From Vulcanimicrobiota bacterium (GTDB lineage: Bacteria > Vulcanimicrobiota > Vulcanimicrobiia > Vulcanimicrobiales > Vulcanimicrobiaceae), in NCBI GenBank assembly GCA_963820825.1, contig CAWGBN010000007.1, forward strand, positions 1 through 64,000: DNA of 64,000 nucleotides, in the 5' to 3' direction. The first letter of the stretch is position 1, and each line of letters opens with the position of its first letter. Position numbers and translations under genes: made by a program. The notes below the pieces were generated by a model. That model saw only the letters and a program-made list of their open reading frames with translations, was not told the DNA's origin and ran no database searches. This document shows positions 1 to 64,000 of this stretch, piece by piece.

Positions 1-586
1 AGAAGACCCGGCGCCAATCCTTACGATGGAGCTAATGCCGACAAATTAATGGAGGCATCCGGGCAAATTTACGGTACAACGGTGTCGCCCGGGACCGTAT
101 TTGTCATAAATCTGGACGGATTCCGCTATCGCAATCTCTACAGATTCGGAACCCAAGGCCCGTATGATGCCGCCCTCCCCCAAGGAAGCCTAACACTGAT
201 CGACGGCTGGTTCTACGGCGTCTCGTCTGGAGGCGGCAAATACAACGACGGTACCGTTTTTAAGGTTTCGTCAGATGGCGCCGAGCAAGTACTACATAGC
301 TTCAACTACGACGATGGTCGTAGCCCGGAAGCCCAAGCTGGTTAACAACGACGGAGCGCTGATTGGAGTGACCTCAGACGGCGGTGCATATCCGCGCGAA
401 GTAGGAACCGTCTTTACTATCAGCACGTCGGGAGACTTGCAGACCTTACATAGCTTCGGCCACGGCAGAGACGGCTGGTCTCCAAAGTCGGCGGTGCTGA
501 ATGTCAATGGCGTGCTGTATGGAACGACTATTTACGGGGGAAGAATCCCAGACCAAGACGGCGTCATCTACGCGCTGACACCCTAA
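1..586 (+). pseudogene. 3' part of a GloVer/choice-of-anchor tandem-repeat beta-propeller protein, frameshifted near 335; 5' end outside the window
   Basis: YGTT/GG..GTVF repeats continue from ORF 49..345 into ORF 275..586 (PEA|KLVNNDGALIG) and end in GVIYALTP*. Confidence 0.75.
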
Positions 587-595
587 GCACTGTTT

Positions 596-673
596 TGGTG
601 CGCCCGGCCAGAATCGAACTGGCAACCTTGGGCTTAGGAGTCCCCTGCTCTATCCAGTTTGAGCTACGGGCGC
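596..673 (-). tRNA. tRNA-Arg (anticodon CCT)
   Basis: Reverse complement GCGCCCGTAGCTCAAACTGGATAGAGCAGGGGACT-CCT-AAGCCCAAGGTTGCCAGTTCGATTCTGGCCGGGCGCACCA folds as a cloverleaf; CCA encoded. Confidence 0.97.
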
Positions 674-838
674 GCACGTCATTCGTCTTTTATGCGCGCT
701 CGCTCCGAGGTGCCCTGCCTTCGGGTATCTGAGGCACGCCGCCCCGGCGGATTAGCTGCGGTTGGGCCACCGCCACAAGGTGCGCACGAATTTTGACGCG
801 AATTCCCCGAAATCAGCCGCTGTGTTAAGGAGCGCGAA

Positions 839-1762
839 ATGGCGAAGCATGTGAGTTTGACCGCATTGGTATTGCTCGTCGGCTGCGCCGGCACGTCTGC
901 GACGCCCGCTAGCGTCTCTCAATTGCCGGCCCGTCCGTCTGCCAGTGGCGGAAATGACCGCCTGCCGAACGTCGCACAGTACATCTACTGGACCAATGAA
1001 CAGAATGGCTCGGTGGGACGAGCCAAAATCGACGGCTCCGGCGTGAACGAAACGTTTATCCATTCAACGACCAAGGGGAAAGTCGGCGGAGCCGGGATGA
1101 CCGAAAACAAAAAATACATCTACTGGACGAGCGCGAACGGCGGAACGGCGACGACAATTCTTCGCGCCAAACTCGACGGCTCGGGCGTGAACGAGAAGTT
1201 CATAACGGGCGCTCAGAACCCATGCGGCATTACCGTTAGCAGCAAATACGTCTACTGGGGCGGTGACGTCGGGAGTTCGATTGGACGGGCTACCCTCAAC
1301 GGCGGCGGCGTAAACCAAAACTTCATCGCAACTGGCACCGGCGTGTGCGGCGTCGTGTTTAGGGGCACGCATATTTACTGGGCTAACTACGAAACCGGTT
1401 GGATCGGAATTGCAAAATCCGACGGTACCGGCGTAAATCTGAATTTCATCCAAACGCAAGGCGCGGGTTCGCTTGCCATTTCGAGCGACGGAAAACACAT
1501 CTATTGGCCAAACAACGGCACCGCGATCGGTCGAGCGAAGATCGATGGAACCGGTGTAAACCAGACGTTTATCACCGGCTTAAACGGCGCAGTTGCCTTC
1601 ATCGCCGTTGATAGCTCCCACATCTACTGGGCAGACTGGGGAAACCGAGGCACCGGAACTACGATCGGTCGAGCAAACATCGACGGCAGCAGCGTAGACC
1701 AGAAGTTCATTAAAGGCACATCTGGTGCGTTTGGGATCGCCGTGACGGGGGGCAGCCCCTAA
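839..1762 (+). CDS. Secreted lipoprotein with YWTD/LDL-receptor-like beta-propeller repeats
   Basis: Lipobox LVGC; repeated YIYW..N..IGRA.lDG.GVN..FI units; RBS AAGGAG. Confidence 0.8.
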   Translation: MAKHVSLTALVLLVGCAGTSATPASVSQLPARPSASGGNDRLPNVAQYIYWTNEQNGSVGRAKIDGSGVNETFIHSTTKGKVGGAGMTENKKYIYWTSANGGTATTILRAKLDGSGVNEKFITGAQNPCGITVSSKYVYWGGDVGSSIGRATLNGGGVNQNFIATGTGVCGVVFRGTHIYWANYETGWIGIAKSDGTGVNLNFIQTQGAGSLAISSDGKHIYWPNNGTAIGRAKIDGTGVNQTFITGLNGAVAFIAVDSSHIYWADWGNRGTGTTIGRANIDGSSVDQKFIKGTSGAFGIAVTGGSP

Positions 1763-1882
1763 GGCCGCGTCTCCCGGCTAGGCTGCATTGCCGGAGCGTT
1801 CCTGGGAGCGAAACCGGGCTGGGTAAGGCTCCCGGTGGAGTCGCCGTTGAAGCTCCCGGAGTCAACAAAACGTGCGCGAAGG

Positions 1883-2719
1883 TTAGCAGCCCGGATAACA
1901 GGCAGGCGGCGGTGGCGGGTAGGCCGGAGGCTGTTGCAGCGGATATTGGGGCTGCTGCTGGCCGTATTGCGGGTAGGGCGAATATTGACGTCGCGTCGGC
2001 TGCCGCGGCAACGCCAGCGGGGCTGCGCTCGCGACGTCGTCATTAAATTTTCCAAACGTCGCCCTATGGCTTTGGAATAACGCGATGAGATCGGCTTCGC
2101 GCTGCTCATCGCTCGGATGATCGGCGCCTCCGCTATTGCCGCCGCCCATCGCTTGGCGGTGCTGCCTGAAGTTCCACACCATCCCCCACGGATTAAATCC
2201 GGCCTTCGCACACAGGTAAGCGCCGGCGCGATCCGCGTTCATTTCGGCCGCGCGCTCGTATGCTACCACTTCGGGATCTTGAGGCGATCGACCACTCTGC
2301 GTCGCTCGAAAGACTGCGTACATGTCGTGGTGGATGTCGTGATCGATCTCGTGGCAGATCACGCCCGCCAGCTCGTCTCTATTCTTGAGAAACGACAGCA
2401 ACGCGGTCGTCACGTAGACGTTGCCGCCTGGCATCGAGAACGCGTTTGGGGTCTGCTCATTTAGCAGTACGACGTGAAATGGCGCAAAGTACTGCCGATC
2501 AGCCACCGCGGCGATGGCGTTTCCGATGGGGTCGAGCGTCCGATAGAGCGGCGACTGTGGCGGGACAATCTCGCCGCGGTCCACGTATTCCATATAGCGC
2601 TCCTCGCCGACTTGGGTTTCCCAGCCCTCCTCCTGCGAGGACGTGTTCGGCCAAGCAGCTTCCGGCCAGAGGTATAGGATTGCGGCGAAGCCGGCGAGCG
2701 TCCGTAGAAAGATCGACAT
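1883..2719 (-). CDS. M48 family zinc metalloprotease with Pro/Gln/Tyr-rich tail
   Basis: PNAFSMPGG..YV, ELAGVICHEIDH (HExxH), E..AD, HPS motifs; start taken at MSIFL. Confidence 0.85.
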   Translation of the reverse strand: MSIFLRTLAGFAAILYLWPEAAWPNTSSQEEGWETQVGEERYMEYVDRGEIVPPQSPLYRTLDPIGNAIAAVADRQYFAPFHVVLLNEQTPNAFSMPGGNVYVTTALLSFLKNRDELAGVICHEIDHDIHHDMYAVFRATQSGRSPQDPEVVAYERAAEMNADRAGAYLCAKAGFNPWGMVWNFRQHRQAMGGGNSGGADHPSDEQREADLIALFQSHRATFGKFNDDVASAAPLALPRQPTRRQYSPYPQYGQQQPQYPLQQPPAYPPPPPACYPGC

Positions 2720-2906
2720 GGGAACTTCGGGCTCTTCCGCAATTCCTTCGGCGCTGCCCCGCGGCAAATCGCCGAAACGGCTAAGAATCTATTAGATTTA
2801 TTCCGAGCTCGATAAACCACGTGAGGATACGCGTAGCCGAACTCGATATTTGCCGGCGTTTTGTTGTTCGTTGCGACGGGTAGAAAACGCCGGAAAGTGA
2901 GGGCTC

Positions 2907-3476
2907 ATGTACGATAACGACGACGTATTCGAATCCGAAATATACTACGACCGTGAGCCGGCCAGCGCGGCGGTGGACCGCTTGCATGGTCTCGGCTACC
3001 GTCGCGATGACATCAGCGTAATGATGGATGACAAGACACGCGAGAAGGCATTCTCCGCAGTCGTGAATGCCAAAAGCAGCGAAGGCATTGCCGCCGGTGC
3101 CACCATTGGAGGCGTCCTTGGAGCGATCGTTGCCGGGCTCACCGCAACGGGTAGCGTCGCCGCAATCGCGGGCACGGGCGGCCTTGCTACGCCTTTGGTT
3201 GTCGGCCCCTTAGCGGCTGCTTTAGCCGGCCTGGGAGCAGGCGCGGCGGGCGGAGGTATTGTCGGCGGGCTCATCGGGGTCGGAATCGGCGAGAAACGCG
3301 CCAAGGACTATGAGAAGGGATTGCGCGAGGGCGGAATTATCGTCGCCGTCCGTCCGAAAAGCAAAGAACATCGAGCCGATGTTCGCAAGGCGCTCGAAGG
3401 CCGTGCCGCAAGCTACGACACCGTCGACCGCCAGGTAGACTATGCCGGCGAAGTGCACTCCGAATCGCGCGCCTAA
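2907..3476 (+). CDS. General stress protein-like membrane protein (glycine-zipper, YflT-like)
   Basis: Gly/Ala-rich hydrophobic core (GATIGG..GPLAAALAGLGAGAAGGGIVGGL) followed by YE..L..GGI.VAV. Confidence 0.75.
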   Translation: MYDNDDVFESEIYYDREPASAAVDRLHGLGYRRDDISVMMDDKTREKAFSAVVNAKSSEGIAAGATIGGVLGAIVAGLTATGSVAAIAGTGGLATPLVVGPLAAALAGLGAGAAGGGIVGGLIGVGIGEKRAKDYEKGLREGGIIVAVRPKSKEHRADVRKALEGRAASYDTVDRQVDYAGEVHSESRA

Positions 3477-3775
3477 CGCGCGCTCGTTGCGGCGAACCTA
3501 GAGGTAGATTGGGCGGCCGGCGGGTTTGATCGCCGGCCGCCGATTCTCGTCTATGCTGCGGGTGCGAACGGAAAGGCTGGGCCCATCGATACGATAAAGG
3601 GCGCGAGGACCGGGCTGAGTACCCCGGGCGGGATCACTATTCGCTAGATCCGCCGGCAGAATCGGAACGGCTACCTGCATTGACAAAGCCGGAAAGAAGG
3701 CGCATCTTGGGCACCTAAGGCGCGGCCCTTCGCGTCCGTCCCGAATCACTCGGAGAGAGCAAGGAGTTCGAGCCC

Positions 3776-4777
3776 ATGCGATTCTCGGTTTGGGCCCTTT
3801 ACGTACTGGTTGCGGTCCCAGTCTCGCTCACCAGCTGCGGTGGCGCATCGTCGACGCCGGCAGCACCGCTCGCATTTCAGCAGAACCAGTCACACTCCGC
3901 GAAGCACGATTCGTCGTGCCCGTGTCTCTACGTCGCGAACAGCGGCGGCAGCGTGACCGTATACGCATCCGGAGCGACGGGCAACGCCAAGCCGATCCAA
4001 ACTATCGCCGGCAACCTTACGGCGTTGAATGCGCCTCAGGATGTTGCCGTGGATGCCGGCGGCAATATTTACGTCGCGAACGAAAACGGGAACTCCGTGA
4101 CCGTCTACGCCGCCGGCGCTTCCGGCAACGTCGCCCCAGTCCAGACGATCCAGGGCACCGATACGGGACTCAGCGCCCCCTTCGGTGTCGCGCTCGATCC
4201 GCTAACCGGCAACATCTACGTGGCGAACGACGTAAACAGCAGCGTAACGGTCTACGCTCCAGCTGCAAATGGCGACGCCGCGCCGATTGCCACGATCGCG
4301 GGCGGTTCTACCGGAATACAATATCCTACCAGTCTTACGTTGGACGCAGGCGGCAATATCTACGTCGCTAACTTTTTCGGCACGCTCAACATCTTTGCCG
4401 CGGGCGCTAGCGGCAATGTGGCACCGATACGAAGCATCGGCGGCTCGCACACCAAAATGTACGACCCGTATGGAGTCGCCGTGGATTCCGCTTCTAAAAC
4501 GTACGTAGCGAACTACGCAGACGAGAACGTCACCGTCTATGCCGCGGGCGCGAACGGCAACAAAAGGCCGATCCAATTCATCAAGGGCAGTATGACGAAG
4601 CTGAAGGAACCAGTCGGAATCGCCCTGGACGGCAGCGACAATATCTACGTCGCGAACGGTAATTTCAACTGGATCACCGTCTACGCCGCAGGCTCGACGG
4701 GCAACGTTGCCCCGACCAACAGGATAAAGGGCACGCGAACGGGGCTGAACGACCCGCAGGGAATCACTCTCCGCTAA
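3776..4777 (+). CDS. NHL-repeat beta-propeller lipoprotein
   Basis: Lipobox LTSC; six P.GVAVD..GNIYVAN...SVTVYA.GA.GN..P repeats. Confidence 0.85.
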   Translation: MRFSVWALYVLVAVPVSLTSCGGASSTPAAPLAFQQNQSHSAKHDSSCPCLYVANSGGSVTVYASGATGNAKPIQTIAGNLTALNAPQDVAVDAGGNIYVANENGNSVTVYAAGASGNVAPVQTIQGTDTGLSAPFGVALDPLTGNIYVANDVNSSVTVYAPAANGDAAPIATIAGGSTGIQYPTSLTLDAGGNIYVANFFGTLNIFAAGASGNVAPIRSIGGSHTKMYDPYGVAVDSASKTYVANYADENVTVYAAGANGNKRPIQFIKGSMTKLKEPVGIALDGSDNIYVANGNFNWITVYAAGSTGNVAPTNRIKGTRTGLNDPQGITLR

Positions 4778-4860
4778 CCGTTCAGCGCGGCGCAGATCGG
4801 CGGTCTCACCGGAGGAAGAGGCGGGTTTCACCACGTCGACGGTGATCCGCGGCGCGTTGC

Positions 4861-4901
4861 AAGGCTTCCACTTGTCCAAGTCGGTTGTCCAAGTATCCGT
4901 T
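4861..4901 (+). promoter_or_regulatory. Conserved upstream element with TTGTCCAAGT direct repeat (copy 1)
   Basis: Near-identical to 6185..6225; repeats at 4872-4881 and 4885-4894. Confidence 0.6.
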
Positions 4902-4972
4902 CCGCCGATCGCGCCGAAGCCCCATCATGGATATGCGTTCTCATCTTTGAACGATATCGAGAGGGTACTCTT

Positions 4973-6165
4973 ATGAAGCAACCATGCAACCTTATCGGAA
5001 TGCTCGTCACTGCGGCGCTCCTGGCTGCGTGCGGGGGGCCGGGTAGCGTCGCCGCTCCGTCGGTTCCGTCAGCCCCGGCCGGCGCAGCGGGTCCGCGAGC
5101 ACCCCTTGCGCACGAGATTCACAAATTCGGCTCCCTGGAGTACGTCTACGTGACCAACTCCGGATCCAACAATGTCTCCGCGTACGTGGTCAACACGACG
5201 AGCGGGGCATTAACGCCGGTGCGACGATCGCCGCGCCGAACGCGCCCCATCCCTTGGGGCGTCGCGCCGGCTTTCGGCGAGTTCGTCTACGTGGCCAATG
5301 GAGTCAGTACCAATGAGTACTCGCGCCGCCGCAGCATCGTCTCTGCTTACAGCGTCAACGCCAGAAGCGGCGTGCTAATGCCTCTGGCGGGGCCGCCGTT
5401 TGCGGATACGGGCCGCGGGGCCGCCGACCTGAAGGTGGATCCCACGCGCCCGTTCGCCTACCTTGTAAACGTTTATTCCGACAGTGTCTCCGCTTACACG
5501 ATCAACGCCGCAACCGGCGCGCTGACGCCGGTGCCCGGGTCACCATTTGCGGCGGGCGGTGAGCCCGAAACGGTCACGTCGATCCCACCGGCAAGTTCGT
5601 CTACGTACCCAACACCGAGTCCAACGATGTCTCCGCGTACACCATCAACCCGAGCACCGGTGCGCTGAGGCGCGTCTCGGGATCGCCTTTCGGCGCGGGC
5701 ACGACTCCCGCGGGCGCAGCGATCGATTCCACGGGCAAGTTTCTCTATATAACGAACGCCAACTCCAACAGCATCTCCGCTTACACCATCCACCCGCGCA
5801 CCGGTGCGCTGACGCCGGTAGCCGGGTCGCCGTTTGGTACTCCGTCGCCCTCGCGTGTGGCAGCCGATCCAATGGGCGGGTTCGTCTACGTGACAAACGC
5901 TGGAGCCAAAACGGTCTCCGCGTATGCCATCGACCCATCGAGCGGTGCGCTGACGCCTGTAGCTGGGTCACCATTTGCTGCGGGCACCGTTCCCTCAGGC
6001 ATAGCCGTAGATGCTGCGGGCAAGTTCGCCTATTTGGAAAACGCCGGCTCCGACAACGTCTCCGCGTACAGCATCGACCCCACCGACGGAGCGCTAACGC
6101 CGGTGGCCGGCTCGCCTTTTGCGGCCGGCACCGCTCCGGTAGCAATAGCCGTGTCTGGGCCGTAG
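4973..6165 (+). pseudogene. Lactonase-family (6-phosphogluconolactonase-like) beta-propeller lipoprotein, frameshift near 5577
   Basis: Repeats DP.GKF.YV.N..S..VSAY.I...GALTPV.GSPF continue across a 1-nt deletion at ACGGTCACGTC-GATCCC; may be a sequencing error. Confidence 0.8.
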
Positions 6166-6184
6166 CTCCGAAAGGGCAGCCGCC

Positions 6185-6225
6185 AAGGGTTCCACTTGTC
6201 CAAGTCGGTTGTCCAAGTGTCCGTT
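6185..6225 (+). promoter_or_regulatory. Conserved upstream element with TTGTCCAAGT direct repeat (copy 2)
   Basis: Repeats at 6196-6205 and 6209-6218; near-identical to 4861..4901. Confidence 0.6.
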
Positions 6226-6316
6226 ACCTCGAGAGCGGGGAAGCGCCATAATCAGGATCAGGCGCATGGGATGGTGTCGGGAAGCACGCCATCCCTCACC
6301 CGGAGGGCAATCTAAA

Positions 6317-7711
6317 ATGAAACGATCCTACAGACTCATCGCTGCCACGCTTTGTGCAACGCTCTTGGCCGCGTGCGGCGGCAGTAACGGCTTCTTTTCG
6401 TCGTCACCGACGTCGGTCACGCCGTCACTTGGTTCGCAGCCCGCGTTCGGCCGCCATGCCGCCGGACCATTGGGGCGCGAACGAGTACTTTACACTTTTA
6501 CAGGGGCGCCCAATGCGGCAGGTCCCTTCGGGCGGCTGTTGGCGGGCAAGCACAACGAATTCTACGGCATTTCGAATGGCGGCGGCACGGTCGGGCCGAG
6601 CGGATTTACCGATGGAACCGTCTATGAGATTTCAACGACCGGTCAGGAGAGGGTGCTCTACGACTTTCAGGGCGGTAACGATGGCGCGGGCTCGGAGGCG
6701 GGCCTGATCGCCGATCGCGCCGGCAATCTCTTCGGGACCAACGATTTCGGTGGCGGCTCCAGCGCCTGCACGAACGGTTGCGGAACGGTCTTTGAGTTAT
6801 CGCCGAGCGGCTCGGGATATACGGAGCGAGTGATCCATGCCTTTCAATCGGGCGCGGACGGCGCCTCGCCACTCGCAAGTCTTTTGCTCGGCAAGAATGG
6901 CGTGTTGTACGGCACAACCGACGCCGGCGGCGCCAGCGGATGTGCGTCGCCCTCGGGCTACACGGGTTGCGGCACCGTCTTCAGCTTGACCCCGTCGGGA
7001 TCGCAATACGTGGAGAAAATCCTCTATAGCTTCCAAGGCGGCAGCGACGGTGCAACGCCGCGGGCAAGTTTGGTCGCCGACGCTGCGGGCAACCTCTACG
7101 GCACCACCGAGTTTGGCGGTAAGACCAATTCCGCGTGCGGAAACGGACCGTCGGGTAATGTCTCATGCGGCATCGTCTTCGAACTGACGCGGTCAGGTCA
7201 CGAGAAGGTGCTCTACCGCTTTAAGGGCGGAACGCACGACGGATCGAACTCGCGCGCCGCGCTGTTGCTGCTTTCAAACGGCTCGTTCGTCGGTTTGACG
7301 CCGTACGGCGGAGCGAAGCACCTTGGCTACGGTACGGCCTTCGAACTCACACCAGGTTCGGGAACGTATACCGAACGCGTGATCCATTTCTTCGGCCAAA
7401 CTTCGGAGGACGGCATACGCCCGCAAGATGCCGACGGTCTGGCCGCCGATGCCGGCGGCAATCTTTACGGCGCGACTGCGCTCAGCCTTCAGTCCCCGTG
7501 CGGATGCGGTGCCGTCTTTGAGCTCTCGCCGAGCGCGTCGGGGTATAGCGAACAGGTGCTGCACTACTTTCAGGGAGGCCCCGACGGCGCACTTCCGCAC
7601 GGCAGCGTGATCGTCCGCAACGGCATCGTCTACGGCACGACGCTTAACGGTGGCTCTTATTGCTATGGTTCGTCGTACAGTTGCGGGGTCGTCTATAAGG
7701 TCAGACGGTAA
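6317..7711 (+). CDS. GloVer/choice-of-anchor tandem-repeat beta-propeller lipoprotein
   Basis: RBS GGAGG, start MKRSY, lipobox LAAC; repeats LY.F.GG.DGA.P...L..D..GNLYGTT..GG...CGTVF.L. Confidence 0.88.
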   Translation: MKRSYRLIAATLCATLLAACGGSNGFFSSSPTSVTPSLGSQPAFGRHAAGPLGRERVLYTFTGAPNAAGPFGRLLAGKHNEFYGISNGGGTVGPSGFTDGTVYEISTTGQERVLYDFQGGNDGAGSEAGLIADRAGNLFGTNDFGGGSSACTNGCGTVFELSPSGSGYTERVIHAFQSGADGASPLASLLLGKNGVLYGTTDAGGASGCASPSGYTGCGTVFSLTPSGSQYVEKILYSFQGGSDGATPRASLVADAAGNLYGTTEFGGKTNSACGNGPSGNVSCGIVFELTRSGHEKVLYRFKGGTHDGSNSRAALLLLSNGSFVGLTPYGGAKHLGYGTAFELTPGSGTYTERVIHFFGQTSEDGIRPQDADGLAADAGGNLYGATALSLQSPCGCGAVFELSPSASGYSEQVLHYFQGGPDGALPHGSVIVRNGIVYGTTLNGGSYCYGSSYSCGVVYKVRR

Positions 7712-7754
7712 TCCGGCCATCATCCATATATGAAACCATCCCGAAGAGAGTAGG

Positions 7755-8747
7755 TTGGAACCCGTGCGCATCTTGAACTTGAAGTTGACCTGCATCGCCG
7801 CAGCGTGCGTAGCGACGGTAGGCCTGACGGCCTGCGGCGGCGGAAGCGCGTCCGGTCCGATCGTGGCCGTTCCATCGGGCATCGCGCCGGCTAACGCCAC
7901 TCCCCTCGGCAAGTATGCCCCGATGCACGATATTTACGTTGCCGATAACGCCAGCAAGCTCGTAAAAGAAATTCCGAAGGCCTGCCGCTACGCGAGTTGC
8001 GTTCTGACGGTCGGCAAGGGGTTCTCGTGCCCGACATTCGTGAGCACCGACTCATCACTCGACGTATATGTGAGCAACACCTGCGACTACCATACGGCGG
8101 TCTATAAGATGGCACCCGGATGCAACGACAAGAAATGTGCGTCAACCGAGCCTGGCGATTACCTCAATCCATTCAAGACCGTCTCCGATAAGCATGGCAA
8201 TCTCTACGTCCCCGACTATAGCCACGGATACGTCAAAGAAGTCCCCGCCGGCTGTCACCGCAACGCGTGCGTAGAGACGTTGGGCGGTGACGCCTTCGTC
8301 GGTCCGGGGTACGTTCCGTGGGATTACGGACCGAGCGACGTAGCGCTTGACAAGGATGGCAACGTCTACGTTGCATCCGACTATTACGTTTCGGAAATGC
8401 CGCGACACTGCCATTCGGCGTCGTGCGTTACCCGTCTCGGTGGCGGATGGAGCACTCCGTGGAGCGTCTCTCTCGACCGCCACGGCAACGTCTACGTTGA
8501 CGATCGCGGAAATAAGGAAATCAAGAGAATGCCGCCGGCCTGTAAATCCGCCAAGTGCGTAAGCGTGGTCATGGGCGGGTTCAACGACCCGGTCGCCGCA
8601 AAAGTAGATGCTCGAGATAATGTCTACGTTTCGGACAGCGGCAGTAGCTCGGTACGAGAGATTCCCAAGGGCTGCCGGTCGTCGTCGTGCCTGGTAACGA
8701 TCGGCGGAGGGTTCTCGCAGCCGTTTGGCCTCGCCGTGGGGCCCTAG
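7755..8747 (+). CDS. NHL-like beta-propeller lipoprotein with a CxxxxC motif in every blade
   Basis: Lipobox LTAC; D..GNVYV repeats each followed by P..CxxxxC. Confidence 0.8.
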   Translation: MEPVRILNLKLTCIAAACVATVGLTACGGGSASGPIVAVPSGIAPANATPLGKYAPMHDIYVADNASKLVKEIPKACRYASCVLTVGKGFSCPTFVSTDSSLDVYVSNTCDYHTAVYKMAPGCNDKKCASTEPGDYLNPFKTVSDKHGNLYVPDYSHGYVKEVPAGCHRNACVETLGGDAFVGPGYVPWDYGPSDVALDKDGNVYVASDYYVSEMPRHCHSASCVTRLGGGWSTPWSVSLDRHGNVYVDDRGNKEIKRMPPACKSAKCVSVVMGGFNDPVAAKVDARDNVYVSDSGSSSVREIPKGCRSSSCLVTIGGGFSQPFGLAVGP

Positions 8748-8762
8748 CACGTCGGGGAGATC

Positions 8763-9424
8763 ATGCCAAGAACGCTGGCTAAGCTCGTCGGCGCGGGCTT
8801 TGGCGCGGCGCTCGTAGCCGCCTGCGGCGGCGGTAATAGCGATCTCAATCCGCAGGGTCCGGAGCGCCCTTTACACTGCAAGCCCAATCCGCTGCTGTGG
8901 TCTTTAAGCGTGTGCATAGCTTCGAATATTACAAAGACAATCCCGACGACGGCGCAACGCCCGCGGCCGATTTGCTTGGCGTGAACGGCACGTTCTACGG
9001 CACCACCTATTACGGTGGTTCTTCGTGTGACGAACCTGGATGCGGAACGGTCTTCAGCGTAAACAACACGTCCATTACCGTCTATTCAGCCGGCTCAAAC
9101 GGCAACGTCGCTCCGATGCAAGACATTAGCGGCGTGGGGAACGGCTACGGAATGGCGCTCGATAGCGCCCGCAATATGTATGTCGCAAATCTCCTGGCGC
9201 ACAGCGTTGAAGTCTACGCTGCCGGCGCTACCGGGAACGTCGCACCAATCCGAATGATCGCCGGAAGCCGGACGAAGCTCGATGATCCCTCCGCGGTGGC
9301 GCTAGACGCCGTCGACGATATCTACGTCACTAATAATGGTGCCTACGTTACCGCCTATCAGGCCGGCGTCATGCGCTTCGCGACCGCTTCGGCACGCGCG
9401 CGAGCCAAAACTCCGTACCGTTGA
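8763..9424 (+). pseudogene. Frameshifted chimeric lipoprotein gene: GloVer repeat fused to NHL repeats
   Basis: Signal/lipobox VAAC in 8763 frame; frame change near 8880; FYGTTYYGG..CGTVFSV joined to NNTSITVYSAGSNGNVAP near 9060. Confidence 0.65.
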
Positions 9425-9611
9425 GCGTGATGCGGTCGCGACGCCGACTGATCTGCGGTGAGAACATCGCTCCATCGTCTCGGTAGTAGAGCAAGATCCA
9501 CGCAATAAGCTGCGCGCGATCGTCCGGCGTGAGATGCTTGATCGCGACCTTCACCGCGGTAACGTCGCGCGTTAGGTCGTCCCGGCGCTCGAACTGCTGC
9601 GGCCTTGCCAT
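9369..9611 (-). CDS. Small hypothetical protein (80 aa)
   Basis: ATG-started ORF with globular protein-like composition. Confidence 0.6.
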   Translation of the reverse strand: MARPQQFERRDDLTRDVTAVKVAIKHLTPDDRAQLIAWILLYYRDDGAMFSPQISRRRDRITLNGTEFWLARVPKRSRSA

Positions 9612-9692
9612 GGGCTGAACAACCCGGGTAGCCGCGCCTTAGATTCACCCGCGGATTCCGTTGCCCCTGACGCCGAACGTCTCCGGCCGCGG

Positions 9693-9743
9693 CAATGCAG
9701 ACCCTCTCACGGTTGCGGAACCGTCTTCGCGTTGACGCCGTAG
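9693..9743 (+). pseudogene. Orphan 3' end of a GloVer-repeat gene
   Basis: Reads QCRPSHGCGTVFALTP*, matching the typical C-terminus of GloVer paralogs (cf. GVIYALTP* at 586). Confidence 0.6.
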
Positions 9744-9821
9744 GAGTGAGAAGCGGTTCGGAAGACGGTTTCGCGAGATCTTCTCGACGCCCGCCTACGA
9801 TGGTTCAAAGGAGCGAGGCCA

Positions 9822-10331
9822 ATGAAGATTTCGAGTCTCTGCCGCGACGTCGCCGGCGCGGCAATCGCCGTGACGTTGGCCGGGTGCGGCGGATCGCCGA
9901 TGAGCGCGCTGCAAGGCGCAACCGGGGCGCTCCCCTTTGCGCAGCCCTACGTCTCCGCGGCGCACGTTGGAAACTTAAACGGCGAAATCTTCACGGCGAA
10001 GAGCATCTCCGTTTCGTGCGACAAATCGTACTCCTCGATGCATTTCACCGCAAAGGGCAAAGCGACGGGACCATTGCCCGGAACGTTTAGAGCGTCGGGA
10101 GTCATAAGTCCCGGGTCGAGTTCCAAGCCCTCTGCCTTCGGCGAAACCTTCGCGATAGCTTCGGGCTCGCGGTCGATCACCGGGCACGCCGAAAAATCGG
10201 GAAACAAAATCTTGCTCAACTGCGTCTATCTCACGTTTCTCGTGCGCTCCTCCTACCGAGAGAACCATTCGCACGGGCGAACGCAGCTACAATACGGCTA
10301 CCCGGCGGACTTCGGTCAGAGCTTTCACTAG
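9822..10331 (+). CDS. Hypothetical lipoprotein
   Basis: RBS AAGGAG; lipobox LAGC. Confidence 0.75.
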   Translation: MKISSLCRDVAGAAIAVTLAGCGGSPMSALQGATGALPFAQPYVSAAHVGNLNGEIFTAKSISVSCDKSYSSMHFTAKGKATGPLPGTFRASGVISPGSSSKPSAFGETFAIASGSRSITGHAEKSGNKILLNCVYLTFLVRSSYRENHSHGRTQLQYGYPADFGQSFH

Positions 10332-11321
10332 CCGTTCGCTTCTTCTGCCTCCAGGTTCGCCGGCGACGCCGGTTCGGCGACCGGCTGGAGCGACCACTCG
10401 TAGGCCGGGTACCCATCGACTTCCCGGCCGGTCGGTCGGAATCCGGAGCGATCCTCGAGCGCGTCGTAGACGTTTTTGCTCGAGCCACAGCGTGCCGGGC
10501 GTCGCATACTTCTGCATGTGGCCGGCAATGTCGATCGTACGCTCGACCAACTTTTCGACCGTCGAATCCTCGAAGATGACCACTTCGCCTTCATTCACGC
10601 CGCAGCGAACCTCGAACCTCTCCTTCAGCCGGTTCGCGCGCTCGTTGAAGGCCGGCAGCTGTTGCAGAATGCTCTGCGCCGCCTTGATCGCATCGGAGAG
10701 ATTCAAGAAACAGATCATCACGCCGTCGGGCGTCCATGACTCCTTCCACGCCCGCGTCGCCTTGAACGTACGCCGCAGTAGGTCTTCATACGCGTGAAAG
10801 GTCGAGCTGACGGCGATCTCCGTCTCGCCCGATTTTATCGCGGTCGAGCCGACGACGTCGACCGAGAGAAAGCTGCAGCGCCTGCGTTTGGCTTCGGTGA
10901 GCGCCTTTTCGATCTGCGCGTATTCCTTTAAGAGTTGAGCGCGCGCTTTCTCCGATTCGACGCTCGTCGCCGCCGGAGCAGCCTTCGCCACTGCTGCCGG
11001 CGCCCGTCGCGGCGTTGCGGCCGCGCGCCGTGCGACGGCAAAGAGACGATCCAAGATCACCATGAGCACGTAAAGGATCGCGGCGAGCACGAGCGGCGCG
11101 TAATGTTTTGCCGCGGCGGGCAGCATTCTCGCCACGGGGGCCACGATCGGATCGCCAAAACGGTGGAGCTGAACGACCAGCCACGAGTCCGATATCCCGC
11201 CGATATGCACGAACTGCGCGGCGGAGAGCAGCAGCGACGCGAGGATCAGTAGACTGAGGACGAGGTCGACGATACGCTGCACTCGGTCGGGAACAGCGGA
11301 TGCATTGCCTTTACTTGGCAC
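10328..11321 (-). CDS. Membrane-anchored class III nucleotide cyclase-domain protein, frameshift near 10483
   Basis: N-terminal hydrophobic helices; SVDVVGST, PDGVM, VRCGVNEGEV motifs; C-terminus continues as WL|SKNVYDAL in ORF 10328..10594. Confidence 0.8.
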
Positions 11322-11432
11322 GAAAGAAAAGTTTTTGCCAGGCAGCGGGCAAGGCCTGCCGCCTCCTTCTTAATCGAGGGAGGTAGCGGGCGCCGGTCTG
11401 CGAAGAAATTTCCCGCAAAGGAGAATCACTAC

Positions 11433-11876
11433 ATGCGTTATCTGGCTCTATCGCTCGTCGTCGCCGCGCTCTTAACCGCAACGGCCTGCTCGAGCAAGTC
11501 ATCCTCGAACAGCTCCGATCAATCGACGAGTTCCGATCAGACGGCCACCACGGCGCCGAGCAGCGCCGCAACCGAGTCCGCAACCACGGCAGCGGGCGAT
11601 ATCCCGAGCTATCCCGGCGCAACCAACGAGGCCTCAGGCAGCAATACCTCGATGGGTAAGAGCGAGTCGGGCACGGTCATGTCGACCGACGATTCGTTCG
11701 ATAAAGTCTACACCTGGTATCAGCAGCACATGCCGGCGGGTTCCGAGAAGGCCCACACCGCCTCGCCGCCGACCGCGGTCTTCACCGTCGGCGAAGCGAC
11801 CACCGGATTGAAATCGGTCACCATCTCCGTCTCCGAAGGCCGGACGATGATCACCATCGGCGCCGTCAAGATGTAG
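11433..11876 (+). CDS. Hypothetical lipoprotein with Ser/Thr-rich linker
   Basis: RBS AAGGAG; lipobox ATAC; IPSYPGA..STDDSFDKVYTWY domain. Confidence 0.8.
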   Translation: MRYLALSLVVAALLTATACSSKSSSNSSDQSTSSDQTATTAPSSAATESATTAAGDIPSYPGATNEASGSNTSMGKSESGTVMSTDDSFDKVYTWYQQHMPAGSEKAHTASPPTAVFTVGEATTGLKSVTISVSEGRTMITIGAVKM

Positions 11877-11882
11877 ATCGGC

Positions 11883-12872
11883 TTACGTCGGAGTCGCCAG
11901 GAACCCGTGGGTCTTTCCGAAGCGATCGACGTAATAGCCGACCACGTCGTAGTGGATGTTGATGCTCGTCACGCTCGTCGTGCCGACACCATTGGGATCG
12001 TCAATCGACTGCCACGTTGTATGATTGGGGCGCAGCGGCTCCAATAATAAAAAGCCGTGCGTCTTCCCCGACTTGTCGACGTAGGTGCCGACGATCCGGT
12101 CGAGGATCGTGATCCCGAGGAACTCCGTACTCGTGGCGTGCGGGAATGAATAGAACGTGAACGCGCCGTCGTGGAGCAGAAAGCCCACGATGGTGCCGTT
12201 CGATCGCCGAACGTATCCGGCGATATCGCCCTTCCCGTTGATCCCGGTCGCCACGGTGTCCACGGCGTTCGGCGGCACGATGTCTTTGTACGCGCCGGTC
12301 GTAATCTTCACTTGGAAGGCGTGCTGATGGCGCAGCGCCGTCGAGGTGTACAAGCCCACCGCGATATTCGAGTCGTTGATCCCGAAGAGTTCGGTCGTCG
12401 TGCCGTCGCCCTTCGATTTCGGGTCCTGATAATCCGAAAAAATATTCTGCGTCTCGGTGAAACCGAATACTCCGCCTTTGAGATCGCGGTAGAATCCGGT
12501 CAGCGTCTTGGCGCTGTTCAGTCCCGTCGCTTGCGTGTCGACCGAGAGTGGAAAGATGATCGGCTTATAGTTGATCTGATGGAAGGGTGGGAAGACGACG
12601 TAGCCGCGGTTCGGATGCAGCAAACTGCCCTTGCCGTAGTAACCCACGATGTGCTGCAGGTTGTTGATGCCGAGCAGCTCGTTAAAGCGCGGGTCGAGCT
12701 TGTCGTCGAGCGTGCGAAACTTAAACGCGATCGCCGTCTGCCGCGATGCGCTCGGCGATTCGAGCGCAGCAGCCGGCGGTACCATCTGATGCAATCCGGC
12801 GCACGCGCCGAGACTAGAAACTAGCCCCAGCGCGAACGCCGGAAGTACATACCCCAGCCTCGCTACTGCCAT
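11883..12872 (-). CDS. HAF-like extracellular repeat lipoprotein
   Basis: Lipobox LGAC; repeats GIN....IVG.Y.D..G..HGF. Confidence 0.8.
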   Translation of the reverse strand: MAVARLGYVLPAFALGLVSSLGACAGLHQMVPPAAALESPSASRQTAIAFKFRTLDDKLDPRFNELLGINNLQHIVGYYGKGSLLHPNRGYVVFPPFHQINYKPIIFPLSVDTQATGLNSAKTLTGFYRDLKGGVFGFTETQNIFSDYQDPKSKGDGTTTELFGINDSNIAVGLYTSTALRHQHAFQVKITTGAYKDIVPPNAVDTVATGINGKGDIAGYVRRSNGTIVGFLLHDGAFTFYSFPHATSTEFLGITILDRIVGTYVDKSGKTHGFLLLEPLRPNHTTWQSIDDPNGVGTTSVTSINIHYDVVGYYVDRFGKTHGFLATPT

Positions 12873-12925
12873 GTGCCCTCCCTGTCGCGCTTTCCTTATC
12901 TACGCGCTCGGGGGGGAACCTTGTC

Positions 12926-13693
12926 TTAGGCCGCCTTTCGAAGCCGCGCGGCCTCCAATCCGTTCCAGAAGCTGCCGACGGCGTCGAGGATCGCCGCTCC
13001 GGCGCGCAGGAATCGCTCGGCTGAAAAGCCTGGCTTTGCAAACGCTTCGCGCAGCTCTTCGTCGGTATGCGCCGCGTGATTCTCCTCCAGCGCGTCGTGC
13101 CAGGTCCAGAACCCCAGCGGAAGCTCCGGCAGCCGCTCCGCCTTGACGACGCGCAGCCCGGCGATGAGTTCCTTCCAGAATCCGGCCGCCGCCCAGTGCT
13201 CGATCGCGTACGACGCGCCCGCGGCCGTCGATTCGTCCGCAGCGCTATACCACTCCATCAACGCGTCGCAGAACGCCAGCGTCGACGCACGCCCGTGGCA
13301 GCGCTTCCCGATCTCTTCCCACGTCAGGCCCAGCGCATCGGCGAAGTTCGCCAGCCACTCGAAGTGCCCGGCCGTAAAGCGGAAGGTTCCGCCCTCAATC
13401 GTTCCCGACGGGGTGAAGACGACGCCGAGCTCGTTCATCAGAATCTCCTTCCCCGCGCGGTAGCTCTGCAGATCCGGAGCGTTGATGCACTTGCGAAGCT
13501 GTGCTTCGATGAAGAGATGGCTGAAGACCGAGAACTGCACCGTAAAGTCGCGCAGTTGCACCATGCTCGCCTCTCCGCGAGAGAACCAGCTCGTATAGGC
13601 GTTGTGCCGAACGATCGGGTGTTCGTTGATGCTCCGCGCGACCGCTTCCTCAAACTCGGCGAGGTCGTCGGCTGGCTCGAGAACCGTAGTCAT
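12926..13693 (-). CDS. Heme-oxygenase-like diiron oxidase (HDO; TenA/PqqC/CADD superfamily)
   Basis: N-terminal HP, NE...H(FEWL), AIEH, H..LE..H and C-terminal FW pattern of HO-like diiron proteins; RBS AAGGAG at 13700-13705. Confidence 0.8.
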   Translation of the reverse strand: MTTVLEPADDLAEFEEAVARSINEHPIVRHNAYTSWFSRGEASMVQLRDFTVQFSVFSHLFIEAQLRKCINAPDLQSYRAGKEILMNELGVVFTPSGTIEGGTFRFTAGHFEWLANFADALGLTWEEIGKRCHGRASTLAFCDALMEWYSAADESTAAGASYAIEHWAAAGFWKELIAGLRVVKAERLPELPLGFWTWHDALEENHAAHTDEELREAFAKPGFSAERFLRAGAAILDAVGSFWNGLEAARLRKAA

Positions 13694-13706
13694 AGCACAC
13701 TCCTTG

Positions 13707-13744
13707 AAAATAAAAAAGCCGCCTCGCATCGGCGAGGCGGCTTT
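13707..13744 (-). terminator. Intrinsic terminator (attenuator) in the 5' leader of the HDO gene
   Basis: AAAGCCGCCTCGC-CGAT-GCGAGGCGGCTTT followed by TTTATTTT, immediately before the RBS. Confidence 0.9.
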
Positions 13745-13766
13745 GCACTTTTTACGAACTCGTTCG

Positions 13767-13844
13767 TTACTGCAATGACCCACCTGGCCGACTTCGGTCG
13801 AAGTAGCCGTAATAATAGTAAGCCACAGCCTTAAGAACGAGCAT
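13767..13844 (-). CDS. Tyr-rich leader peptide MLVLKAVAYYYYGYFDRSRPGGSLQ (25 aa)
   Basis: ATG 13844, codons TAC TAT TAT TAC GGC TAC TTC, stop TAA 13767; lies between promoter and terminator. Confidence 0.85.
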   Translation of the reverse strand: MLVLKAVAYYYYGYFDRSRPGGSLQ

Positions 13845-13854
13845 ATTGCAGAGC

Positions 13855-13883
13855 ACTATAGCACATGCCATTCGCATGCGCAA
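13855..13883 (-). promoter_or_regulatory. Sigma70-type promoter of the leader peptide/HDO unit
   Basis: TTGCGC-17 nt-TATAGT with TGn extended -10; leader ATG 10 nt downstream. Confidence 0.8.
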
Positions 13884-13889
13884 GAGCGG

Positions 13890-14318
13890 CTACGGCGCAA
13901 CCAGTCCCGTGACCACCACCAATGCGCCCAGGATTGCGATTGCATCCTCGAGCAGGGCCGCCGGAACTCGGCCGATCGTCGCGATGGCGCGCGTGCGGAC
14001 CATGAGACCGCCATAGGCACCGGCGAGGGCTCCGGCGACGCCGAGCAGCGCGCCCACGACCGCCGAGGAGCCGCCCGCAGCCGTGACCGCCCAGCCGCAG
14101 AACGCGCCGCTGAGGATCCGGGCGACGAGCCCGGCCACGCCCGTCCGCGGCGGCGCCTTGGGATGGAGGTCGCCGGCAAACTCTACGAGCGCGAGCGCCG
14201 CGATGAGATAGGCGACCGGCGATCGATGGCGCATAAGCCAGAGCACCGCCGGCGCGGTGAACGTGCGCAGACCGGCGACGATGCCGATTAGCAACGCGGC
14301 GGCATATGAATCGTACAA
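13890..14318 (-). CDS. Small integral membrane protein (DUF4126-like)
   Basis: GLRTFTAP, E..GD..PK.P.R, ED motifs in a hydrophobic 142-aa ORF. Confidence 0.75.
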   Translation of the reverse strand: MYDSYAAALLIGIVAGLRTFTAPAVLWLMRHRSPVAYLIAALALVEFAGDLHPKAPPRTGVAGLVARILSGAFCGWAVTAAGGSSAVVGALLGVAGALAGAYGGLMVRTRAIATIGRVPAALLEDAIAILGALVVVTGLVAP

Positions 14319-14500
14319 CGCCGGAGAGGATTCGCGGCTTCACACTTTCTTCATCCGGGCGCCCTACCATCACCGCGTGCAGCCGCCCCGTCCTCTTTCC
14401 ACTCGCTCCTCTGCAGCACACTCGGTCATGCCTACAGCATGCCAAGGGACGACGGGCGGCGGCACTCCCGCGCCGGCGTGAGGGAAGGGTCCAGGCCCGG

Positions 14501-15472
14501 CTAGCGTCTAATCCGCCCGTTCTTCACCACTTCGAAGGCCGTGCCCGGAACGCTCTTGAGCTGATCGAGATCGTTATCGTTCCAGCATGTCGACTGACGC
14601 CCGCCCTCGCCTTGGAAGTACCAGTTGCTCCCGTTATCGGCAACGAACATCCCGTACTTCTTCATCGCGACGGCGATCACGAGCGATTGCCCGGTGAGCT
14701 GCGAGATGTCGTACGACGCCTTCATTCGCAAGCGCAATCCCATCGGCGGCAGGTCCTTCGCGCGGCTGTCGCTCGCGTAATGCGTGGCGGGGTGGATGTA
14801 GCCTTCCTGCGTTTCGTTGAAGGTGACGCGCAGCGCGTGATCGATCTCGCCCGCGCGCACCTCGTCGCACTTTATGAGCGCCGGGAGAATCGGCAATCCG
14901 GCCGCATCGGCCGACGTCCAGCCGTCCGGACGCAGCTTGTCGGTATTCAGCGGAAAGATCGCCCCCGAGCCGGCGCGCCAGCTGGCGCCGCCGTCGATCG
15001 GATAGGCATCCCACATCTCGTAGAGTTTACAGACGCCTTGCTGTAAGACCAGGACGTGACGATCGCCGCCGGCGTGGCGGCCGCCCTCGATTTGTGCGTT
15101 GGGCGGAATCGGATAGGGGCCCTTATCGCTCTGCGACTTGTAGTGAAAGTGGACCGGCACCATCTTCTGCGAGCTCGGCACGATGTTGAACGGAATGCCG
15201 TAATGCGGATCGTGCCCGAAGTCGGGATGCAGATTCCCCGGAAGCGCCGCGATATATTTCGACGAGAGCGGATCGAGCGGATACTGCGAGATGTCGGTAT
15301 TCCACCAGTTGTCCGACGGAAAGATCTGGCAGCCGCCGACGACGGGGACGCGTGCCGTCGTGTCCGCGGGCACGGCGCTATTCGCTGCTTGGCTCGTCGA
15401 GAGCGGCGGATTCGTTCCGCCGCACGACGAGAGTACCGCGATCGAGAGGATGAGAGTGAGTGTGCGGTGCAT
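14501..15472 (-). CDS. Hypothetical secreted lipoprotein
   Basis: RBS AGGAGG, start MHRTL, lipobox LSSC; FPSDNWWNTDIS, GDRHVLV, TSADAAGLP, ADNGS motifs. Confidence 0.8.
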   Translation of the reverse strand: MHRTLTLILSIAVLSSCGGTNPPLSTSQAANSAVPADTTARVPVVGGCQIFPSDNWWNTDISQYPLDPLSSKYIAALPGNLHPDFGHDPHYGIPFNIVPSSQKMVPVHFHYKSQSDKGPYPIPPNAQIEGGRHAGGDRHVLVLQQGVCKLYEMWDAYPIDGGASWRAGSGAIFPLNTDKLRPDGWTSADAAGLPILPALIKCDEVRAGEIDHALRVTFNETQEGYIHPATHYASDSRAKDLPPMGLRLRMKASYDISQLTGQSLVIAVAMKKYGMFVADNGSNWYFQGEGGRQSTCWNDNDLDQLKSVPGTAFEVVKNGRIRR

Positions 15473-15553
15473 GGCAGGCCCTCCTAGCTTGCTGGCGACG
15501 ACTTCCGCGCGCGCAGGCGGGCTACCCTCTCGTGCGCGCGAAGTACGGCGCGC

Positions 15554-16555
15554 ATGGCACTTATCGCAGCGGCGGCACTCGCATGTCAGATCACGGTCTT
15601 CCCACGTCACGGCACCTACGTCCCGACCGCGCGCCTGCACGGTCCCGGCCTGCTGCTCGACGGCGCCGGCATCACCGACTCGCCGCCCGCCTCCATCGCC
15701 TGGCTCCATCGCCGGCTGATCGGCAACGACGAGACGCGCGGCGGCAACGTCGTCGTTATTCGCGCGTCGTACTCCGACGTCTACGACCGGCCGATTCGCC
15801 AATACGGAAACTTTGCGTCGGTGCAGACCGTGCTCATTCCGCCCTGCGCCTCGCGCGCCGGAGTCGACTCCGTCGCGGGCGTCATCGACAGAGCCGACGC
15901 GGTCTACTTTGCCGGCGGCGATCAAGCGAACTACGTCGCCTGGAAGGGCAGCGCGATGATGGCGGCGGTCAAGCGCGTCTACGCGCGCGGCGGCGTCGTC
16001 GGCGGTGGCAGCGCCGGCTTGGCGATTCAAGGCGCGGTCGTCTACGACTCGGTCGCCGGCGACCAAATGAACGTGGAGACGCACACGGCCGATGCCGTCG
16101 TCAATCCACTCGAGAAGCGCATCAGCTTCACCACCCGGCTCTTCGCGTGGCCCGCGCTCGCCGCCACGATCACCGATACGCACTTCGTCGTGCGCAATCG
16201 CTTCGGACGCACCGTCGCCTTCCTCACGCGAATTCTTCACGACGGTCTGCTCCCGGGCGCGAGGACGATCTACGCACTCGGCGTCGACGAAGGGAGCGCC
16301 GTCGTCGTCGATCCCGACGGCATGGCTACGCTGATCAACGCAAAAGGCGCACGCGGTGCCTACCTGGTGCGCGCCGATACGCTGCCCACGCTCGAACCCG
16401 GCCGGCCGCTCGACTACACCGTCGACGTTTCGCATCTGAGCCGCAGCGGCGAACGCTTCGATCTCTTGCACAAGCAGACCAACGAGCCGTGGTACGCCGT
16501 CACCGTCGACGGCGCGCGTGCGCCGGTCTACAGCCGCGATCCGTACTCGCCGTGA
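15554..16555 (+). CDS. Cyanophycinase-like peptidase (S51 family)
   Basis: FAGGDQ, GGGSAG nucleophile elbow, DTHF..RNR.GR, GVDE motifs. Confidence 0.88.
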   Translation: MALIAAAALACQITVFPRHGTYVPTARLHGPGLLLDGAGITDSPPASIAWLHRRLIGNDETRGGNVVVIRASYSDVYDRPIRQYGNFASVQTVLIPPCASRAGVDSVAGVIDRADAVYFAGGDQANYVAWKGSAMMAAVKRVYARGGVVGGGSAGLAIQGAVVYDSVAGDQMNVETHTADAVVNPLEKRISFTTRLFAWPALAATITDTHFVVRNRFGRTVAFLTRILHDGLLPGARTIYALGVDEGSAVVVDPDGMATLINAKGARGAYLVRADTLPTLEPGRPLDYTVDVSHLSRSGERFDLLHKQTNEPWYAVTVDGARAPVYSRDPYSP

Positions 16556-17028
16556 GCGTCGCGTACGATCTGCTCGAAGAGCAGCTGCGCGCGCTGCTCG
16601 CCGGCGAGCGCGATTTTATCGCCAACGCCGCCAACTTCGCGGCGTTCGTCTATCACGAGCTCCCCGACGTTAACTGGGCCGGCTTCTATCTCGCAGCGCC
16701 CTCGGGTGAGCTCGTGCTCGGACCTTTCTGCGGCCGGCCGGCCTGCGCGCGTCTACCGGCCGGGCGCGGCGTCTGCGGTGCCGCGGCGTCGCGCCGCGCG
16801 ACTGTCGTCGTCGACGACGTTGCCGCCTTCACCGATCACATCGCCTGCGATCTTGCGTCGCGCGCGGAGATCGTCGTTCCCCTCGTCGTCAACGGCGCGT
16901 TCGCCGGCGTCTTCGATTGCGACAGCCCCGTGCTCGCGCGCTTTACGCAGAGCGATCGCGCGGGGATCGAACGCCTCGTCGGGGTCTTTACCGAATCGCT
17001 TCGCGCTGCGGTGACTCCGGCACGCTGA
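16552..17028 (+). CDS. msrC: GAF-domain free methionine-(R)-sulfoxide reductase-like protein
   Basis: NWAGFY, LGPF.G.PAC, GRGVCG, HIACD, EIVVP motifs; GTG overlaps upstream TGA. Confidence 0.85.
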   Translation: MSVAYDLLEEQLRALLAGERDFIANAANFAAFVYHELPDVNWAGFYLAAPSGELVLGPFCGRPACARLPAGRGVCGAAASRRATVVVDDVAAFTDHIACDLASRAEIVVPLVVNGAFAGVFDCDSPVLARFTQSDRAGIERLVGVFTESLRAAVTPAR

Positions 17029-18196
17029 TCGCGACCCAGGCGAAGTTCGCCAGCGCCATCGCGCCGATCGTTAAAAAGACCGCTTCGAACCCAAAACGCG
17101 CCGCGATCGCGCCGCCCATCAGCGGACCGCAGAACATTCCCAGAAACGTCGCGCTCGAGGTGATGCCGTAGACCTGTCCGCGCCGTTCGAGCGGAAAGAT
17201 TCGTCCGATCAGCGCGTTTGCGGTGGGTAGAACGCCGCCCAGGAAGAGTCCGACGCCGAAGCGCAGCGCAATGAACGCCGCAACGCTGCGCGCGAAGGCC
17301 TGCGGAATCGTAAAGAAGGCGACGCCGCAGAGCGCGATCAGCAGCACGCGCCGGTAACCGATGCGATCGCTGCGTTTGCCCAGAAACGGCGATGCGATGA
17401 GATCGGCCAGGCCAGTTACCGCAAAGGCAAGACCGGCCGCAGTCGCCAGCCACGGAACGTTCCCGACAAGCGCGCGCACGAAGAGCGGCACGATCGGCTG
17501 CACGCCGAATGCGACCACTTGCGCGAGCAGCACCACGACGAACATCGGCGCGAGCCGCGGATGCGTAGCCACTTCTGCGAGCGCGGTGAAGAATGGCGTG
17601 CGCCCCTTGCTCAGCGGTTCCGGGCGGAAGTGTTCGTGCAGGAAGAGCACGCAGACGAGCGCGGCCGCCGCGGCGACGATCGAGGTCGCGAAGAAGACGT
17701 GACGGTAGTCGCCGAGGCGATCGGCGAGCAATCCCCCGAAGAGCGGCCCGCAGAGGCCGCCGATGAGCTGGCCGGTCGTCATCCAGCCGAGCGAGAAGCC
17801 GAGCATCTCTTCGGGAACCTGCGTGCCGACCATCGCAATCGCCGCGGCCGAGAAGCCGCTGAAGACCCCCATGCAGGCGCGCGCCCCGAAGAGCTGCCAG
17901 ACATTCTGCACGAGCCCCATCAGGGCGGTAAAGACCGCGATCGCAATACACGACCGCACCACCATCGCCTTGCGCCCGGTGCGATCGGCGATGCCGCCCC
18001 AGACCGGCGAGAAGATTGCGGCCATCAGGAAGTTCACCGATGCGATGACGCCGGACCACGCGGCGACGGCCGCGATCGGCTTAACGCCGAGCTGAATGAC
18101 GAAGAGCGGTAGAAACGGTCCGGAGACGGAGAAGGCGAACGACATCATCGCCTGCACCGTCACCATCAGCCAGAGGGTGCGCTGCCAGGAGCTCAC
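16988..18196 (-). CDS. MFS transporter (DHA1, MdtG-like)
   Basis: About 12 TM segments; WG..ADR.GRK and G..SDRIGYRR motif A copies. Confidence 0.9.
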   Translation of the reverse strand: MSSWQRTLWLMVTVQAMMSFAFSVSGPFLPLFVIQLGVKPIAAVAAWSGVIASVNFLMAAIFSPVWGGIADRTGRKAMVVRSCIAIAVFTALMGLVQNVWQLFGARACMGVFSGFSAAAIAMVGTQVPEEMLGFSLGWMTTGQLIGGLCGPLFGGLLADRLGDYRHVFFATSIVAAAAALVCVLFLHEHFRPEPLSKGRTPFFTALAEVATHPRLAPMFVVVLLAQVVAFGVQPIVPLFVRALVGNVPWLATAAGLAFAVTGLADLIASPFLGKRSDRIGYRRVLLIALCGVAFFTIPQAFARSVAAFIALRFGVGLFLGGVLPTANALIGRIFPLERRGQVYGITSSATFLGMFCGPLMGGAIAARFGFEAVFLTIGAMALANFAWVAISVPESPQREAIR

Positions 18197-18211
18197 CCCA
18201 TGGCTCTACCG

Positions 18212-18781
18212 TTACTGGGGCGGCGCGCCCTCCATCGGCATCCCGCCATGCATCATCCCGTGCATCATCATCCCCATCATGGGGTGCGGCGAGAGCGCCA
18301 TCAGCAGGATGGTCCCGGCATCCGAGGGCGGGTGCATCATCATCCCGTGGTTGCGCCCGTCCATCATCGATTGATGGCCCGCGGGCATCTCGTTCTGCAT
18401 CTCGGTGCGCATCTGTTCGTGCAGTTGGCGCATCTGCGAGTGAAACGAGTTTGCCAGCGAGAGGATCCGCGACCGTTCGCCCCCGGAGAGGATCCGGTCG
18501 ATCTGCTTGGCCGCTGCCTGGGTGTCGGGGTTCTGCGCGATCGCAAGCTCGCCGATGGTCGCGCCGATAGCCCGCAGGTGCACCGAACTCATCGAGCCGA
18601 GGATCTGCGTGCGCATCTGCTGATGGAGCTGCTCCATCTGCTGTCCGAAGCGCTCGAAGGTTTGATGCACCGCCTGACGCTGGGCGTCGGTCGGTGCCGC
18701 CGGAGCGTTCGCATCCTGCGCGAATGCCGCCGTGGGAAGTACGCTCAGCGCAAGCGCCAGCGCTAGTAAGGATTTATTCAT
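18212..18781 (-). CDS. Secreted helical Met/His-rich protein (Spy/CpxP-like)
   Basis: Signal peptide ending AFA; two Q..QLH.QMR helices; HPMMGMMMHGMMHGGMPM tail. Confidence 0.75.
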   Translation of the reverse strand: MNKSLLALALALSVLPTAAFAQDANAPAAPTDAQRQAVHQTFERFGQQMEQLHQQMRTQILGSMSSVHLRAIGATIGELAIAQNPDTQAAAKQIDRILSGGERSRILSLANSFHSQMRQLHEQMRTEMQNEMPAGHQSMMDGRNHGMMMHPPSDAGTILLMALSPHPMMGMMMHGMMHGGMPMEGAPPQ

Positions 18782-18814
18782 ATGCTATTCTACGTTTCGC
18801 TTTCGTAAAGGTTG

Positions 18815-18831
18815 CTGAGAGCCGCCTGAGG
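18815..18831 (-). promoter_or_regulatory. OmpR/MprA-like direct-repeat box upstream of the Met/His-rich gene
   Basis: CCTCAG-gcggc-TCTCAG, 22 nt upstream of -10 TAGAAT (18787-18792). Confidence 0.6.
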
Positions 18832-18837
18832 ATAGCG

Positions 18838-19098
18838 TTAGGCCTCCAGATCGTGCCAGGTCGAGGCGTTGACGGCAACGCCATAGTAGGCCGCAGCGGC
18901 CTTGATGTTGGCGAAGGCCTGTGCCCGCTCTTCCTCGGTAACGCCGCCAACCTGCCCGAAGCGCGCGACGGCGCTGCGGACGTGAGCCGCGTCGGTTAGG
19001 GGCTCCTTACGCTCCTTTGGAAAGGCGAAGGCGCTCTCGGGCAGTGCGGAACGCGCAGGAGAGTCGGGCTCGCGCACGGGCTTCCATGTGACGTGCAT
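18838..19098 (-). CDS. Small DUF6582-like protein (paralog of 49958..50350)
   Basis: FAFPKERKEPLTDA.HVR.AVARF.QV shared with 49958..50350. Confidence 0.8.
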   Translation of the reverse strand: MHVTWKPVREPDSPARSALPESAFAFPKERKEPLTDAAHVRSAVARFGQVGGVTEEERAQAFANIKAAAAYYGVAVNASTWHDLEA

Positions 19099-19235
19099 CT
19101 CGCAATGGTAGCAGAACGCGTTTACCGCGTTGTTGCCGTGGCCTTACTGCAATGGCGGCATTCTGGCCGGGACTGGCTTCGGCGATGCCGAATCCACCCG
19201 GGCGCTGAAGCCTTCTTGCAGCAGGGAGCAGAGCC

Positions 19236-20618
19236 ACGAAGACGTCGACTATCGGCTACGCGCTTAGCATTGGCACCATCGCGCTCATCACCGGCTGCGG
19301 CGGATCGCAGCTGCCGATTCGCGCGCCGGCCGCGATACGGCAGATCCAGCCTAGGCCGCTGACGTCGCCTATTAGACATATCGTCCTCATCGTGCAGGAG
19401 AATCGAAGCTTCGACGATCTCTTCGCAGCGTTTCCAGGTGCCGACGGCGCGACGCAGGGCTTGATGAAGACGCCGCACGGCGACGTCTACGTGCCGCTCA
19501 AGAAGGTAAATCTCGGCACGCAATGCGATCCGGGACATGGTTATTCAGGCTTTCAACAGAGCCTCGACGGCGGCAAGATGGACGGGTTTGCGCTGAGCGG
19601 AAACAAGTGCGGAGGCCATCACACGCAGCCGTACCAATACGTTGATCCGCAGCAGATTGGGCCATACTGGACAATGGCGTCGCAATACGTGCTCGGCGAT
19701 CACATGTTTCAGACGCAAGGCAGCGGCAGCTTTACCGCCCATCAAGATTTAATTGCCGGCGCGACAATCTTGGACCGGGAGAGAACCACCAGTCTGGTAG
19801 ACTTTCCCACGCACTCACCGTGGGGATGTGACGCACCCAAAGGCACCTTGACGCCGGAATTGGTTTGGACGGGCTCGGGGATCACCCGTAAAGAAGGGCC
19901 GTTTCCATGCGTCGGCTACGAAACGCTGCGCGATCTGCTCGACGCTGCGCATGTGACGTGGAAATATTACTCTCCCCGGATGCATGGTCCTCATGCCGAG
20001 GGCCCGCTCTGGAATGCATTCGACGCGATCGACGCCGTGCGCCACAGCAAAGAATGGGGCAGCAACGTGACGTTTCCGAACACCCTGATCTTTGAGGACA
20101 TCTCGAAGAATCGGCTGCCGGCCGTCTCGTGGGTAATTCCGGATCGTGAGGAGTCGGACCACCCCCAGTCGCCATTTGGCGACGACGGGCCGTCGTGGGT
20201 GGCAAGCATCGTCAACGCGATCGGGACGACGCAGTATTGGAATAACACCGCGATCGTCGTCGTATGGGACGACTGGGGCGGCTTCTACGATCACGTGGCG
20301 CCGCCCCTGACCGATCGCTGGGGCGGGCTCGGATTTCGCGTTCCGATGATCGTCGTCTCAGCTTACGCACGCGAACGCCACAAAGGGCAACCCGGCTACA
20401 TCTCCCATACGAATTACGAGTTCGGCAGCATCCTGAAGTTCATCGAGCAGACGTTCGATCTGGGCACGCTTGACACGACGGACAGACGCGCCACCAGCAT
20501 CAAGGACTGCTTCAATCTCACGCGGTCGCCGCGAACGTTCACAAGGATCCCATCGAGCCATACCCTGGGGTATTTTCTGCACAAGCCTTCGTCTGGGCTA
20601 CCGGTCGACACCGAATAA
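19236..20618 (+). CDS. Phosphoesterase/phospholipase C family lipoprotein (apparent ACG start)
   Basis: [28 protein letters not shown] motifs; reading frame extends 5' through lipobox ITGC to ACG at 19236, 7 nt after GGAG. Confidence 0.85.
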
Positions 20619-22286
20619 TCAACCGCCCCCGGGCGTTTGGAGCGCTTTCAATAACTTAGTACGCTTCTCGATCAAGTCGCTCGCGCCGGCAACGAGCGCC
20701 GGCTCATCATCGAGATCGATGCCGAGAAAGCGTCGTTCCAGTGCCGCCGGAGAATCGTTGAATCCATTCTTCAGCAGGGCGACGTACCGCGGTGAAAACC
20801 CCGCGGGGTCGCGTTCGAAATCGCTGATGTACTGGAGCGCCAAAAGCCCGGCGAAGAGATAGTTCACGTCGTAGAGCGGATCGGTAAAGAAGAGCCGGTC
20901 GCGCGCCCAGTAGAGCGCGGTATCGGGATCCTTCGCCAAGCCGGGACCGTAACGAGAGAAGACTTTGAGCGTCAAAGCATTCAGGTCGTCGGCGGTGCGG
21001 ATGGTACCGTCGTCGACGCCGCGATAGATCGCGCTCTCCAGATCGGTCTCCCCCGCCGATCCGAAGACCTGAAACGTTGCGTCGTCGAGAAAGTGAGCGA
21101 GATAGAACGCGCGCTGCGCATCGTTCGGCGCCGTGCGATAGAGGTGGTCGAGCAAGAGCAGCTCGTTGAAGATCGCAAAAGACTCGAACATGAACGAGGG
21201 CCCGCGATTGTAGGCCGCGATCCGCTGATTGCGGCTCATGAACTGGCGGTGCACGGCGTGCCCGGATTCGTGCGCCAGCGCTCGCACCGCGTTGACGCTG
21301 CCGTCGAAACCGCCGTAGAACACCGCCGAATCTATCCCGTAAAACCCGAGCGAGAAGCCCGTCCGATCGCAGGCATCGGCGGTGCAGATCTCCAGACGTC
21401 CGTTCTGCGCGGCTAGCAGCGTGGCATACGCGCCGGCATACTCCGCGCCCATTGGTTGCTCGGCCGCGAGAATCACCGGAATAGCTTCGTCGATAGCCAG
21501 CGGCGCCGGAGAGAACCGCGGCGAGGGTGAAACCGCCGCGACGCGCCGGTAGTCCGCGTACGCCGTCGAAGCCCGCACCGCCGCCAACGCGCGGTCGACG
21601 GACGCCGCGCTAAGCGACTTGTCGAAATACGACGCTTGCGCCGCACCCGCGAATCCGCGCAGCTTCGCGACGCCGTTATTTCCTGCGGCGATCGATATGA
21701 GCAGCGTCGCATAGGCCTGCTGGTTCGCTGGAATCGAATCCGGTAATTTTCGCAGGCGCTTATAGCTCGCCGCCGCGGCGTCGAGCACCGGCGTCACCGC
21801 AAGATCGACCGCTCGCGAATCGGCGCGACTGAGGCGATGCTGAGCGCTTCCCAGAGCATCGGTGAGCAGATAACGGTATGGCGCGAGAGCGGGATCGCGA
21901 ACCAGCGCGGCGATGCGCGCCGGCCCGAGTTCCTTTACCGCCGCAACGACTCGTTCGGTAACGCGATCTTCGAGCTGGCCGAGCTCGTCGTCGGCGCGCG
22001 CGTCGGCCGTATCGCTATCGTTCTCTTCCGCCCGCAAGTACACGTAGATGTCGTGACGCTCGAGACTCGTCAGCAGCGCGTCGTACTCGACGAGCCACGT
22101 TCGCAGCGCTTGGGCAGTACGGGGCGTCGCCGATGCGACGAAACGTTGCGCCGAGGCGGAGAGCGTCGCGCGGCTGGCCGCTTCGGCCGGCGCGCTCGCG
22201 AAGTAGCGCGATTGGTCGATCTGATAGCGGGTGGTCGAGCCGGCGCCGAGCAGGGCCACGGCAACCGCCACGATCGACCGCGTCAC
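20619..22286 (-). CDS. M3 family (oligoendopeptidase F-like) metallopeptidase, secreted
   Basis: LAHESGHAVH (HExxH), ESFA.FNE, Y.VNY motifs; signal peptide. Confidence 0.85.
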   Translation of the reverse strand: MTRSIVAVAVALLGAGSTTRYQIDQSRYFASAPAEAASRATLSASAQRFVASATPRTAQALRTWLVEYDALLTSLERHDIYVYLRAEENDSDTADARADDELGQLEDRVTERVVAAVKELGPARIAALVRDPALAPYRYLLTDALGSAQHRLSRADSRAVDLAVTPVLDAAAASYKRLRKLPDSIPANQQAYATLLISIAAGNNGVAKLRGFAGAAQASYFDKSLSAASVDRALAAVRASTAYADYRRVAAVSPSPRFSPAPLAIDEAIPVILAAEQPMGAEYAGAYATLLAAQNGRLEICTADACDRTGFSLGFYGIDSAVFYGGFDGSVNAVRALAHESGHAVHRQFMSRNQRIAAYNRGPSFMFESFAIFNELLLLDHLYRTAPNDAQRAFYLAHFLDDATFQVFGSAGETDLESAIYRGVDDGTIRTADDLNALTLKVFSRYGPGLAKDPDTALYWARDRLFFTDPLYDVNYLFAGLLALQYISDFERDPAGFSPRYVALLKNGFNDSPAALERRFLGIDLDDEPALVAGASDLIEKRTKLLKALQTPGGG

Positions 22287-22356
22287 GCTGCCCCTCTTTC
22301 GGGATACTCGGCTTATGTCAGCCTCGAATCAAAGCGCCCTGGTTCGCCGCGAGCGC

Positions 22357-22500
22357 TTACGGAACGACGTTGTCGCCGTCGACCGCGCCGGTGGGCTCGA
22401 TGAGCCCGGCGCTTGATCCGAGCGTGACGATGTTGGAGCTGCTCGGATAGTTAAGCACTCGAACGTTGGCGTTAAGCCAGTCCGCAACGTAGAGATCGCA
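22357..22500 (-). pseudogene. Orphan 3' remnant of a beta-propeller lipoprotein gene
   Basis: Reads DLYVADWLNANVRVLNYPSSSNIVTLGSSAGLIEPTGAVDGDNVVP*, aligning with the C-terminus of 40220..41287. Confidence 0.7.
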
Positions 22501-22521
22501 ATGGTCTCCCTCACGGCGAGG

Positions 22522-23565
22522 CTATCGAATCGTCATCGCCGTCGGCGAGTTTAGTCCCGTGCGGCCGCCCTTAATGGTGTTTATCGGAGCGACGTTCCCG
22601 GTTGCGCCGGGAGCGTACTCGGTGATCGAGTCGCCGTAGTAGTTCACGGCGAAGAGGTTGCCGCTCGCGTCGACGGCGAGCGCGTGCGGCGCCTCCAGCT
22701 TCGTCGCCGCGCCCTTGATATACGCCAGGCGCGGAGCGTTTCGGTTCGCTCCGGCGGCGAAGGCGGTGATACTGCCAAAAACGTGCCCGGTGTGGGGATA
22801 CTGGTTTGCCGCAAAAATGTTCCCGCTGGAATCGACGGTGAGGTTGACCGGACTTTCAAGCTTCGTGCGCGGGCCGGCGATGGTGCGGATCGGCCGGACG
22901 TTCCCAGTTGCACCGGCCGCATAGACCGTAATGCTGTCGTTGCTGTCCTGGCTAATATAGAGATTTCCGCTCGGGTCGAAGGCGAGTCCGAAGCCCTGGC
23001 CGGTGATCTTCGTGCGGCTCCCGGCGATCCTTCCGATAGGAGTAACGTTTCCCGTCGAGCCAGGAGCATACATCGTTACGCTATAGTTTCCGTCGTTCAG
23101 CACGTATATGTTGCCGTTGAGTGGATCGATTGCGACGCCGGCGGGTTCGCTCATGCCCGTCGCGTTACCGGAAATGTATTCGATCGGTGCAACGTTGCCG
23201 TTGGCTCCGGGCGCATACACCTCGACCGCACCCGGGTTCGATCCCGTTCCTAAGTAGTCCGCGACGTAAATTTCGCCCTCGGCGTCGACGGCGATGCCGT
23301 ACGGTGCGGCGAGCTGCGTCATTCCGCCGCTGATCACCTGAATCGGTGCGGCGTTGCCGGTCGCCGACGTCGGATACACGGTAACCGACTGGCTGGCATA
23401 GACGGGATTGGTAACGTAAATGCACGGGCATCCGCTGGGACGCCGACCATGGAGGCCGGCACTCGCCGCCTGACCCGGCACCGGCGCCGACGTTCCTCCC
23501 ATGCAGCTCGTGAGGACCAAGAACGCTGTGGCCGTAGCGACTAATGAACCGGTCGGTACTCGCAT
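22522..23565 (-). CDS. NHL-repeat beta-propeller lipoprotein (paralog of 3776..4777)
   Basis: RBS GGAG, start MRVPT, lipobox LTSC, CPCIYV, same repeats and terminus TGLN.P...T.R. Confidence 0.85.
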   Translation of the reverse strand: MRVPTGSLVATATAFLVLTSCMGGTSAPVPGQAASAGLHGRRPSGCPCIYVTNPVYASQSVTVYPTSATGNAAPIQVISGGMTQLAAPYGIAVDAEGEIYVADYLGTGSNPGAVEVYAPGANGNVAPIEYISGNATGMSEPAGVAIDPLNGNIYVLNDGNYSVTMYAPGSTGNVTPIGRIAGSRTKITGQGFGLAFDPSGNLYISQDSNDSITVYAAGATGNVRPIRTIAGPRTKLESPVNLTVDSSGNIFAANQYPHTGHVFGSITAFAAGANRNAPRLAYIKGAATKLEAPHALAVDASGNLFAVNYYGDSITEYAPGATGNVAPINTIKGGRTGLNSPTAMTIR

Positions 23566-23662
23566 GGCGAACTCTCCAATCAGTCGGACGTTTTGCAAGC
23601 AGCATAGCCGCTCGGGTAGGCGAGCGGTAAGACCCCCGTTCGCGCTTCTCCGCAGGGCTCCC

Positions 23663-25213
23663 TCACAAGGAAGCCGCGACGTCGCGGACGATCGCGTGCG
23701 CCGCGCGTTTGCCCGGGAAGCCGCTGACGCAGCCGCCCGGGTGCGCGCCCGAACCGCACAGGTAGAGATTGCGCACCGGCGTCCGGGTCGCAAAGCGGTC
23801 TTCGTAAATTTGCCCCGGAAGCAACTCTCCGTGAAAGATGTGCCCGCCGATCAATCCGAAGCGATCCTCTAAATCCGGCGCTGCGAGCACTTGCCGATGT
23901 TCGATCGCCGCGGGCAGATTCGGCGCGTAACGCGCGAGAATGGCAACGACCTTCTCGGCCGCCGCGTCGCGTTTCGCCGCGCTCCAGCCGTCGGGCCGGT
24001 CGTACGGAAAGTACTGCGCGAAGATCGAGAGGATGTGCTTACCCGGCGGTGCGAGCGACGCGTCCGTCGGCGTCTGCAGGAAACATTCGATCAACGGCTC
24101 TTCGCTCTCACCGCCGGCGACGGCGTCCTCGTACGCCTTCTGCAGGTAATCGATCGATGGCGCGACGTGAATCGTCGCGCGATGGTGCGGCTGCGCGTTC
24201 GTCCCGGGACGGCAGGTAAAATCCGGCAGCTCGCCCAGCGCGAGATTCAGCTTCAGCGACGGCCCGGCCGTCCGCCACGTTCGCACTTTCGCGGCGAACT
24301 CGGAATCGAACAGCGACTCATCGAGCAACTCCAAAAACGTCGTGCGCGGATGTGCGTTCGATGCGACCGCACGCGCCGCAACCGTCGTCCCGTCGTGCAG
24401 CGCGACGCCGCGCGCCGCGCCGTCGTCGCCGACGACGATTCGCGCCACCGCCGCATCGGAAAAGATCTCCGCGCCGTACGCGCGCGCCGCCGACGCGAGC
24501 GCACCGGAGACGGCGCCCATCCCGCCGCGCACGAAGGCCCACGAGCCTTGCGATCCCAGCAGCCGGCCGGCGAGATGATGCGCGAGCACGTATCCGGTTC
24601 CGGCATCGCGCGGCCCGAGGTAGGTGCCGATCAGTCCGTCGTTGGCGAGCTCGGCCTGCAAGACCGGGCTCGAGACGTATCGCTCCACGAGCTCGGCCGC
24701 CGAGCCGCGCAGCAGCTGCTGCGTTTCGGCATCGAAGCGTCCGAACTGCGGATCGTCGTCGGTAAACGAATCGAAGAGCGCGCGTCCTAAGCGGTCGGTC
24801 CGCTCCACGTAATCGGCGAAGCCGGCGACGTCGCGCGGATCGAAGGCCGCGATCTCGCGCGCGTTGCTCTCGCGATCGGTGCCCAGCAGCAACGACCGCC
24901 CATCGAGCAGCGGCGTAAACGCGTACGGATCCTTTCGATAGTACGAAAGGCCGCGCGCGCAGAGCTCGAGCTCGTCGACGAGCACGGGGTCGAGCAGGCT
25001 GCACACGTACGAGGCCGTCGAGAGCGTGTAGCCGGGCCAGATGTTCGCTTCGCTGACGGCCGCACCGCCGATCGCCGCGCGCCGCTCGAAGACGGCCACC
25101 GAGAGCCCGGCCTTCGCCAACAACGCCGCGCAGGCCAAACCATTATGGCCCGCCCCAACGATAACGGCGTCGTAGGAAGACTTAGGCTGCGCGGACGCTT
25201 CTCGGGCGGTCAG
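23663..25213 (-). CDS. FAD-dependent oxidoreductase, phytoene dehydrogenase-like
   Basis: YDAVIVGAGHNGL Rossmann motif; GGMG; LYLCGSGAHPGG.V.G.PG; start uncertain (CTG at 25213 overlapping the upstream TGA). Confidence 0.88.
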   Translation of the reverse strand: MTAREASAQPKSSYDAVIVGAGHNGLACAALLAKAGLSVAVFERRAAIGGAAVSEANIWPGYTLSTASYVCSLLDPVLVDELELCARGLSYYRKDPYAFTPLLDGRSLLLGTDRESNAREIAAFDPRDVAGFADYVERTDRLGRALFDSFTDDDPQFGRFDAETQQLLRGSAAELVERYVSSPVLQAELANDGLIGTYLGPRDAGTGYVLAHHLAGRLLGSQGSWAFVRGGMGAVSGALASAARAYGAEIFSDAAVARIVVGDDGAARGVALHDGTTVAARAVASNAHPRTTFLELLDESLFDSEFAAKVRTWRTAGPSLKLNLALGELPDFTCRPGTNAQPHHRATIHVAPSIDYLQKAYEDAVAGGESEEPLIECFLQTPTDASLAPPGKHILSIFAQYFPYDRPDGWSAAKRDAAAEKVVAILARYAPNLPAAIEHRQVLAAPDLEDRFGLIGGHIFHGELLPGQIYEDRFATRTPVRNLYLCGSGAHPGGCVSGFPGKRAAHAIVRDVAASL

Positions 25214-25530
25214 CGATACGAGGGCCGCGAGGCGAAGCAGTCCCGGCAGTACACCGGTTTGTCGCCGCGCGGATTGAACGGAACCTCGGCCACGCCGCCG
25301 CATTGGCTGCACGTTGCGGTGAACATCTCACGCGGACGTCCGCCGCTGCGTTCACCGCCATTGCCGCCACCGCCGCCGCTCGAGCGCATCTGCTTGCGCG
25401 CCTGGCGGCAATCCGGACAGCGATTCGGCTTGTTCTGAAAACCCTTTTGCTCGTAAAAGCGTTGCTCGCCCGAACTGAAGACAAACTGGCGTCCGCAGTC
25501 CACACAGTTGAGCATTTCATCTACGTACAC
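25210..25530 (-). CDS. Zinc-ribbon protein with CxxC-x17-CxxC domain
   Basis: CVDC..F.F...EQ.FY..KGF.N.P.RC.DC, Gly linker, CSQC..VPF.P...KPVYCRDC; RBS AAGGAG. Confidence 0.9.
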   Translation of the reverse strand: MYVDEMLNCVDCGRQFVFSSGEQRFYEQKGFQNKPNRCPDCRQARKQMRSSGGGGGNGGERSGGRPREMFTATCSQCGGVAEVPFNPRGDKPVYCRDCFASRPSYR

Positions 25531-25702
25531 GAAACGAGAAACTCCTTAGAAGACTCTGCCGACGGTGTGGACTTGTAACCCCGAGCAACCGAGAATCCGA
25601 CCACGTGACGAGAGTAGCAATGTGTGAGCCGATTCTGCGACCTCGGCCGCGCCGGTCCCTGCCTCCCCGGGGCGCTCGTGGCGCGCCCACGAAGGGTGTG
25701 TC

Positions 25703-26230
25703 GTGGCCGAAACGATTCCCGAGGTAATCGTGCCCGCGGGCGACGCGGATTATCTCGAAGTGATGACGCGGGCGGTCTTCCAAGCCGGCGTAAGCTGGAA
25801 GCAGATCGCCGCGCACTGGGACGCCTACCGAGCGGCGTTTGCCTGCTTCGATCCGGCGTATGTCGCCGCGTACGACGACCTCGACATCGAGCGCGTGCTT
25901 GCCACTCCCGGCGTCCTGCGCATGCCGCGTAAGGTGCGCGCGACGATCGTCAACGCCGGCGAACTCTGCGAAGCCGCGCGCGAACACCAGGGGTTCGCAA
26001 ACTACCTGCGGTCGTTCGATTCCTACGAATCGCTCGCGAAGGATCTCAAGCGGCGATTCTCACTCATGGGCGACATGAACGTCTGGTACTTGCTCTTCCG
26101 CACCGGCGAGCCGGTGCCGCCGTTTGAAGCCTGGGTCAAGACGATTCGCGGCGAGCATCCGCGGATGCGCGAGATGGTCGAGCTCGCGCGCCATCAAGGG
26201 CGCTCGCCGGAGTCCCCCGCACAGCCGTAG
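25703..26230 (+). CDS. DNA-3-methyladenine glycosylase I-like protein
   Basis: VFQAGVSW..I, F..FDP..VA.Y, KV.ATI.NA, LK.RF..MG motifs. Confidence 0.8.
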   Translation: MAETIPEVIVPAGDADYLEVMTRAVFQAGVSWKQIAAHWDAYRAAFACFDPAYVAAYDDLDIERVLATPGVLRMPRKVRATIVNAGELCEAAREHQGFANYLRSFDSYESLAKDLKRRFSLMGDMNVWYLLFRTGEPVPPFEAWVKTIRGEHPRMREMVELARHQGRSPESPAQP

Positions 26231-26232
26231 CG

Positions 26233-29200
26233 CTAGGGCATCGGTGTCGACCGAGGCGCCGGCCGGATCAGATAGAGTCCCAAACCCGGCGCGTAGTTGA
26301 GCTCGGGCACGGTCTTGCCGTCGAATCCGCGTTGCGAAAGCTCCTGCGTCGTCGTCGCGGCCATCCGGCCGCAGACCAGCAGCGCGGGAACGACTGTTGC
26401 ATCCCCCGGATCGAGCTCGTACCAGAGGCCGCCTCTCGCTTGATGCTCGGTAACCGTCCAGCTCGGCGTCGCCGCGCCCGTTGCGAAGTGGTTCTTGAGC
26501 TCGGTCAGCGCCTGCGTCGCGAGATTGCGCACTTGCCCGGTGCACGACGCCGAGACGCGCACTTCAAACGGCGTCGGCGGTGGCGTCGCCGGCAGTTTGT
26601 AGACGCGGAACATCTCCTGCCCCGCCGGCGCCTGCCGCGCGACGAAGTAGAGGCCAACGACCGGCATAAAGTTGAGTTGCGGCACGAAGAAGAGCGGCGT
26701 CGTCGAGGCGTAGAGTTTGCGCTGCGTCACATCGTCGCTGCGCGCGATGTGAATCGTGAGACACCCGGCCAGCGCACGCAGCACGCCGGTTCCCTTCGGC
26801 GTAACGGAGATCGAGTAGGTCGTACCCATGCCATGATAGGTGACGGTCGCGTCGGTGAGCGCCGGCGCGAGCATCGTAGCAGGATAACCCGCCGCGGTGC
26901 GTGCCGCTTCGATCTGCGCGACGTACGCCTTGAGCTCGGTGGAAAGCTGATGCGCCTTGGGAGCGTTCTCGCTGCTGCACGCCACCTGATTCGCGCCGAC
27001 CACAAACGGATCGGCCGGCGGCGTCTGCGGCAGCGGCGAGAAGAGCGATTGGAAACCGCGTCCGCCGCCGGGACCACCACCGGGTCCGCCCGGTCCTCCG
27101 GGCGCACCCGCACCGGCGGGGCCCCCGCCGAAGTTGCGCCCGCCGCCGCGCGGCTGGAACGTCGACGCGGTCTGCGACGAGACGCCTTGGCCGAAGCGCG
27201 CGGAATAGGTCACCGAATAGGTGCGCGGCATCAGCGGCCGCGCGATGTTCGGAATCACGTAGCCGCCCGCCGTCGTGAACGCAACCGCATTCGCCGGACT
27301 GGCGAAGACCGCGCCGTACGTGTTGGTGATGTTCGACGCTGCAAAGGTCAGCGTTCCGCGTTGCAGCTGCGCGGTGACGCCGGCATCGAAGGTGGTATAC
27401 GCCGGCAAGTTGTTTGGATTGTTCGAACTGACGTGCTGCGCGTCGGCCAGCCACTCCAAGATCGACCCCGGCGCCTTGTAATCCAAAGTAATGCCGGCGC
27501 GTTGGAGCGGAACGTTCGGAAGCTGCTCGCCCGGAATCGTGATCGAAAACGGATTGTCGAAGATGTACGTACTCGAGTTGGCCTGCGCGCCGGTGAGATT
27601 GTAAAACGCCTGCACGACGAGACTCCCGAACGTCGCGTACCCGGTGAGCTCCGCGCCCTGATAGAGCCGCTGCACGCCCGAGACCGGCGTCGTAAAGTAG
27701 AGCTGCTGCGGCAGAAACGGCGTGCCCGGCGGCGCGTTGCAGCCCGCGGGCGAGTTGTAGATCGCCGCCACCTGCGAGAGGTAATCGGCGGGAAGCTCGC
27801 CGAGCTGGTTGATGATCGAACCGTTGACGTAGACCGGCAGCAAGACGCCGTTCTGCACTTGACGGTAGAGCGTGAGCGAGACGTTTCCCCCGTGCAGCTG
27901 GTGCGTGTAGCTGACGCGTACCGAGTTCGACGAGCTGTTCGAGGGCTGCTGGCCAGGGGCGTTGCCGTACGCCACCTTCCCGTTGCAATCGAACCGCAGC
28001 ATCGTCGGATCGCTGAGAATCTCTAATCGCCCCTGCGTCGCCGCCGCCCCGCCGAGTGCGAACGAGGCGCTGTACGCATCGCGCGTCGTCGGCCGCCAGG
28101 TGCCGCCGACGCTGGCGAGTTCGGAGAGCCCGGTGTTACCGGTTGCGGTGCTCAAACCCGCCGATCCGAAGAGCATCAGCTTGTCGCTCGAGTGGATCGT
28201 GTCGGTAGCTTGCAGCACGTTGTACTGCGTCGTCTCCGAGCCGCTGTAGAACTGCGCGACCTGCGGCACCAGCGGCGTCGTCGTGAACTGCGACGAGGTT
28301 CCGTACGCCTGAATCGAGATCGTATGGCGCTGCTGTGCCGGCAGCGTCGCGTTCACCGCATATCCCGTCGAGCGCGTGTCGTTGGAGAAGCCGCTCGGCG
28401 ACGGCGCGCCGTTCACGTAGAGCGCAAGCTGGTTCAACAGCCCGCTCGAATCGAGCGAAAAGACCGACGCCTGGACTTGCGTCGCCCCGATCAGCGCCGT
28501 GTCGGAGAGCGAGTAGAGCTGCACGTTGGTTGCGTCGCTATTATTGGGCCCGTATCCGCAGGGGAGCGTCGTCGCCGGATCGCCGTTGTACCGCAGGCAG
28601 ACGATGTTCGTGTTCCGGGTCGAGTTCATGAACATTCCGGTCAGCGAATTACTCTCGCCGAAATCGTAACGCGCGGAGAGGATGTTGCCGGAGACCCAGC
28701 TGTCGCCGTCGTGGTTGTAGTCGAGGCCGCTCGCGTCGAGATAGACCTCCCCGTCAACGAGGCTGGGGTAGAGCCGGCTGACGGTTTGCACCGCAAGGCC
28801 TAACTTGCCCGACGATCCCGTCTCCGCGACCGAGTAATTGTAGCGACCGTTGCTGCCCGTCGACAGCTGCATCTGGGTGATCCAGCTCAGCGTCGGTTGC
28901 AGCGTGCTGAAGTTCACCGCGCCGCCGAGCCCGCCCAGTGACGGGCCGGTGTGCACCGAGGCGCCTTGAAAGAGATCGGTCGCGAATGCGCCGAGATTCC
29001 CCGTCGAGCCCGGCGCGTTGAGCGGAATGCCGTCGAGCGTGAGCTGCGTCTGCGACGGGTCGTGGCCCTCTAAGGAAATCGTCTGCGTCGCGTCGCTGTC
29101 GTCGCTCGACGTCGAGACGGTAACGCCGGAGAGTTTGCTCATCGCATCGGCGAGATCGGTCGAGAGGCGTCGCTGCGGCGAGTTTTGATCGATGCTCGTC

Positions 29201-29595
29201 GACGAAATCGCCACCGAGGCTTTGGCGGTCACCTCGCCGATCACTTTGAGGCCGCCGTTTTCCATCGCCAATGAGAAACTCACCGTAACCACGCGCCCGT
29301 CGAGCACTTCGAACGATGCCGAGGTGAGGCTCGTGTAGCCGCGCTTGACGATGCGCGCCCGGTAGATTCCGTCGGGAACGTCGGTGAAGGTGACCTTGCC
29401 GTTCTTTCCGGTCAGTTCCGAGGTAATGACCGGTCCGTCGAGCAGCACGCGTGATAGCTCGAGCGGCTGCTTGGTGGTCGCGTCGGCCACGACGATGTCG
29501 ATCTCACCGGAATCGGTCTGGGCCGGTGCGGCCGGCGTGAGTACGGCGAATAGCAACAGCAAAGAGAGCAATGCTGCAGCGGCACGTCGCACCAT
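26233..29595 (-). CDS. TonB-dependent receptor with N-terminal carboxypeptidase-regulatory-like domain and long C-terminal extension
   Basis: Signal peptide; F.DVPDG.Y...KRGY; plug ISLEG...T.LTLDGIP, GGAVNF; barrel-end NLPAYTTFD..NITN..PRTY...YSARF. Confidence 0.85.
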   Translation of the reverse strand: MVRRAAAALLSLLLLFAVLTPAAPAQTDSGEIDIVVADATTKQPLELSRVLLDGPVITSELTGKNGKVTFTDVPDGIYRARIVKRGYTSLTSASFEVLDGRVVTVSFSLAMENGGLKVIGEVTAKASVAISSTSIDQNSPQRRLSTDLADAMSKLSGVTVSTSSDDSDATQTISLEGHDPSQTQLTLDGIPLNAPGSTGNLGAFATDLFQGASVHTGPSLGGLGGAVNFSTLQPTLSWITQMQLSTGSNGRYNYSVAETGSSGKLGLAVQTVSRLYPSLVDGEVYLDASGLDYNHDGDSWVSGNILSARYDFGESNSLTGMFMNSTRNTNIVCLRYNGDPATTLPCGYGPNNSDATNVQLYSLSDTALIGATQVQASVFSLDSSGLLNQLALYVNGAPSPSGFSNDTRSTGYAVNATLPAQQRHTISIQAYGTSSQFTTTPLVPQVAQFYSGSETTQYNVLQATDTIHSSDKLMLFGSAGLSTATGNTGLSELASVGGTWRPTTRDAYSASFALGGAAATQGRLEILSDPTMLRFDCNGKVAYGNAPGQQPSNSSSNSVRVSYTHQLHGGNVSLTLYRQVQNGVLLPVYVNGSIINQLGELPADYLSQVAAIYNSPAGCNAPPGTPFLPQQLYFTTPVSGVQRLYQGAELTGYATFGSLVVQAFYNLTGAQANSSTYIFDNPFSITIPGEQLPNVPLQRAGITLDYKAPGSILEWLADAQHVSSNNPNNLPAYTTFDAGVTAQLQRGTLTFAASNITNTYGAVFASPANAVAFTTAGGYVIPNIARPLMPRTYSVTYSARFGQGVSSQTASTFQPRGGGRNFGGGPAGAGAPGGPGGPGGGPGGGRGFQSLFSPLPQTPPADPFVVGANQVACSSENAPKAHQLSTELKAYVAQIEAARTAAGYPATMLAPALTDATVTYHGMGTTYSISVTPKGTGVLRALAGCLTIHIARSDDVTQRKLYASTTPLFFVPQLNFMPVVGLYFVARQAPAGQEMFRVYKLPATPPPTPFEVRVSASCTGQVRNLATQALTELKNHFATGAATPSWTVTEHQARGGLWYELDPGDATVVPALLVCGRMAATTTQELSQRGFDGKTVPELNYAPGLGLYLIRPAPRSTPMP

Positions 29596-29629
29596 GAGCA
29601 CGATTATAGGCAAAGCGCGCGCGCGTGAC

Positions 29630-29646
29630 CTGAAGCTGGTCTGGGA
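29630..29646 (-). promoter_or_regulatory. OmpR/MprA-like direct-repeat box upstream of the TonB receptor
   Basis: TCCCAG-accag-CTTCAG, 21 nt upstream of a perfect -10 TATAAT (29603-29608); ATG 7 nt after the -10. Confidence 0.6.
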
Positions 29647-29651
29647 AAGCG

Positions 29652-31097
29652 CTAGATCGTGATCGTGACGGCGGTGCCTTGGCCGGGCGCGCTATCGATC
29701 GCGATCTCGCCGCCCGCGCGCTCGACCGCGCGCTTTGCGATGGCTAAGCCGAGTCCTGTGCCGGCGATCTCGCCGCGCTGGTCGCCCCGGTAGAAGCGTT
29801 CGAAAGCATGGAGGCGCTCGGACTCCGACATCCCCGGTCCCTCGTCGCGCACGGTGATCACCGCATGGCCGTTGGTGCGCGATGCGCGCAGATGGATCGG
29901 TGCTTCGGGCGCATACTTCAGCGCGTTTTCGATCACGTTCCAGACGGCTTCGCCCAGCTCGCCGCGGTCGGCCGCAATCGTCTTGACGCCGTCGACGCTG
30001 TAATCGATCGTGCGGCGGTCGTCCAATCGCCGTGCCGCCTCGACCTGACTGCGGAAGAGATCGGCCACGTCGATCTGCTCGACTTGCGGCGCGGCCTCCG
30101 AATCGAGCCGCGCGAGCCGCATCAAGCGGTCGATCAAGCCGCGCATGTGCTCTTTCTCGATCGACATCGTCGCGAGAATCTGCCGCGCGATCCGCGGCTC
30201 CTCGATCGCACCGCGGCGCAGCACGTCGATATAGCCGGCAATGACGGTCAGCGGCGTGCGCAGCTCGTGCGAGGCCTCGGCTGCGAACTGCCGCATGCGC
30301 TCCTCGGCGTGACGGCGATGATCGATCGCCGTTGCGACGCTCTCCACCGCATCGTTAAAGGCCGCGGTCAGCGAGGCGATCTCGTCGCCGCCGGCCATTA
30401 CGAAGCGCCGCTGCGTGTAGTCGCCGTCGGCAAGCGCGCGCAGCGAGCTGCTCACTTCGTTGATCGGCCGCAGTGACTGCTGCGCGAAGAGCCGACCGAC
30501 GAACCACGAGACTATGATCGCCGCCAGCGCGATGGTGAGCACGATGCGCCAGTACGGAACCAGCGAGACGAGCAAGAGCGGGAACGACGGTGCGAAGCCG
30601 ACGTATCCGCCTTCAACGTAGGTTAACGAGAGCGGCTCGAGCCGGGTCGGATCGGGTGGAACCGGCGGAAACGTGCCGCGATAGGTATAGACGTGCGTCG
30701 TGCCGTGTGGCGAGTGAATCGTAGTCACTTGCGGACCGCGCAGCGAGGGTGGAATGAAGTGTTGCATGCCGCCGGCGGCGAGCACGCCCGCGAGCGGTTT
30801 CGGGCGCAGCGTCTTGTCGCCGGCTAGATAGTGGCCTTTGAGATCGTAGACGGTAACGCGCAAGCCGATGCCGCCGAGTGAGTTCACGATCTCGGGCGCG
30901 GCCTGCTTGAGCGTCATTCCCTCGCGCCGATACTGATCGACGAGAATGCGCGCTTCTTCGTGTTTGGCGACCATCACGTCGCCGGAGAACTGCCAGAGCT
31001 CGAAGACCAAGGCGATCGACGAGGCCAAAATGACGATCAGCACCGTGACGCCGAGCAGCACCGCGTACAGAGCGGAGAGTCGCGCTGCCAGTTTCAC
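29652..31097 (-). CDS. HAMP-domain sensor histidine kinase
   Basis: Two TM segments, HAMP, ASHELRTPL H-box, NALKY, DEGPG, FERFYR, GTGLGL. Confidence 0.95.
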   Translation of the reverse strand: MKLAARLSALYAVLLGVTVLIVILASSIALVFELWQFSGDVMVAKHEEARILVDQYRREGMTLKQAAPEIVNSLGGIGLRVTVYDLKGHYLAGDKTLRPKPLAGVLAAGGMQHFIPPSLRGPQVTTIHSPHGTTHVYTYRGTFPPVPPDPTRLEPLSLTYVEGGYVGFAPSFPLLLVSLVPYWRIVLTIALAAIIVSWFVGRLFAQQSLRPINEVSSSLRALADGDYTQRRFVMAGGDEIASLTAAFNDAVESVATAIDHRRHAEERMRQFAAEASHELRTPLTVIAGYIDVLRRGAIEEPRIARQILATMSIEKEHMRGLIDRLMRLARLDSEAAPQVEQIDVADLFRSQVEAARRLDDRRTIDYSVDGVKTIAADRGELGEAVWNVIENALKYAPEAPIHLRASRTNGHAVITVRDEGPGMSESERLHAFERFYRGDQRGEIAGTGLGLAIAKRAVERAGGEIAIDSAPGQGTAVTITI

Positions 31098-31118
31098 GTT
31101 AGTGCTCCACCGCTACCG

Positions 31119-31817
31119 TTACTGGGAGAGGCCGTATCCTACCCCGCGCACCGTTCGAATGAACGAGCCCGGCTCGCCGGGGCGGTCGACCTTCGCTCGC
31201 AGGTAGGAGATGTAGGTCTCGACGATATTCGGCCCGCCTTCGAAGTCGTGCCCCCACACGATCTCAAGCAGATGATCTTTACTGAAGACGCGGCGCGGCT
31301 CGCGCATGAAGACTTCCAGCAAATCGAACTCACGCTGGGTAAACTCCAGCGGCTCTTTTCCCCGCCAGGCTTCGCGCGTCGCGGGATTGATCGAGATGTC
31401 GCGCCAGCGCAGCACGTTCTCTTCGATGAGTTGCGGGCGGCGCAGCTTTGCCTGAAGACGCGCGATGAGCTCTTCGAAGACGAAAGGCTTGACGAGATAA
31501 TCGTCGGCGCCTGAGCTCAGCGAGCGCACCTTGTCTTCGGTGCCGCCCTTGGCCGTGAGCATGACAATCGGCGCCTGGGTGATCTCGCGCAGCCGGGGCA
31601 GCAGCGTGACGCCGTCGATCTTCGGCATCATGATGTCGAGGACGATCAGTTCGGGGTCGAAGACCTTAACGAGCTCGAGGGCGGCGAGGCCGTCGGTGGC
31701 CGTCCGAACCTCGTAGCCCTCGCGGGAGAGTCCAAGTTCCAACATCTCCCGGACCATGCGATCGTCGTCGATGACCGCAACGCGGGCATTGGGCATAAGC
31801 AGCATTTCTAGCTGCAT
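31119..31817 (-). CDS. OmpR-family response regulator (MprA-like)
   Basis: IDDD, LDIMMP, LTA, GADDYLVKPF; wHTH VETYISYLRAK..IRTVRGVGY; true start may be 31796. Confidence 0.95.
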   Translation of the reverse strand: MQLEMLLMPNARVAVIDDDRMVREMLELGLSREGYEVRTATDGLAALELVKVFDPELIVLDIMMPKIDGVTLLPRLREITQAPIVMLTAKGGTEDKVRSLSSGADDYLVKPFVFEELIARLQAKLRRPQLIEENVLRWRDISINPATREAWRGKEPLEFTQREFDLLEVFMREPRRVFSKDHLLEIVWGHDFEGGPNIVETYISYLRAKVDRPGEPGSFIRTVRGVGYGLSQ

Positions 31818-31831
31818 CGTGCGTTCTCACC

Positions 31832-31848
31832 CTTGGAGCCGCCTGAAC
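31832..31848 (-). promoter_or_regulatory. OmpR/MprA-like direct-repeat box upstream of the response regulator
   Basis: GTTCAG-gcggc-TCCAAG, 21 nt upstream of TAGAAA (31805-31810). Confidence 0.55.
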
Positions 31849-31858
31849 GAAGCGCTTC

Positions 31859-32314
31859 CTAGGCGGCGCGGCCCGGCAGCGGCCAGCGCTCCAATCGTTG
31901 CCCCGAGACCAGCGCCGCGGGTCCGATTGCGGCTAGCGGGTGACTCACGAGCCGGACGCCTCGCTCGGCCAGACCGGTGACGGTGGCTTCGTCGGGATCC
32001 CAATGCGCGAACAAGTGGATCACGTTGGCGCCCGTTGCCTCGGCGAGGGTGGCGATGACATCCGGCAGCGCGCATTCGCCCTGCACGATGAGCCGGCGGA
32101 CGACCTCGGCATGGAATCGAGACCCGCTCCAGCCGGCGGCTACGATGAGGACGCGCGAGACCTCGCTGAGCTGGACCGCCTCGAAATCGACCAGCGCCGC
32201 TTCGACCTGGCCAGCGAGCTCGGGCGCCGGTTGGGCGTGGAGCGTGGCCCGGGCGATCGTCGCCTCAGGCCCAGCCGTCAGGAGCGCCCCCGCCCCGATA
32301 AAATACTCGTCCAT
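31859..32314 (-). CDS. Hypothetical protein
   Basis: ATG-started 151-aa ORF with typical high-GC codon usage. Confidence 0.65.
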   Translation of the reverse strand: MDEYFIGAGALLTAGPEATIARATLHAQPAPELAGQVEAALVDFEAVQLSEVSRVLIVAAGWSGSRFHAEVVRRLIVQGECALPDVIATLAEATGANVIHLFAHWDPDEATVTGLAERGVRLVSHPLAAIGPAALVSGQRLERWPLPGRAA

Positions 32315-32404
32315 GCCGTGATTCTGGCATGGACGAGTGCCAACTGGGTGGCGCACAAGACGCCACCACGGGGATTTGCGAGCCTAAGCTTCAGCTAGAG
32401 GCCG

Positions 32405-32467
32405 CTAGAACGGGTCCGGCGGCGTTACGTGTAACGCGATGAGAAGCATGATGAGCAAGCTAAGCAT
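32405..32467 (-). CDS. Small hydrophobic peptide MLSLLIMLLIALHVTPPDPF (20 aa), candidate signalling peptide
   Basis: Strong RBS GAGGAGGT (32471-32478) just before ATG; TAG stop; directly downstream of the LuxR-type regulator. Confidence 0.75.
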   Translation of the reverse strand: MLSLLIMLLIALHVTPPDPF

Positions 32468-32556
32468 CGTACCTCCTCACGGGGAAAAGAGAGTACGGGG
32501 ATTACGGACGTATTGAGTGCTCTTCCTGTAATGGCCAGCGGGGAGCGCAGCCGCCC

Positions 32557-35178
32557 TCAGATGAGGCCGCGTCGCTTAGCGGCGCGTATTGCCTCCGAAT
32601 GACCGTGGCAATCCAACTTGGCGATTGCATTTGCGATATGAACGCGCACTGTGTGAATGCTTCGACCGGTTTCCGCAGCAATGTCCTTGGGGATGAGGCC
32701 CTCGGCTAGCCGTCGCAGCACATCTCGTTCCGACGCCGTCAGGCATGCCGGGGCCGTCCGCGTGGCGCTCGCTAGCGTCCGATCGACGGCGGCCATAACC
32801 CTCGCGACATCCCCGTATCCCAAGGTCACCAGCCGTCCGATCTGGTCGGATATTCTCGACGATTCGTCGGCGGCGCCTGTGCCGTAAAGCCTCGTTATGA
32901 GCGTCGCCGCCTTCGTTACCAGCTGCTCGATCGCATCGTCGTTTCTCTGGCCGCGCAGAAGGCGCTGAGCGTTCGCAAACCGTCCGTTGGCGAACTCCGA
33001 AAGCGCACAAAAGGCACGACACACGGCTAATGCACGACTCCCAAAGAGCCCTCGAGGCTGTATAGTCCGCAAGATCGCCATAACATCGCGCGTTTGCGCC
33101 AATGAAGCCTCCCGCGAACCATCAAGCGACAAGAATAGAGCATATTCCGCGCCAGCCACCGCCCTGTCAACTGGATTAGGCATCTCTCGCCAGCATGCCG
33201 CAAGTAGACCGTGAGCTTCCGCAAAACATCCTTCCCACGCCGTTCTCACGCCTCGAAAAAGCGTGACGTAATGCTCGGCCCGGGCGTCCATCCCTACCAC
33301 CGTTAGCTGTCTTTCAATCTCGGCCGCTTTGCAGATGTCCCCTTTGCGCGTCGCAGCGCTTAACATTTGCAACAGTGCCGTCCGCACCGCGAACACGTCG
33401 CCCGCTTTCGCCCCCGCATTGGCGGCTATCTCTGCATATCGGAGCTGCTCCTCTACGTCGTCACGCTCCTGGAGCGACAAATTCGAGAGCACCGCAAGCG
33501 TGCGAGCCGCAATAGCATAGAAGTGAAGCTCGAGTGCCAGGTTCTTCGCTTGCACGAGTCTTTCAAACGCCTGGTCAATCTTGCCAGTGTGCCTATTTAT
33601 TATTCCGAGGTGGTGCAAGACGCGCGCGCGTGTTGCTTCCATCTCAACGAATGGCATTAGCGATTCGATCTTTTCTACGGCCTCGCCAATGTGTGACTTG
33701 TTATCGGCTATCAATTTTTGCGCAATGGCTAACGACAAGGCCTCGGCCCTATGTGCTGCAGACTGTCTGACGTCGTCCGATATAGGGTCAAGCACAGCCG
33801 TCACCTCGCGGCCCTGATTACCAATCAACGACGCTAGACGCAGGCTTGTCCGAGCCAAAAGGTCGCGGTCGTTACCCGAACGGGCCAACGCACGACGGAA
33901 GAACGATTCGGCTCGCGCGAACTTGCCGGCGCTTGCGAACAGTGCACCTTGCAACGCGAGCACGGCTGCATTTTCCCTGCGCGTCCGATCGTCGAGCGAT
34001 TCGACTGCGCGCGCGACGATATCGCTTCGGGCGCGCTCAAGCAGATCGAAGCCGTGCTTTTCCAGCAGTCGGAGAATATCGGCCGTTGACTCCGCTGCTG
34101 CGTACGATGCCAGGGCGTGTTCGACGTCGCCGTCGGCTTCGAGCGCGGCCGCCGCCCGTGCATGAACGAGCTGCTGCGAGCGTTTCCCGGCGAGCGCGCT
34201 CTGATAGCGCAAGAAGTCCCGGAACAGATCGTGACATTGATAGATGTGTGGCGACTCCTCGTAGATGAACGCCGTGCGTTCTCGTAGTCGCTCGATGATC
34301 GTGAGTGCGCGATCGAAGCCGGCGCGTTCGAGCACGCGGAGGTCGATTGCTGGAAGCGCGATGGCAACGTCCAGCAGCGATCGCTCATCGTCGTCGAGCG
34401 TTGCGTAAACCTGCTCGGCTAGAAGCCGGTAGATCATCTCACGTGTGAGGGCCGAGATATTGCCTAAATCGTTCGATCGCACCGACGAGCGCAGCGCGAA
34501 GCTCATGGCCGCCGGCCAGCCTTCCGTCAGCCGCAGGATATCGGCGAGCTCGTCGTCACTAATGCCAAGTCCGAGGCGGTCGGCCGCCTCGCGCGCCTCG
34601 TCCAGAGTAAATGCCAGCTCGCCTTCCGCGATCGCCAGATCGGCGTCTCGATAGGCGAGCCACGTTCCGATCGGAAGGCCCGTAGTCGCGCGCGATGCCA
34701 AAATCCAGCGAATCTTTCCCTTCGTCCGCTCGATCAGCGATGTCAGAAATCGCCCGACCTCCGGATCTCCCCCGGCGACGTGAACGTCATCGATGGCGAT
34801 GACGCCTGAAACGTTCTCCAAATGTGCGTGCATCCAACGCGCCAAATCGGCGCCGCGCCGAGGTGAATCCGTACTGCGTTCGTACGCGCCGGCCAGCGCG
34901 ATCATCGCGTGCGGCGCCTCCTCCCGCAATGCCTCGGCGAAGCCGCGCAGGAACCCAAGCAGCGTCGAGTGTTCGGAGCGCAATGCAAAGCATACGTTTG
35001 GCTCACTCAGGCTGCGAAGGTGCTGACGAAGCGCGACCGATTTCCCATACCCGGCAGGAGCGATGAGCAACGCGATTTGATAACCGCCTGCGACCGCAAG
35101 GCGCTCCGCGACGCGCGGACGCGCGATCGGCGCAGATGCGTCGATGCTGCTATCGGTCGGGGCTAGGCTTCGGGACAT
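32557..35178 (-). CDS. MalT-like STAND/AAA ATPase, helical-repeat and LuxR-HTH transcriptional regulator
   Basis: APAGYGKS Walker A, IDDVH Walker B, TEGWP, HDLFRDFL, C-terminal LT.SE..VL..LAEG...K.IA...S..TV..H. Confidence 0.92.
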   Translation of the reverse strand: MSRSLAPTDSSIDASAPIARPRVAERLAVAGGYQIALLIAPAGYGKSVALRQHLRSLSEPNVCFALRSEHSTLLGFLRGFAEALREEAPHAMIALAGAYERSTDSPRRGADLARWMHAHLENVSGVIAIDDVHVAGGDPEVGRFLTSLIERTKGKIRWILASRATTGLPIGTWLAYRDADLAIAEGELAFTLDEAREAADRLGLGISDDELADILRLTEGWPAAMSFALRSSVRSNDLGNISALTREMIYRLLAEQVYATLDDDERSLLDVAIALPAIDLRVLERAGFDRALTIIERLRERTAFIYEESPHIYQCHDLFRDFLRYQSALAGKRSQQLVHARAAAALEADGDVEHALASYAAAESTADILRLLEKHGFDLLERARSDIVARAVESLDDRTRRENAAVLALQGALFASAGKFARAESFFRRALARSGNDRDLLARTSLRLASLIGNQGREVTAVLDPISDDVRQSAAHRAEALSLAIAQKLIADNKSHIGEAVEKIESLMPFVEMEATRARVLHHLGIINRHTGKIDQAFERLVQAKNLALELHFYAIAARTLAVLSNLSLQERDDVEEQLRYAEIAANAGAKAGDVFAVRTALLQMLSAATRKGDICKAAEIERQLTVVGMDARAEHYVTLFRGVRTAWEGCFAEAHGLLAACWREMPNPVDRAVAGAEYALFLSLDGSREASLAQTRDVMAILRTIQPRGLFGSRALAVCRAFCALSEFANGRFANAQRLLRGQRNDDAIEQLVTKAATLITRLYGTGAADESSRISDQIGRLVTLGYGDVARVMAAVDRTLASATRTAPACLTASERDVLRRLAEGLIPKDIAAETGRSIHTVRVHIANAIAKLDCHGHSEAIRAAKRRGLI

Positions 35179-35743
35179 CTCCCTTCCCAATTCGCTGGCT
35201 CAAAAAATATGCTAATAGCGCACCTTCCCAATGCAAGCGTGGCGCGAGCCATTGGTGCTGCGCGGGGCAGCTGATTTCGCCAAGCTCCAGCACCAAACTT
35301 CCATCTCGCGCGTCAACTTGCTTGAACGCATAGTAGCCGCGCAAACCCGCCGTAAAGTTATCCGGCTGGAATCCGAAGGGCCAATAGACTCCGTACAGGC
35401 TGCGCCATGCTGCGGCCGCGGGTGCGTCGCGCTTGTGTTGATAGCCGATGGAAGCGCTGCTCGCGCAGGGTGGATTCGAGCCGTCGAAATGGATGAAGAC
35501 CGTCGCGCCCACACGATAGTTTCCGGCGAAATCGGCGGGGAGCCGCGCAACGGTTATGCCGTGACTGCGTAAGATCGCCGTCGCCGCATCGGCAACGATC
35601 GGCGTCCAATCACGCTCTCCGGCGGCACCAAGGTTGCAATGGTGCTGCGGGAAATGCGCGCAGCTCGCGGGGCGGCCTTCGTGGCCGGCCGAGATCAGCA
35701 CGTCGTAGACGAGCAGAGAAGCTCCGAGGACCAGCGGCAGCAT
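35150..35743 (-). CDS. N-acetylmuramoyl-L-alanine amidase-like protein (Amidase_3 fold)
   Basis: ISAGH, GE, FIHFDG, LELG zinc-ligand pattern. Confidence 0.7.
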   Translation of the reverse strand: MLPLVLGASLLVYDVLISAGHEGRPASCAHFPQHHCNLGAAGERDWTPIVADAATAILRSHGITVARLPADFAGNYRVGATVFIHFDGSNPPCASSASIGYQHKRDAPAAAAWRSLYGVYWPFGFQPDNFTAGLRGYYAFKQVDARDGSLVLELGEISCPAQHQWLAPRLHWEGALLAYFLSQRIGKGDVPKPSPDR

Positions 35744-35755
35744 CAGCCGTTCGCT

Positions 35756-36553
35756 CTACCAGCCGCCTGAGGCCCCACCACCTCCAAAGCCGCCCCCGCC
35801 CGCCGAGAATCCGCCGCCTCCGCCAAAGTCGCCGCCGCCGCCTCCCGACGACCAACCGCCGATGAACGCGCCTCCGCCCCAGAGCGGCCAGCGCCGCATA
35901 TCGCGCTTCGCACCGACCGAACCCTCACGCAGTACGAGGTACCCGTATCGGATGCTGCCGATTACCTGCAACACGATCACGACGACGAGAAATCCAAAGC
36001 CGAGCACGATGATAACGACCATGAGGATTACCACCCCCGTGCTCATCGTCGAGGTCGTCGGAGCCGGCGGCGGCGTGACGCCGGTATAGGCGGGCGTAAT
36101 CGTCGTGAGCATCGCCGCGACCCCGCTCGAAACGGCACCATCAACGTCGTTCGCCTTCATTTTCGGCACGATGTCGTCGTCAATGATCCGACGCGAATCG
36201 GCGTCCGTCAGTTTGCTCTCCAGGCCGTATCCAACCTCGATGCGCACCTTATGGTCCTGCATGAAGAGAAAGAGAACCGCGCCGTCGTCCTTGCCCTTGT
36301 GCCCGATCTTCCACTGATCGGCGGTTTCGCCGGTGTAGGTTTCCAGCGGAACCTCGCCGGTGGTATTGGCGATCCAGACGATGATTTGATGGCCGGTCGA
36401 GTGCTCGTAGGCCTGGAGCTCGTTCTCCAACGACGTCCGTGCGCCGCCCGAGAGCGCGCCGGCGGTATCAGTCACGTAGTGGTTGGGCGTCGGCGGAACT
36501 TTGAACTCCGCCGCGGCCAGCAGATAGGTCAGCGCAAACGCGGCCGCGATCAC
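35756..36553 (-). CDS. TPM domain membrane protein (YgcG-like)
   Basis: YVTD.AG.L, WKIG.KGKDDG, RIEVGYGLE, GGGFGGGGASGGW tail. Confidence 0.92.
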   Translation of the reverse strand: MIAAAFALTYLLAAAEFKVPPTPNHYVTDTAGALSGGARTSLENELQAYEHSTGHQIIVWIANTTGEVPLETYTGETADQWKIGHKGKDDGAVLFLFMQDHKVRIEVGYGLESKLTDADSRRIIDDDIVPKMKANDVDGAVSSGVAAMLTTITPAYTGVTPPPAPTTSTMSTGVVILMVVIIVLGFGFLVVVIVLQVIGSIRYGYLVLREGSVGAKRDMRRWPLWGGGAFIGGWSSGGGGGDFGGGGGFSAGGGGFGGGGASGGW

Positions 36554-36933
36554 GCTGTCGATCCTTCCGTAAAATGCGCGTGCAGCGCCTCGCCGATTCG
36601 CCCGACCGCATAGAGAATGCCCGGCACCAGCTCGCCGCGCGCGAAGTACGGTTTGCTGCTCTCCACCACGTCGTCCCAGAACGCGTCGCCGACGCGCTGG
36701 TGCAGCGCCCAGTCGCCGATCACGGCAAACCGGCGCGCCTTCGGTGCGACCAGGATCAGCGCGGCGTTACGGTGCTCGTGGCGGTGCAGACCGGCATGCC
36801 CGAACTCGTGCTTCGCGCGTTCGAATGCGTCGGTCTCGGCATCGGGAATCATCCGAACCGCGATCCGCCCGGTCGTTCCGTCTTCGGCCTTGGCGATAGC
36901 GCGGGCGATCTCGTCGGTCTCGGAGCGGGTCAC
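36550..36933 (-). CDS. TPM domain protein
   Basis: AE..TTG.I.V, RNA.LI, FAVIGD..LH..VG..FW. Confidence 0.85.
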   Translation of the reverse strand: MTRSETDEIARAIAKAEDGTTGRIAVRMIPDAETDAFERAKHEFGHAGLHRHEHRNAALILVAPKARRFAVIGDWALHQRVGDAFWDDVVESSKPYFARGELVPGILYAVGRIGEALHAHFTEGSTA

Positions 36934-37547
36934 GGGCTAAAGTTGACCACCGGCGCCTTCTCCGCGCCGGGCTGCGACTGGAAGTACGGTTTCTCGTTGA
37001 AACGGCTGCCGAACATTCCGGCGATCATCACCGTCGGGAAGGTGTTGCGTTTGGTATTGAAGTCTCGAGCAACATCGTTATATTTCTTGCGCTCGAAGGC
37101 GATCCGGTTCTCGGCTCCTTCGAGCTGCGCCTGAAGCGTCTGAAAGTTCTCCGTCGCTTTGAGCTGCGGATAGTTCTCGACGACCGCCAGCAGCCGCGAG
37201 AGCGCGGAGCCGAGTTGATCTTGCGCCGCGGCATACTTGGCAAAGTCTTGCGGGTTGTTGATCGCGTTCTGCACGACCTCCGGCGAGATCTGACCGACGC
37301 TCGCGCGCGCCTTGGCCACCGATTCATAGGTGCTCGACTCGAAGTTCGCCGCGCCTTTGACGGTCGCGACCAGGTTCGGAATCAAATCGGCCCGCCGCTG
37401 GTAGACGTTCTGCACCTGCCCCCACTGCGCGTCGACCGCTTGGCCGAGCGTCACGAGCGAGTTGTAGGTGCCGGCGACCCAGAAGCCGATCACCACGACG
37501 ATTCCGATCACGACGATCGGCCCGATATACGAAGGACGTTGTTGCAT
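36930..37547 (-). CDS. lemA: LemA family protein
   Basis: YN, W.QV...YQRR.DLIPNLV.TVKG, VENYP.LKA..NF..LQ.QLEG.ENRI. Confidence 0.95.
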   Translation of the reverse strand: MQQRPSYIGPIVVIGIVVVIGFWVAGTYNSLVTLGQAVDAQWGQVQNVYQRRADLIPNLVATVKGAANFESSTYESVAKARASVGQISPEVVQNAINNPQDFAKYAAAQDQLGSALSRLLAVVENYPQLKATENFQTLQAQLEGAENRIAFERKKYNDVARDFNTKRNTFPTVMIAGMFGSRFNEKPYFQSQPGAEKAPVVNFSP

Positions 37548-37569
37548 AGCGTGGCGTAAATGCGCCGCT

Positions 37570-37779
37570 ATGCGGCCTGCCCCTTCCTCGGGCGCTCGAT
37601 TCCTGCGGGCGCTCCTCGCCGCAATCCCGCTTGCAGCGCTCACCGTCGCCATTCCGCTCGTCAATCGCGTCGAGCCGCGGATCCTCGGCGTGCCGTTTCT
37701 TCTGGCATGGATCGTGATCTGGGTTGTGCTCACGCCGGGCTTTCTCTGGAGCATCGGCCGCTCGGAGGGTCGCTGGTGA
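37570..37779 (+). CDS. DUF3311-type small membrane protein
   Basis: NRVEP.ILG.PFLLAW..W; stop overlaps the symporter start (GTGA). Confidence 0.85.
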   Translation: MRPAPSSGARFLRALLAAIPLAALTVAIPLVNRVEPRILGVPFLLAWIVIWVVLTPGFLWSIGRSEGRW

Positions 37780-39209
37780 CCGGCGCCGGCATCGCGCTTT
37801 CGATCGTTGCCGTCGTGGTGCTCGGCACGATCGTCTTTGCGTTGCTCGCCGTCGGCCGCGTCAAGATGGATCCGCAGCAATATATCGTCGGCGGCCGCTC
37901 CTTCGGGACGCTCTTTCTCTGGGTGCTCCTCGCCGGCGAGATCTACACCACCTTTACGTTTTTGGGCATCGCTGGGCTCTCGTATTCGCAAGGCGCGCCG
38001 GCCTTCTACATCATGGTCTACGGCACTGTCGCATACATCATCGGCTACTTCCTCACTCCCGCGGTCTGGCGCGTCGGCAAAGAACGCAACCTGCTCACCG
38101 GTCCAGACTTTTTCGAAACCCAGTACCAAAGCCGTACGTTGGGCGTGGCGATTGCGATTCTGCAGTTTGTGATGATCGTGCCCTACGTCGCGCTGCAGTT
38201 GAGCGGATTGCAGATTCTCTTGCGAATCGCCGGCTATGGCGCGTACGACGCGACCGTCTCGGTCTGCATCGCCTTCTTGGTGCTCGCCCTCTTCGTCTTC
38301 AGCGCCGGATTACGCGGCACGGCGTGGGCAAGCGTGGTCAAAGACATCTTCGTGCTCGCCGCGGTCGCCTTCGCCGGCCTTGCAATCCCCATTCGCTTCT
38401 TCGGCTCGCCGGCGGCGATGTTCGACCGGGTCGCGCAGCTCCATCCGCAGACGCTCGTGCTGCCGTCGGGCAGCGCCTTTCACGGGACCGTCTGGTTCGT
38501 CACCACCGTGCTGCTCTCGGGGATCGGCTTCTTCATGGGGCCGCAATCCTGGAATGCAATCTTCAGCGCACGCAGCGGCGACACGCTGCGCCGCAACGCA
38601 ATGCTCCTCCCCTTCTACCAATGCTTCTTGAGCCTGATGATCTTCGCCGGTTTCTCCGCTGCGTTGATCGCCCCGGGGTTGAAAGGAACCGCCGTCGATC
38701 AATCGTTCTTGCTGGTCGTGCAGCATCACTATCCGCCGTGGATCCTCGGCTTCGTCGCCTCGGCGGGAGCGCTCGCCGCGCTGATTCCCGCTTCGGCGCT
38801 GCTGCTCGCCGGCGCCAGCGTTATCACCAAGAACGTCGCCGGCGATGCGTTCGGCATTGCGACCAGCGATCGCGCGCGAACGATGCTCACCCGTGTGCTC
38901 GTGCTTGTCGTCGCGGTGCTCGCCCTCGGCGTCTGGCTCACCTCGCAGAAGACCGTCGTGGAACTGCTCTTGCTCTACTACAACGGCATCACCCAGTTCG
39001 CGCCGGGCACGATCGCAGCGTTCGTCTGGCGACGTGCCAACGCGTGGAGCGTCGGCGCCGGACTCTTCACCGGATTGGCAGTGGCCGTTCCGCTCGCCGC
39101 ACTCAGCATTAATCCGTGGGGCCTCAACCCCGGCCTTCTCGCCCTTGTGGCGAACGCCGGCGTCTTACTCATCGTCTCGCTCATCTGGCCGAAACCGGAG
39201 GAATCGTGA
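37776..39209 (+). CDS. Sodium:solute symporter family protein
   Basis: YIVGGRSFG, GEIYTTFTFLG, GLRG.AW, many TM segments. Confidence 0.92.
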   Translation: MTGAGIALSIVAVVVLGTIVFALLAVGRVKMDPQQYIVGGRSFGTLFLWVLLAGEIYTTFTFLGIAGLSYSQGAPAFYIMVYGTVAYIIGYFLTPAVWRVGKERNLLTGPDFFETQYQSRTLGVAIAILQFVMIVPYVALQLSGLQILLRIAGYGAYDATVSVCIAFLVLALFVFSAGLRGTAWASVVKDIFVLAAVAFAGLAIPIRFFGSPAAMFDRVAQLHPQTLVLPSGSAFHGTVWFVTTVLLSGIGFFMGPQSWNAIFSARSGDTLRRNAMLLPFYQCFLSLMIFAGFSAALIAPGLKGTAVDQSFLLVVQHHYPPWILGFVASAGALAALIPASALLLAGASVITKNVAGDAFGIATSDRARTMLTRVLVLVVAVLALGVWLTSQKTVVELLLLYYNGITQFAPGTIAAFVWRRANAWSVGAGLFTGLAVAVPLAALSINPWGLNPGLLALVANAGVLLIVSLIWPKPEES

Positions 39210-40029
39210 AGCACGTAACACTAGCCACCGCGCTGCTTTCGTTTTGTTCGTGCAACCGGCGATCGCACAGCAGTCAACGCCCTCACCGCAGCCCTCTCCC
39301 GCATCGCGGCAGCAGCTCGCGGCCATCACCCAGCGAGGGCGACCTCTCGACGCCTACGATCGAGCGGCATGGCATGGAACGGATGCCGCAGTGGCCATCG
39401 CCGGCAAGGATACAACCGGATCTGCAGTACTACATCGCTCGTCAGACGCCCAGCGCCTGGGCCCTAGATTTCGGCAGGCCCGATCCCACCGGAACGTCCT
39501 TCCTTACCACCTACGAAGCCGTCAGTTCCGACGGTCTGCAGTTCACGGCGACGCGCCTTACCCCCGCGAGAAGCGATTCGGGATTTCTGCCCGCAGCGGC
39601 CCACGCAATCGCGACGGCCGAAGCGGTCTTCAAGCCCGTTTCCGGCTTCCGCTACAACGCCGCCGTACTTCCGAATCCGGACGGCACGATGTACGTCTAT
39701 CTCTATCCCGCGCAGACCGATCCGAAGATCTTTCCGCTCGGCGGCGACGAGCGATTCACGGTCTCAGCCGACGGTACGAACCTGCTCGAAAGTCACCGCA
39801 TGCACAATAGCGTTCTCGCTCTACCGGTCGATGCCGGCCTTCCCACCGGAACGCGGTTGAGCGCGGGCTTCCATACGGTCGTCGTTGAAAACGTGCCGCA
39901 GGAATACCGACGTCTTTCACGAGCTTGCTCGAAAGCCGTCGATGCCCGTTCACGTTAACGCGCAAAGCATACTCTAGGACATCACCGTGGAGGGGGCCGA
40001 TTGATTATGCGCCTCCTCCCAAACCGTAA
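39206..40029 (+). pseudogene. Secreted hypothetical protein gene with several frameshifts
   Basis: RBS GGAGG and GTG; protein-like segments alternate between frames near 39243, 39420 and 39903 (AWHGTDA, LGGDERF, HRMH). Confidence 0.65.
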
Positions 40030-40050
40030 CGACGCTCAGCATCACTCCGT

Positions 40051-40125
40051 CCTTCGACTCGCTGCGCTCGCTCAGGAGCGCTCCGCTCAGGATGACACCA
40101 CTATGTGCGTGTTCAGGATGACACC
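40051..40125 (+). repeat. REP-like element CCTTCGAC...GCTCAGGATGACA (compound copy)
   Basis: Same ends as copies at 41448, 45328, 59942 and 63774; extra TCAGGATGACACC half-units. Confidence 0.8.
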
Positions 40126-40165
40126 AACTGAGCCCGCGTACCGATGACGACCTTCTCTCAAAAAA

Positions 40166-40198
40166 GGAAAGGGCGGCGCAACTGCGCCGCCCTTTTTG
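40166..40198. terminator. Intrinsic terminator between convergent genes
   Basis: AAAGGGCGGCGCA-AC-TGCGCCGCCCTTTTT. Confidence 0.85.
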
Positions 40199-40219
40199 TA
40201 ACGAGGATCGTACCGTAGG

Positions 40220-41287
40220 TTACAGGTTGATGACCGAGTTCTTGCTATCGACTGCCGCCGCCGGACTGGTAAGCCCGTTTGCGCTGCCGAGCGTCGCGAC
40301 GCTCGAGCCACTCGGATAAGCGAGAACTTGAACGACCGCGGCGCCCAAATCGGCGACGTAGGCGCGGTCATTGCGCATGTCGATCGTCACGTGGAACGGA
40401 TCGGAATATCCCGAGCCCAGCGTTCCGGTGATGCTGGTGTACGGCGGCCCAGCGATGACATCGACCACGGGACCCGAACCGGTGCCGACCTGGTCGCAGA
40501 CGACGAGCCGGCCTCGCTTGTCGAGAACCATGCCGCCGGCAAAGCCGAACGTGATCGGAAGCACGGTACTGTTGTTGCAGTTCGCGAATCCGCCACCGGA
40601 ATTAGTATGTGTATACTCGATGATGTTGGCGCCGCCCGCGGGATTGTTGTAGTACACGAACACGTTGAGGTGCCGGTCGACCGCAACGCCTTCGACGTTG
40701 CCGCCGGGCGAGCAGCTCGCGATGACCGTGTTGCTCTGCTGGGCGTACTCGTTGACGTAGCCGCCGCCGCTCACCGTGTAGTTAAAGTCGGCTTCGTAGA
40801 CGTTGTTGTTCTTGTCGGTCGTCACGCCGACCGGGTCGGCCATGCCGTTGCTATAGGTGTAGAGCAGATTGCCCGACGTATTGTACTCGGTGATGTACGG
40901 GCCGGCATAGTTCGCAACGTAGAGGTTTCCGGGGATCCGGTCGACCCAATTGCCGTCTGGACCGTTGAGTCCGCTGCTGATGGGCGCAAGGCTGCTGAAG
41001 TTCGAGTACTTCAGCCGCTCGACCAGGCCGCTCCCGAAGTCGGAGACGAAAATTGACCGCGGCGCGAACGCGTCGCCTCGTACGTGTTGGGCGGTCTGAT
41101 GGCTGTGCCCAACCATCCCGAGGAACTTGGGTGCGACGCCGGAGCGAGCCGGATCGAAGCGATTGACGCCCTGGCTCGCGCCCGCCGACGGCAGCCCGGC
41201 GCTGCTGCTCTGCGAGCCGCTGCCGGAGCACGCCGCTAACAGCATGGCTGCGCCCGCAGCAAGTAATAAAGCTCGTTGTTTTCTCAC
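40220..41287 (-). CDS. Beta-propeller (NHL-like) lipoprotein
   Basis: RBS GGAG; lipobox LAAC; GNLYVAN, NNVYEAD, RAYVAD repeats. Confidence 0.85.
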   Translation of the reverse strand: MRKQRALLLAAGAAMLLAACSGSGSQSSSAGLPSAGASQGVNRFDPARSGVAPKFLGMVGHSHQTAQHVRGDAFAPRSIFVSDFGSGLVERLKYSNFSSLAPISSGLNGPDGNWVDRIPGNLYVANYAGPYITEYNTSGNLLYTYSNGMADPVGVTTDKNNNVYEADFNYTVSGGGYVNEYAQQSNTVIASCSPGGNVEGVAVDRHLNVFVYYNNPAGGANIIEYTHTNSGGGFANCNNSTVLPITFGFAGGMVLDKRGRLVVCDQVGTGSGPVVDVIAGPPYTSITGTLGSGYSDPFHVTIDMRNDRAYVADLGAAVVQVLAYPSGSSVATLGSANGLTSPAAAVDSKNSVINL

Positions 41288-41412
41288 GAGATTAGCTCCC
41301 TATTGAATAGTGAGTGCTCTTGTGGTAGGTTCGTCGCTCCTCTAAAGAAGCGGGGGGCCAATCGCGTTCGTGGCCACGCAAGGGGCTCCTTTGTATTAAA
41401 ATGAGCAAGCAA

Positions 41413-41439
41413 GAGGCCCCGCATCGCTGCGGGGCCTTC
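41413..41439 (-). terminator. Probable terminator hairpin after rpoC
   Basis: AGGCCCCGCA-tcgc-TGCGGGGCCT stem; only a partial U tract on the minus strand. Confidence 0.7.
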
Positions 41440-41447
41440 GCCTTCGT

Positions 41448-41506
41448 CCTTCGACTCCGCGCTTGCGGCGCTTCGCTCAGGATGACACCGTGCTGATGAC
41501 ACCGTG
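41448..41506 (+). repeat. REP-like element with duplicated GATGACACCGTGCT tail
   Basis: CCTTCGACTCCGCGCTTGCGGCGCTTCGCTCAGGATGACACC directly after the rpoC stop. Confidence 0.8.
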
Positions 41507-45298
<3,792 letters not shown>

Positions 45299-45327
45299 GA
45301 GTCGAATTCCTCAACGTTGCCCCCGAC

Positions 45328-45352
45328 GGTGTCACCCTGAGCTTGTCGAAGG
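45328..45352 (-). repeat. Minimal REP-like element inside the rpoC 5' leader
   Basis: Reverse complement CCTTCGACAAGCTCAGGGTGACACC. Confidence 0.75.
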
Positions 45353-45439
45353 GGCGCCGTAGCTTACGCAGGGAAGTCGCGTCTCACGTCGTCACGTAAG
45401 GGTTCCCACCGTCGCCGCCGGCACGGGGCACAGTCCGAT

Positions 45440-45448
45440 AGTTTACCA
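45440..45448 (-). promoter_or_regulatory. Putative extended -10 promoter of rpoC
   Basis: TGgTAAACT about 140 nt upstream of the rpoC start. Confidence 0.5.
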
Positions 45449-45507
45449 TAGCCGCGCAACCGTGTCACGCCCAGATTCCTCAAAGCAAGGCTGGGTACGA
45501 CCTCTCC

Positions 45508-46011
45508 ATGAGAATAGGAATCGTAGGCTCTGATGACCGCGCGAAGGCAATCGGCCGCCTTCTTCGTAGCGGGGGCCACCAACTCACCTTTGCCGATCCC
45601 AGCGCCCAGGAACGCGCCAAGCAGGCGGCGGCCGAACTCGGCGCCCGCGCCGAGATACCCTACCGGCAGGCCATGCGCGCCGAACTGCTCATGCTTGCGG
45701 TCCCCCGCCAAGAAGTCGACCGCGCCGTACAGGCCGTCGGCTCGGGCGTCGGCGCGGTGATCGTTGACGCCATCGAGGCGGAACGTGGCAACGGTGCGCA
45801 CAGCGGCGCCGAGATGCTCGCCGCCAAGCTGGATTCACACCGCGTTGTCCGCGCGCTGATCAACATGCCGCAGCAAGGCGCGAATATTCCGATCTGCGGA
45901 GACGACCCGACATCCAAAGGTCTGGTCGATCGTGCGCTCCACTCGTGCGGCTGCGTCACGACCGACCGCGGGCCTCTCGCCAATGCGACGGAGCTCGAAG
46001 CTCCCGTCTAA
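45508..46011 (+). CDS. NAD(P)-binding Rossmann protein (F420:NADP oxidoreductase-like)
   Basis: MRIGIVGS, LAVP, SGAE.LA..L....VVRA, ICGDD, D.G.L..A.ELE. Confidence 0.75.
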   Translation: MRIGIVGSDDRAKAIGRLLRSGGHQLTFADPSAQERAKQAAAELGARAEIPYRQAMRAELLMLAVPRQEVDRAVQAVGSGVGAVIVDAIEAERGNGAHSGAEMLAAKLDSHRVVRALINMPQQGANIPICGDDPTSKGLVDRALHSCGCVTTDRGPLANATELEAPV

Positions 46012-46023
46012 GAACGCCTCCGC

Positions 46024-46254
46024 TTAAGAAGAACGCTTCCGCTTCGGGACTTTAGCCCCGGAGCGGCGCGCTTCGCTCAAACCGATCGCAATCGCTTGCT
46101 TTCGGCTTTTTACTTTCTTTCCGGAGCGCCCCGACTTGAGCTCGCCGCGCTTCATCTCGTGCATCGCACGCTTCACCTTGCGCCCGGCCGTGGGGCCGTA
46201 TTTCCGGGTGCTCTTCTTCTTGCGCGTGCTCGCGCTCTTCTTGCGTGCCGCCAT
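46024..46254 (-). CDS. Small basic DUF6496-like protein
   Basis: KV..AMHE.K.G.LKSG.SGKKV.SRKQAIAIGLSEAR..G.K.P. Confidence 0.85.
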   Translation of the reverse strand: MAARKKSASTRKKKSTRKYGPTAGRKVKRAMHEMKRGELKSGRSGKKVKSRKQAIAIGLSEARRSGAKVPKRKRSS

Positions 46255-46412
46255 TACGTCCGCAGCCCCCGTCCGGTGAGCAGATTTACGACGATGAGGA
46301 TGACCGCGACGAGCAAGATCAGGTGAATGAGACCGCCCAGGTGAAACGCCATGAACCCAAGCAGCCAGAGGATGAAGAGTATCACGATGATTGCCCAGAG
46401 TATGCCTGCCAA
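46254..46412 (-). CDS. lmo0937-family small membrane protein (52 aa; not in ORF track)
   Basis: RBS AGGAGG, TTG; MAGILWAIIVILFILWLLGFMAFHLGGLIHLILLVAVILIVVNLLTGRGLRT. Confidence 0.88.
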   Translation of the reverse strand: MAGILWAIIVILFILWLLGFMAFHLGGLIHLILLVAVILIVVNLLTGRGLRT

Positions 46413-46498
46413 ATTTGCCTCCTACTTCAGCGTGCGGCCTATCGTATGCCGCCCTTCGTTGCAAGCGTTCTTCCCCAAAAGTGGCGGCATCGAATCAG

Positions 46499-47191
46499 CT
46501 ACAGGTCGAAGTAACTCGCACAAATCGGGTAGCATTCACAGGCGAATGCTTCGAGACGCGCGCGATCGGTGATGCGCACCTCGCCGCGTCCGCTCTCCAG
46601 ACAACCGGCTTCGCGCAGCGACGTCAACACGGCCGTCACGGTAGGCCGCTGGACGCCGAGCATCATACTCAATCGCTCGTGCGTCATCGGAAACTCGAGA
46701 ATCCGCGTGCGGTCGACCGTCATCAAGAACCAGCGCGCGCAGCGCTGCTCCACGCGGTGCAGGCGATTGCACGCGATCAGCTGTGCGAGCATCGAGCAAT
46801 ACCCGCCCGCATAATGCAGCAGCGCGGTTTGAAGCCCTTCGTCGTCCTTCACCGCCTTGCGTACCGTGGCGACCGGCGCTGCGAACGCCGTGCCCGGCAT
46901 TTGGCACACGTGCCGCGCCGAGGCGGCGCCGCCGTTGCGCAGAATCGCGTCGAGTCCCGCCACGCCCTCGCGGCCGGCCATCCCAACCTCGGCGGCCGAA
47001 CCGTCCTGCATCACTTGAATGATCGATACCACGGACGAGAGCGGAAAGAAGAGCCGCTCGATTTTGGCGCCCGCTTCGTAGAGCACGTGGCCGTCGCCGA
47101 AGGTAATGGGCTCGAGCGCACGAGAAAGAGTGCTTCCCCGCTCTCTCGAGAGCTTTGAAAGGACCTGGTTGGTATGGTCGATCAGTTGCAC
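46499..47191 (-). CDS. Crp/Fnr family transcriptional regulator
   Basis: cNMP-like domain EVGM.G.EG; CNRLH.VEQR.ARW.L; THE.L..MLGV.R.TVT HTH; CECY. Confidence 0.92.
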   Translation of the reverse strand: MQLIDHTNQVLSKLSRERGSTLSRALEPITFGDGHVLYEAGAKIERLFFPLSSVVSIIQVMQDGSAAEVGMAGREGVAGLDAILRNGGAASARHVCQMPGTAFAAPVATVRKAVKDDEGLQTALLHYAGGYCSMLAQLIACNRLHRVEQRCARWFLMTVDRTRILEFPMTHERLSMMLGVQRPTVTAVLTSLREAGCLESGRGEVRITDRARLEAFACECYPICASYFDL

Positions 47192-47219
47192 GCAAGCTAG
47201 GTTTCCCAACCGGCTGCCA

Positions 47220-49613
47220 ATGAAACGACTAAACGAGCGAGAGCTATCGCCGGCCGCTGCGCAGCGCGCGCTACACTCCATTCGCGCGGTCATGGCTCGC
47301 ACGTGCGACGCGGTCTGGCAGGCCGATGCGGGCGGCGCGATCACCGGCATTACCCCCTGTCGTCCCAGCGAGCCCAGCGGAGAGGGCGCGCTCGAAGAGG
47401 GCGAGGTACAGCGCGTTGAGCAGCTCTGGCGCCGCTGCGTCCGCTGCGCCGAGCGCTTCAACGCGGTCTACCACGCCTACACCGCCGGCATCTCGCCGCG
47501 CACCTTCGCCCTGACGGCCGTCCCGGTGCTCGACAATCGCGACGCCGTGCTCTACTGGTCGGGCACGGCCACCGAGGTCGCTCGCTCTGCCGATCCAGGT
47601 AACCAGTTCATCTCGGAAGCGGCGGCGATGCTCTCGTCGTCGCTCAGCCGGGTAACGATCGTCAATCGGCTGCTCGAAACGTCGGTCGAGCATTTTAGCG
47701 ATTTTGCCGCCGTTCATCGCGTCGAGAGCGATGGAACAATCCATCTCGAGGCCACCGCCGATCGGCGCAAGCAGATCTCCCGCGCGAGCGCCGCGCTCGA
47801 AAAAGCGGTGGGAGAGGTGATCCGCACGCGACAACCGCTGCTGCTCTCCGCTCCGCTGCACGCCCTTGAAGCCGGCGCGCGTTCGATGATCGTTATTCCG
47901 CTCTTCGCCGGGACTCATGCGTTCGGCGCGCTGAGCTTCGTCGAATCCGAGCGCGCTTCCAGTTTCGCCGCGCACGACGTCAACGTCGCCGCGATCGTCG
48001 CGCGCCAGCTCACGATGGCGCTCGAAAACATCAAGACATTCGAACGCGAGCGCGAGATCACCGAGCGCTTTCGCTTCATCGCTCGCGTCACCGAAAAACT
48101 CTTCGATACGCTCGATACCGCTCAAACGCTGCAGTTGGTCGTCGAAGGGCTCCACGGCGGCTTCGCCGATCAAGCCGTTGCCGCAACCCTGACCGAGGGC
48201 AACTTGCGAATCGTCGCGGCGGCGGGAACGAAGGCGCGATTTCGCGAGGGCTCCGAACGCAAGATCGTGGCTGCTTTGCGCGAACGGCGCGCGATTCGCA
48301 GCGATGCCGTCGGTCGAATGGGTCCGCTTTTGGACCCCGAGCACCCGCGCTCGTGGATGATGGTGCCGCTCTTCACCGGTGACACGGTCTTCGGGGCGAT
48401 CGTCGTCTGTTCGAGCGCCCAGTACTACGACTCCGGCGAACTCGAGCTCCTCCAAGAGATCGGCCGGCGGACGTCGCTGGCGTTGGATCACGCGGAGAGC
48501 TTTGCCCGCGAGCGCCGCCTCATCCAAACACTGCAGCAGGCGACGCTGCCGGTGCGATTGGCGCAGATCGAGGGAGCCTCGCTGAGCGCGGTCTATCGTC
48601 CCGCCGCGTATGAAGTTCAGGTCGGCGGGGATTGGTACGACGCGTTCGACCTCGACGACCATCGCATACTGCTGACGGTTGGTGACGTGACCGGGCACGG
48701 ACTCGAGGCGTCGATCGTCATGGGCAAGCTCCGCCACGCGATCAACGTCGTGGCGATGTATGAGCCCGATCCGGTGCGCATTCTCGATGCCGCCGAGCGG
48801 ATTCTGGTGCGCCGGTTTCCCGGCTCCGTAGCGACCGCATTCGTCGCAGTCTTCGACTCGCGTCGCCGCACCGTGACCTATGCAAACGCCGGGCACCCGT
48901 ATCCGCTTCTCCGCCGAAACGACGGATCGCTCAAAGAGCTCGAAGCCGACGGCCTGCCGATCGGACTGCGCCACGTCCGTCCGAACGTCGCGTCGGTTAC
49001 GGAATCCCTCGCCGATGCATCCTTGATCGCGCTCTACACCGACGGCTTGACCGAGGCCACTCGCGATATGTTCGCGGGCGAGCGTCTCCTGCGAGAAGCC
49101 GTGAGCAGCGACGCGATCTTCTACGTCGAGAGTCCCGCCCTGTTCGTCGAGAAGTTCTGCATGCGCGAGCCATCGCGCGATGATGTCGCGGTGCTCATCG
49201 TGAACTTCGTCGAATCGCAGCGCTGGACGTTCGATTCGAGCAACTGGCGCGCCGCGCGCCGCGCGCGCCGCGAGTTCGCCGAGAGCCTTGCGAGCGCGGC
49301 CGAGCCCGAGGCCGACCTCCGGGCGGCAGAGCTTATCTTCGGAGAACTAGCGGCGAACGTCGCACAGCACGCCGGCGGGCCTATCGAGGCCGCGCTCGAG
49401 TGGCGCGGCACCCACGCCGTGCTCCACATCACCGATCGCGGCGAAGGATACGCATCGACCAAGCGCAAGGCCGCCGATCTGCTCACCGAAAGTGGGCGCG
49501 GTCTCTGGCTCGTTCAGCGCCTCGGCGCGCAGTTGAGTGTCGAAGTGCTCCCCGGCTTCGGCACCCACGTTCGCGCCGAGCTGCCCATCAAGCGCCCGAG
49601 TAACGTCAGGTAG
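47220..49613 (+). CDS. PAS/GAF/GAF, SpoIIE-type PP2C phosphatase and HATPase fusion protein
   Basis: VGGDWYD, VGDVTGHG, NAGHP, YTDGL.E, DDVA; C-terminal ELAANV..H, D.G.G, E.GRGL.LV. Confidence 0.92.
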   Translation: MKRLNERELSPAAAQRALHSIRAVMARTCDAVWQADAGGAITGITPCRPSEPSGEGALEEGEVQRVEQLWRRCVRCAERFNAVYHAYTAGISPRTFALTAVPVLDNRDAVLYWSGTATEVARSADPGNQFISEAAAMLSSSLSRVTIVNRLLETSVEHFSDFAAVHRVESDGTIHLEATADRRKQISRASAALEKAVGEVIRTRQPLLLSAPLHALEAGARSMIVIPLFAGTHAFGALSFVESERASSFAAHDVNVAAIVARQLTMALENIKTFEREREITERFRFIARVTEKLFDTLDTAQTLQLVVEGLHGGFADQAVAATLTEGNLRIVAAAGTKARFREGSERKIVAALRERRAIRSDAVGRMGPLLDPEHPRSWMMVPLFTGDTVFGAIVVCSSAQYYDSGELELLQEIGRRTSLALDHAESFARERRLIQTLQQATLPVRLAQIEGASLSAVYRPAAYEVQVGGDWYDAFDLDDHRILLTVGDVTGHGLEASIVMGKLRHAINVVAMYEPDPVRILDAAERILVRRFPGSVATAFVAVFDSRRRTVTYANAGHPYPLLRRNDGSLKELEADGLPIGLRHVRPNVASVTESLADASLIALYTDGLTEATRDMFAGERLLREAVSSDAIFYVESPALFVEKFCMREPSRDDVAVLIVNFVESQRWTFDSSNWRAARRARREFAESLASAAEPEADLRAAELIFGELAANVAQHAGGPIEAALEWRGTHAVLHITDRGEGYASTKRKAADLLTESGRGLWLVQRLGAQLSVEVLPGFGTHVRAELPIKRPSNVR

Positions 49614-49654
49614 CTGACCGACCAAACAGGCTCTGTTCGGGTAACCTCCCATCC

Positions 49655-49948
49655 ATGAGGGAGCTTAATGATGCCGCCGCGTCTCACCATATTGAGCTCG
49701 CCGGCGAGTACGATCTCGCGCGCAAGCCGGAGCTCGCAGCCGCGTTTGCGCCGATTACCCCGGGGACTCTGGTAACCATCGACATGCGAGCGGTCAGCTA
49801 CGTCGACTCGAGCTTTCTCACCGAGCTCGTCGCCATGCGCTTGCGTCTCCAGGAACGTTCGGTCACCCTGATCGGCGCGCAACCCAGCGTCGTTCGCGTC
49901 ATGCAGCTCGCGAAACTCGACCGCTTCTTCACCTTTCAGCGTGGGTAA
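49655..49948 (+). CDS. STAS domain anti-sigma factor antagonist
   Basis: L.GE.D, IDM..V.YVDSS.L..L, V.RV.QL..LD..F. Confidence 0.9.
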   Translation: MRELNDAAASHHIELAGEYDLARKPELAAAFAPITPGTLVTIDMRAVSYVDSSFLTELVAMRLRLQERSVTLIGAQPSVVRVMQLAKLDRFFTFQRG

Positions 49949-49957
49949 GCTCGCAAC

Positions 49958-50350
49958 ATGAGAACCACTTGGAAGCCGCACGAGAAACATGGGCGTCTAA
50001 CGCGCCAAAGCGATCTCCCCGATAGCGTCTACGCCTTTCCGAAGGAGCGCAAAGAGCCGTTGACCGACGCGCGACACGTTCGCAACGCGGTCGCGCGCTT
50101 CGACCAAGTGACCGGCGTATCCGACGCCGATCGCGAGCTCGCCTTCGCCAACATCAAGAAGGCTGCGCGCCACTACGGAATAGACATCTCCGAAACCTCG
50201 TCGCAGGAATTGGGCGAGCATCCGCAGGCCCATCGCAAGCAGAGCGCGCGCAAGGGTGTGGCGACGCGCAAACGCACCGGCGTTGCGAAGAAGGCGGCGC
50301 GCAAGGGTGCGGCGACTCGCAAAGCAGCGGCAACTCGAAAGCGGCGGTAA
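49958..50350 (+). CDS. DUF6582-like protein with Lys/Arg/Ala-rich tail
   Basis: Paralog of 18838..19098; ARKG.ATRK repeats. Confidence 0.82.
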   Translation: MRTTWKPHEKHGRLTRQSDLPDSVYAFPKERKEPLTDARHVRNAVARFDQVTGVSDADRELAFANIKKAARHYGIDISETSSQELGEHPQAHRKQSARKGVATRKRTGVAKKAARKGAATRKAAATRKRR

Positions 50351-50369
50351 TCTGGGTATACGTGCTCGC

Positions 50370-50918
50370 ATGAGCACGTTAGAAGGAACACGAATCGCCG
50401 TTCTCGCTACCGACGGTTTTGAAGAGAGCGAGCTGACGCAGCCCGTGCAGGCACTTCGCGAATCGGGCGCGACCGTCGAGGTCGTCTCGCAGAAGCGCGA
50501 GCCGATTCAGGGGTTCACGCACCACGACAAGAGCATCACGGTTGACGTCGATCTCACCCTCGATGAGGCCGACCCGGGCCGTTACGACGCGGTCCTGCTG
50601 CCCGGCGGAGCGCTTAACGCCGATGCAATGCGCGGCGATGCGAAAGCGCAGCGCTTCGTTCGACGCATGGACGCCGAGGGCAAGCCGATGGCCGTCATCT
50701 GCCACGCGCCGTGGCTGCTGGTCTCGGCGGGTCTCGCGCGCGGCCGCACCCTGACGAGCTGGCCGACCATTGCAGACGACGTCCGCAATGCCGGCGGAGA
50801 GTGGGTCGATCGCGAGGTCGTGGTGGACGAAAATCTGGTGACGAGCCGCGGACCACGCGATATTCCGGCATTCAACAAAGCCATCGGCGAACTGATCGGC
50901 TCGGACGGCGCGCGTTGA
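50370..50918 (+). CDS. PfpI/DJ-1 family protein (type 1 glutamine amidotransferase-like)
   Basis: DGFE..EL, LPGG..N.D, ICHAPW, NLVTSR.P.D. Confidence 0.93.
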   Translation: MSTLEGTRIAVLATDGFEESELTQPVQALRESGATVEVVSQKREPIQGFTHHDKSITVDVDLTLDEADPGRYDAVLLPGGALNADAMRGDAKAQRFVRRMDAEGKPMAVICHAPWLLVSAGLARGRTLTSWPTIADDVRNAGGEWVDREVVVDENLVTSRGPRDIPAFNKAIGELIGSDGAR

Positions 50919-51538
50919 GCGCAGCGGAGTATCTCCCGGCGCGCCTCTCGCTCAAGACCTTGCGCGAAAGCGCACGCAGCTGCCACGGATGCGAGCTCTA
51001 CCGCTACGCAACGCAGACGGTCTTCGGCGAAGGCCCTGCCCGAGCGCGGATGATGTTCGTGGGCGAGCAACCCGGCGATAGCGAAGACCTTGCCGGCCGC
51101 CCGTTCGTCGGTCCGGCCGGAAAGCTGCTGCATCGGGCGATGGACGAAGCCGGAATCGAAGCCGGCGACGTCTACGTTACGAACGCCGTCAAGCACTTTA
51201 AGTTCGTCGAGCGCGGCAAACGGCGCATCCACGCCAAACCGAAAAAGATCGAAATCCGGGCGTGCAAGCCGTGGCTCGAGGCCGAGATCCGCGTCGTCCG
51301 TCCGGGCCTGATCGTCGCGCTCGGTGCGACTGCCGCGCAGTCGCTTCTCGGCAGCGGCTTTCGTCTGCTCGCCAATCGCGGGCGGATCGTCAGCGGCGAG
51401 TTCGCGAACGCCGTCTTCCCGACGATTCACCCATCGGTGATTCTGCGCGCGCCCGACGACCGCACGCGACACCGCGAGATGGGCAAGTTCGTCGAGGATT
51501 TGAAAGCCGCACGCGCCGCGCTGAGCACCGCGGTATAG
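50915..51538 (+). CDS. udgX: UdgX family uracil-DNA binding protein (family 4 UDG-like)
   Basis: C..C.L, VGEQPG, TNAVKHFKF, KRRIH R-loop, HPS. Confidence 0.92.
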   Translation: MSAAEYLPARLSLKTLRESARSCHGCELYRYATQTVFGEGPARARMMFVGEQPGDSEDLAGRPFVGPAGKLLHRAMDEAGIEAGDVYVTNAVKHFKFVERGKRRIHAKPKKIEIRACKPWLEAEIRVVRPGLIVALGATAAQSLLGSGFRLLANRGRIVSGEFANAVFPTIHPSVILRAPDDRTRHREMGKFVEDLKAARAALSTAV

Positions 51539-51550
51539 CAGACGGCCGTT

Positions 51551-51781
51551 ATGACATTGCAGCCCGGCGAGGCGAGTGGTCCCTTCGGCAACGAACACCC
51601 CGAGAGCGAGCAGGTGCTCTTCGTGCACGAACGCACCGTCCAAGCGCAGATCGGCGACGAGACCTTCGAGATGCGCGCCGGTGGGAGCGCGATCGTCCCC
51701 AGAGGCACAGCGCATCGGTTTGTCAACCGCTCGCCGCAGCGAGCGCTGACCTTTAACGTCTACGCGCCGAAAGCGTACTGA
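51551..51781 (+). CDS. Cupin domain protein (short, possibly N-terminally truncated)
   Basis: H..SEQ.LFV, P.GT.H.F.N motifs. Confidence 0.75.
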   Translation: MTLQPGEASGPFGNEHPESEQVLFVHERTVQAQIGDETFEMRAGGSAIVPRGTAHRFVNRSPQRALTFNVYAPKAY

Positions 51782-52274
51782 GTCCGGCGGCTTCGTGGGG
51801 CGTCATCGCGGTGCGGTCGGGCGCCTCGCGGACGGCGCGAACGTCTTGTTCGGTGGAACCGACGAGATGACGATGCGCGAGCTCGCCGCCCAACCATCCT
51901 GAGATCCCGAGCAAGACGATGCCCAGGGCGGTTAATGCGTAGCCGGCAACCGACGTGTGGTCGAGGAACCGAATCGCGCACGCAAAGCCGAAGATGACGA
52001 CGACGGCAACGTTGAGCGTCATGTGCCACGCCGCGACGCTCTTGGCGCGAATAGTCATCGGCGCGCTCACGTAGTCGACGAAGCCGAAGAACGCCGCGAG
52101 CAACGCCCCGACGATGCCAAAGAGTATCAGCCAAGTGCTCATCTGCGCCCAGAAGACCGGGCCGGCCCAAATCGAGATAATGTCGGAAGCGACGGCGGCA
52201 ACGAAGCAACCGATTGGAATCGTTACCAGCATCGGGTGAAGCGGGTGGCCGCCGAGAGTTGCCTTTCCTTGCAT
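51753..52274 (-). CDS. DUF2231 membrane protein
   Basis: GHPLHP.LV..PIG, G..D, H..LN, GWLGGEL. Confidence 0.9.
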   Translation of the reverse strand: MQGKATLGGHPLHPMLVTIPIGCFVAAVASDIISIWAGPVFWAQMSTWLILFGIVGALLAAFFGFVDYVSAPMTIRAKSVAAWHMTLNVAVVVIFGFACAIRFLDHTSVAGYALTALGIVLLGISGWLGGELAHRHLVGSTEQDVRAVREAPDRTAMTPHEAAGLSTLSARRR

Positions 52275-52321
52275 AGCCTCTCCCTACCCATCGCTGGGCC
52301 CGCGCAATCGTGCTTTTATCG

Positions 52322-54799
52322 CTACTTCTTTACCCGCTGCAGTTCGATCACGCTGAATCCGCCGGCATCGACGTCGATCGCGAGGCCGCGCTCGAGCGTT
52401 CGTCCGTCGACGTTATCGCGATGCGTCCACTCGCCGAGCAGACTAGTGAAATAGCGCACGTGGTACGTACCGCGGAGCGAACGCGCGAAGCGCAGCGGCG
52501 TCGTGATGGTACGCGACGCCGTGTTCCCCAGGAGGATTACGTAGTTCGCTCCGCGCTGAAGCGCGATCTCGGTAACGTCATCGCCCAGCTGCAGCATCGG
52601 CGTCACGTCGCGATCGTACGCCTCGAGGCACATCTCGGACGCGCATGCGAAGGTCGCGTAGAGCGTCGGTTCGGGCAGGCGCGCCGCAAACCAGGTGAGC
52701 TTCCTGCCGCCCAGCGGAACGTTGCGCGCGCCGAGCCATTTCCACTGCGGCGCTAAGCGCGGATTGCAGGCAAGTTGCCTGCCGCGAATGTCGAGGCCGC
52801 AGGCGCCTTCGATCGCCGACCAGACGTAGCGCGGCGGATACCACGGCGAGAGCATCATGCCTTGATTGGCGAGTGTCTCGCCGTGCAGCCATTCGGAGAA
52901 CTGTCCGGGCACCGTATTGTGCCGCCCCGGATCGCGCGAATAGTGTTGGAAGCTCGTGCCGAGTGCGTAGGCCATCAGCGCCGAGTTGAACCGCGCGGCG
53001 GCCGATGCGAAGAGAAAGGTCATGCCGACCCAAACGCCGCCGAGCAGTCCCCAGCTCCGGGTCGGACTATACTCGATATCGTCGCGCCCGACGGTGCGAA
53101 TCCCGGCTTCCGTCCAAAATCCCGGAACGCTGAGCCGGCTGACGATTCGGGCCGACGTTTCGTGATCGGCGACGCCGAGCAGGACAGGAAAGATCATGTC
53201 GACGGTAACGTTCGAGCAGCGCTGCTCGTCGACGTCGATGTTACGATAGTAAAGACCGGTCTGCGGATCGAGTAAGTGGCGGTTGATCGCCTGGCGCAGC
53301 GCTGCGGCCTCGTGTTCGAAACGCTCGACGTCCTTCTTCTTCCCCAGCGCTTGCGCCATGGCCGCCATCGAAACGAGCGCGCCGTAACACTCCGAGTTCA
53401 CCTCGGTCGATGCCCCCGAAATCCGATAGTCGTCGATGATGTTTCGCCAGCCGACGATTCCCCATTCGGCCGTCTTCGTGGCCGTGCACCAGACCAGCCC
53501 GCGCGCGTCGCGCTGCGAGAGTAGGTAATCCGCGGCCCGCTTCGCCGCCGCGTACGACTCGCGCACGAACGCGATATCGCCGGTCACGCGATAGTGATGG
53601 GCCAACGCCAGGATGACCAGCGGCGTATCGTCGTTGACGTTGAGTCCGTAATCGTTCGCCCTGCCGTTGCGAACGTCGTAGTACTCCACGATCTTCCCGC
53701 TGCGCTCGGCGTGGCGCAGGTACCAGCGCAGCGACTCGCGCGAGAAATCGGGGGTGACGTAATCCGAACCGAAGACGAACGACGCGGTGTCGCGACCGAC
53801 GCTGTTGTTCGAGCGCGTCGGATCGTTCACGAACGACCATCCGGTGGGAGCGTAGAGCTGCGTCCGCAGCATATTCGCCTTCGCCCACAGCACCCCGCGG
53901 TTGACGTTGACGTCGGGCGTTACGACGATCGACTCGGCGAGAACCTTGCCGAAGTGCCGGCGGGTCTGCGCCAACGCCGTCGCCGCACTCGGAGCGGCCG
54001 TAAGGGCGCTGCGCGCACCGCGCGCGCCCTCCGGCGAACCGGTCATCGTGACGAAGAACCGGCGCCGCCCGCCGGGCACCAAGCGATGGCGGTGGTGGAA
54101 GAGCGCGATCGGATTGGCGAGCTCGCGTCCAACCGCGTTCGAAAGCTTTCCGCCGAAATGCGGGCGGCTCAGCTTCCCGTGGTCGCCGGTTACCTCGAAA
54201 CTCGTCGGTGCGAGCGAGATCGCAAGCGCTCGCCCTCGCTCCTGCGACCCGGCGTTCCAGGCGATCGCGGCGCGCAGCGCCCGGTCGTAGCGCACCCGCA
54301 CGTCGCGCGGCGTGTCTCCTCGCAGCAGCGCACCGGTGAGCGAGTCGATCACGCGTGTCTCGTGTGATTCGTTGCGAATCTCGACCATGAGATACGCGGT
54401 CAAAGGATCGACGCGCGGACCGATCGGGAAGCGATTGAGCACGAAGAGCCGCTCCACGATCGTCACGCCCTCGTCAACGCGGTACTCGTACTCCTGAAGA
54501 TGCGGGTGAATCCGGAATCGACCGTCGATTTTGGCGCGCGCCGCTCCGGTCGGCCCGTCCCAAAACTGAATTGCGAGTCCCGCCAGCAGCGTTACCCCGA
54601 GATCGCTGGAGTAAAATTTCTCGAGCGCACCCGACGCCTTGATGACCATCGCGCCCTTTGGGCCCCCGAGCGTGCTGCCGACGGCGAGTTCGGTATCTTG
54701 GATCTCGTAAACCGAGATACGCTCGCCGGAACCAAAGATTCTCGCGGTCACGACGACTTCGTTTGCTTGCTTTGCAGGCGCGCTCCTTCCGAGCGCCAA
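52322..54799 (-). CDS. (alpha/alpha)6-barrel glycoside hydrolase (amylo-alpha-1,6-glucosidase/trehalase-like)
   Basis: VGRDT, DDTPL, EVN...Y.AL, W...GIRT, G.VW, F.EW motifs; start uncertain. Confidence 0.78.
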   Translation of the reverse strand: MALGRSAPAKQANEVVVTARIFGSGERISVYEIQDTELAVGSTLGGPKGAMVIKASGALEKFYSSDLGVTLLAGLAIQFWDGPTGAARAKIDGRFRIHPHLQEYEYRVDEGVTIVERLFVLNRFPIGPRVDPLTAYLMVEIRNESHETRVIDSLTGALLRGDTPRDVRVRYDRALRAAIAWNAGSQERGRALAISLAPTSFEVTGDHGKLSRPHFGGKLSNAVGRELANPIALFHHRHRLVPGGRRRFFVTMTGSPEGARGARSALTAAPSAATALAQTRRHFGKVLAESIVVTPDVNVNRGVLWAKANMLRTQLYAPTGWSFVNDPTRSNNSVGRDTASFVFGSDYVTPDFSRESLRWYLRHAERSGKIVEYYDVRNGRANDYGLNVNDDTPLVILALAHHYRVTGDIAFVRESYAAAKRAADYLLSQRDARGLVWCTATKTAEWGIVGWRNIIDDYRISGASTEVNSECYGALVSMAAMAQALGKKKDVERFEHEAAALRQAINRHLLDPQTGLYYRNIDVDEQRCSNVTVDMIFPVLLGVADHETSARIVSRLSVPGFWTEAGIRTVGRDDIEYSPTRSWGLLGGVWVGMTFLFASAAARFNSALMAYALGTSFQHYSRDPGRHNTVPGQFSEWLHGETLANQGMMLSPWYPPRYVWSAIEGACGLDIRGRQLACNPRLAPQWKWLGARNVPLGGRKLTWFAARLPEPTLYATFACASEMCLEAYDRDVTPMLQLGDDVTEIALQRGANYVILLGNTASRTITTPLRFARSLRGTYHVRYFTSLLGEWTHRDNVDGRTLERGLAIDVDAGGFSVIELQRVKK

Positions 54800-54808
54800 T
54801 TGCTCGTC

Positions 54809-55807
54809 GTGCTCTTATTGGGAATCGAAACGTCGTGCGACGATACCGCTGTGGCGGTCGTTCGCAACGGGCGCGACGTGCTTTCGAGCGTCGCGACCAA
54901 TCAAGATACATTTCACGCAAAGTACGGCGGCATCGTTCCCGAGATCGCGAGCCGGCAGCACGTTGCCCTGCTCTCCGCAGCCGTCGAGGATGCGCTCGAG
55001 CGCGCGAGCCTCACGTTTGCCGGAATCGACGGAATCGTGGTGACCTCCGGACCGGGATTGATCGGCAGTCTCGTCGTCGGCGTCGCCGCGGCGAAGGCCT
55101 ATGCGTTCGCGCTCGCGCTTCCGCTCTACGCGGTGAACCATCTCCACGGCCACGTCTTCGCCCCGTTTCTCGATCGCGACGAAGCGCCGCCCTATCCGTT
55201 TCTCACGCTGCTCGTCTCCGGCGGCCATTCACAACTCGTCGCGGTTGAATCGGCAAGTCGAATGCGCGTTCTCGGGCGCACGCACGACGACGCGGCCGGC
55301 GAGGCCTACGACAAGACCGCGCGTCTTCTCGGCCTGCCCTATCCCGGTGGCCCGGCACTCGACGCGCTCGCGCAACGCGGCGATCCGCGCGCATACGCCT
55401 TTCCGCGCCACCGCCCCGCCGGCGATTCACTCGACCTCTCCTTCTCCGGCTTAAAAACGTCGGTACGGTACTTCCTGGAATCGGACGCGGGAAAGACCGC
55501 GAAGCCGGAGGACGTTGCCGCGTCGTTTCAAGCCGCCGTCGTCGACGTGCTGATGGCTCGCCTCGAAGCGGCGTGGGAGCGCGACCACTACAACGCCGTT
55601 ACGCTCTCGGGCGGCGTCGCTGCGAACTCCGCGTTGCAGAAAGCCTTCCGCTTCTGGGCACGTCGCAACGGTATCACCGCATTCATCCCGCCGCCGAAGT
55701 ATTGCACCGACAATGCGGCGATGATCGCCGCGGCTGCGTTCTATCAGCGCGACGCCGTCCGCGCCGACCCGCTCACCCTCACCGCCAACCCCAACCTCCC
55801 GTTCTAA
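54809..55807 (+). CDS. tsaD: tRNA N6-adenosine threonylcarbamoyltransferase subunit TsaD
   Basis: LGIETSCDDT, GGIVPEIASRQH, GPGL, NHL.GH, VSGGH, DDAAGEAYDK, SFSGLKT, CTDNAAMIA. Confidence 0.98.
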   Translation: MLLLGIETSCDDTAVAVVRNGRDVLSSVATNQDTFHAKYGGIVPEIASRQHVALLSAAVEDALERASLTFAGIDGIVVTSGPGLIGSLVVGVAAAKAYAFALALPLYAVNHLHGHVFAPFLDRDEAPPYPFLTLLVSGGHSQLVAVESASRMRVLGRTHDDAAGEAYDKTARLLGLPYPGGPALDALAQRGDPRAYAFPRHRPAGDSLDLSFSGLKTSVRYFLESDAGKTAKPEDVAASFQAAVVDVLMARLEAAWERDHYNAVTLSGGVAANSALQKAFRFWARRNGITAFIPPPKYCTDNAAMIAAAAFYQRDAVRADPLTLTANPNLPF

Positions 55808-55878
55808 CCGCCTCGCGCGGGCGCTTAAGGTAGTGTCATCATGCGCGAAGGTGCGCCTCTCTTTGGATGACCCGCATG

Positions 55879-57294
55879 CTACTCGGTGTCGGGCGCTCGG
55901 TAATCCATCGGCTGGTGCAGAAAATAGCTACGCTCGTACCGCGACGCGATCGGAACGAACTGACGCGGGCCGCCGGAGAAATCGAAGGCATCGCTTTCGG
56001 GCGAGTTCGCGCGGGTGTCGCTCGCCGCGAGCCGTCCCAGGCCAAACTGGTCCTCGACGAACTTTAAGATGCTGCCGTGCTCGTACGGAACGTGCGAAAC
56101 GTAGCCTTGCTTCGCGTAGGGTGAAATGATCAGCAGCGGCACGCGAAAGCCGAGCCCGTCGTTATCGACGTACGCCGGCGCGACCGGATCGAACCATCCG
56201 CCCGACTCATCCCAAAAAATGAAGATCGCGGTGGAATCCCAAGACGGCGATTCGCCGACCGCGTTGACGAGCTGCGTGACCCACGACGGCCCCGTACTCG
56301 ATCCCGATCCGCCGTGATCGGAGTTGGCATACGTCGGCGTGATCCACGTAACACTTCGCAGCTCGCCCTTTCCGACGTCGGTTATGAATTTCGAAGACGG
56401 CGCGATAACGTCGGCATCCCAATCGGGCCCGTAGCAAATGTGGTGGATCGCCTGATACGCGCTCCAGATTCCGACGCGGCCCTTCCCCGCATCGCCCTGA
56501 ATACCGCCGGTGCCGCAGCTAAAGCTTCCGCCGCCCTTGACCGGCGCCGCATAGAAGGCCCACGTGAGACCCGCCGCATCGAGCTCGTCGCCGAGCGTCG
56601 TCGGATCCCAACACGGTACCTCGCTGCCCGCCTCGTAGTTCCGATTCGGGCCGAGCACCGAAATACGATCGGCGGGTCCGCCGGGACAGCCCCAGAGCGT
56701 CTCCGGATTATCGACCGATGCGTTCGGGTTCACCGCCGCGATCGCATACTGATGCGATACGAAGCTGCTGGTATCGAAATCGGATTCGAACATCTCGTCG
56801 GCGAGCACGTATTGATTCGCCATATCCCAATACGGCTGCGCTTCCGACTGCGGCACGTAGCTGTACGGCGGATCGGGATTCGGGCACGGCGGCGCGGAAG
56901 GTCTTCCGCACGTCCACCGCTGCTTGTCGAAACCGTTCATCCGGCAGTTCGTACCCGGAATGCTTCCCGTGCCGCGGCATGACTTGATAAAACCTTGCGC
57001 GTTGTGCTGAAGATCCCACGTCGTCGCCAGCGTCACCGGCTGCAACGCAATCTGCTGATGCTTCGCGTTGTAGCCGTAGGTCGCCGTCGTCGCGCCCGGA
57101 TAGTTCATGAAGAGGTTGTTGAAGCTGCGGTTCTCCTGGATGATGATCACCACGTGCTGAACCTTCCCGCCCGAGCTCAAACGTTTGGCTTGCGACGGAA
57201 CGCCGCTCGGCGCGCTTGCGCCGGCGGCGCAGCCGGAGAGTATCAACGCCGCCGCAACGGCAATCAGACGAACGCTCAAGGACGCGACGGTCAT
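55879..57294 (-). CDS. Phosphoesterase/phospholipase C family lipoprotein (paralog of 19236..20618)
   Basis: Lipobox LSGC; QENRSFNN, WDE.GGW.D.V, GFRVP, C-terminal DTE shared with the paralog. Confidence 0.9.
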   Translation of the reverse strand: MTVASLSVRLIAVAAALILSGCAAGASAPSGVPSQAKRLSSGGKVQHVVIIIQENRSFNNLFMNYPGATTATYGYNAKHQQIALQPVTLATTWDLQHNAQGFIKSCRGTGSIPGTNCRMNGFDKQRWTCGRPSAPPCPNPDPPYSYVPQSEAQPYWDMANQYVLADEMFESDFDTSSFVSHQYAIAAVNPNASVDNPETLWGCPGGPADRISVLGPNRNYEAGSEVPCWDPTTLGDELDAAGLTWAFYAAPVKGGGSFSCGTGGIQGDAGKGRVGIWSAYQAIHHICYGPDWDADVIAPSSKFITDVGKGELRSVTWITPTYANSDHGGSGSSTGPSWVTQLVNAVGESPSWDSTAIFIFWDESGGWFDPVAPAYVDNDGLGFRVPLLIISPYAKQGYVSHVPYEHGSILKFVEDQFGLGRLAASDTRANSPESDAFDFSGGPRQFVPIASRYERSYFLHQPMDYRAPDTE

Positions 57295-57310
57295 GGGCGC
57301 ACCTTCTCAG

Positions 57311-58744
57311 CTACGCCGCCAGAGTCCGCCTCGGCAACAGCATCGTGAGGCTGACCACGACCACGGTGTTGAGCGCGAGCGCCGTGAAGCCTGGATTCAA
57401 CCCGGCCAGCGGCAGTGGATGCATCGTCAGTCCGAGCGCCGCAACCTCACCGACGAGCAGCCCGATCGCCACCGGCACCAGCGAGACGCGCTGCCAAAAG
57501 AGCCCGAAGAGAATGCCGGGCACGAACTGCGCTTGACCGTTGTACACGAACAAGAGGAGATCGACGAGCGACGCCTTCAGAAAGACCCACAGCGTCAGCG
57601 CGACGCACGCGATCAGCACGATGAAGCCCCGCGTTACCCAGGTCTGCGCCGGGCCTTGCTTTGCGATGCCGAAGATGTCGTCCAAGACGTTCTTCATGAG
57701 CTGGCTCGCCGATGCGAGCAGTCGCGTTGCCGATGGGAGCAGCCCCGCCAGCGTGCCGGCGGCACAAACGATGCCGAGCAGCCAGAGCGGAAAGTGCGCT
57801 TGGAGCACTCTCAAATATGCGCTGTCGCTCTCCGTGCCGTGCAGGCCGGGAAGCACGAGCCGGGCCGTATATCCCGCGAAGAACATCGGTACCAGCATCA
57901 CGCTGTAGAGCGGCAAGAGCATCGCGTTGCGGCGGACGGTCTCCTCGCTCTTTGCCGAATAGGTCGCCGCCACCGCGTTGACGCCGACGAAGAAGCCTAC
58001 GACGTTGAGCATCGCCGTGCTCATATACCAGAGCTTTCCGTTCCCAGCCGTCCAGGCGCCGATCGTAAAGGCCTGCGGCCGTGCGGCGATCGCGTGCGCC
58101 AGCATCGCCGAAGGCGAACCGAAGAATGCAATCGGCAAGATGATTCCGGCGATCGCGATGCCGGCGAACATCAGGGCATCCTTGACGATACTCGCCCACG
58201 CCATGCCGCGAAGACCGGCCGTAAAGACGAAGAGCGTGATCAGTCCGAAGGCAATCAGCACCGCATGCATTCCGTCGATCGCGCCGAGGCCTGCGATCGC
58301 GAGAATGATCTGCAGCCCCGTGAGATAGAGCAGCAGCGCCAGCGCTTCGGTAAAGGTCGAGATCAGCGCGGTAATCGCACCGAAGGGCTTGCTTTTGTAG
58401 CGTGCGGCGAAGAAGTCTCCAAAGGTTAGAAGATCGCGCTCCTTCGCGTAGCGCCAGAGCCTCGGCAGGTAGAGATACGCGACGATGTACGCGCCGCCGC
58501 CGACAGCGAGGATATAGTAGATCTCGGCGCCGCGGCCGTAGACCCAACCCGCGATGCCCAGAAACGTAAAGGTCGTGTAGAGTTCGCCGCCCATCAGCAC
58601 CCAGAGCAGGATCACTCCGAACGACCGCCCGCCGAGGATAAACTGCGCCGGATCGCTTCCGATTCGACGCACCGCGAACAGCGCGAAGGCAATCGTTCCC
58701 AAGACGACCGCCGCGACGATCGCAATCGGCAGCGGCAAGCTCAC
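57311..58744 (-). CDS. Sodium:solute symporter (paralog of 37776..39209)
   Basis: GGRSFG, GELYTTFTFLG, GLRG.AW; GTG overlaps the upstream TGA. Confidence 0.92.
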   Translation of the reverse strand: MSLPLPIAIVAAVVLGTIAFALFAVRRIGSDPAQFILGGRSFGVILLWVLMGGELYTTFTFLGIAGWVYGRGAEIYYILAVGGGAYIVAYLYLPRLWRYAKERDLLTFGDFFAARYKSKPFGAITALISTFTEALALLLYLTGLQIILAIAGLGAIDGMHAVLIAFGLITLFVFTAGLRGMAWASIVKDALMFAGIAIAGIILPIAFFGSPSAMLAHAIAARPQAFTIGAWTAGNGKLWYMSTAMLNVVGFFVGVNAVAATYSAKSEETVRRNAMLLPLYSVMLVPMFFAGYTARLVLPGLHGTESDSAYLRVLQAHFPLWLLGIVCAAGTLAGLLPSATRLLASASQLMKNVLDDIFGIAKQGPAQTWVTRGFIVLIACVALTLWVFLKASLVDLLLFVYNGQAQFVPGILFGLFWQRVSLVPVAIGLLVGEVAALGLTMHPLPLAGLNPGFTALALNTVVVVSLTMLLPRRTLAA

Positions 58745-58914
58745 GATGCTCGCAGACGCTCCACGAGCAAGAGGCAGAACGGCGTTAAGACGATCCACGC
58801 GACGAGCCACCACATGATCGGCGGCATGCCGAAGACGCGGGGCTCGGTGCTCGCGATAAAGGCGGGCACGATCAGGAGCGCAACGAGCGGAACGACGATC
58901 AGGGCGACGCGCAC
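58741..58914 (-). CDS. DUF3311-type small membrane protein (57 aa; not in ORF track)
   Basis: RBS AAGGAG; MRVALIVVPLVALLIVPAFIASTEPRVFGMPPIMWWLVAWIVLTPFCLLLVERLRAS. Confidence 0.85.
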   Translation of the reverse strand: MRVALIVVPLVALLIVPAFIASTEPRVFGMPPIMWWLVAWIVLTPFCLLLVERLRAS

Positions 58915-59150
58915 TTCACCGGCTCCTTCGAGACAAACGGCTAGAGGATCCCGTGGGATCTAATCCCCAGCCGGCGGGTCCGAAGCCTCCTCGTGGCTCG
59001 AAAAATAATCCCCGCGACTTGCAAAAGGCTTATGTCTCACATGACGACGCAGCCATTGGGGGCTTTCTCTTTTTGGGTCGGCGTGATGGGCGATTGCTTG
59101 ACGAGCAACAACTACGGTGTTTTGGAGGCGCGATGGATGTTTCTCTCTGG

Positions 59151-59753
59151 TCAGGCAGTCATTCGCTCACGCCGGTACGCCTGTTTGATACTGAATACTA
59201 GGAACCAAGCTTGGCGCAGTTTAGACAGCGTAGAAATGCGCGTCGCTAGGTCTGGCTTTTGCGAAATAAGTTGCTGACGATACGCCGCAGTTTCATACAC
59301 ATGTCCTTGGATTATCGACTCTTCGCCATCCTGTGGAAGCTCGTCAAACAAATCTTCTTGCCTCTTGCGAAGTCTGAAGGCGGTGCGATAAGCGGACAGG
59401 AGAATGAATGCTGACGACAGGGCAACCGTTGCGGCCCACAGCATCAATCCGGCAATCCAACGGTCTGGAAAGTTGGTTACAAGCCCTGCAACCAGCGCAG
59501 CAAAGAGAATCGCGGCACCGTAGCTGGACATCGTGGTAGCGGCCAGCGCGATTAGACGGCGGTCGAAGATAGCAATATCCTGCGGTCTCGTCCCGGCCAT
59601 ACCAGGGAGCAAGGCAGCGACATGAGGCTCTCGGGGACCACCAAGTTGGTTGAGCCACGCCGCGACGACCTGGCAAAGCGTACCGCCTATGCCTGTAAGA
59701 ACGGAGAGACTTGCAAACGCATGTCGCACGACTTGAAGCTCAGAATCGGTCAT
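59151..59753 (-). CDS. Hypothetical membrane protein in an AT-richer insert
   Basis: RBS AAGGGG; about three hydrophobic segments; atypical codon usage. Confidence 0.65.
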   Translation of the reverse strand: MTDSELQVVRHAFASLSVLTGIGGTLCQVVAAWLNQLGGPREPHVAALLPGMAGTRPQDIAIFDRRLIALAATTMSSYGAAILFAALVAGLVTNFPDRWIAGLMLWAATVALSSAFILLSAYRTAFRLRKRQEDLFDELPQDGEESIIQGHVYETAAYRQQLISQKPDLATRISTLSKLRQAWFLVFSIKQAYRRERMTA

Positions 59754-59853
59754 TTATCCCCTTCGAGGGAAGTCGGCGGTCTTAATACCTTTCGGACCAA
59801 ATCCAAATGGAGGTCCTAAGAAAATCATATAGTTCATTTGCGTTTTTTAGAAT

Positions 59854-59926
59854 CGCGGTCGGAGGGACTCGAACCCCCAACCTACAGGTTCGAAGCCTGG
59901 TGCTCTATCCGTTGAGCTACGACCGC
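59854..59926 (-). tRNA. tRNA-Arg (anticodon TCG), CCA not encoded
   Basis: Reverse complement GCGGTCGTAGCTCAACGGATAGAGCACCAGGCT-TCG-AACCTGTAGGTTGGGGGTTCGAGTCCCTCCGACCGCG. Confidence 0.96.
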
Positions 59927-59941
59927 GTAGATTCCGGTCAT

Positions 59942-59965
59942 CCTTCGACAAGATCAGGATGACAC
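59942..59965 (+). repeat. Minimal REP-like element overlapping the cfa stop codon
   Basis: CCTTCGACAAGATCAGGATGACAC. Confidence 0.75.
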
Positions 59966-61243
59966 ATTGTACAAGTCGCGCCGGGTCGATGGAAGGTCGA
60001 CGCGGCCGTCGGCGTGCGGCCGCGCGAGAAGCGATTGATAGACGCCGAGCCGGCCGGTGCGGAATCCCTGCGCGCTTCCGGCCATGTAGAGCCGCCAGAG
60101 GCGATAGCTCGCCTCTCCCGCTGCGGCGATCGCCGCAGCGCGATTGCGTTCGAGGTTCTTCACCCACTCGCGTAGCGTCCGGGCATAGTGCTCGCGCAGA
60201 TTCTCAACGTCGCGCACTTCGAAGCCGGCGCGCTCCGCCACGCCGAGACCTTCGGAGACGGCGACGAGCTCGCCGTCGGGAAAGATGAACCGCTCGATGA
60301 GGTCGCTCGCCGGTCTTAAACGCTGCCGCCGGCTCTCCTCGGCGATTGCGTGGTTGAGGAAGAGTCCGCCCGGGCGCAACGCATCGTAAGCCGCACGAAA
60401 ATACTGCGCAAAGCGCGACCGTCCGACGTGTTCGAACATCCCGACGCTCACGATCTTGTCGAACCTTTCGCCGCGCAGCTCGCGATAATCGCAGAGCTCG
60501 ACGGTCGCAAACGCCGAGACGCCCGCAGCCGCGATACGCCGCCGCGCTTCTTCATATTGCGGACGGCTCAAGGTGATCCCGAGCGCGTAGGCTCCCAGCT
60601 GCGCCGCCCGAATGACCAGCGCTCCCCAACCACAACCGATGTCGAGCAGACGCTCGCCGGGCGACAACCGCAGCTTATGCAGCGTGTAGCCGAGTTTCGC
60701 CGCTTGCGCATCCTCCAGGCAATGAACGCCCTCGTCGAAGTACGCGCACGAATAGACCATGTCGCGGTCGAGAAAGCTTCGGTAGAACCCGATCGGCTGG
60801 TCGTAATGAAAGCCGATTGCGGCGCGATCGCGCTTGCGCGAATGCGCCCGGCCGCGAAGCTTCGCCTCGCGCAGGCGCGGCGGCGATTCCTTCGGCAAGC
60901 GACGCAGCAGCGTCACGAGCCGCACGAGCTCGCGTCCGCGCAGCGACGCATTCGAATGTAAGAGCGTATCGACGGCGTCTTCCAGGCTTCCCTCGACGTC
61001 GAGCAGCCCCGCCGCTAAGGCCCGGGCCGCCGAGAGCTCGAGCGGGGGCGTAAATGCGGTGCGCAGCGCGCCCGGTGAGTTGACCTGCAGCACGAACCGC
61101 TCCTCGCCCGGTGCGGCGATGCGAGTTCCGTCCCAGAGACGAATGCCGAAATCGCGCGCGTATGCCTCGCGGAAGATCAGGCGAAGAACCGCGACGGCTA
61201 TCCGCGCGTTCGGGTCGTTCGAGGCGAACCGCTCAGCGCTCAA
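59954..61243 (-). CDS. cfa: Cyclopropane-fatty-acyl-phospholipid synthase family methyltransferase
   Basis: HYD, M.YSCAYF, LLDIGCGWG, SVGMFEHVG, IFPDG, HYA.TL..W; TTG start inferred. Confidence 0.93.
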   Translation of the reverse strand: MSAERFASNDPNARIAVAVLRLIFREAYARDFGIRLWDGTRIAAPGEERFVLQVNSPGALRTAFTPPLELSAARALAAGLLDVEGSLEDAVDTLLHSNASLRGRELVRLVTLLRRLPKESPPRLREAKLRGRAHSRKRDRAAIGFHYDQPIGFYRSFLDRDMVYSCAYFDEGVHCLEDAQAAKLGYTLHKLRLSPGERLLDIGCGWGALVIRAAQLGAYALGITLSRPQYEEARRRIAAAGVSAFATVELCDYRELRGERFDKIVSVGMFEHVGRSRFAQYFRAAYDALRPGGLFLNHAIAEESRRQRLRPASDLIERFIFPDGELVAVSEGLGVAERAGFEVRDVENLREHYARTLREWVKNLERNRAAAIAAAGEASYRLWRLYMAGSAQGFRTGRLGVYQSLLARPHADGRVDLPSTRRDLYNVSS

Positions 61244-61874
61244 ACGAAACGATTTGATTCGCTTCGCGGTGATTGGTCCAGAATCTCGAACCATCGTACG
61301 CGAGCGCCCGCGCCGCGAAGGGTATGCGCGCGAGATCCTCCGATCCGGAGCCGCCGTTGGCGGCGACTTTCGTCAAAAAGTACTCGCCGCTATCCTCGTC
61401 GTCGGTGGTGACGAGATAGAAAGCGCCGTCGAAGTAGCACTGCCCGCAGATCTGATGCGGCACCTCGATTTGACGCACGACCTTTCCCCGTTCGTCCAAA
61501 CCGAGAATGCGCCGATTGTACCACTGGCTCAGGTAGAGCCACGTGCCGTCGAAGCTCAACTGCGAACCCGTGAACTCGGGGCAGTCGATCGAGTCTTGCG
61601 TTTTGAAACCGTGGCCGGGAATGAACCGCCGGATGATGCGGTCGTCGTCCTCGCCGACCCCGCAGACCACGCGCAGCTCGTCGCCGACGACGGTCATCCC
61701 CCACGGCTTCCCCGGCACGTTATCTTCCTCGATGACGGTCCACTGCAGCGGATTGATCGCGTAGAGACGATCCGTATCGATCGACCCCATCCAGAGCTTA
61801 TCGCCGTCGAAGGCGAGCGCCTGAGGGCGCGGGGCGGGCGACGGCAACCTTAACGATTCTTTTACGTCTTGCAC
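61233..61874 (-). CDS. Hypothetical beta-propeller protein (glutaminyl cyclase-like repeats)
   Basis: LAFDG..LW, LSFDG..LY, LAYDG..FW repeats. Confidence 0.7.
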   Translation of the reverse strand: MQDVKESLRLPSPAPRPQALAFDGDKLWMGSIDTDRLYAINPLQWTVIEEDNVPGKPWGMTVVGDELRVVCGVGEDDDRIIRRFIPGHGFKTQDSIDCPEFTGSQLSFDGTWLYLSQWYNRRILGLDERGKVVRQIEVPHQICGQCYFDGAFYLVTTDDEDSGEYFLTKVAANGGSGSEDLARIPFAARALAYDGSRFWTNHREANQIVSFER

Positions 61875-61976
61875 GCTAGGAGCATACGTCGTTGGCGGAG
61901 GCCCACCTCTCCGGCCGGTCGCGGCGCGCCACCGCGCGTAAGTAGGGTAGACTTACAGAGCAATGGAGGGCGTGCC

Positions 61977-62900
61977 ATGCCGATCGTTCCGGTCACTGCG
62001 CCGCAGGCGGTAACGCCGGGCGGCGGCTTCGATTACGTCACCGTCGACGCGCAGCGGCAGCGCGTCTACGCCGCGCACGGCGGCGGCGGCGGATTATTGA
62101 TCGCCGATGCGTCGACCGGCAGCGTGCTGGGAATCGTCAAGGTCGGCCCGATGGCCGGCGTCGCCGTCGATCCGGCGACCGGTCACGTCTTCACGGGCAA
62201 CTCACGCGGCCGTTCGGTGAGCGAGGTCGACCCCGCATCGCAGAATATTCTGCGAACCGTGGCCGTCGACGGTCCGGTCGACGCGATCGCCTACGACCCG
62301 GCACTCAAGCGCATCTACGCCGACGAAGACAACGGGACACGCATCTTCGTGATCGACGCTACCGGCTTCACGCAGATCGCGACCGTGACGCTTCCCGGTC
62401 ATAAGCCGGAGTACGTTCAGGTCGATCCGCAGACGCACGAGGTCTACTAGAATATCTCGACCGACGATGCCGCCGTCAGCCAAATCGCCGTGATCGATCC
62501 GACTTCGCTGCGCGTCGTACGCGCGATCCCCACCCCGTTTCTGAAGAGCGATCATCCGCTGCAGTACGACGCCACGCACCGTGCGTTGTTCGTCGCCGGC
62601 GAGAACGGCGAGCTCGCCGTCTTCGATCGCTCCGGGAAGCTCTTACATAGAGTGGGCTATCCCGGCCGGGTCGATCAATGCAGTTGGGAGCCCTCGCGCG
62701 GTTGGCTCGCCTGCGCCGGCGGAGGCATCACCCTCTACTCCTTCGACGGCACGTCCGATCCCAAACTCCTCGCGACGCTCGCGGTCGCGCCGGGACTCCA
62801 TACGACGGCGATCGATCCGAGCACCGGAACGATTTGGGCGGTCTGGAGCGATCGCACCACCGGAGCGGCGCGGCTTCAGGGATTTACGTATAAGCCGTAG
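61977..62900 (+). pseudogene. YncE/YVTN-like beta-propeller gene interrupted by in-frame TAG at 62448
   Basis: RBS GGAGG; GGFDY.TVD....RVY.AH; ORFs 61869..62450 and 62490..62900 share one frame (EVY*NIS). Confidence 0.8.
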
Positions 62901-63722
62901 TTAGGGTGACGGTGCGGGACTCGGCAACGCGTTGTTGCAGAGCGCGGCACTCGCCATCACCGATTGCGCGGCCTCGTTTTCGCGCGTCGCGGTCGTATCG
63001 ATCGTCCAGTGCAGCGCGTCGATCAGGCGCGTCACCGGATTGTAGCCGAGCGCCAAGCCTGGAACCGTCGCCAAATCGATCGAGTACGGGTTCGGCGGAA
63101 GCCCGGCGTAGTTCGGATTCGCCTCGAGCGGATTCGGCCCGGGCGTTGCGATCTTCGCGTTGGTGTCGGGTTGAGCGATCGAGCTGATGTACGCCTCGCC
63201 GGCGTGCTGCAGATCGGCCATCTGCTGGGTATCGACGAACCCGCTGATGATATCGAGCGAAGCATTCTGCGCCGCGAGCGCCTTGAGCAGCTTATCGCGA
63301 ATCGACTGCAGCTCGCGATCGTCCTCCTCCACCCCGGTCGCGGTCGTGAGCTGCGGTGAATCGAGCGCGGTCTGAATCGCGATGATGTTGTTGGCGATCG
63401 GACGGATGAGGTTCTCCATCCCCTGCAGCGCCATATTCTGCGCGGGGTTCGAGGTGCTGCCGCCGGGATCGCCCCCCGGAGAGTTCTGAGCGCTGGTCGA
63501 GGCATCGTTGCCGTAGAGCGACGCGTCGTTATACTGCTTAAAGAGAGCGGGGCTTCGCTTGATCGTCGTATCGTTCTGCAGCATCATCCCGATCGCCGGC
63601 GCGATAACCTGATGGAGCCGGCTGCACAGCGGCCGCGTAACGACGCGGTAAATCTGGGGCGGCGGCGTCGGCGACGCGCCAACCACGAGGAGCGCCGCCA
63701 TCAACGCGACTATTGCTCGCAC
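62901..63722 (-). CDS. Hypothetical secreted helical protein
   Basis: Signal peptide; PPQI..V..RP.C N-terminus and a C-terminal Cys. Confidence 0.7.
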   Translation of the reverse strand: MRAIVALMAALLVVGASPTPPPQIYRVVTRPLCSRLHQVIAPAIGMMLQNDTTIKRSPALFKQYNDASLYGNDASTSAQNSPGGDPGGSTSNPAQNMALQGMENLIRPIANNIIAIQTALDSPQLTTATGVEEDDRELQSIRDKLLKALAAQNASLDIISGFVDTQQMADLQHAGEAYISSIAQPDTNAKIATPGPNPLEANPNYAGLPPNPYSIDLATVPGLALGYNPVTRLIDALHWTIDTTATRENEAAQSVMASAALCNNALPSPAPSP

Positions 63723-63773
63723 ATTATCTCTCTACGGCTAAGACGCCCGGAGGCACCTGCCTGTGACCCTCGC

Positions 63774-63818
63774 CCTTCGACTCCGCATCGCTCCGCGATG
63801 CTGCGCTCAGGATGACAC
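63774..63818 (+). repeat. REP-like element with internal hairpin
   Basis: CCTTCGACTCC-GCATCGC-tcc-GCGATGC-TGCGCTCAGGATGACAC. Confidence 0.8.
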
Positions 63819-63830
63819 GGCGGGTGGCCG

Positions 63831-64000
63831 TCAGATATATTTGACGAGCCAGTCGAGGATGAGACGGAGCCGCTCCACGCGGTGCAGCGGCGCGCCGGTG
63901 CGCGAGAGGTCGTGATTCTCGTCGGGAACGGCCACGTACTCGACCGTGCGCCCGAGAATCTTCAGCGAGGTATACTCCTGCAGTGTCTGATCGATCGGCG
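63831..64000 (-). CDS. C-terminus of an S9 family (prolyl oligopeptidase-like) peptidase, partial
   Basis: PIDQ..Q.YT.LK.LG..VEYV..P.ENHDLSR.G.P..R..RL..I.DW. Confidence 0.85.
   Translation of the reverse strand, partial: PIDQTLQEYTSLKILGRTVEYVAVPDENHDLSRTGAPLHRVERLRLILDWLVKYI

Follow-up and report, generated by a model that had tools for sequence, protein, structure and literature searches.

We report that a gene for a 255-aa heme-oxygenase-like diiron enzyme (HDO), located in the window (the 64,000-nt stretch of contig CAWGBN010000007.1 that was analyzed here), is preceded on the same minus strand by a promoter, a leader open reading frame (ORF) rich in Tyr codons, an intrinsic terminator and a ribosome binding site. 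We read this unit as a Tyr-starvation attenuator acting on a pterin-independent HDO that hydroxylates Phe to Tyr, and we place the probability of this reading as a whole at roughly 60%. Its parts differ in strength. From comparison of the sequences it is very probable that the Tyr codons serve an attenuator controlling the HDO gene, and it is likely that the HDO supplies Tyr; that its substrate would be Phe or phenylpyruvate we regard as an even bet.

The layout had been described in the original prediction and all of its elements were recovered (Table 1). The promoter had been called near-consensus, and this holds for the extended -10 element but not for the -35 hexamer, which agrees with TTGACA at only three of six positions; this is why the consensus promoter scan did not list the site. 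A TGnTAnnnT element together with a TTGC -35 recurs upstream of the orthologues. There is no Shine-Dalgarno sequence upstream of the ATG of the leader ORF, and as this ATG lies so close to the -10 element, with a gap of 10 nt, the sequence implies that the leader mRNA must be leaderless or nearly so.

Table 1. Features of the HDO locus, in coordinates of the window.
Feature	Position	Strand	Remarks
Promoter, whole	13855..13883	-	read from sequence
Promoter -35, TTGCGC	13883-13878	-	read from sequence
Promoter spacer, 17 nt	between TTGCGC and TGC-TATAGT	-	read from sequence
Extended -10, TGC-TATAGT	13863-13855	-	read from sequence
Leader ORF MLVLKAVAYYYYGYFDRSRPGGSLQ, 25 codons + TAA	13767..13844	-	ATG at 13844, stop TAA 13769-13767
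Regulatory Tyr codons	13820-13809 and 13805-13803	-	codons 9-12 and 14
Hairpin 1:2, GGCUACUUC (13808-13800) / loop GACC / GAAGUCGGCC (13795-13786)	13786..13808	-	directly 3' of the Tyr run
Region 2, antiterminator 5' strand, CGGCCAGGUGGGUCAUUGCAG	13770..13790	-	minimum free energy fold (MFE) under the mask of a Tyr-stalled ribosome, 3' terminator arm absent
Small hairpin ACGAA-CGAG-UUCGU	13754..13767	-	directly 3' of the stop codon; enclosed by UUGC/GCAA helix
Region 3 of antiterminator, terminator 5' arm + flanking UGCAA	13747-13730	-	pairs with region 2
Intrinsic terminator, stem-loop 13744-13715 + U tract	13707..13747	-	13 pairs, 9 of them G-C
Shine-Dalgarno AAGGAG of HDO gene	13705-13700	-	6 nt 5' of its ATG; kept in the alignment
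Gene of HDO-fold enzyme, 255 aa	12926..13693	-	fold, family, phyletic pattern, genomic context

Five Tyr residues fall within six codons of the leader ORF. Read in six frames, the 2.98-Mb genome offers 5.96 million codon positions, and the string YYYY is found there three times, once in the leader ORF and twice, overlapping, inside a single 420-aa ORF; the Tyr run of the leader is thus not a product of chance. The leader was surveyed across 80 orthologue loci from species-representative genomes, 67 of which are non-actinobacterial with at least 200 nt of upstream sequence. The collection of homologues and scan of their upstream regions, which the original prediction had put forward as its check, gave a strongly positive outcome: a Tyr-rich short ORF followed by a terminator was found at 66 of these 67 loci, which belong to Eremiobacterota and Melainabacteria. 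The short ORF is present in all 21 available upstream regions of the genus (19 congeners and the window). In Melainabacteria/Obscuribacterales the short ORF and terminator were found at 12 of 13 loci, with peptides (e.g., MTARNAYSYYYYTYSLGVG and MKHQNAYRYQYYYTSREVG) unrelated to the others except at the Tyr codons.

Comparison of the 66 distinct leaders indicates what is retained. The reading frame is open in all of them, the ATG lies 6-12 nt (mostly 9-10) downstream of the -10 in the relatives, the two Tyr codons alternate (TAT 173, TAC 133), and indels inside the Tyr run are multiples of three, such that the run changes in length by whole codons, with two to six Tyr per 7-codon window. The constant distance between -10 and ATG, the open frames, the TAT/TAC wobble and the whole-codon indels all favour leaderless translation of the ORF, which we infer from the sequences. 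The Tyr codons are the only conserved protein feature of these peptides. The 3' half of the ORF is kept as RNA, its NYCGGC segment being read in frames 1, 2 and 0 in 30, 16 and 16 leaders, respectively. Three other types of element were considered and rejected: a queuosine or tRNA-modification sensor, given that among NAY codons only those for Tyr are enriched; a T-box, the leader being without specifier or T-box architecture; and a PqqA/PqqC pair, the peptide having no Glu-x3-Tyr core and the locus no linked pqq genes.

The leader RNA folds with a z-score of -5.0 against 200 shuffles. In an alignment of 58 leaders hairpin 1:2 (helix 6) is 84.8% paired, with compensatory changes at six of its nine pairs; the terminator (helix 7) is 95.6% paired, with such changes at 8 of 13 pairs, and the small hairpin behind the stop codon (helix 2) has them at all five. 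Hairpin 1:2 is an anti-antiterminator and is possibly a pause hairpin as well. The switch was analyzed by folding the 66 distinct leaders without the 3' arm of the terminator and with the nucleotides under a ribosome at the last Tyr codon masked. The MFE then pairs at least 6 nt of the terminator 5' arm with upstream RNA in all 66 leaders and at least 70% of that arm in 51; the count of paired arm bases is a weak control, as 4.5-8.2 of the 10-14 bases in the arm find partners even when the upstream sequence is shuffled. The median folding-energy z-score of the masked leaders was -2.6 against 200 dinucleotide shuffles, with z below -2 in 48 of 66. In the 58-leader alignment the antiterminator is paired in 71.9% of cells, versus at most 53.8% with slid partners; its structure was derived from the leader in the window itself, and its outer helix shows little variation among leaders. 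One compensatory change in the antiterminator, GUCGG/CCGAC versus GUCAGA/UCUGAC, separates leader L078 from L080 and L082. The MFE of the full-length leader at equilibrium keeps the terminator, and therefore the switch must be kinetic.

The following mechanism would account for these structures. Transcription from the extended -10 promoter would yield an mRNA that starts at the leader AUG or at most about 3 nt from it. When charged tRNA-Tyr is plentiful the ribosome would reach the UAA and cover region 2, the terminator would form, and transcription would end ahead of the enzyme gene; without translation of the leader, region 2 would be sequestered in hairpin 1:2, again with formation of the terminator. 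When charged tRNA-Tyr is scarce the ribosome would stall within the run of four to six Tyr codons and cover region 1, upon which the freed region 2 (CGGCnAGGU..GC..UUGC) could pair with the terminator 5' arm (GCAA.GC.GCCU.GCCG) and let RNA polymerase enter the gene. The enzyme so switched on would be the HDO, relieving the Tyr shortage. Ribosome-mediated attenuation by Tyr codons, as originally proposed, is supported both by the conservation at 66 of 67 loci and by a conserved alternative pairing that involves the terminator 5' arm; that the switch would respond to Tyr we infer from these same features. A search of sequencing runs listed no RNA run containing the stretch, and the share of sampled words present in any one run did not exceed 9%.

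Since the predicted transcript is compact (about 135 nt), strongly folded and equipped with its own promoter and terminator, and since weak sub-threshold Rfam matches to sRNA families were obtained, the unit could be thought of mainly as a stand-alone small RNA, with the HDO gene transcribed by constitutive readthrough only. We consider this extremely improbable. The unit occurs only 5' of the HDO gene and in a single copy in the window's genome, the spacing of 17-35 nt between terminator and gene at most loci leaves no room for a second promoter, and both the open reading frame and its Tyr codons are retained among the leaders. A leader-profile nhmmer search of the window's genome returned one full copy. 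A short partial match was also seen at C8:631256-631290. A genome-wide scan for short ORFs with an amino-acid run, followed by a terminator and a gene, gave no comparable second case; one candidate, MVKGTTMLITTTA at C6:273773, lies 5' of a long ORF, which from its sequence alone we take to be an aminotransferase class V, and was judged unconvincing. The leader belongs to none of the Rfam leader families, as the best scores remained below the gathering thresholds (Leu_leader 31.7 versus 50, Phe_leader 22.3 versus 55, and Thr_leader 13.6 versus 55 bits).

It had also been suggested that the peptide is itself the substrate, that is a RiPP precursor or a sacrificial Tyr donor. The HDO would then modify the peptide, and the terminator would set only the ratio of peptide to enzyme. 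The Tyr run as the sole conserved feature of the peptide would suit this suggestion, and in RiPP clusters a precursor gene is commonly followed by a terminator. The peptides have no conserved leader or core besides Tyr, however, and their Tyr count is variable, while the 3' part of the ORF is maintained as RNA across three frames. The gene upstream of the leader varies from locus to locus among those examined, no protease or exporter was found among the neighbours scanned against Pfam, and the peptide is absent at all 11 orthologue loci of the Acidimicrobiia. A role of HDOs in modification of ribosomal peptides is mentioned in a published account of the superfamily (PMC13108848), but the antiterminator pairing and the complementarity with TyrA described below would both have to be coincidences. 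The peptide-as-substrate alternative is thus disfavoured, to the point of being barely credible.

Returning to the enzyme of the proposed attenuator, the AF2 model of the 255-aa protein (pLDDT 93.9, pTM 0.90) has the seven-helix heme-oxygenase-like fold. Foldseek gave 51 PDB matches at E ≤ 1e-3, and those listed are HDO, TenA or PqqC proteins; the best is CADD (TM 0.72/0.85, 20% identity), followed by PqqC, HrmI, UndA, PolF and BesC, and matches in the ESM Atlas were confined to generic clusters of HDO, TenA and PqqC proteins. In alignment A3 no variation was seen at E88, H110, H199, E203 and H206, while residue 165 alternates between E and D; the motif H199-x3-E203-x2-H206 is thus conserved, and these six positions are the putative counterparts of the metal ligands of CADD, a set of three His and three carboxylates. 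The sole Pfam match of the window protein is PF14518 (23.2 bits versus a cut-off of 28.9), a family to which some close relatives carry a precomputed assignment; the catalytic domain Biopterin_H (PF00351) was not found in the window protein by Pfam. A PDB sequence search with the single protein gave no matches, and one with the family profile gave marginal HDO matches only (E about 4e-4). No gene for a reductase partner is linked to the HDO gene. We propose that the enzyme is most likely an O2-dependent, pterin-independent 4-hydroxylase of Phe (or phenylpyruvate). About a dozen HDOs have been validated and, going by section 4 of PMC13108848, arene hydroxylation is without precedent among them.

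With CADD as the best structural match, the protein might alternatively work in the manner of CADD, as a p-aminobenzoate synthase cleaving a Tyr of its own chain or of the peptide. Weak matches to TIGR04305 (CADD) in NCBIfam and, by the family profile, to a 4-aminobenzoate synthase chain of the PDB point the same way, and a true PabB was not seen in the genus, where each genome has at most one chorismate-binding match, below cut-off. Against this, TIGR04305 scores 23.3 bits versus a cut-off of 200, and members of the family have Y, F or H at the site aligned near the sacrificial Tyr of CADD, in a register ambiguous by one residue. The PabB-like pattern is the same with or without the HDO, which makes the pabB comparison non-discriminating, while the HDO follows the loss of aroH-tyrA. 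Nor does the homogentisate context of the Acidimicrobiia orthologues fit such a synthase, and we hold this alternative to be highly improbable.

The phyletic distribution points to the production of Tyr by the HDO. Among 37 genomes of the genus the HDO is present in 20 and TyrA in 20, and the 20 genomes with TyrA are precisely those that have the AroH-type chorismate mutase (CM_1). Thirteen genomes have the HDO only, seven have both, 13 have TyrA only and four have neither; the HDO is therefore found in 13 of the 17 genomes without the aroH-tyrA operon, and none of these 17 has a chorismate mutase match. The seven genomes keeping both HDO and aroH-tyrA count against a replacement and are a weak point of that reading; in one of them (G024) tyrA contains two stops and aroH is split. 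All four genomes with neither also lack even a single TrpE-like match. The genome of the window, only 85% complete, is likewise without a TrpE-like match. CM_2 chorismate mutase and prephenate dehydratase (PDT) were each found in none of the 37 genomes, and PhhA in none of 61 genomes searched; given the absence of PDT, uptake of Phe must be assumed for the genus. A similar contrast was seen among 81 genomes of Vampirovibrionia, in which TyrA over cut-off is absent from six of the seven genomes bearing an orthologue (counted at 62-69% identity) versus 5 of the 74 others (Fisher p about 1e-5, a value that overstates the case as related genomes do not count independently). PDT was found in four of the five genomes tested. 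In addition, the aroH-tyrA operon of the congeners has a short ORF close 3' of a -10 and a terminator upstream of it, the short ORF often being Tyr-rich; this leader was identified in 14 of 17 regions (e.g., MWTLGSYGYAFYYCRLRGR and MWTLNSYVYSSYYYHLRGR), and further in L107 but not in L106.

In the Acidimicrobiia, whose orthologues are 54-62% identical (the 62% being a partial match, L105), the HDO heads an operon with HPPD in a homogentisate cluster. HPPD lies directly downstream on the same strand and an Lrp/AsnC regulator is divergent at all 11 loci, HgmA is present at seven, with a further short match at an edge in L105, and a FAA hydrolase at six, and at three loci a class II DAHP synthase adjoins the Lrp-HDO-HPPD group. 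TyrA over cut-off was found in four of five orthologue-bearing Acidimicrobiia and PhhA in none of the five. Across the class, 11 of 151 genomes have PhhA, with HPPD, HgmA, FAH or Lrp at most 1.5 kb away in six of the 11. The HDO is present in none of these 11, and no genome of the 151 has both, an observation of little weight as chance alone would give only about 0.3 such genomes.

Two other readings share the attenuator or its codons while assigning the enzyme a different reaction. In the first, the same attenuator would control an O2-dependent analogue of TyrA, converting prephenate to 4-hydroxyphenylpyruvate or arogenate to Tyr by oxidative decarboxylation. The complementarity of HDO and TyrA in two phyla would suit such an enzyme, and UndA, BesC and similar HDOs do perform oxidative decarboxylation or C-C cleavage (PMC13108848). 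The DAHP synthase next to the three Acidimicrobiia loci also agrees with it, as do the Melainabacteria, which retain PDT and so presumably make prephenate. In the 13 HDO-only congeners, however, neither CM_1 nor CM_2 was found and thus no known route to prephenate, which argues against prephenate or arogenate as the substrate; and in Acidimicrobiia, where TyrA is mostly present and the HDO sits in a catabolic cluster, breakdown of prephenate makes little sense. We consider a TyrA analogue unlikely.

In the second, the enzyme would be catabolic and consume Tyr, for example by oxidative deamination to 4-hydroxyphenylpyruvate, with the leader inducing at Tyr excess by ribosome arrest of the tnaC kind, dependent on the nascent peptide or on a ligand. 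The HPPD operon at all 11 Acidimicrobiia loci speaks for this, and amino groups are oxidized by several HDOs (PMC13108848). HPPD is moreover present in 35 of 36 congeners with or without the HDO, and a catabolic role can therefore not be dismissed on the ground that a downstream pathway is missing. TnaC and other arrest peptides rely on specific residues, whereas the leader peptide is not conserved beyond its Tyr codons; its architecture is of the 1:2 / 2:3 / 3:4 type with an intrinsic terminator, a similar Tyr-rich leader stands upstream of the biosynthetic aroH-tyrA, and the complementarity with TyrA would be left unexplained. A catabolic enzyme is accordingly quite improbable in our view. 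The original prediction had tied the HDO to Tyr as either producer or consumer; the link to Tyr is supported, and production is favoured because of the complementarity with aroH-tyrA in two phyla, the Tyr-rich leader of aroH-tyrA itself and the polarity of the switch.

Under the preferred reading, that of a Tyr-supplying hydroxylase, the HDO would serve in place of the aroH-tyrA route in Eremiobacterota and Melainabacteria, whereas in Acidimicrobiia it would take the position of PhhA in the homogentisate pathway. The broader evolutionary proposal, that a pterin-independent Phe 4-hydroxylase displaced the aroH-tyrA branch in many Eremiobacterota/Obscuribacterales, there under a poly-Tyr leaderless attenuator, and PhhA in Acidimicrobiia, is more tentative and falls somewhat short of even odds. 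If true, it would mean a new type of reaction for the HDO superfamily, aromatic hydroxylation in primary metabolism, and a non-orthologous replacement of both TyrA and PhhA. For three poorly cultured lineages tyrosine prototrophy would then be read differently from the genome: those scored as tyrA-negative Tyr auxotrophs may make Tyr from Phe, and Eremiobacterota/Obscuribacterales with the HDO would, like animals, derive their tyrosine from phenylalanine. The case lends itself unusually well to testing, in that the metabolite is given by the regulatory signal and the replaced pathway by the phyletic pattern, and the candidate is a single 255-aa gene.

The leader resembles the trpL, pheL, hisL, leuL and thrL attenuators of E. 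coli in its order of promoter, cluster of codons for one amino acid, 1:2, 2:3 and 3:4 structures, and gene. It is unlike them in that the codons are for Tyr, the ORF has no Shine-Dalgarno and adjoins the -10, and the target gene does not code for a canonical biosynthetic enzyme. If the reading holds this would be a Tyr-specific leader-peptide attenuator, of which we found no description in the literature searched. The aroR leader upstream of aroF in C. glutamicum has Phe-Tyr-Phe codons and attenuates an aromatic-pathway operon, in response to Phe limitation and with no effect of Tyr availability, according to a review (PMC11802643). Both are leaders with aromatic codons, and the run described here consists of Tyr only. 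In mycobacteria, leaderless short ORFs with poly-Cys act as attenuators by a mechanism that is not a simple intrinsic-terminator switch. These and the present leader, itself probably leaderless, are regulatory short ORFs made of repeated codons for the controlled amino acid, differing in phylum and in the amino acid.

As for the enzyme, CADD (Chlamydia CT610) and NePabS, the self-sacrificing p-aminobenzoate synthases, share with the HDO the H-x3-[DE]-x2-H motif on the last ligand helix, and in both cases the known or proposed chemistry is centred on a tyrosine ring. The HDO is unlike CADD in an insertion of about 20 residues that separates the first Glu ligand from the first His ligand and in a phyletic pattern that tracks tyrA and not pabB. 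In the cell the HDO appears to replace TyrA and AroH, and in the genus both sets of genes stand under an aromatic, Tyr-rich leader peptide, although TyrA is an unrelated, NAD(P)-dependent protein acting on prephenate or arogenate. PhhA (PF00351), not found in any HDO-bearing genome searched, would share with the HDO the proposed reaction and a double role, as a source of Tyr and as the first step of Phe catabolism through homogentisate, and in Acidimicrobiia its neighbours (HPPD, HgmA, FAH and Lrp) are those of the HDO. The two differ in sequence and fold, PhhA using a mononuclear Fe with tetrahydropterin and the HDO a proposed dimetal centre.

All the elements of the unit in the original prediction, namely the leader ORF, the terminator, the RBS and the 255-aa gene of the heme-oxygenase-like diiron-fold enzyme (HDO), are present on the minus strand of the window. 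The promoter had been described as near-consensus, and this stood only in part: its elements are there, but the -35 matches the consensus at just three of six positions and a consensus promoter scan listed no promoter. The leader ORF has no Shine-Dalgarno sequence, since its ATG sits about at the expected transcription start.

Features of the leader-HDO unit in the window.
Feature	Position	Strand	Basis
-35 TTGCGC	13883-13878	minus	read from sequence
Spacer, 17 nt	between -35 and -10	minus	read from sequence
Extended -10 TGC-TATAGT	13863-13855	minus	read from sequence
Gap of ten bases	between -10 and leader ATG	minus	read from sequence
Leader ORF MLVLKAVAYYYYGYFDRSRPGGSLQ	ATG at 13844, stop TAA 13769-13767	minus	read from sequence
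Terminator hairpin, 13 pairs, then T tract	13744-13715	minus	terminator scan
RBS AAGGAG	13705-13700	minus	read from sequence
HDO ORF, 255 codons	13693-12926	minus	read from sequence

The leader unit of the window is not a product of chance. Its RNA folds with z = -5.0 (0 of 200 shuffles equally good), and across the 2.98-Mb assembly, with 5.96 million codons in its six frames, YYYY turns up just three times, one occurrence being the leader and the remaining two overlapping within one 420-aa ORF. Scanning the whole assembly for a short ORF with an amino-acid run followed by a terminator and a gene returned nothing comparable, and nhmmer with the leader profile identified one copy of the leader. 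A 35-nt stretch resembling the leader's UUCGUAAAAAUGCA...GCC part (G000:C8:631256-631290, nhmmer E = 4e-4) apparently lies inside coding-like sequence. Outside the window, at G000:C6:273773 of the same genome, the short ORF MVKGTTMLITTTA and a 12-bp terminator are followed 27 nt on by a 404-aa ORF which, by sequence alone and with no family search, resembles an aminotransferase class V or cysteine desulfurase; the likeness to a Thr-rich leader was judged unconvincing.

Of 36 other genomes of the genus, 19 have an HDO orthologue with 76-89% identity; the 24 genomes searched from neighbouring families have none. Genomes counted outside the family include G059, which is flagged as unpublished and on which no conclusion rests. 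Close homologues carry names that put the source organism in Eremiobacterota/Vulcanimicrobiota, near Candidatus Cybelea. Each of the 21 upstream regions obtained (L017, truncated at a contig end, was left out) shows a TATAGT-like -10, CAAYATG, an ORF of 24-27 codons, TAA, a near-invariant terminator and an RBS. The gene upstream of the leader varies from locus to locus, and thus leader and HDO move as one unit. Neither window neighbour, a DUF4126-like membrane protein upstream (13890-14318, minus strand, weak Pfam match) or a 329-aa ORF downstream with a lipoprotein-signal-like N-terminus and a weak HAF-repeat match (11883-12872, minus strand), is linked to HDO in other genomes; a coding sequence like the former was seen by eye upstream in L002, L003 and L020. 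One congener, G011, carries three copies of the leader-HDO unit (L004, L021, L023-L025), and two of its HDO genes are apparently broken, each into two overlapping frames.

The layout extends to more distant homologues, whose upstream DNA the original prediction had proposed to scan. Taking one genome per species, 80 of 534 loci were kept: two with too little upstream DNA, 11 from Acidimicrobiia/Actinomycetota and 67 others. A script detected the Tyr-rich short ORF and terminator in 63 of these 67; L078, L080 and L082 have them too, with a stem G+C below the script's requirement, and L076 is the sole locus of the 67 to lack them. Loci labelled Melainabacteria, Obscuribacterales or Cyanobacteria have the arrangement in 12 of 13 cases; their enzymes are 63-70% identical to that of the window and their peptides match only in the Tyr codons (e.g., MTARNAYSYYYYTYSLGVG, MSRSVNSYYYYYYRGPAGGA, MKHQNAYRYQYYYTSREVG, and MIYNNSQPYYYYSYPQGVG). 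In a deeper Eremiobacterota branch (L083-L090) the peptide is MFAPAYLIGSYQYRS..., with three spaced Tyr. None of the 11 Acidimicrobiia/Actinomycetota loci has a leader upstream of HDO.

Among the 66 distinct leaders the densest seven-codon window holds 2, 3, 4, 5, or 6 Tyr in 8, 16, 10, 18, and 14 leaders, respectively. The Tyr codons alternate (TAT 173, TAC 133) and the run varies in length by whole codons; judged by codon pattern, coding-like behavior in the leader ORF is confined to them. Further downstream, the conserved NYCGGC segment falls in frame 1 in 30 leaders, in frame 2 in 16 and in frame 0 in 16, and in eight of the leaders scored the stop codon lies inside the motif, indicating that the constraint there is on RNA. 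It had been proposed as an alternative that the peptide is itself the substrate, either as a RiPP precursor or as a sacrificial Tyr donor; the three reading frames of NYCGGC, together with the Acidimicrobiia orthologues which have no peptide, speak against this. The distance from the end of the -10 to the ATG (6-12 nt, mostly 9-10) is alike in Eremiobacterota and Melainabacteria and is that which a leaderless mRNA would require.

Analysis of 20 congener leaders by RNAalifold gave four elements: a hairpin that begins with the codon following the Tyr run (hairpin 1:2), a UUGC/GCAA helix and the small hairpin it encloses directly past the stop codon, and the terminator. When folding was constrained by masking the RNA to 12 nt past the A-site Tyr codon and omitting the 3' terminator arm as not yet made, the minimum free energy (MFE) structure was a long interrupted helix in every one of the 18 congener leaders listed, out of 20, and then in 66 of 66 distinct leaders. 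In this antiterminator, CGGCnAGGU..GC..UUGC, which comprises the first hairpin's 3' arm and the bases that follow, pairs with the terminator's 5' arm, GCAA.GC.GCCU.GCCG. Compared with 200 dinucleotide shuffles of the part upstream, its energy has a median z of -2.6, with z < -2 in 48 of 66 leaders; in 51 of 66, at least 70% of the terminator 5' arm pairs with upstream RNA, a weak measure, with shuffles also pairing 4.5-8.2 arm bases. On an alignment of 58 leaders the antiterminator was 71.9% paired, against at most 53.8% with partners slid, and scored 0.122 for covariation against at most 0.092, its structure being derived from the window's own sequence, a choice which favors it; for the terminator state the paired share was 76.6%, against no more than 43.9%. 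Compensatory changes were present in six of nine pairs of hairpin 1:2 and eight of 13 terminator pairs, and for the antiterminator between L078 (GUCGG/CCGAC) and L080 and L082 (GUCAGA/UCUGAC). In full-length leader RNA the MFE structure is the terminator, so the choice of structure must fall during transcription, as in classical systems. The switch would be ON when Tyr-tRNA is scarce, and we consider it very probable that the leader is a Tyr-codon attenuator.

The enzyme itself belongs to a small family (385 representative clusters at E ≤ 1e-3 among 1.84 billion). Its sole Pfam match, PF14518, is sub-threshold (23.2 bits vs. 28.9), and in NCBIfam it matches weakly to CADD, the HDO-fold p-aminobenzoate synthase (23 bits vs. 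200). An AF2 model built from 33 aligned sequences is of high confidence (pLDDT 93.9) and has CADD as best structural match (TM 0.72/0.85), followed by PqqC, HrmI, UndA, PolF, BesC, and FlcD. The residues E88, H110, E/D165 and H199-x3-E203-x2-H206 are conserved, the pattern expected of a putative three-His, three-carboxylate site.

The distribution of HDO was compared with that of aromatic pathway genes in 37 genomes of the genus, the same draw being used throughout. HDO is present in 20 of them and TyrA (PF02153) also in 20, the latter always with an AroH-type chorismate mutase (PF07736) adjoining tyrA; 13 genomes have HDO only, seven both, 13 TyrA only and four neither. CM_2 (PF01817) was detected in 0 of the 37, and the 13 HDO-only genomes match neither chorismate mutase family; a search of these 13 thus gave no known route to prephenate. 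Matches to prephenate dehydratase (PF00800) numbered 0 of 37 in the genus, 0 of 19 in a sister family and five of five in another family, and AroQ-type chorismate mutase in almost none of these genomes (G000-G036, G042-G060). In one genome with both HDO and TyrA, G024, aroH lies in two frames and tyrA has two stops, one TGA and one TAA (G024:C1:583315-584116), an apparent decay of the operon that HDO would replace. The four genomes with neither (G001, G019, G020, and G027) all lack the single TrpE-like match present in 30 of 36 congeners; these 30, a split chosen post hoc after the data were seen, all have HDO or aroH-tyrA, 12 of them HDO only. Fisher tests of HDO against TyrA gave p = 0.02 (37 genomes) and 6e-4 (30 genomes), values that exaggerate the evidence, since related genomes are not independent. 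Of the gaps in tyrA, phhA or pab genes raised in the original prediction, the first is seen in the 13 HDO-only genomes and the second in every genome searched (PhhA, PF00351, in 0 of 61). The pabB model gave at most one chorismate-binding match per genome, below cut-off, with or without HDO, and thus lends no support to a CADD-like p-aminobenzoate role. HPPD did not discriminate, 35 of 36 congeners being positive irrespective of HDO.

The pattern was replicated in 81 genomes of the class Vampirovibrionia. Seven carry an HDO orthologue (62-69% identity), and six of these have no TyrA over cut-off, the seventh having a partial match only (38.6 bits); TyrA is present in 69 of the other 74 (Fisher p ~ 1e-5, relatives again not being independent). 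One TyrA-less carrier, L080, is a complete chromosome. Prephenate dehydratase is present in four of the five carriers examined. More distant homologues (35-49% identity) occur in ten Vampirovibrionia genomes of 1.9-2.8 Mb (G083, G089, G095, G103, G107, G113, G118, G124, G129, and G134), co-occur with TyrA in nine of them, and may have a different function.

The aroH-tyrA operon of congeners is itself preceded by a promoter, a short ORF about 8 nt past a CATAGT-like -10, and a terminator abutting aroH. This layout was seen in 14 of 17 regions (L113-L129) and at L107 (G008), and was absent at L106. Eight peptides contain between three and five Tyr (e.g., MWTLGSYGYAFYYCRLRGR, MWTLNSYVYSSYYYHLRGR, and MSTSRSYWYSFYCLRRKRR) and others are richer in Trp (MWTWMA... 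and MWTWMAHRSTYRF...), which looks like a second, unrelated family of aromatic or Tyr attenuators. The original prediction had left HDO either producing or consuming tyrosine. Production is favored by a switch that would turn on under Tyr-tRNA shortage, by the apparent substitution of HDO for aroH-tyrA in two phyla and by the similar leader found on that operon, and we put the probability that HDO supplies tyrosine at roughly 0.75.

A different setting was found in Acidimicrobiia, where 11 loci carry orthologues with 54-62% identity (the upper value from a partial match, L105). In all 11, HPPD directly follows HDO on the same strand and a divergent Lrp/AsnC regulator lies upstream; of five loci with gene coordinates read, four have roughly 15 nt between HDO and HPPD, and in L098 the two ORFs overlap. 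Nearby genes include homogentisate 1,2-dioxygenase (seven loci, with a further short match at the edge of L105), fumarylacetoacetate hydrolase (FAH; six), a maleylpyruvate-isomerase-like gene (two) and class II DAHP synthase (three). No such neighbors occur within 3 kb of HDO in 69 Eremiobacterota/Melainabacteria loci. In L097, L098, and L101 the class II DAHP synthase, which in L098 is some 170 aa longer at its N-terminus, stands beside the Lrp regulator where hmgA and FAH are otherwise found, an arrangement that may be biosynthetic rather than catabolic. TyrA over cut-off is present in four of five Acidimicrobiia HDO genomes, and PhhA in none of the five. Among 151 Acidimicrobiia sampled, PhhA is present in 11, and six of the 11 PhhA loci have HPPD, HgmA, FAH or an Lrp-type gene less than 1.5 kb away, the neighborhood in which HDO also lies. 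HDO is present in four of the 151 and none has both, although with a chance overlap of only about 0.3 this lack of co-occurrence carries little weight.

Three settings narrow the reaction: HDO-only Eremiobacterota, in which no chorismate mutase was found; HDO-carrying Melainabacteria, which keep prephenate dehydratase; and Acidimicrobiia, where HDO takes the position of PhhA in a catabolic cluster. The 4-hydroxylation of phenylalanine or phenylpyruvate would be the single reaction that suits all three, and we give even odds to HDO hydroxylating one of these. Two observations count against this assignment. The available part of PMC13108848 describes about a dozen HDOs catalyzing N-oxygenation, C-C cleavage, desaturation, rearrangement, and C-N bond formation, and arene hydroxylation by a validated HDO is absent from that part; moreover, as searches of the family gave no prephenate dehydratase, phenylalanine would have to come by uptake or an unknown route. 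A literature search with coverage of few subscription journals found no pterin-independent phenylalanine hydroxylase and no leader-peptide attenuator with Tyr codons, and none of the matches listed for heme-oxygenase-like diiron enzymes concerned tyrosine synthesis, as far as their titles and abstract openings tell. If the assignment of HDO is correct, its superfamily gains a new reaction and tyrosine a new route of formation.

The probable attenuator would be a new example of a classical mechanism, differing in its amino-acid specificity and in a leader ORF that has no ribosome-binding site. Attenuators upstream of tyrA operons have been predicted and are described as uncharacterised in the part of PMC1173090 available. 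Another aromatic-pathway attenuator in the literature is the aroR leader of C. glutamicum, which according to the accessible portion of PMC11802643 carries Phe-Tyr-Phe and is unresponsive to tyrosine.

Follow-up and report, generated by a model that had tools for sequence, protein, structure and literature searches.

The window analysed here, a stretch of 64,000 nucleotides from the bacterial assembly GCA_963820825.1 (CAWGBN010000007.1:1-64000), holds a large regulator gene followed on the same strand by a gene of only 20 codons and then by a conserved cluster of genes. The features to which the following sections refer, all of them on the minus strand, are these:

32557..35178, minus strand: gene for a MalT-like STAND regulator of 873 aa (ATG at 35178, TGA at 32557-32559; from the ORF and its translation)
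32468..32556, minus strand: intergenic region between regulator and peptide genes, presumed promoter region of the peptide gene, without the canonical palindromic box of other lineages
32471-32478, minus strand: Shine-Dalgarno sequence GAGGAGGT of the small ORF, read from the sequence
32405..32467, minus strand: micropeptide gene, 20 codons plus TAG, with its ATG at 32465-32467, translating to MLSLLIMLLIALHVTPPDPF and stop
32347..32367, minus strand: hairpin GGTGGCG (32361-32367) / CGCCACC (32347-32353), read from the sequence
32337..32352, minus strand: invariant 16-mer GCCACCCAGTTGGCAC, candidate promoter or operator, beginning 38 nt upstream of the next gene's ATG
32305..32338, minus strand: 13-bp hairpin enclosing the start codon of the 151-aa gene, from a terminator-like scan
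31859..32314, minus strand: conserved 151-aa protein, matched to no Pfam family
31119..31817, minus strand: OmpR-family response regulator (Pfam Response_reg and Trans_reg_C)
29652..31097, minus strand: sensor histidine kinase with a periplasmic loop (Pfam HAMP, HisKA and HATPase_c)
26233..29613, minus strand: large outer-membrane protein, last conserved member of the cluster (Pfam CarboxypepD_reg and TonB Plug)

The regulator and the small gene behind it

As judged from its sequence and from structural models, the regulator is a STAND NTPase joined to a TPR-like helical-repeat sensor and a LuxR-type HTH, so that the helical-repeat STAND-LuxR protein of the original prediction was borne out by Pfam, by the MalT model, by the 8bob match and by AlphaFold2 and Foldseek. 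Its N-terminus matches AAA_22 (residues 34-159, E 8.6e-8) and also nSTAND_NTPase5 in Pfam, with a Walker A motif present and the columns of the GYGK P-loop showing no variation among 32 regulator sequences, and a GerE/LuxR HTH closes the protein at residues 813-867 (Pfam, E 9.3e-11, above the cut-off). The sensor, at about residues 395-808, was modelled by AlphaFold2 as all-alpha repeats with 22 helices (pLDDT 94.5); a TPR_2 match of the regulator in Pfam was sub-threshold (E 0.0035). With this model Foldseek returned domain III of MalT (1hz4) at rank 3 (E 1.8e-4), together with NprR (TM 0.58), RapH, phi3T Rap and the LGN TPR at E of about 1e-3 to 1e-4, matches which are generic for helical repeats. 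The order NTPase, arm, superhelical sensor and LuxR HTH is that of the MalT/LAL STAND regulators, and the likeness to MalT covers both the sensor and the N-terminal half of the protein, where the NCBIfam MalT model spans residues 16-433 (E 1.8e-34) and a PDB search matched MalT itself (8bob, E 8e-11) as well as PH0952. The NCBIfam score of 118.9 bits did not reach the equivalog cut-off of 537, and the regulator is, on these matches, MalT-like in architecture only and no MalT orthologue. The sensor is the fastest-evolving domain of the protein, with a p-distance of 0.46 versus 0.25 for the NTPase.

The small gene encodes a hydrophobic N-terminal run followed by the conserved tail TPPDPF, and its ATG lies 89 nt from the stop codon of the regulator. 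The ORF, its ribosome-binding site and its tail were all found where they had been predicted, the spacing being the only detail in need of correction, from 90 to 89 nt. The gene is single-copy in its own genome (E 4.6e-10), and searches of the micropeptides against Pfam and NCBIfam matched them to no family. Comparison of homologues shows that this ORF is translated and subject to purifying selection. For 30 unique ORF sequences, 29 of them from Cybelea and one a stray from outside this genus, pN/pS was 0.32 in frame versus 1.05 and 3.02 in the two other frames, and variation was 0.465 at third codon positions versus 0.21 and 0.072. Residues P16, P17, D18 and P19 are invariant across 27 distinct aligned Cybelea homologues, the PPDP being kept via synonymous codons, and selection covers the peptide in full, the N-terminal M-[LIV]-[TS] and the hydrophobic run included.

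In Ca. Cybelea (Eremiobacterota), 12 of the 13 genomic matches sit directly behind the orthologous regulator, with one copy per genome. Regions downstream of regulators were also scanned with a strict filter for short, hydrophobic ORFs containing Pro in the tail, which were found on the forward strand in 79/119 of them (73/110 without duplicates), whereas the reverse-strand control gave 0/119 with this filter and 5/59 with a relaxed one. A matching ORF occurs behind the regulator in 27 of the 29 genera sampled, in 26 by the strict filter alone, and at three proteobacterial MalT-like loci there was no such ORF (0/3). The homologous peptides detected by the strict filter are 19-36 aa long, at a median of 92 nt from the regulator, with a Shine-Dalgarno-like motif ahead of 66 of the 73 ORFs. 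After the hydrophobic run, the tail motif reads PPxP[IV]G generally and TPPDP[FL] in Cybelea, and it runs to the stop codon. The in-frame-only coding signature, the invariant PPDP, the adjacency and the spread over genera together mark the ORF as a real gene, a member of a peptide family encoded, throughout the Baltobacteraceae, directly behind orthologous MalT-like STAND-LuxR regulators. The prediction had been made to depend on homologous regulators also having such a downstream ORF, and these were indeed found across the family, led by Shine-Dalgarno motifs, hydrophobic and sharing a conserved C-terminal motif.

More distant relatives carry larger proteins at the equivalent position. Sister-family regulators (30% identity) are followed by canonical small lipoproteins, with a lipobox in 4/4 of the sister-family ORFs, and two divergent regulators (L171 and L179) have a lipoprotein with a lipobox next downstream; these lipoproteins measure 49-87 aa and have a Pro-rich C-terminus. 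Their presence at this position suggests that the micropeptide is exported. Among 49 non-Cybelea peptides, 16 have a Cys 5-9 residues before the C-terminus, lipobox-like in 12 cases, and just one contains K or R; a positively charged n-region is absent, and the window's own peptide has no Cys and hence no lipobox. The lipoprotein signal peptidase LspA is encoded in the genome.

The promoter box, the cluster and the element before the next gene

The peptide-gene promoter of most lineages contains an 18-bp palindrome, CTAsTnAAwTTTnAsTAG, which scores at least 13 of 16 in 60 of 113 related loci, a level that any of 50 shuffles attained in only 6 loci. A -10-like hexamer (TAnnnT) follows 22 or 23 nt downstream in all 60 box-bearing loci, and the inner bases of the box co-vary with the recognition-helix motif of the regulator HTH, in at least five classes, the QT..QN and RV..AN types among the motif classes. 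From this fixed distance and this co-variation, the regulator probably drives the peptide operon via the predicted box, and the occurrence of a regulator-type box in the peptide promoter of most lineages is consistent with an autoinduction layout. In the intergenic region of the window, the best palindrome reaches just 9 of 16, and the sub-clade to which the window belongs has no box; Cybelea intergenic regions, when aligned, share a conserved -10-like position.

In the Baltobacteraceae the peptide gene is the first cistron of an operon that continues with HD-GYP, response-regulator and histidine-kinase genes and a large outer-membrane protein, the last of which occupies the equivalent position in four of five loci inspected in other genera (L093-L096). 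In most genera no more than about 45 nt separate the stop of the ORF from the HD-GYP start, and across loci the distance to the next gene goes from a few nt up to about 150 nt. Three types of cluster can be told apart: with both HD-GYP and the response regulator-kinase pair; in Cybelea, where the HD-GYP gene has been lost; and in the sister family, where the pair is missing and the regulator, a small lipoprotein and an HD_5 protein are followed by convergent genes. The regulator is the sole neighbour common to all three. A branched-chain amino acid attenuator leader was set aside as a reading of the ORF because the downstream genes are signalling genes. A PPDP in the periplasmic loop of the kinase was considered as a mimic of the peptide tail and treated as a coincidence, as the loop is conserved with or without the peptide (14 Cybelea kinases) and the loops of other genera are unlike their own peptides.

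The 151-aa protein has a homologue in 25 of 83 downstream regions (tblastn, E <= 1e-3), placed behind the HD-GYP gene in other genera. Its AlphaFold2 model (pLDDT 87.4) gave no Foldseek match at E <= 1e-3, the ESM Atlas had no usable match for the protein, and the similarities to actin-like or RNase H-like subdomains (best VIA-align Z 5.6) and to the Xaa-Pro peptidase N-domain (Z 3.6-4.0) were too weak to be accepted.

The GGTGGCG/CGCCACC hairpin is present as predicted, and belongs, on a better reading, to a conserved element ahead of the next gene. Its 3' arm is invariant and its 5' arm differs between species; in L106 a changed 3' arm is matched by a changed 5' arm. The 16-mer GCCACCCAGTTGGCAC is kept across genera (54 aligned loci) and has exactly two copies in the genome, each 38 nt before an ATG, with none for the reversed-pattern control, and the 13-bp hairpin around the start codon shows, in the alignment, a compensatory change in L127 and L128. 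The best Rfam score on 31700-32700 was 23.5 bits versus a gathering score of 79. A sigma-54 reading of the TGGCAC element was rejected, since the 85%-complete genome yielded no Sigma54_DBD and the spacing is one base from the canonical value.

Possible roles of the micropeptide

The micropeptide may be a signalling peptide of the adjacent regulator. In most lineages, the window's sub-clade being the exception, there are strong grounds to think that the LuxR-type HTH of the regulator would bind the palindrome, whose midpoint lies some 44 bp ahead of the transcription start, and that the regulator so bound would drive the operon with the peptide as its first cistron. The hydrophobic N-terminus would then act as a minimal signal or anchor sequence, leaving the short Pro-rich tail outside the cytoplasm, either tethered or released. 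More speculatively, the tail could be the active signal, read by the TPR-like sensor after release and uptake, which would close an autoinduction loop as in Rgg-SHP or PlcR-PapR, with a STAND ATPase as the receptor. The constancy of the regulator in all cluster types supports it as the reader of the tail, and so does a TPR-like superhelix having NprR, RapH and phi3T Rap as structural neighbours. A motif ending at the stop codon favours the tail as the signal, and nine Opp/Dpp-type binding-protein genes in the genome would support its uptake. Complex prediction, run with the genus-g50 regulator (residues 240-815) and its own 36-aa peptide since the window's 20 aa are below the 30-residue guidance for this kind of prediction, gave scores of 0.57, 0.01 and 0.00, which speak neither for nor against binding.

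Several observations count against the tail being a ligand. In one well supported clade, comprising 11 Cybelea species, the regulator is full-length and no peptide gene adjoins it. Elsewhere in the genome no copy was found in four of the five genomes of this clade that were searched (one of the four being 74% complete), and the fifth has an orphan copy; the orphan copy of G008 has no large ORF adjoining it. The tail also does not diversify along with the sensor: within Cybelea it is invariant while the sensor diverges fastest. Relaxed evolution of the sensor after loss of the peptide was not seen either, as the relative divergence of the sensor has a ratio of 1.4-1.5 in the peptide-less clade versus 1.8, a relatively smaller divergence that comes from one clade and so is not independent. 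Moreover, many relatives resemble membrane-anchored lipoproteins and not diffusible peptides, and a lipid- or helix-anchored product would not diffuse unless cleaved. The missing positively charged n-region and the missing box in the window's sub-clade weigh in the same direction, a returning signal would have to pass two membranes in a host that its outer-membrane TonB-Plug protein marks as diderm-type, and a peptide sharing an operon with HD-GYP, response-regulator and kinase genes could target their products instead. Altogether, a regulator-micropeptide signalling pair with an autoinduction loop is a possible but tentative account of the whole locus, falling somewhat short of an even chance.

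The absence of the peptide from 11 species and the invariance of its tail beside a diverging sensor would suit an envelope-acting micro(lipo)protein, a regulated target of the regulator and no ligand. Its helix, or a lipidated Cys in relatives, would keep it attached to the inner membrane, and its Pro-rich tail would modulate another component in the periplasm, e.g. the kinase's periplasmic domain or the TonB-type outer-membrane protein. Sensor kinases are known to be modulated by small membrane proteins or lipoproteins, such as MgrB and SafA acting on PhoQ, NlpE and RcsF acting on their kinases, and QseG. As with these, we would be dealing with a tiny, putatively membrane-anchored product in a signalling regulon that contains a histidine kinase with a periplasmic domain; unlike them, the peptide of the window's family is far shorter, with about 6-9 exposed residues, and is always found beside a STAND regulator. 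The lipobox-like Cys at a fixed C-terminal distance in 12-16 of 49 peptides, the canonical small lipoproteins of the sister family and of divergent branches, and the continuation of the Baltobacteraceae operon into the response regulator, the kinase and the large outer-membrane protein also speak for such a role. However, the sister family has no response regulator-kinase pair behind its small lipoprotein and HD_5 protein, Cybelea retained the peptide after losing the HD-GYP gene, and no constant candidate partner is left except the regulator; the PPDP loop of the kinase, too, is conserved irrespective of the peptide. We consider this role unlikely, with odds only slightly below those of the signalling pair.

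Other roles of the product, as a membrane-active peptide of the toxin or bacteriocin type or as a precursor modified by enzymes encoded elsewhere, appear improbable. Type I toxins and some leaderless bacteriocins are similar in size and hydrophobicity, and no function is assigned to the adjacent proteins of 151 aa and 197 aa, but the cluster has no recognisable genes for modification, immunity or export, and a strict place behind a regulator and inside a signalling operon in 27 genera is atypical of toxins.

An action in cis, in which ribosomes pausing at PPxP would tune the next gene through translational coupling or hairpin remodelling while the peptide itself is functionless, is highly improbable in our opinion. 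PPD, PPN and similar polyproline motifs act as EF-P-dependent pause sites, the ORF ends close to the HD-GYP start in most genera, and in Cybelea conserved hairpins follow it, one of them around the next start codon. A pause peptide would nonetheless make no sense of the fixed-position Cys and lipobox, nor of full lipoprotein relatives; selection acts on the entire peptide, the distance to the next gene varies, the orphan copy of G008 stands without an adjoining large ORF, and the element before the 151-aa gene is retained in species without the micropeptide ORF. Finally, a functionless chance ORF, which its mere 20 codons might suggest, is scarcely credible given the conservation, the frame-specific substitutions, the Shine-Dalgarno motif and the strand control.

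Relation to known signalling systems

Peptide signals that are encoded by genes and read by TPR receptors in the cytoplasm are regarded as a speciality of the Firmicutes, and in RRNPP-class pro-peptides the conserved motif extends to the stop codon. The host here belongs to a diderm-type candidate phylum; the peptide of this putative pair, unlike those of RRNPP systems, has no charged n-region, has lipoproteins for relatives and has a tail that does not diversify with the sensor. As in RRNPP systems, the predicted operator of the regulator lies within the peptide-gene promoter in most lineages. According to PMC10075063, RRNPP systems are recognised by neighbouring genes for a receptor of 250-500 aa with TPR-type repeats and for a secreted pro-peptide (Sec signal by SignalP, or SHP-like export) of 10-100 aa by default, the validated ones having 21-50 aa. 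The locus resembles Rgg-SHP, PrgX-PrgQ and PlcR-PapR in that a tiny peptide gene adjoins a helical-repeat regulator and in that conservation falls on the C-terminal end of the peptide; its peptide of 20 aa (19-36 in homologues, close to the validated range), encoded 89 nt away on the same strand, fits in size and adjacency, whereas its receptor of 873 aa, with a STAND NTPase and a LuxR-type HTH, lies outside the range.

The layout also recalls LuxR-LuxI systems, as a palindrome of roughly 18-20 bp is found at a fixed distance upstream of the -10 of the putative signal gene and its putative GerE-type HTH reader is encoded next to it; the lux box of LuxR-LuxI promoters is centred near -42.5. Unlike in those systems, the gene under the box would encode a candidate signal and no synthase, and the ligand domain is unrelated to the autoinducer-binding domain. 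As for the MalT/LAL class, its known inducers are small molecules, e.g. maltotriose, and for most of its STAND regulators we know of no inducer. Literature listings showed neither a LAL/MalT-type STAND regulator paired with a cognate peptide encoded by a gene nor any work on this locus, in agreement with the original view that such a pairing was unfamiliar.

In its widest form, the proposal is that the Baltobacteraceae (Eremiobacterota) may have an undescribed class of peptide signalling, where an SHP-sized peptide, shrunk from a small lipoprotein, would be exported and its Pro-rich tail of 6-9 residues read by a STAND regulator, which in turn would activate the operon via a co-evolving box, the output being c-di-GMP turnover (HD-GYP) and a two-component system; taken with all its parts, we hold this to be rather doubtful. 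What the locus offers is a micropeptide family that accompanies a STAND-LuxR regulator in about 27 genera of a soil and peat phylum with hardly any cultured members, together with an operator that co-varies with the HTH, and in the regulator, the box and the peptide a concrete signalling hypothesis with a ready parts list. If the product were merely a regulated envelope micro-protein, it would still add a family matching no Pfam or NCBIfam model and a clear example of a transcription factor co-evolving with its operator. If the signalling hypothesis were true, it would give the STAND/LAL regulators their first member with a cognate peptide, and a diderm candidate phylum a case of peptide autoinduction.

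The regulator locus and its small ORF

In the − strand order of the window, two TPM-domain genes and a 197-aa amidase-like ORF precede the regulator and the small ORF, which are followed by a 151-aa protein, an OmpR-type response regulator, a histidine kinase and a large CarboxypepD_reg/TonB-Plug outer-membrane protein. All the elements described in the original prediction, namely regulator, Shine-Dalgarno, small ORF and hairpin, are present on that strand at the predicted positions:

35150-35743, − strand: 197-aa ORF, overlapping the regulator start by 29 nt
35178 to 32557, − strand: regulator, 873 aa (ORF and translation)
32478-32471, − strand: Shine-Dalgarno GAGGAGGT, ahead of the small ORF
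ATG at 32467, end 32405, − strand: small ORF, 20 codons, product MLSLLIMLLIALHVTPPDPF
32367-32347, − strand: hairpin GGTGGCG/CGCCACC
31859-32314, − strand: 151-aa protein
29652-31097, − strand: histidine kinase

The regulator stop lies 89 nt from the small-ORF ATG. The architecture proposed for the regulator (STAND, helical repeat, LuxR) was likewise recovered: AAA_22 and nSTAND_NTPase5 mark a P-loop NTPase, the TPR match is weak but comes with a TPR-like structural model, and a GerE/LuxR HTH sits at the C-terminus. Over the N-terminal half there are matches to the MalT structure 8bob (E 8e-11) and to the MalT model, the latter with an E of 1.8e-34, far below the equivalog cut-off; the protein is MalT/LAL-like by architecture, not a MalT orthologue. 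As for the neighbours, the 197-aa ORF also precedes the regulator in other genera, and one of its homologues gave a weak Amidase_3 match (E 0.056). The 151-aa protein, with 27 invariant columns among 31 sequences, matches no Pfam family; its alpha/beta model is confident, yet brought no convincing fold match (best Z 5.6). A periplasmic loop of the kinase (residues ~140-150) carries LPPDPT, an echo of the peptide tail TPPDPF, which is probably a coincidence because the loop is conserved in 14 Cybelea kinases, peptide present or not.

All genomes used were metagenome-assembled. The regulator was found in each of the 24 other genomes searched of the genus, Ca. Cybelea in the Baltobacteraceae (Eremiobacterota), and 8 of the first 24 loci read showed a comparable downstream ORF of 20-22 aa led by a Shine-Dalgarno, a number raised by further Cybelea loci. 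The 27 distinct Cybelea peptides give an alignment free of internal gaps, in which P16, P17, D18 and P19 never vary. Among 30 unique ORF DNA sequences, one of them non-Cybelea, each of the four synonymous codons occurs at the invariant prolines, variability is highest at third codon positions (0.465 vs 0.21 and 0.072) and the pooled pN/pS of 0.32 in the reading frame contrasts with 1.05 and 3.02 for the two alternative frames. Moreover, a peptide-profile search of whole genomes matched 13 of 25 Cybelea genomes exactly once each, 12 of these matches lying directly 3′ of the regulator and one (G008) being an orphan on a separate contig, with no match in 16 genomes of other families.

At the family level, a regulator homologue (E <= 1e-40) occurs in 125 of 151 genomes drawn, a draw that includes the window's own genome and a tally that includes nine unpublished ones. 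Downstream DNA, taken from the 60 best regulator matches in published genomes only, was screened with a strict filter (17-45 aa, a 10-residue window of mean hydropathy >= 2.3, and at least one Pro among the final eight residues). The expected short hydrophobic ORF indeed appeared 3′ of homologous regulators, with a coding-strand candidate in 79 of the 119 downstream regions screened overall (73/110 de-duplicated) and in 0/119 reverse-strand controls. By genus, 27 of 29 carry a candidate, 26 by the strict filter alone; the extra cases from the relaxed filter used for the remainder are weaker because it also matches 5/59 reverse-strand controls. The homologous ORFs (median length 21 aa, median distance 92 nt from the regulator stop) show a Shine-Dalgarno-like motif in 66/73 cases and an ATG start in 62/73, and share the pattern M-[LIV]-[TS], some 14-18 A/V/I/L-rich residues and a tail such as PPxP[IV]G. 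The 49 non-Cybelea peptides end in G in 38 cases and have PP in the tail region in 31 and K or R in one. A comparable ORF was found in none of three full-length proteobacterial MalT-like loci. At the level of sequence, the small ORF is established as a real gene, and its being a chance reading frame would be exceedingly improbable. In one locus (L041, in genome G098) the usual micro-ORF is replaced by a 35-aa ORF with three tandem 8-residue units ending PVGGA, which resembles an intragenic duplication of a signal unit.

Putative promoter palindrome, hairpins and 16-mer

In most lineages an 18-bp palindrome, the box CTAsTnAAwTTTnAsTAG, lies directly after the regulator stop or overlaps it. Of the 113 loci left after de-duplication, 60 match it at 13 or more of the 16 specified positions (17 of them at all 16), a scoring that is partly circular because the consensus was drawn by eye from the same loci; any of 50 shuffles reached 13 in only six loci. 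A TAnnnT hexamer follows in all 60 box-bearing loci, starting 22 nt after the box in 38 of them and 23 nt after it in the other 22, which places the box centre near −44. This is the geometry of class II activation by LuxR-type proteins. The inner box bases vary by lineage in step with the recognition-helix motif of the HTH, in at least five classes:

TVQTHIQN: box CTACT..AGTAG
T[VI]QAH[IV]QN: box CTAGT..ACTAG, TTAAC arms
TVR[VA]HIAN: box with TTGAC arms
TVQTHIKH: box with CCCAA/TTGGG arms
TVDKHLSN (sister family): own box variant

The pattern looks like that expected of a co-evolving factor-operator pair, in an association that is statistically non-independent because the classes are clades. 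We strongly infer that, outside the window's sub-clade, the regulator binds the box and controls an operon with the peptide as first cistron. The box is missing from the window's own Cybelea sub-clade (9/16 in the window) and from the peptide-less clade. In Cybelea intergenic regions, the spacing between a GGA[AC] motif and a −10-like position looked kept in two loci inspected by eye.

The predicted hairpin has in Cybelea a variable yet complementary 5′ arm, with a matched change on both arms in one locus (L106), and an invariant 3′ arm. The latter is part of an ultra-conserved stretch. Its core, GCCACCCAGTTGGCAC, persists from genus to genus, ORF-less species included, and always begins 38 nt ahead of the 151-aa gene's ATG. 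The exact 16-mer has two copies in the genome and no more:

window 32337-32352, − strand: 16-mer, copy 1
G000:C2:61799-61814 (window's genome), − strand: 16-mer, copy 2, 38 nt before the ATG of a transposase-like ORF

Both have TAnnnT at −12 to −7 relative to the ATG and lack a Shine-Dalgarno motif ahead of it, which suggests a candidate promoter/operator of leaderless mRNAs, as opposed to a terminator behind the peptide gene. In Cybelea a second hairpin, of 13 bp (32305-32338, − strand), surrounds the 151-aa gene's start codon; L127 and L128 preserve its stem by a double, compensatory change, and it may gate translation of that gene. Rfam returned no family match for the hairpin region, and the 85%-complete genome yielded no sigma-54 gene.

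Cluster types, peptide loss and lipoprotein relatives

Most Baltobacteraceae have the order regulator, peptide, HD-GYP, 151-aa gene, response regulator and histidine kinase; HD-GYP, the one gene more than in the window, encodes an HD_5 (HD-GYP-type) protein of 326-328 aa. Cybelea keeps this order with HD-GYP absent, and the sister family, with regulators ~30% identical, has regulator, lipoprotein and HD_5 protein followed by convergent genes, the response regulator-kinase pair being absent. The regulator is the only constant partner of the peptide in all three.

The ORF-less loci group as one clade of 11 species (SH-aLRT 100), all with full-length regulators, when 39 regulators are placed on a quick maximum-likelihood tree. 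Four of five genomes of this clade gave no peptide-profile match better than E 0.28, one of the four being only 74% complete. In the fifth, G008, the regulator locus lacks the peptide and an orphan copy lies elsewhere:

G008:C87:25940-25999, − strand: orphan peptide copy (L202), own Shine-Dalgarno, in a ~1.8-kb stretch without large ORFs

Six further Cybelea loci hold degenerate or frameshifted ORF remnants, some of which may be long-read assembly errors. The regulator frame itself is split in many long-read assemblies (L098, L105, L108, L113, L115, L123, L126, L131, L138, L141, L142), as either assembly indels or pseudogenes.

Among the 49 non-Cybelea peptides, 16 contain a Cys; its distance to the C-terminus is always 5-9 residues, and in 12 its context is lipobox-like. 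At the micro-ORF position, the sister family has a canonical 49-55-aa lipoprotein gene (4/4 loci), with charged n-region, hydrophobic core, lipobox and a tail ending PPN[LH], and lipoproteins of 54 and 87 aa lie 3′ of two divergent Baltobacteraceae regulators. Because of these residues in relatives and the canonical lipoproteins at the same position, the micro-ORF looks like a shortened small lipoprotein whose Cys was lost in some lineages, Cybelea included. LspA and nine binding proteins of the Opp/Dpp type are encoded in the window's genome; they are compatible with lipoprotein processing and peptide uptake and prove neither. Paralogous regulators (L166-L185, L186, L187; ~33% identity) have a large lipoprotein immediately 3′ in 17 of 19 loci read, out of 20 retrieved (413 aa in L187). 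Behind its lipobox come Pro-rich units of 7-8 residues repeated in tandem (ALPGD-type), and its C-terminal part holds a subtilase-like GGTSxGAP motif.

The sensor and the possible role of the micropeptide

The sensor (residues 395-808) is predicted by AlphaFold2, from a 32-sequence alignment, as an all-helical repeat (pLDDT 94.5, pTM 0.90). The best Foldseek matches of the model are peptide-binding TPR domains (LGN) and MalT domain III (1hz4, E 1.8e-4), and the highest TM-scores among the early rows belong to the RRNPP receptors NprR (0.58), phi3T Rap (0.52) and RapH (0.50); such matches of a model are generic for TPR-like superhelices and do not demonstrate peptide binding. Within Cybelea the peptide tail does not vary, while the sensor evolves fastest of the regulator's domains (mean p-distance 0.46; HTH 0.35, NTPase/arm 0.25). 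In the clade that lost the peptide, sensor divergence relative to the NTPase is 1.4-1.5, lower than the 1.8 of the other species; clade-level associations, both this one and that of box and helix classes, are not independent samples.

The layout works like that of RRNPP pairs, with the peptide gene beside the regulator, but receptor architecture and host type are both different, and the 873-aa regulator falls outside the receptor size of 250-500 aa that defines the family in PMC10075063. At the level of listings, full-text literature searches turned up neither a STAND/LAL regulator paired with a cognate peptide nor any work on the locus.

That the peptide feeds back through the regulator's own sensor, as originally proposed, is a tentative last step: the regulator is retained without peptide in the 11-species clade, the tail stays invariant while the sensor evolves fastest, and a diffusible signal from an anchored product would require cleavage, all of which count against a ligand. 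An envelope-acting micro(lipo)protein that is only the regulator's target is somewhat unlikely, if nearly as probable as the feedback. Other product-level roles are improbable, and a purely cis-acting upstream ORF is more improbable still.

The reading to which we commit is that regulator and micropeptide are a signalling pair, in which the product of a real gene, driven through the box by the regulator (a strong inference, except in the window's sub-clade), would be inserted in the membrane or exported, and might then, in the doubtful last step, act back on the regulator.
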